A DNA stretch of 16,312 nucleotides from Auanema rhodensis (lineage: Eukaryota; Animalia; Nematoda), in contig OZ059901.1 in assembly GCA_964057225.1 (NCBI GenBank), forward strand, positions 1 to 16,312, in the 5' to 3' direction. The notes under the pieces were generated by a model. The model saw only the letters and a program-made list of their open reading frames with translations, was not told where the DNA came from and made no database searches. The number at the start of each line of letters is the position of its first letter. Position 1 is the first letter of the stretch. This document shows, in pieces, positions 1 through 16,312 of this stretch. A program made the position numbers and the translations under genes.

Positions 1-57
1 CTCTTTTAGTTTATTTTATAAAATATGACTCTGAAGAAGTTAAGAAAATTAGGAGTG
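1..57 (+). tRNA. trnF: tRNA-Phe (GAA); first base is probably position 16312, so it spans the circular junction
   Basis: Anticodon arm TGACT-CTGAAGA-AGTTA; acceptor (A)CTCTT/AGGAGT; TV-replacement loop; lies between trnQ and cob. Confidence 0.93.
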
Positions 58-1170
58 ATAAAAAATAAAAATGGTTTATTAAATTTTGTTAATTCTTTGG
101 TTGTTAGTTTACCTACAAGAAAGACTTTAACTTTAAGTTGAAATTTTGGTAGAATGTTAGCTATAGTTTTAGCATTTCAAATTTTAACAGGTACTTTCTT
201 GGCATTTTATTATACTGCTGATAGGTCTATAGCTTTTTCAACAGTACAATATATTATGTATGAAGTTAATTTTGGTTGAGTTTTTCGTATTTTTCATTTT
301 AATGGTGCTAGTTTATTCTTTGTCTTTTTATATTTACATATTTTTAAAGCTTTATTCTTTATAAGATATCGTTTAAAGAAGGTTTGATTATCTGGTTTAA
401 CTTTATATTTATTAATTATAATAGAAGCTTTTATAGGTTATGTATTAGTTTGAGCACAGATGAGTTTCTGGGCAGCTGTAGTTATTACTAGTTTATTAAG
501 AGTTATTCCTATTTGAGGTCCTACTATTGTTACTTGAATTTGAAGAGGTTTTGGTGTTACTGGGGCAACTTTAAAATTTTTCTTTGTTTTACATTTTTTA
601 GTTCCTTGAGGTTTATTAGTAGTAGTTTTATTACATTTATTATTTTTACATAGAACAGGTAGAACTTCTAAGTTATATTGTCATGGTGACTATGATAAAA
701 TTAATTTTGGTCCAGAATACTGAGGAAAAGATGGTTATAATGTTGTTGTTTGATTATTATTCTTTGTTTTTTCTTTAGTTTATCCTTATAGATTAGGTGA
801 TCCTGAAATGTTTATTGAGGCTGATCCTATGATAAGACCAGTTCATATTGTTCCTGAGTGATATTTCTTATTTGCTTATGCTATTTTGCGTGCTATCCCT
901 AATAAGATTTTAGGGGTTATTGCTTTATTAATAAGAATTGCAGGATTCTATTTATTTGCATTTGTAAATAATTATACTTCTTGTTTAACTAAGTTAAATA
1001 AGTATTTAGTATTTACTTTTATTATTTCTTCGGTAATTTTAAGATGATTAGGTCAGTGTTTGGTAGAAGATCCATATACTTTGTTAAGACCTTTATTTTC
1101 TATTATTTATTTCGGTTTAATAATTTTAATATTTATAATTTTTAATTTTAGAAAATATTTATTTAAATAA
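58..1170 (+). CDS. cob: Cytochrome b
   Basis: ATA..TAA, 1113 bp in code 5; [19 protein letters not shown] and [23 protein letters not shown] motifs. Confidence 0.98.
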
Positions 1171-1175
1171 TAATT

Positions 1176-1234
1176 AACATGTATAGTATAAAGATAATAC
1201 ATTAGATTTAGATTCTAAAGATAGAATATATGTT
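1176..1234 (+). tRNA. trnL1: tRNA-Leu (TAG, CUN)
   Basis: Acceptor AACATGT/ATATGTT; arm TTAGA-TTTAGAT-TCTAA, anticodon 1209-1211. Confidence 0.93.
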
Positions 1235-2002
1235 ATTTATCATAATTTTCATATTTTAAGTTTATCTAGTTATGCATATTATATATTCTTTGCTTCTTTA
1301 GGTTTAACTTCATCTTTAGTTATATTTTTTAAATATGGTTTAGTTTGAATGTTTTTATTTTGTTTATTCACAGTTTTATTAATTTCTTTTGCTTGAGGAA
1401 AAGATATTTCTATAGAGGGTTTAAGAGGATATCATAATTTTTTTGTAATAGACGGTTTTAAGTTAGGTACTGTATTATTCATTTTTAGAGAATTTATATT
1501 TTTCTTTAGAATTTTCTGAGCATTTTTTGATGCTGCTTTAGTACCAGTACATGAGTTAGGTGAGACATGGTCTCCTATAGGTATGCATTTAGTTAATCCA
1601 TTTGGAGTACCTTTATTGAATACAATTATTTTATTAAGAAGGGGTGTTACAGTAACATGAGCACATCATAGTTTATTAAGTAATAAAAGATGTACTAATA
1701 GATTAGCTTTAACTTGTTTTTTAGCTGTTTATTTTACTGGTATTCAGTTAATGGAATATAGAGAAGCTAGTTTCTCTATCTCTGATGGTGTTTTTGGTAG
1801 AATTTTTTATTTAGCTACAGGTTTCCACGGTATTCATGTTTTATGTGGTGGTTTATTTTTAGCTTTTAATTTCTTTCGTTTATTAAAATCTCATTTTAAT
1901 TATAATCACCATTTAGGTTTAGAATTTGCAATCTTATATTGACATTTTGTTGATGTAGTTTGATTATTCTTATTTGTTTTCGTTTATTGATGATCTTACT
2001 AA
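1235..2002 (+). CDS. cox3: Cytochrome c oxidase subunit III
   Basis: ATT..TAA, 768 bp; starts [12 protein letters not shown]; ATGFHGIHV and YWHFVDVVWLFLF motifs. Confidence 0.98.
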
Positions 2003-2005
2003 TAA

Positions 2006-2062
2006 GCTATTATAGTTTAATTATAGAATATATAACTTGTAATTATAAGGTTTTGAGTAGCT
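2006..2062 (+). tRNA. trnT: tRNA-Thr (TGT)
   Basis: Acceptor GCTATT/AGTAGC; arm TATAA-CTTGTAA-TTATA. Confidence 0.93.
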
Positions 2063-3292
2063 TTGTTAGATTTTTTCTTAGTTTTAATGGTTTGATTTAT
2101 GAAGCCTGTTTATTTCTTCTTTTTTGTTTTGTTTTTTTCTTTAATCATTTTTAATAATATTTCTTGAGCGGGGGTTTTTATAGTAGTTGATTCGTATACA
2201 TTTGTATTGTTAATTATTATAAGGGTTTTTATTTTAGGTATTATTTTAATAAGAGAAAAGAATTATAATTTATTATTTTTATCTGAATTATTGGTTGTAA
2301 TTTGTATTTTGTTTTTTGTACCTAGAAATATAATGATATTATATATGTTTTTTGAATTATCTATGTTTCCTATTCTAGTAATGATTTTAGGTTATGGTTC
2401 TCAAATTGAGAAAATTAATTCTTCTTATTATTTAATATTCTATGCTGCATTCTGTTCTTTTCCATTTTTATTTGTTTATTTCAAGAGAGACTTTAGCTTA
2501 GTTTTTTCTTATTTTGATTTTTTTATTTCTTGAGAGATATTTTTTATTTTAAGTTTAAGATTTATGATAAAATTTCCAATTTATTTTTTACATTTATGAT
2601 TACCAAAGGCCCATGTTGAGGCTCCTACAACAGCTAGAATATTATTGGCTGGATTATTGTTAAAGTTAGGGACTGCAGGGTTTTTACGTATTTTAGGTAG
2701 AATAAATTTTATTCATAATAATGTTTGAATTTTGATTGCCTTTTTAGGTATGATTTTAGGGTCTTTTTGTTGTGTTTTTCAAAGTGATTCTAAGTCTTTA
2801 GCAGCTTATTCTTCGGTAACTCATATAAGATTTTTATTATTAGCTTTAGTATTTATTTCTATAAGGGGTAAAGTTAGAAGTTTAATATTAATATTGGCTC
2901 ATGGTTATACTTCAACATTAATATTTTACTTGATTGGTGAGTTTTATCATACTTCTTCTAGGCGTATAATTTATTTTATAAATAGATTCTTTAGATCTAG
3001 AATAATGATGGGTATTTTATTTGCAGTTGTATTCTTATCTAATAGAGGGGTACCTCCTTCTTTATCTTTTTTATCTGAATTTATTGTAATTGCTAATGGT
3101 TTAATGGTAGTTAAATCTATATTCTTTATAATTTTTATTTATTTCTTGGTTTCTTTTTATTATTCTTTATTTTTGATTACTAGTTCTTTAATGGGTAAGA
3201 AATTTATTAACTTTAATAGGTGAAATATCGGATTCTCTGCTCCTTTAGTATTCATGATATATAATATTTTCTGATTAAGAATTTTTTACTAA
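2063..3292 (+). CDS. nad4: NADH dehydrogenase subunit 4
   Basis: TTG..TAA, 1230 bp; [26 protein letters not shown] and LAAYSSVTH motifs. Confidence 0.97.
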
Positions 3293-3543
3293 ATTTATTT
3301 TTTTTTGTTTTATACTATTCTCTATACGATTATCGTTACTTTGGGGGTATAGTCTATACACATAGGATTTTAATGTCTCAAGGTATGCTGCAAGGTAGGT
3401 ACCTTGCAGAGGATATCGTGAAATGGAAAATTCTTTAGTACAAAAAATCTGGTCTTGACCAGAGAGATAGGGGGTCCTCTTCAGGAGACAACCTTCGAAT
3501 ATTTAATTTAAGAGTCAATTTGTTTGAAGAAGAAATCTCTTAA
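3293..3543. promoter_or_regulatory. Short non-coding region between nad4 and cox1 (251 bp), rich in hairpins and duplicated in the long NCR
   Basis: Lies between the nad4 TAA and the cox1 start; perfect inverted repeats CTGCAAGGTA-GG-TACCTTGCAG (3388-3409) and TCTGGTC-TT-GACCAGA (3448-3463); same position as the short NCR of other chromadorean nematodes. A regulatory role is inferred. Confidence 0.8.

Positions 3544-3553
<10 letters not shown>
3316..3553 (+). repeat. Dispersed direct repeat, copy 1 (partner 10125-10362)
   Basis: 238 bp ungapped match at offset 6809; mismatches only at 3323, 3514 and 3529. Confidence 0.97.
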
Positions 3554-5121
<1,568 letters not shown>

Positions 5122-5123
5122 TA

Positions 5124-5178
5124 AAAATCTTAGTATATTTAGTATATTTAATTGCAAATTAAAAGGTAATAGGTTTTT
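5124..5178 (+). tRNA. trnC: tRNA-Cys (GCA)
   Basis: Acceptor AAAATCT/AGGTTTT; arm TTTAA-TTGCAAA-TTAAA. Confidence 0.93.
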
Positions 5179-5238
5179 AATAAGATAGGATAAGTAAGTC
5201 TATAAGGTTCATACCCTTGAGGTGGTTTTCTCTTATTA
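5179..5238 (+). tRNA. trnM: tRNA-Met (CAT)
   Basis: Acceptor AATAAGA/TCTTATT; arm TAAGG-TTCATAC-CCTTG. Confidence 0.95.
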
Positions 5239-5239
5239 C

Positions 5240-5294
5240 AAAGTTTTAGTATAATCAAGTATATTTTATTGTCAATAAAAAGGTTAAAACTTTA
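5240..5294 (+). tRNA. trnD: tRNA-Asp (GTC)
   Basis: Acceptor AAAGTTT/AAACTTT; arm TTTTA-TTGTCAA-TAAAA. Confidence 0.94.
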
Positions 5295-5302
5295 TTTATT
5301 AT

Positions 5303-5357
5303 GATTCTTTAGTATATTTAGTATGTTTGACTTCCAATCAAAAGGATTTAAGGATTA
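5303..5357 (+). tRNA. trnG: tRNA-Gly (TCC)
   Basis: Acceptor GATTCTT/AAGGATT; arm TTTGA-CTTCCAA-TCAAA. Confidence 0.94.
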
Positions 5358-6053
5358 ATTAATAATTTTTTTCAAGGATTTAATTTAAATTTTTCTCATA
5401 GATTATTTTCAAGTTATATGGATTGATTCCATAATTTTAATTGTAGTTTATTATTTGGTGTATTAGTATTTGTAGTTTTATTGTTCTATTATTTAATTGT
5501 TAGAACTTTTTATTTTAAAAGAAAGAAGATTGAGTACCAATTTGGTGAATTATTATGTAGGGTTTTCCCAACTTTAATTTTATTAATACAGATGGTACCT
5601 TCTTTAAGATTATTATACTATTATGGTTTAATAAATTTAGATAGAAACTTGACTGTTAAGGTGACAGGACATCAGTGATATTGAAGATATGAATTTAGAG
5701 ATATTCCTGGTTTGGAGTTTGATTCTTATATGAAATCTTTAGATCAGTTGAATTTAGGTGAGCCTCGTTTATTAGAAGTTGATAATCGTTGTGTAGTACC
5801 TTGTGATACTAATATTCGTTTTTGTATTACATCAGCTGATGTAATTCATGCTTGAGCTTTACCAACTTTAGCTGTAAAGTTAGATGCTATAAGAGGTATT
5901 TTAAGAACTTTATGTTATAGATTCCCTGTAGTAGGTGTTTTTTATGGACAGTGTTCAGAGATTTGTGGTGCTAATCATAGATTTATGCCTATTGTTTTAG
6001 AAGTTACTTTATTGGAGAATTTCAAAAGATGATGTTTTAGTAATTTAGATTAA
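5358..6053 (+). CDS. cox2: Cytochrome c oxidase subunit II
   Basis: ATT..TAA, 696 bp; GHQWYWSY and the CuA motif GQCSEICGANHSFMP. Confidence 0.98.
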
Positions 6054-6055
6054 TA

Positions 6056-6109
6056 AGCTTTTTAGTTTATATAAAATGTTTGCTTGTGGTGCAAAAGAAT
6101 TTAGAGCTT
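6056..6109 (+). tRNA. trnH: tRNA-His (GTG)
   Basis: Arm TTTGC-TTGTGGT-GCAAA; acceptor AGCTTT/AGAGCT. Confidence 0.93.
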
Positions 6110-7071
6110 TAAATTGAATTGTTTTAAATATTGGTATTGCATATCATTAAAGGAAAATTTCATTTTTGATGAAAAATAGAAACAAAAGGTAGAAGGAAAT
6201 TTAGTTTTATTGTTTCATAATAAAAATTAATTTCTTTAGAGTTGATATGTCGACTTTTGTGATAACTGTATTATATATTTATATTAGAAAATTATATAGA
6301 TAATGTTTAATTATTGGAAATAAAAAATTTGTAGTGTTTAAATTTTAAGTTTTACAACTTTTTCTAAATAATAGATGTATATTATAATAAATATTTAATA
6401 AGATTTTATTAAATAAATAATCTTTGAATAAGTAGGTTTATAAAAATTATAAATTAATAGAATATAATTGAAGAACTTGAAGTCTTGATCAAATGTTTTT
6501 TAAAGACTTAGGCTTTTTAATAAAGCTGACTTCTGCCCTATGAAATTTAAATGGCAGTCTTAGCGTGAGGACATTAAGGTAGCAAAATAATTTGTGCTTT
6601 TATTGAGTTCCAGTATGAATGGAGTTATTGGTTAGTTCTCTTTATATTTTATTTCTGAATTTAATATTTATTTAAGAAAAAATAAATATATTTATACAAA
6701 GATAAGTCTTCGGAAATTCTATTATTAAATATTCTTTTGTTTATTTAATAAATTTTCTAGGGCAGAATATTATATAATTGTATTTCACTATTAATAATAT
6801 AAAGAATTACTCCGGAGTTAACAGAAAATCATACCTAATCCAGTTCTTATGGTAAGGTAAGTTTTACATCGATGTTGTATTTAGGTAATCTAAGAAAGGA
6901 GAAGATTTAGGTATTTCTAGACTGTTCTTCTAATAAATAACCTAACGTGATATTAGTTTAATTCATTGCGAGATAGAATTGTTTATCTTGATAAATATTC
7001 AATATTAAGATATTTAGTACGAGAGGAACATTATAAAAGTTTTAAACTTTTTAAAAAGAATTTATTCTTTA
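6110..7071 (+). rRNA. rrnL: Large subunit mitochondrial rRNA (~960 nt; ends set by flanking genes)
   Basis: Between trnH and nad3; peptidyl-transferase-region motif TTTTACATCGATGTTG and sarcin-ricin loop AGTACGAGAGGA (7016-7027). Confidence 0.95.
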
Positions 7072-7407
7072 ATTTTAGTTTTAATTATAGTTTTATCATT
7101 TACTTTAATTTTGTTAGTTGCATTTTATGTTATTAATTTTTTATTGAGAATTAAGGATCTTAATAAAAATAAGGTAAGGGCTTTTGAGAGAGGATTTATA
7201 AGAATTGGTAAGATTCAAAATTCTTTTAGAATTCATTTTTTTATTATAATATTAATATTTGTAATTTTTGATTTGGAGATTGTTATATTTTTAGGGATTT
7301 TAGTTTCTGATATAAGATCTTTTGTTAGTTTTTTATTAATATTTACTTTCATTTTTGGTGGTTTTTATATGGAATGATGATACGGTAAGTTGATTTGAGT
7401 TATTTAA
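7072..7407 (+). CDS. nad3: NADH dehydrogenase subunit 3
   Basis: ATT..TAA, 336 bp; AFESGF loop, FVIFDLEIV and EWWYGKLIWVI motifs. Confidence 0.96.
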
Positions 7408-8990
7408 TTAATATTTCTATTTTTTTGATTGGTATTGTTTTTTTATTTGGGGGTTTGATGGTTTGATCTTTACCTTTTATAAAATTAACTGTTAGAGTTC
7501 TTGAGTGGGATTTCTTAAGTTTAAAATTTAATTTTTATTTTAATAGTGTATTATTTTCTTTTATTTTATTTTTAGTAACTTTAAGAGTTTTAGTTTTTAG
7601 AACTTATTATTTAAACGGAGAATTAAATTTTAATTATTATTATTTTGTTTTACTAATTTTTGTTGGTAGAATGTTTATATTGAATTTTAGTAATAGTATT
7701 TTTACAATGTTATTAAGTTGAGATTTATTAGGTATTTCTAGTTTTTTTTTAGTTTTATTTTATAATAATTGAGATAGTTGTAGTGGTGCTATGAATACTG
7801 CTTTAACTAATCGTATAGGTGATTATTTTATATTTGTTTTTTTTAGAGGTTCAATTTTTAGTGGTTATTATTTTTTAACTTTTAGAATATTTTGTAGTTA
7901 TATAACTTTAATATTATTATTTACAGCTTTTACTAAAAGGGCACAGTTTCCTTTTAGGAGATGATTACCTAAAGCTATAAGGGCTCCAACTCCTGTTAGT
8001 TCTTTAGTACATAGAAGGACTTTAGTTACAGCTGGTTTAATTTTATTAATAAATTTTAGTAATTTAGTATTACAGAAAAATGTAATTAGAATTATTTTAA
8101 TTATTGGTTTATTTACTATATTTTTTTCTAGAATTACAGCTTTAGTTGAAGAAGATTTAAAGAAGGTGGTTGCTTTAAGTACATTATCACAAATAGGTTT
8201 TTCTATAGTAACTCTTGGTTTAGGTTTAAGATTTGTTTCTTTTATTCATTTAATTAGGCATGCTTTATTTAAGAGTTGTTTATTTATACAAGTAGGTTAT
8301 ATTATTCATTGTTCTTTTGGGCAACAGGATGGACGAAATTATAGTAATAATGGTAATTTACCAAATTTTATTCAGATTCAGTTATTAGTAACTTTATTTT
8401 GTTTATGTGGTTTAATTTTTTCTAGTGGTGCTGTTAGAAAAGATTTTATTTTGGAAATATTTTTCTCTAATAATTATATAATTTTTTTTAGTTTAATATT
8501 TTTTGTTTCTGTTTTTTTAACTTTTGGTTATAGTTATCGTTTATGAAAAAGATTCTTCTTAAGATTTAATAAAGTTATAAATCACTACAGAAGTAGAATT
8601 TTTATAAATTTTTTAAGTTTAGCTTTGGTTATTTTTTCTATTAGTTTTTTATGATGATTAAATTTTAATATAATGAATATTCCTAGTTTATTCTTATATG
8701 TAGATTTTTTTGCACCTTTATTTTTTTTATTTTTAATAATCTTTTTATCATTCTTATTGGTAAAATTTATTATAAAAGAGTTAACTTATAAGTTTTTAGT
8801 TGATTATTTGGCTAAGAATAGTATTTGAAAGATAAAGAATTTAAAATTTATAGATTTATTTTTACATAATATAATTTCTAAAGGTTTTAGTTTTTCTTTA
8901 ATAAGAAGTTTATTTTCTGGTAATTATTTGAAAAGTTTAAATTATAATAGTATTGTTATTGTAATTTTTATAATTTTCTTAATATTTTAG
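7407..8990 (+). CDS. nad5: NADH dehydrogenase subunit 5
   Basis: ATT (1-nt overlap with nad3 stop)..TAG, 1584 bp; [32 protein letters not shown] and HALFKSCLF motifs. Confidence 0.97.
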
Positions 8991-8991
8991 T

Positions 8992-9046
8992 GGGGTTTTA
9001 TTTTAATTAAAAATATATGTTTTGCATACATAAGATCTAAGCTCTA
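8992..9046 (+). tRNA. trnA: tRNA-Ala (TGC)
   Basis: Acceptor GGGGTTT/AAGCTCT; arm TATGT-TTTGCAT-ACATA. Confidence 0.93.
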
Positions 9047-9050
9047 TAAA

Positions 9051-10240
9051 TTGTAATTTTTTTTTGAAAAAATATTTTATTTTTTTTTTGTCATTTTTGT
9101 TATTCTCCATACGATTATCGTTACTTTGGGGGTATAGTCTATACACATAGGATTTTAATGTCTCAAGGTATGCTGCAAGGTAGGTACCTTGCAGAGGATA
9201 TCGTGAAATGGAAAATATATGAATATTTTTTTTACTCAAAATTATAAATTTTTTTTGTAATTTTTTTTTGAAAAAATATTTTATTTTTTTTTTTGTCATT
9301 TTTGTTATTCTCCATACGATTATCGTTACTTTGGGGGTATAGTCTATACACATAGGATTTTAATGTCTCAAGGTATGCTGCAAGGTAGGTACCTTGCAGA
9401 GGATATCGTGAAATGGAAAATATATGAATATTTTTTTTACTCAAAATTATAAATTTTTTTTGTAATTTTTTTTTTTGAAAAAATATTTTATTTTTTTTTG
9501 TCATTTTTGTTATTCTCCATACGATTATCGTTACTTTGGGGGTATAGTCTATACACATAGGATTTTAATGTCTCAAGGTATGCTGCAAGGTAGGTACCTT
9601 GCAGAGGATATCGTGAAATGGAAAATATATGAATATTTTTTTTACTCAAAATTATAAATTTTTTTTTGTAATTTTTTTTTTGAAAAAATATTTTATTTTT
9701 TTTTTGTCATTTTTGTTATTCTCCATACGATTATCGTTACTTTGGGGGTATAGTCTATACACATAGGATTTTAATGTCTCAAGGTATGCTGCAAGGTAGG
9801 TACCTTGCAGAGGATATCGTGAAATGGAAAATATATGAATATTTTTTTTACTCAAAATTATAAATTTTTTTTGTAATTTTTTTTTTGAAAAAATATTTTA
9901 TTTTTTTTTTGTCATTTTTGTTATTCTCCATACGATTATCGTTACTTTGGGGGTATAGTCTATACACATAGGATTTTAATGTCTCAAGGTATGCTGCAAG
10001 GTAGGTACCTTGCAGAGGATATCGTGAAATGGAAAATATATGAATATTTTTTTTACTCAAAATTATAAATTTTTTTTGTAATTTTTTTTGAAAAAATATT
10101 TTATTTTTTTTTTGTCATTTTTGTTATTCTCCATACGATTATCGTTACTTTGGGGGTATAGTCTATACACATAGGATTTTAATGTCTCAAGGTATGCTGC
10201 AAGGTAGGTACCTTGCAGAGGATATCGTGAAATGGAAAAT
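9051..10240 (+). repeat. Tandem array of a ~205-bp unit, about 5.8 copies
   Basis: Core TATTCTCCATACGATTATCG starts at 9101, 9306, 9511, 9717, 9922 and 10125 (periods 205, 205, 206, 205, 203); the differences I can see are poly-T lengths. Confidence 0.98.
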
Positions 10241-10362
10241 TCTTTAGTACAAAAAATCTGGTCTTGACCAGAGAGATAGGGGGTCCTCTTCAGGAGACAA
10301 CCTTCGAATATTTAATTTAAGAATCAATTTGTTTGAAAAAGAAATCTCTTAAATCAATATAT
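10125..10362 (+). repeat. Dispersed direct repeat, copy 2 (partner 3316-3553)
   Basis: Last array core plus its unique 3' flank match the nad4-cox1 spacer at 235/238. Confidence 0.97.
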
Positions 10363-10465
10363 ATAAATATATACTAAATTATATTAAAATATATAAATTT
10401 ATATATAAATATATAAATTTATATATATTTATATATATAAATAATATATTATATATATAATATAT

Positions 10466-10745
<280 letters not shown>

Positions 10746-10782
10746 ACATATATATATGTATTATGTAATACATATATATATG

Positions 10783-10976
10783 TTATATCAATATTATAAT
10801 ATATATTTATATTATAATTAATATAAATATATATTATATTTATATATATATATAATATATATATATCACAAGATATATATATATTATATAGGTATATATA
10901 TATTTATATATATATATCAGTATATATACTATATATATACTATGTCTAGTATATATATATGTATAAATACGTATAT

Positions 10977-11008
<32 letters not shown>

Positions 11009-11164
11009 TATATATATGTATATATATATATATATATATGAACAATATAAATATATATTTTATAAACAAAATATATATATATATAGTATATATATATATA
11101 CATATATATAATATATTATATATATACACTATGTATAGTGTATATATATAATATATATTTAAAT
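10783..11164 (+). repeat. AT-rich ~380-bp direct repeat, copy 1
   Basis: Shares ordered landmarks with 11408-11784: TATCAATATT, TATAGGTATA, ATCAGTAT, ACTATGTCTAGT, AAATACGTA, TAAACAAAA, ACACTATGTATAGTGT. Confidence 0.93.
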
Positions 11165-11166
11165 AT

Positions 11167-11307
11167 ATTGATTTATATAAATTTATATCTATTTAGATAT
11201 AAATTTTCTATATAAATTAATCTCCGAAGTTATTCTAGAAGAATAACTGAGGGGTTGGGGTGAAACCCCATATTATTTATATAATATGGGGGCTGAGCCC
11301 CCATATT
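11167..11307. other. Cluster of stem-loops including a GC-rich island; candidate replication or transcription signal
   Basis: Inverted repeats at 11179-11206, 11228-11248, 11256-11270, 11266-11291 and 11283-11307; function is inferred. Confidence 0.7.
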
Positions 11308-11407
11308 TATAATATAACATATATTTATATATTTATATAAATATATATTATATTTTAAATATATATATAATATATATTTATATATGCTATGCATATATAG
11401 ATATATA

Positions 11408-11595
11408 TTATATCAATATTATAATATATATTTATATTTATATAAATATATATTATATTTATATATATATATAATATATATATATTTACAAAAATATATA
11501 TATATTATATAGGTATATATATATATTTATATATATATCAGTATATATACTATATATATACTATGTCTAGTATATATATATGTATAAATACGTAT

Positions 11596-11629
<34 letters not shown>

Positions 11630-11784
11630 TATATATATGTATATATATATATGCATATATAAACAATATAATATATATTTTATAAACAAAATATATATAT
11701 ATATAGTATATATGTATATACATATATATAATATATTATATATATACACTATGTATAGTGTATATATATAATATATATTTAAAT
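11408..11784 (+). repeat. AT-rich ~380-bp direct repeat, copy 2
   Basis: Same landmarks as 10783-11164, with several substitutions and small indels. Confidence 0.93.
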
Positions 11785-11803
11785 GTGTAATATTTATCTA
11801 GTT

Positions 11804-11858
11804 CAGTAAATAGTTTAATTTAAAATATAACGTTTGGGACGTTAAGATTCGTTACTGA
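11804..11858 (+). tRNA. trnP: tRNA-Pro (TGG)
   Basis: Acceptor CAGTAA/TTACTG; arm TAACG-TTTGGGA-CGTTA. Confidence 0.94.
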
Positions 11859-11913
11859 GAATTTTTAGTTTAATTTAGAATAATTCACTTACAATGAATA
11901 GGTTTAAAATTCT
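11859..11913 (+). tRNA. trnV: tRNA-Val (TAC)
   Basis: Acceptor GAATTTT/AAAATTC; arm ATTCA-CTTACAA-TGAAT. Confidence 0.94.
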
Positions 11914-11920
11914 TTTTTTT

Positions 11921-11970
11921 AGAATTTCTAGTTTTTATGACATTTCCTTTGAGAGAGTTTTGAAAATTTT
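11921..11970 (+). pseudogene. Possible degenerate tRNA-like element (trnV-like ends)
   Basis: AGAATTTC..GAAAATTTT terminal stem, TA-GTT..GAC D-like arm, weak anticodon-like arm around CTTTGAG. Confidence 0.35.
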
Positions 11971-12402
11971 ATTTTAAAAATTTTTTTTGTTTTATCAGTT
12001 ATTAGTGGTATTATTAGGTATGTTAATATTGATCCTATAAAGAGAAGATTTTTTCTAATTTTTTCTTTATTATTTAGGATGCCTTTAATATCAATAAGTT
12101 TGCATGTGTGATTTTCTTATTTTGTTTGTCTTTTATTTTTGAGGGGTATTTTTGTTATTTTAGTTTATTTTTCTAGTTTATCTAAGATTAATGTTACTAA
12201 AAGTTATTTTGTAATTATTTGTTTTTTGATATCTCTTTGTATGTTTCCTTTATTTATTTTTAAAGGTGATTATTTAAATTTAAGGGGTTTTTATTATAGT
12301 GTTTATTGATTAGTTTTTGTTTATATTTTGGGTATTTTGATTTTCTTTATAAATTTTAGTAGTTATTTCTTGAATTTTTCTGGTGCTTTACGTAAAGTTT
12401 AA
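11971..12402 (+). CDS. nad6: NADH dehydrogenase subunit 6
   Basis: ATT..TAA, 432 bp; NIDPMKSSFFLIFSL, WFSYFVCLLFLSGIFVILVYFSSLS and terminal SGALRKV. Confidence 0.95.
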
Positions 12403-12404
12403 TA

Positions 12405-12638
12405 ATTATTTTTTTGTTTGTTAGATTATTTATATTATTTTTTAAGTGACAACGTTTAATTTTTATTTTAATTTCTTTAGAATTTTTAATATTAAGTTTA
12501 TTTTTGAATTTTTCTACAGTTTTAACTGAGATGATGTTTTTTTATTTTATGTGTTTTTCAGTCGTATCTAGAATTTTAGGTATAATTGTTATAGTAGGTA
12601 ATATGAAATTTTATGGTAATGATTATTGTATTTTTTAA
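12405..12638 (+). CDS. nad4L: NADH dehydrogenase subunit 4L
   Basis: ATT..TAA, 234 bp; [14 protein letters not shown] and [13 protein letters not shown]. Confidence 0.95.
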
Positions 12639-12643
12639 TATAG

Positions 12644-12700
12644 ACAGATATAAGTTAAGTTTAAACTATTGATCTTCAAAATCAAAAATTTTATTCTGTA
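12644..12700 (+). tRNA. trnW: tRNA-Trp (TCA)
   Basis: Arm TTGAT-CTTCAAA-ATCAA; acceptor ACAGA/TCTGT; the UCA anticodon agrees with TGA=Trp. Confidence 0.94.
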
Positions 12701-12705
12701 TATAT

Positions 12706-12761
12706 GAGATAATAGTATAATTAAGTATTTTTCTTTTTCGCAGAAAAGGTTATTTATCTTA
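12706..12761 (+). tRNA. trnE: tRNA-Glu (TTC)
   Basis: Acceptor GAGATAA/TTATCTT; arm TTTCT-TTTTCGC-AGAAA. Confidence 0.93.
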
Positions 12762-13459
12762 TGAAGTATTCTTTTATGGATTTAAAATTTGATCATGGTT
12801 TGTAATGATTTAAAATGATATTATCTAATTTTGATTTATTAAGTAGGCAATAAAAATTTACCTCGGCAATTAATCGCTTGTATAACACTTGTTCCAGAAT
12901 AATCGGCTAGACTTGTTGAAGCTTGTACTTTAATTGATTTCAATTATAAAATGTTTATTATTACTTGAAAAGTTTTAGGTAAAATTAGAACTTTTTTAAA
13001 TTAATTTTTATAATTTTAAATTTTGGTGAACGAATTAGATTAGTACCTAATTAGACAAAAATTAAAAGAGCAGGAGTAAAGTTGTATTTAAACTGTAAGG
13101 ATATTGGCAGACTTTCTAAATTATCTTTGGAGGATGAGTAATAATTGAGAACCCTCATTAACTACTTAATCTTTAGACTCATGTATGATCGTTTATTTTA
13201 TTCTTAAGGATTATAATTATAAATTTTTAATTTATTAAAATAGATATATACCTGGTTTATGATAAAAGTAACATTTGTCCTACAATATTTTATAATTTGG
13301 ATAATAAACTTAGTAGTTTATTTGAAATTGTAAAAGACAGTAAAAGATTTTTTATATATCTTTGAAGAGTATCTAGAAGTGGTACAAATCATCCATCAAT
13401 TGCCCAAAGGGGAGTAAGTTGTAGTAAAGTAGATTTAGGGGAACCTTAATCTAGTAATA
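12762..13459 (+). rRNA. rrnS: Small subunit mitochondrial rRNA (~700 nt; ends set by flanking tRNAs)
   Basis: Between trnE and trnS2; nematode SSU motifs TGTTCCAGAATAATCGGCTAGAC, TAGATTAGTACC, GGTACAAATCATCCATCA and GTAAGTTGTAGTAAAGTAG. Confidence 0.95.
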
Positions 13460-13514
13460 GAACTATAAATGGAAATGTTTTGAAAACATTTTTTGAGTGT
13501 ATTCTCGTAGTTTT
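13460..13514 (+). tRNA. trnS2: tRNA-Ser (TGA, UCN), D-arm-less
   Basis: Acceptor GAACTAT/GTAGTTT; arm AAATGT-TTTGAAA-ACATTT; T-arm GAG..CTC. Confidence 0.9.
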
Positions 13515-13571
13515 TAAGAGTTAGTTTAATTATAGAATTGTTGACTGTTAATCAAAAGGTAATACTCTTAA
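13515..13571 (+). tRNA. trnN: tRNA-Asn (GTT)
   Basis: Acceptor TAAGAGT/ACTCTTA; arm TTGA-CTGTTAA-TCAA. Confidence 0.94.
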
Positions 13572-13576
13572 TTTGT

Positions 13577-13633
13577 AAGAGTTTAGTTTAATTTAAAAAT
13601 ATTAGATTGTAAATCTAAAGTTGTTTACTCTTG
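13577..13633 (+). tRNA. trnY: tRNA-Tyr (GTA)
   Basis: Acceptor AAGAGT/ACTCTT; arm TTAGA-TTGTAAA-TCTAA. Confidence 0.94.
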
Positions 13634-14509
13634 TTGATTCTAATATTAGTTATAGTTATTTTGATAATGATTTTTATTGTTCAGAGTATTGCTTTTATTA
13701 CTTTATTTGAGCGTCATTTATTGGGTAGAAGACAAAATCGTTTGGGTCCTACAAAAGTTACTTTTATAGGTTTAGCTCAAGCTTTATTAGATGGGGTTAA
13801 ATTGTTAAAAAAAGAGCAGATAACACCTTTGAATTCTTCTGAGATTTCTTTTTTATTGGTGCCGGGTATTTCTTTTGTTGTTATATATTTAGAGTGATTT
13901 GTAATTCCTTATTTTTTTGATTTTTTAAGATTTGAATTTGCAGTTTTATTTTTTTTATGTTTAATTGGTTTTGCTGTTTATACTACTTTAATTAGTGGTA
14001 TTGTAAGGAAGTCTAAATATGGTATAATTGGTGCTATTCGTGCTAGAAGACAGAGAATTTCATATGAAATTGCTTTTTCTTTATATGTATTATGTATTAT
14101 TATTCATAATAATGTATTTAATTTTGTTCCAAAATTTAGTTTAAGATTATTAGTTATTTATATTCCTTTTTTGATTATAATTATTGCTGAGTTAAATCGT
14201 GCACCTTTTGATTTTTCTGAAGGTGAAAGTGAATTAGTTAGTGGTTATAATGTTGAATTTGCTAGTGTAGCATTCGTATTATTATTTTTAAGAGAATATG
14301 GAAGATTAATTTTTTTTAGTGTTTTATCTTCAGTGATATTTTTTAATTTTTCTATTTTTATAAGTTTTTTTATTTTCTCATTATTGATTTTTATTCGTAG
14401 TTCATATCCTCGTTATCGTTATGATTTGATAATGAGTTTATTTTGATTTAAATTGTTACCTATTTCTTTAATTTTTTTAGGTTATTATGCTGTTTTATTT
14501 TATTATTAA
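13634..14509 (+). CDS. nad1: NADH dehydrogenase subunit 1
   Basis: TTG..TAA, 876 bp; [37 protein letters not shown] and [10 protein letters not shown] motifs. Confidence 0.97.
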
Positions 14510-15104
14510 TCAAGTATATTTTTTAGATATTTTTATGTTTATTTTTGTTTTACAATATTTATTTTATTTTAAAGAAGGTATGTTAAATACTTTAGCTAAG
14601 AAATTTTTAGGTAGATTAGTAGGTGTTTTTAGATATTCTAGAAGATTACCTTTAAGATCTGTAATTTCTATTTTTACTTTTATTATTTTATTAACTTGTT
14701 GTTTTGGTGGTTATTTCACTTATTCTTTTTGTCCTTGTGGTATAGTAGAGTTTACTTTTGTTTATGCTGCTGTAGCTTGAATAAGAACTTTATTAACTTT
14801 TATTTCTAGAGAAAAATTCTCTATTTATATAAGAAAAGATGGTGATAGATTTTTGAAGACATTTAGAATGTTAATGGTTGAGATTGTAAGAGAATTCTCT
14901 CGTCCTTTAGCTTTAACAGTTCGTTTAACAGTAAATATTATAGTTGGTCATTTAATTAGAATGTCATTATATAGAGCTTTAGAATTATCTTTAGGTGATT
15001 TCTATGTATGATTATCAATTTTTGCTATTATAATAGAGTGTTTTGTTTTCTTTATTCAAAGATATATTTTTTCTCGTTTAATTTATTTATATTTAAATGA
15101 GTAA
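14505..15104 (+). CDS. atp6: ATP synthase F0 subunit 6
   Basis: ATT (5-nt overlap with nad1)..TAA, 600 bp; starts NQVYFLD; [18 protein letters not shown] motif. Confidence 0.96.
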
Positions 15105-15113
15105 TTTAATAAA

Positions 15114-15176
15114 GAGATGTTAACTTAAGTATAAAGTGCCAAACTTTTAATTTGGAAATGGTTTTACCACATTTCA
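15114..15176 (+). tRNA. trnK: tRNA-Lys (TTT)
   Basis: Acceptor GAGATGT/ACATTTC; arm CCAAA-CTTTTAA-TTTGG. Confidence 0.95.
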
Positions 15177-15231
15177 GTTGATATAGCATAAGAAGTGCAT
15201 TTGTTTTAAGCGCAAAAGATACAAGTCAACT
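15177..15231 (+). tRNA. trnL2: tRNA-Leu (TAA, UUR)
   Basis: Acceptor GTTGAT/GTCAAC; arm TTTGT-TTTAAGC-GCAAA. Confidence 0.94.
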
Positions 15232-15284
15232 GATGGGTTTACACAAGTCTTCTAAACTTGTTACAGGTTTATACCTACTCATTT
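15232..15284 (+). tRNA. trnS1: tRNA-Ser (TCT, AGN), D-arm-less
   Basis: Acceptor GATGGGT/ACTCATT; arm CAAGT-CTTCTAA-ACTTG; T-arm AGGT-TTAT-ACCT. Confidence 0.93.
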
Positions 15285-16130
15285 TTGATTATGATTTTAA
15301 TAGGATTTACTTTTTTTTTAACTTTTTTAGGTTTATTAGTTAATAATTTAATTGTTTGATGAAGAATTTTCTTATTAATAACTATTGTTTTTATTCTTTT
15401 GAATAAAAGTAATAAAAGATATAGAAGAATTTTTAATTATTTTGTGATTCAGGAAAGATTAGGATTAATCTTCTTAGTTTTTTCTAGTGGTGTTATACAG
15501 TTTTTTGTTATTTTAATAAAGATTGGTGTAGCTCCATTACACTTTTGAATTTTTAATGTAACTAATAATATTGTTAATTATGGTTTAATGTGATTTTTAA
15601 CATTTCAAAAATTACCATTTTTAGTAATTTTATTACAGTTGTTTTGATTTTCTTCTTTTTATTTGTTGTTGTTGGGTTTATTAGTTTGTTATTTACAAAT
15701 GTTTGTTATGAAGAATTATAAAAATTTATTAATTATTTCTTCTACGGAATCTTTTAATTGAATTATTTTAGGTGTATTCTTTTCATTTTTAAATTCTTTA
15801 TATTTATTTATTTATTATTTTATTTTAATAGTAATATTAATTAATAAATTTTCTAAGCATAGATATAATTTTGTAAGGTGGGAGACTGTTTTGGTATTTT
15901 TAAATATTCCATTTAGAGTTTCTTTCTTTGTTAAGATTTTTTCTTTAAGAGAGATTTTAAAATTTGATAGATTTGGTACTTTATTTTTATTATTTATTAT
16001 ATTCTTATCTGTTTTATCTTTTAGTTTTTGATTAATTAATATTAGTATGAAGAATAATACTAATGGTCAGGTAAATAATAAATTTATATTTTTTATTATT
16101 ATACCTTTAATATTGATTTCTATTATTTAA
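15285..16130 (+). CDS. nad2: NADH dehydrogenase subunit 2
   Basis: TTG..TAA, 846 bp; [22 protein letters not shown] and [10 protein letters not shown] motifs. Confidence 0.96.
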
Positions 16131-16194
16131 ACTTTTCTAGTAAAATATTATTATATTATCTTGATAAGGTAAAGTTCCCGTGTGGGGAGAAGTA
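16131..16194 (+). tRNA. trnI: tRNA-Ile (GAT)
   Basis: Acceptor ACTTTTC/GAGAAGT; arm TTATC-TTGATAA-GGTAA. Confidence 0.95.
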
Positions 16195-16248
16195 AGATGA
16201 TAAATAGATATACTATGTTTGGTTACGGTCCAAAAAGAAATACATCTT
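16195..16248 (+). tRNA. trnR: tRNA-Arg (ACG)
   Basis: Acceptor AGATG/CATCT; arm TTTGG-TTACGGT-CCAAA; the ACG anticodon is typical of nematode mitochondria. Confidence 0.93.
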
Positions 16249-16304
16249 TGTAATTTAGTTTAGTTAGAATACCTGTTTTTGGTGCAGGAGGGATTTAGTT
16301 ACAG
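16249..16304 (+). tRNA. trnQ: tRNA-Gln (TTG)
   Basis: Acceptor TGTAATT/AGTTACA; arm CCTGT-TTTTGGT-GCAGG. Confidence 0.94.
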
Positions 16305-16312
16305 TTTTTATA

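Follow-up and report, generated by a model that had tools for sequence, protein, structure and literature searches.

A nad4-cox1 spacer module that recurs in a tandem array at the edge of the control region in the mitochondrial genome of Auanema rhodensis

The window analysed here, a stretch of 16,312 nucleotides (nt) taken at its full length, is a complete circular nematode mitochondrial genome, which appears as contig 112 of a 181-Mb assembly and closes cleanly as a circle through trnF. Using ARAGORN in mitochondrial mode together with open reading frames in translation table 5, we found all genes on one strand and in the gene order of Caenorhabditis elegans, namely trnF-cob-trnL-cox3-trnT-nad4-(spacer)-cox1-...-nad5-trnA-(control region)-trnP-trnV-nad6-... 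The spacer between nad4 and cox1 occupies 251 nt of the coding strand (positions 3293-3543), and no tRNA gene adjoins it. The features that matter for what follows are collected in Table 1. The start of cox1, at the right edge of this spacer, reads ATT AAT ATR TTT AAA AAA TAT CAA GG in relatives. Four of these open the gene with ATT AAT ATA or ATT AAT ATG, whereas cox1 here opens with ATC AAT ATA; its start codon is either the unusual ATC or the ATA at 3550.

Table 1. Features of the nad4-cox1 spacer, the control region and their neighbouring genes in the window.
Feature	Coordinates	Strand	Description
trnT	2005-2063		Upstream of nad4
nad4	2064-3292	+	Stop codon TAA at 3290-3292; table-5 ORF ending IFY before the stop; C-terminus matches relatives; left neighbour of the spacer copy
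Left 23 nt of spacer	3293-3315	+	T-rich; decayed gapped similarity to the linker directly upstream of each control-region core
Spacer copy of core (116 nt)	3316-3431	+	37% GC; predicted three-way junction with 9-bp GC-rich hairpin; private T3323
Spacer copy of tail (122 nt)	3432-3553	+	Two more predicted hairpins and the conserved cox1-upstream block; its end overlaps cox1 over the gene's first 4-10 nt
cox1	3544-5121	+	1578-nt ORF; start ATC at 3544, alternative ATA at 3550; right neighbour of the spacer copy
trnA	8991-9047	+	ARAGORN (-mt); left neighbour of the control region
Tandem array, 5.8 x 205 bp	9051-10240	+	TRF, 98% matches
Control-region copy of tail	10241-10362	+	Only after the last core; A10323 and A10338 where the spacer has G
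AT-rich body of control region	10363-11808		8% GC; long palindromes and (AT)n runs; a module of ~345 nt present twice
trnP	11809-11867	+	ARAGORN (-mt); right neighbour of the control region

The initial annotation had reported that most of this spacer is duplicated within the control region, and an ungapped comparison bore this out. Positions 3316-3553 and 10125-10362 are identical at 235 of 238 nt without gaps, and the only differences are three transitions (3323 T/C, 3514 G/A and 3529 G/A), which leave 190 identical nt between the first two (3324-3513). Identity drops sharply beyond both ends of the match, and a repeat of this kind is far beyond chance. When the 238 nt were used as a BLAST query against the 181-Mb assembly, matches were found on the mitochondrial contig alone: the two full copies (E values of 1e-119 and 1e-115) and five more partial copies of 116 nt. 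No nuclear copy of the element was found in the whole assembly, nor any other paralogue of it within the mtDNA.

The two parts of the repeat differ in copy number. The part that we will refer to as the core (3316-3431) is present seven times in the genome, once in the nad4-cox1 spacer and six times in the control region (9101-9216, 9306-9421, 9511-9626, 9717-9832, 9922-10037 and 10125-10240), and the remainder, here called the tail (3432-3553), is present twice. The initial annotation saw only part of this structure, having overlooked that the first half of the repeat forms, with a linker, the unit of an array in which it stands six times. All six control-region cores are identical to one another and carry C at the site equivalent to 3323, so that the spacer core, with its T3323, differs from every one of them at 1 of 116 positions.

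This array opens the control region between trnA and trnP. Its unit consists of the 116-nt core preceded by a T-rich linker of 87-90 nt (9% GC), and the linkers vary solely in the length of their T runs. Possible sources of this linker were also considered: derivation from the 3' end of nad4 is suggestive only (1.9th percentile), and descent of its 3' half from a decayed trnA fragment, or from a unit seeded by microhomology, is not significant (6.6th percentile). On the spacer side, a gapped alignment of the 23 nt left of the core with the linker reaches a score that only 0.2% of genomic 23-mers attain; because the sequence is of low complexity, homology of 3293-3315 to the array linker is suggestive only.

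Altogether, the part of the trnA-trnP region that has matches to the spacer is its first 1.3 kb. The AT-rich body that follows (10363-11808) is single-copy, with no second copy elsewhere, and a search of it for remnants of genes or pseudogenes from the block between cox1 and trnA returned none, only low-complexity AT matches to the rest of the genome. The body has repeats of its own. A module of ~345 nt occurs twice (10821-11164 and 11442-11784, families D5 and D6), the two copies being 91-99% identical and ~621 nt apart, and TRF reports an 81-nt periodicity at 11304-11793. In addition, positions 11158-11175 on the minus strand form a perfect 18-nt inverted match to the cox1 start region (3541-3558); with an E value of 0.001 in AT-rich sequence, this match may be due to chance.

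To place the structure in independent data, we mapped Logan contigs (k=31) of four other libraries (X4, X5, X9 and X14) onto positions 2900-4100. In X4, X5 and X9, a contig runs from nad4 to exactly 3353 and carries T3323; position 3353 is the end of the last 31-mer that contains this spacer-specific T. A separate 108-nt contig (3324-3431) represents the collapsed core at a higher k-mer depth, and another contig, which begins at 3402 (X4 and X9) or 3484 (X5), continues into cox1 with zero differences and carries G3514 and G3529. The X5 graph breaks exactly at 3513/3514, as would be expected if a second path, with A, exists at this point, and in X5 and X14 a contig exits the core at 3431 into the array linker, where it forms a loose end. 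These contig paths, recovered from independent libraries, therefore indicate that the spacer copy and the array are both real. Of the two sets of junctions that the duplication reported by the initial annotation entails, the short-read contigs display nad4 to core, tail to cox1, core to array linker and the branch at 3514; the control-region tail with its two A residues and its junction with the AT-rich body are not displayed. Array copy number is not readable from contigs built at k=31, and although k-mer depth follows the expected order (core, then tail, then flanks), the ratios in X5 fall below 7x and 2x and so do not give copy numbers.

One possibility is that an assembly or polishing artefact produced one of the two copies, which would then be absent from the molecule. 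Repeats and AT-rich control regions are often misassembled, and both the number of array units and the control-region tail lie beyond what these contigs display directly. Nonetheless, we consider this explanation very improbable, given that three other studies or samples reproduce the paths from nad4 to 3353 and from 3402 or 3484 into cox1 with zero differences, that the deeper collapsed core, the branch at 3514 and the core-to-linker junction all recur in other libraries, and that the circle closes cleanly. Every run that contains the stretch (from organisms A and B, and as a minor component in the runs of organism C) is identical to the window over the 1.2 kb of 2900-4100. These runs may all derive from a single strain; they add support for the structure and no information on variation.

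Some features of these libraries concern the samples themselves. X9 and X14, which are labelled as organism C, contain a second cox1 mitotype that is ~11% divergent (32-33 differences in ~280-300 nt within 3616-4100) and that did not align on the spacer. Its depth exceeds that of the window mitotype by ~7-fold in X14 and ~80-fold in X9, and the window mitotype is present as an unchanged minor component, which suggests a mixed culture, contamination or index bleed. In X14 the tail breaks at 3515/3516, compared with 3513/3514 in X5, and still has G at 3514; this may reflect a different variant or a mixed sample. In X4 the k-mer depth is 2610 for the contig from nad4 to 3353 and 22.5 for the contig from 3402 through cox1, a 100-fold gap that is odd for one circle and may mean that the run is RNA or otherwise non-uniform.

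We next compared the spacer with that of relatives, which were found with a TGA-free piece of NAD4 (163 amino acids) at 63-87% identity. The nad4-cox1 spacer measures 39-41 nt in four of these contigs (L008, L012, L013 and L014) and 112-113 nt in two (L010 and L016), against 251 nt here. The lengths in the relatives are in line with the literature, which gives 96-112 bp for Caenorhabditis and 51 bp for Pristionchus (PMC6289777), 104 bp for C. elegans (PMC4334201) and 85-149 bp for Litoditis (PMC4760989). A second copy of the spacer was present in none of the six relatives' own contigs, including the near-complete L008 and L016, and a search of their spacers for homologues of the core or of the 5' part of the tail gave no significant match (p values of 0.04-0.8). 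The absence of a long spacer, of the duplication and of the array from these relatives therefore marks all three as lineage-specific. A hairpin look-alike in L010 (TGCAAGG...TTGCAG), considered among these candidate homologues, was not significant either.

Two of the relatives' sequences are unusual in their own right. L008 (GCA_003243445.1, QFQQ01000106.1; 14114 bp) is a near-complete nematode mtDNA that has been mis-binned in a metagenome-assembled genome labelled as the bacterium Citrobacter freundii. In L009 (7726-7961; 83% NAD4 identity), nad4 is followed not by cox1 but by a stretch resembling a tRNA, by T-rich DNA and by the end of the contig in poly-T, which suggests either a change in gene order or a break at a repeat.

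What the relatives do share with this spacer is recognisable in alignment as ~40 nt upstream of cox1, and this block bears on the direction of copying. When the relatives' whole contigs were searched with the 39-mer at 10317-10355 of the control-region copy, from which the terminal AT run was excluded, the site upstream of cox1 came out best in L010 (rank 1 of 2170 windows) and in L014 (rank 1 of 868); the top score also lies there in L013, and in L008 the site falls in the top 0.5%. The block thus belongs by origin to the cox1 locus, and finding it at 10317-10362 as well implies that sequence moved from the spacer into the control region. On this evidence the spacer is likely the source and the control region the recipient. 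Because the 238 nt form one contiguous, near-identical block, the simplest history is a single copy of nearly the whole spacer, in which case the core, too, would be native to the spacer, by parsimony rather than by demonstration.

On balance, we lean towards reading the arrangement as a young copy from spacer to control region that was then amplified in tandem. A copy of nearly the whole spacer, from the vicinity of the nad4 stop codon to the first bases of cox1, would have been placed in the control region at its edge next to trnA. There, the core plus its 87-90-nt T-rich linker would have multiplied into six head-to-tail copies, with replication slippage or unequal recombination as the probable mechanism, and the tail would have been kept by the last unit only. 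Three AT-ward point changes would have followed the copying; the spacer carries one of them and the control-region copy the other two. We infer the polarity of the whole 238 nt and this order of events from the comparisons above; two observations sit less easily with them, namely that no relative's spacer contains a detectable homologue of the core or of the 5' part of the tail, and that the published precedent runs in the opposite direction, from the D-loop to a new non-coding region (PMC6289777).

These same observations are what could be said for reversed polarity, in which the control region would have had the core at its 5' end from the outset, either alone or along with part of the tail, and this sequence would have been sampled into the nad4-cox1 spacer. 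The precedent involves the variable 5' part of the D-loop (PMC6289777), the spacers of relatives lack the core, and six of the seven core copies lie in the control region. Yet the control-region copy carries the cox1-upstream block, orthologous to the same spot in four relatives, so at least that part moved from spacer to control region; the contiguous identity over 238 nt would then need two opposite transfers, and the recipient site is not a tRNA cluster. We therefore regard reversed polarity as improbable, if less so than an artefact. A different route to the same arrangement is tandem duplication with random loss, whereby the segment from the spacer through trnA would be doubled and the second set of genes lost. 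This would put a copy exactly where it is found; the AT-rich body holds no gene remnants that would support it, a result with which complete loss is also compatible.

The choice that the initial annotation offered for the likeness of the two copies, between a very recent duplication and ongoing gene conversion, still stands: a young duplication would explain the three differences, and gene conversion may also have acted. Its further suggestion, that an identical centre with diverged edges is the trace of a conversion tract, proved weak: when 238 sites hold three differences, an uninterrupted match of at least 190 nt has a P value of ~0.03 (0.016 for an internal run), and the test was devised only after the data had been seen. 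Each of the three differences is AT-ward: a C>T change in the spacer copy, where all six control-region cores retain C, and two G>A changes in the control-region copy. In L008, the site that aligns with 3514 is a G. AT-biased mutation is reported for C. elegans mtDNA (10.1101/2021.05.03.442463). Simple decay of a young copy under such a bias would give AT-ward differences in one copy each. The mutation-accumulation rate in C. elegans is about 1e-7 per site per generation, and from three differences in 2 x 238 sites we infer that the copy may be 1e4-1e5 generations old (roughly 6e4).

A young duplication for which no conversion is required is thus the account that we are inclined to accept, if by no means firmly. 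Should the homology of the 23 nt at the left flank be real, divergence would be very uneven along the duplicate, and this would fit an older copy with a conversion tract better than a single young event. Such an older duplication, with the spacer and control-region copies kept alike by ongoing gene conversion over a tract of approximately 3316-3553, strikes us as a possible though rather unlikely explanation. The identical 190-nt centre, with differences near the edges, is what it would leave; identity drops abruptly at 3316 beside the decayed T-rich stretch; the six control-region cores are perfectly homogenised; and X-shaped recombination intermediates are abundant at nematode non-coding regions, so the machinery exists (PMC4334201). 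On the other hand, there are only three differences and they were tested after the fact, all are in the direction that simple decay predicts, and the left-flank similarity lies in low-complexity T-rich DNA. In addition, none of six relatives has the duplication, hence there is no sign of age, and the private T3323 of the spacer has not been converted by any of the six copies that bear C. Homogenisation by recombination is mechanistically plausible in nematode mtDNA and is not needed for the data. The preference expressed here concerns only how the copies stay alike and is separate from our judgements on reversed polarity and on an artefact.

The composition and predicted folding of the module are also out of the ordinary for this genome. 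GC content is 37% in the core and 33% in the tail, against 22% in the genome as a whole, and where mutation is AT-biased, so high a GC content in non-coding sequence speaks for either constraint or youth. As single-stranded DNA, the plus strand of the spacer (3293-3553) is predicted to fold at -34.3 kcal/mol (z of -5.0), a stability matched by 0 of 200 shuffles; the z values are -4.1 for the minus strand and -2.7 for the plus strand as RNA. On its own, the core is predicted to form a closed three-way junction with a 9-bp GC-rich hairpin, and as RNA its plus strand would be more stable than the minus strand by ~10 kcal/mol. In the closing stem of the control-region copies, the C at the site equivalent to 3323 would pair with G, a position at which the T of the spacer would form a wobble at best.

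Searches for known relatives of the element were negative. No Rfam family matched it, the sole sub-threshold match being a chance hit to a lncRNA (E value of 0.65), and ARAGORN in mitochondrial mode found no tRNA in the core. The exact 22-nt pattern of the core hairpin had 0 matches in metagenome and viral contigs; the closest NAD4 in the metagenome data is only 83% identical.

A structured spacer at a tRNA-less junction such as that of nad4 and cox1 is the usual candidate for an RNA-processing signal in the polycistronic transcript, and the nad4-cox1 spacer has also been proposed as a second origin of replication. In C. elegans, mtDNA replicates by a rolling circle without bubble origins, and neither non-coding region acts as a bubble origin; both regions show recombination junctions, and X-shaped intermediates are abundant there (PMC4334201). 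The native role of the module would probably be either processing at the nad4/cox1 junction or a part in replication or concatemer resolution. The six control-region cores may serve as extra processing or junction sites or confer a replication advantage, or they may be neutral products of slippage. A more far-reaching proposal is that the core is a working cis-element of the minor region, for RNA processing or for replication or concatemer resolution, that was recruited into the major region and amplified there for an advantage in replication or transmission, with recombination keeping both regions alike. We hold this to be doubtful. If it is true, no earlier case would exist in which both non-coding regions of a nematode mtDNA evolve in concert, and the module would offer a natural way of getting at what these regions do.

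Several known systems resemble this arrangement in part. In snakes, in parrots and other birds and in ixodid ticks, duplicate control regions evolve in concert, with paralogues grouping within species. The initial annotation had drawn this comparison, and like those systems the present one has two distant, nearly identical non-coding copies on one mtDNA with different flanking genes. The likeness goes no further: there the control region itself is doubled, whereas here the sharing is confined to the 238-nt spacer module and the AT-rich body occurs once, so the locus is not a member of the duplicate-control-region class.

Tandem arrays are also known from nematode AT-rich regions, for example CR1-CR6 of C. 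elegans and the 63/102-bp repeats of Meloidogyne. The array described here shares with them its head-to-tail repeats at one end of the major region and the variation in copy number and homopolymer length, but their units are AT-rich local sequence, whereas this unit embeds a GC-rich structured module that is apparently imported. The pseudo-nad5 elements of C. briggsae are dispersed mtDNA duplicates that seed heteroplasmic deletions. They too are dispersed direct repeats in a rhabditid mtDNA, of a kind that could mediate deletions or sub-circles, but they are decayed copies of a coding gene rather than a non-coding structured module. These elements are named in PMC6289777.

The closest known system is the D-loop sampling of Caenorhabditis and Pristionchus, described for the mtDNA of C. 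sinica, C. afra, C. brenneri, C. tropicalis and Pristionchus pacificus (PMC6289777). There, as here, a rhabditid mtDNA contains a dispersed, lineage-specific duplicate that links the major region, in its 5' part, with another non-coding site. In those species, however, the D-loop was copied into a tRNA cluster, making a new non-coding region (PMC6289777), whereas the partner here is the ancient, conserved nad4-cox1 spacer, which no tRNA adjoins, and the evidence, at least for the 3' end of the tail, favours the direction from spacer to D-loop, with tandem amplification to follow. Compared with the nad4-cox1 minor region of other chromadorean nematodes (NCR3; 104-109 bp in C. elegans), the spacer has the same position, a sequence that likewise forms hairpins, and a cox1-proximal block that relatives share. 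It differs in being 2-6 times longer than in the sampled or published relatives, in being GC-rich and in holding a 116-nt module, predicted to form a three-way junction, of which relatives show no counterpart and the control region contains paralogues. Our literature search found no description of such an arrangement between spacer and control region. Taken together, it is a new twist on a known type of mitochondrial rearrangement and not a new system.

The arrangement has consequences for the stability of the molecule and for its annotation. The 238-bp direct repeats lie 6809 bp apart and are a plausible substrate for large deletions or sub-circles; recombination between 3316-3553 and 10125-10362 would split the molecule into circles of 6.8 kb and 9.5 kb or cause a large deletion. 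The contigs analysed contain no such joints and no deletion product, although contigs are a kind of data in which joints would not show. For annotation, the locus serves as a warning that what looks like a repeat of the control region may have been imported from a spacer. What the two non-coding regions of nematode mtDNA do is not settled, and a structured, GC-rich minor-region module present seven times across both of them amounts to a natural experiment. It lets one ask whether the module marks RNA ends, whether it attracts recombination junctions, whether its copy number is variable or drives heteroplasmy, and whether gene conversion takes place in nematode mtDNA.
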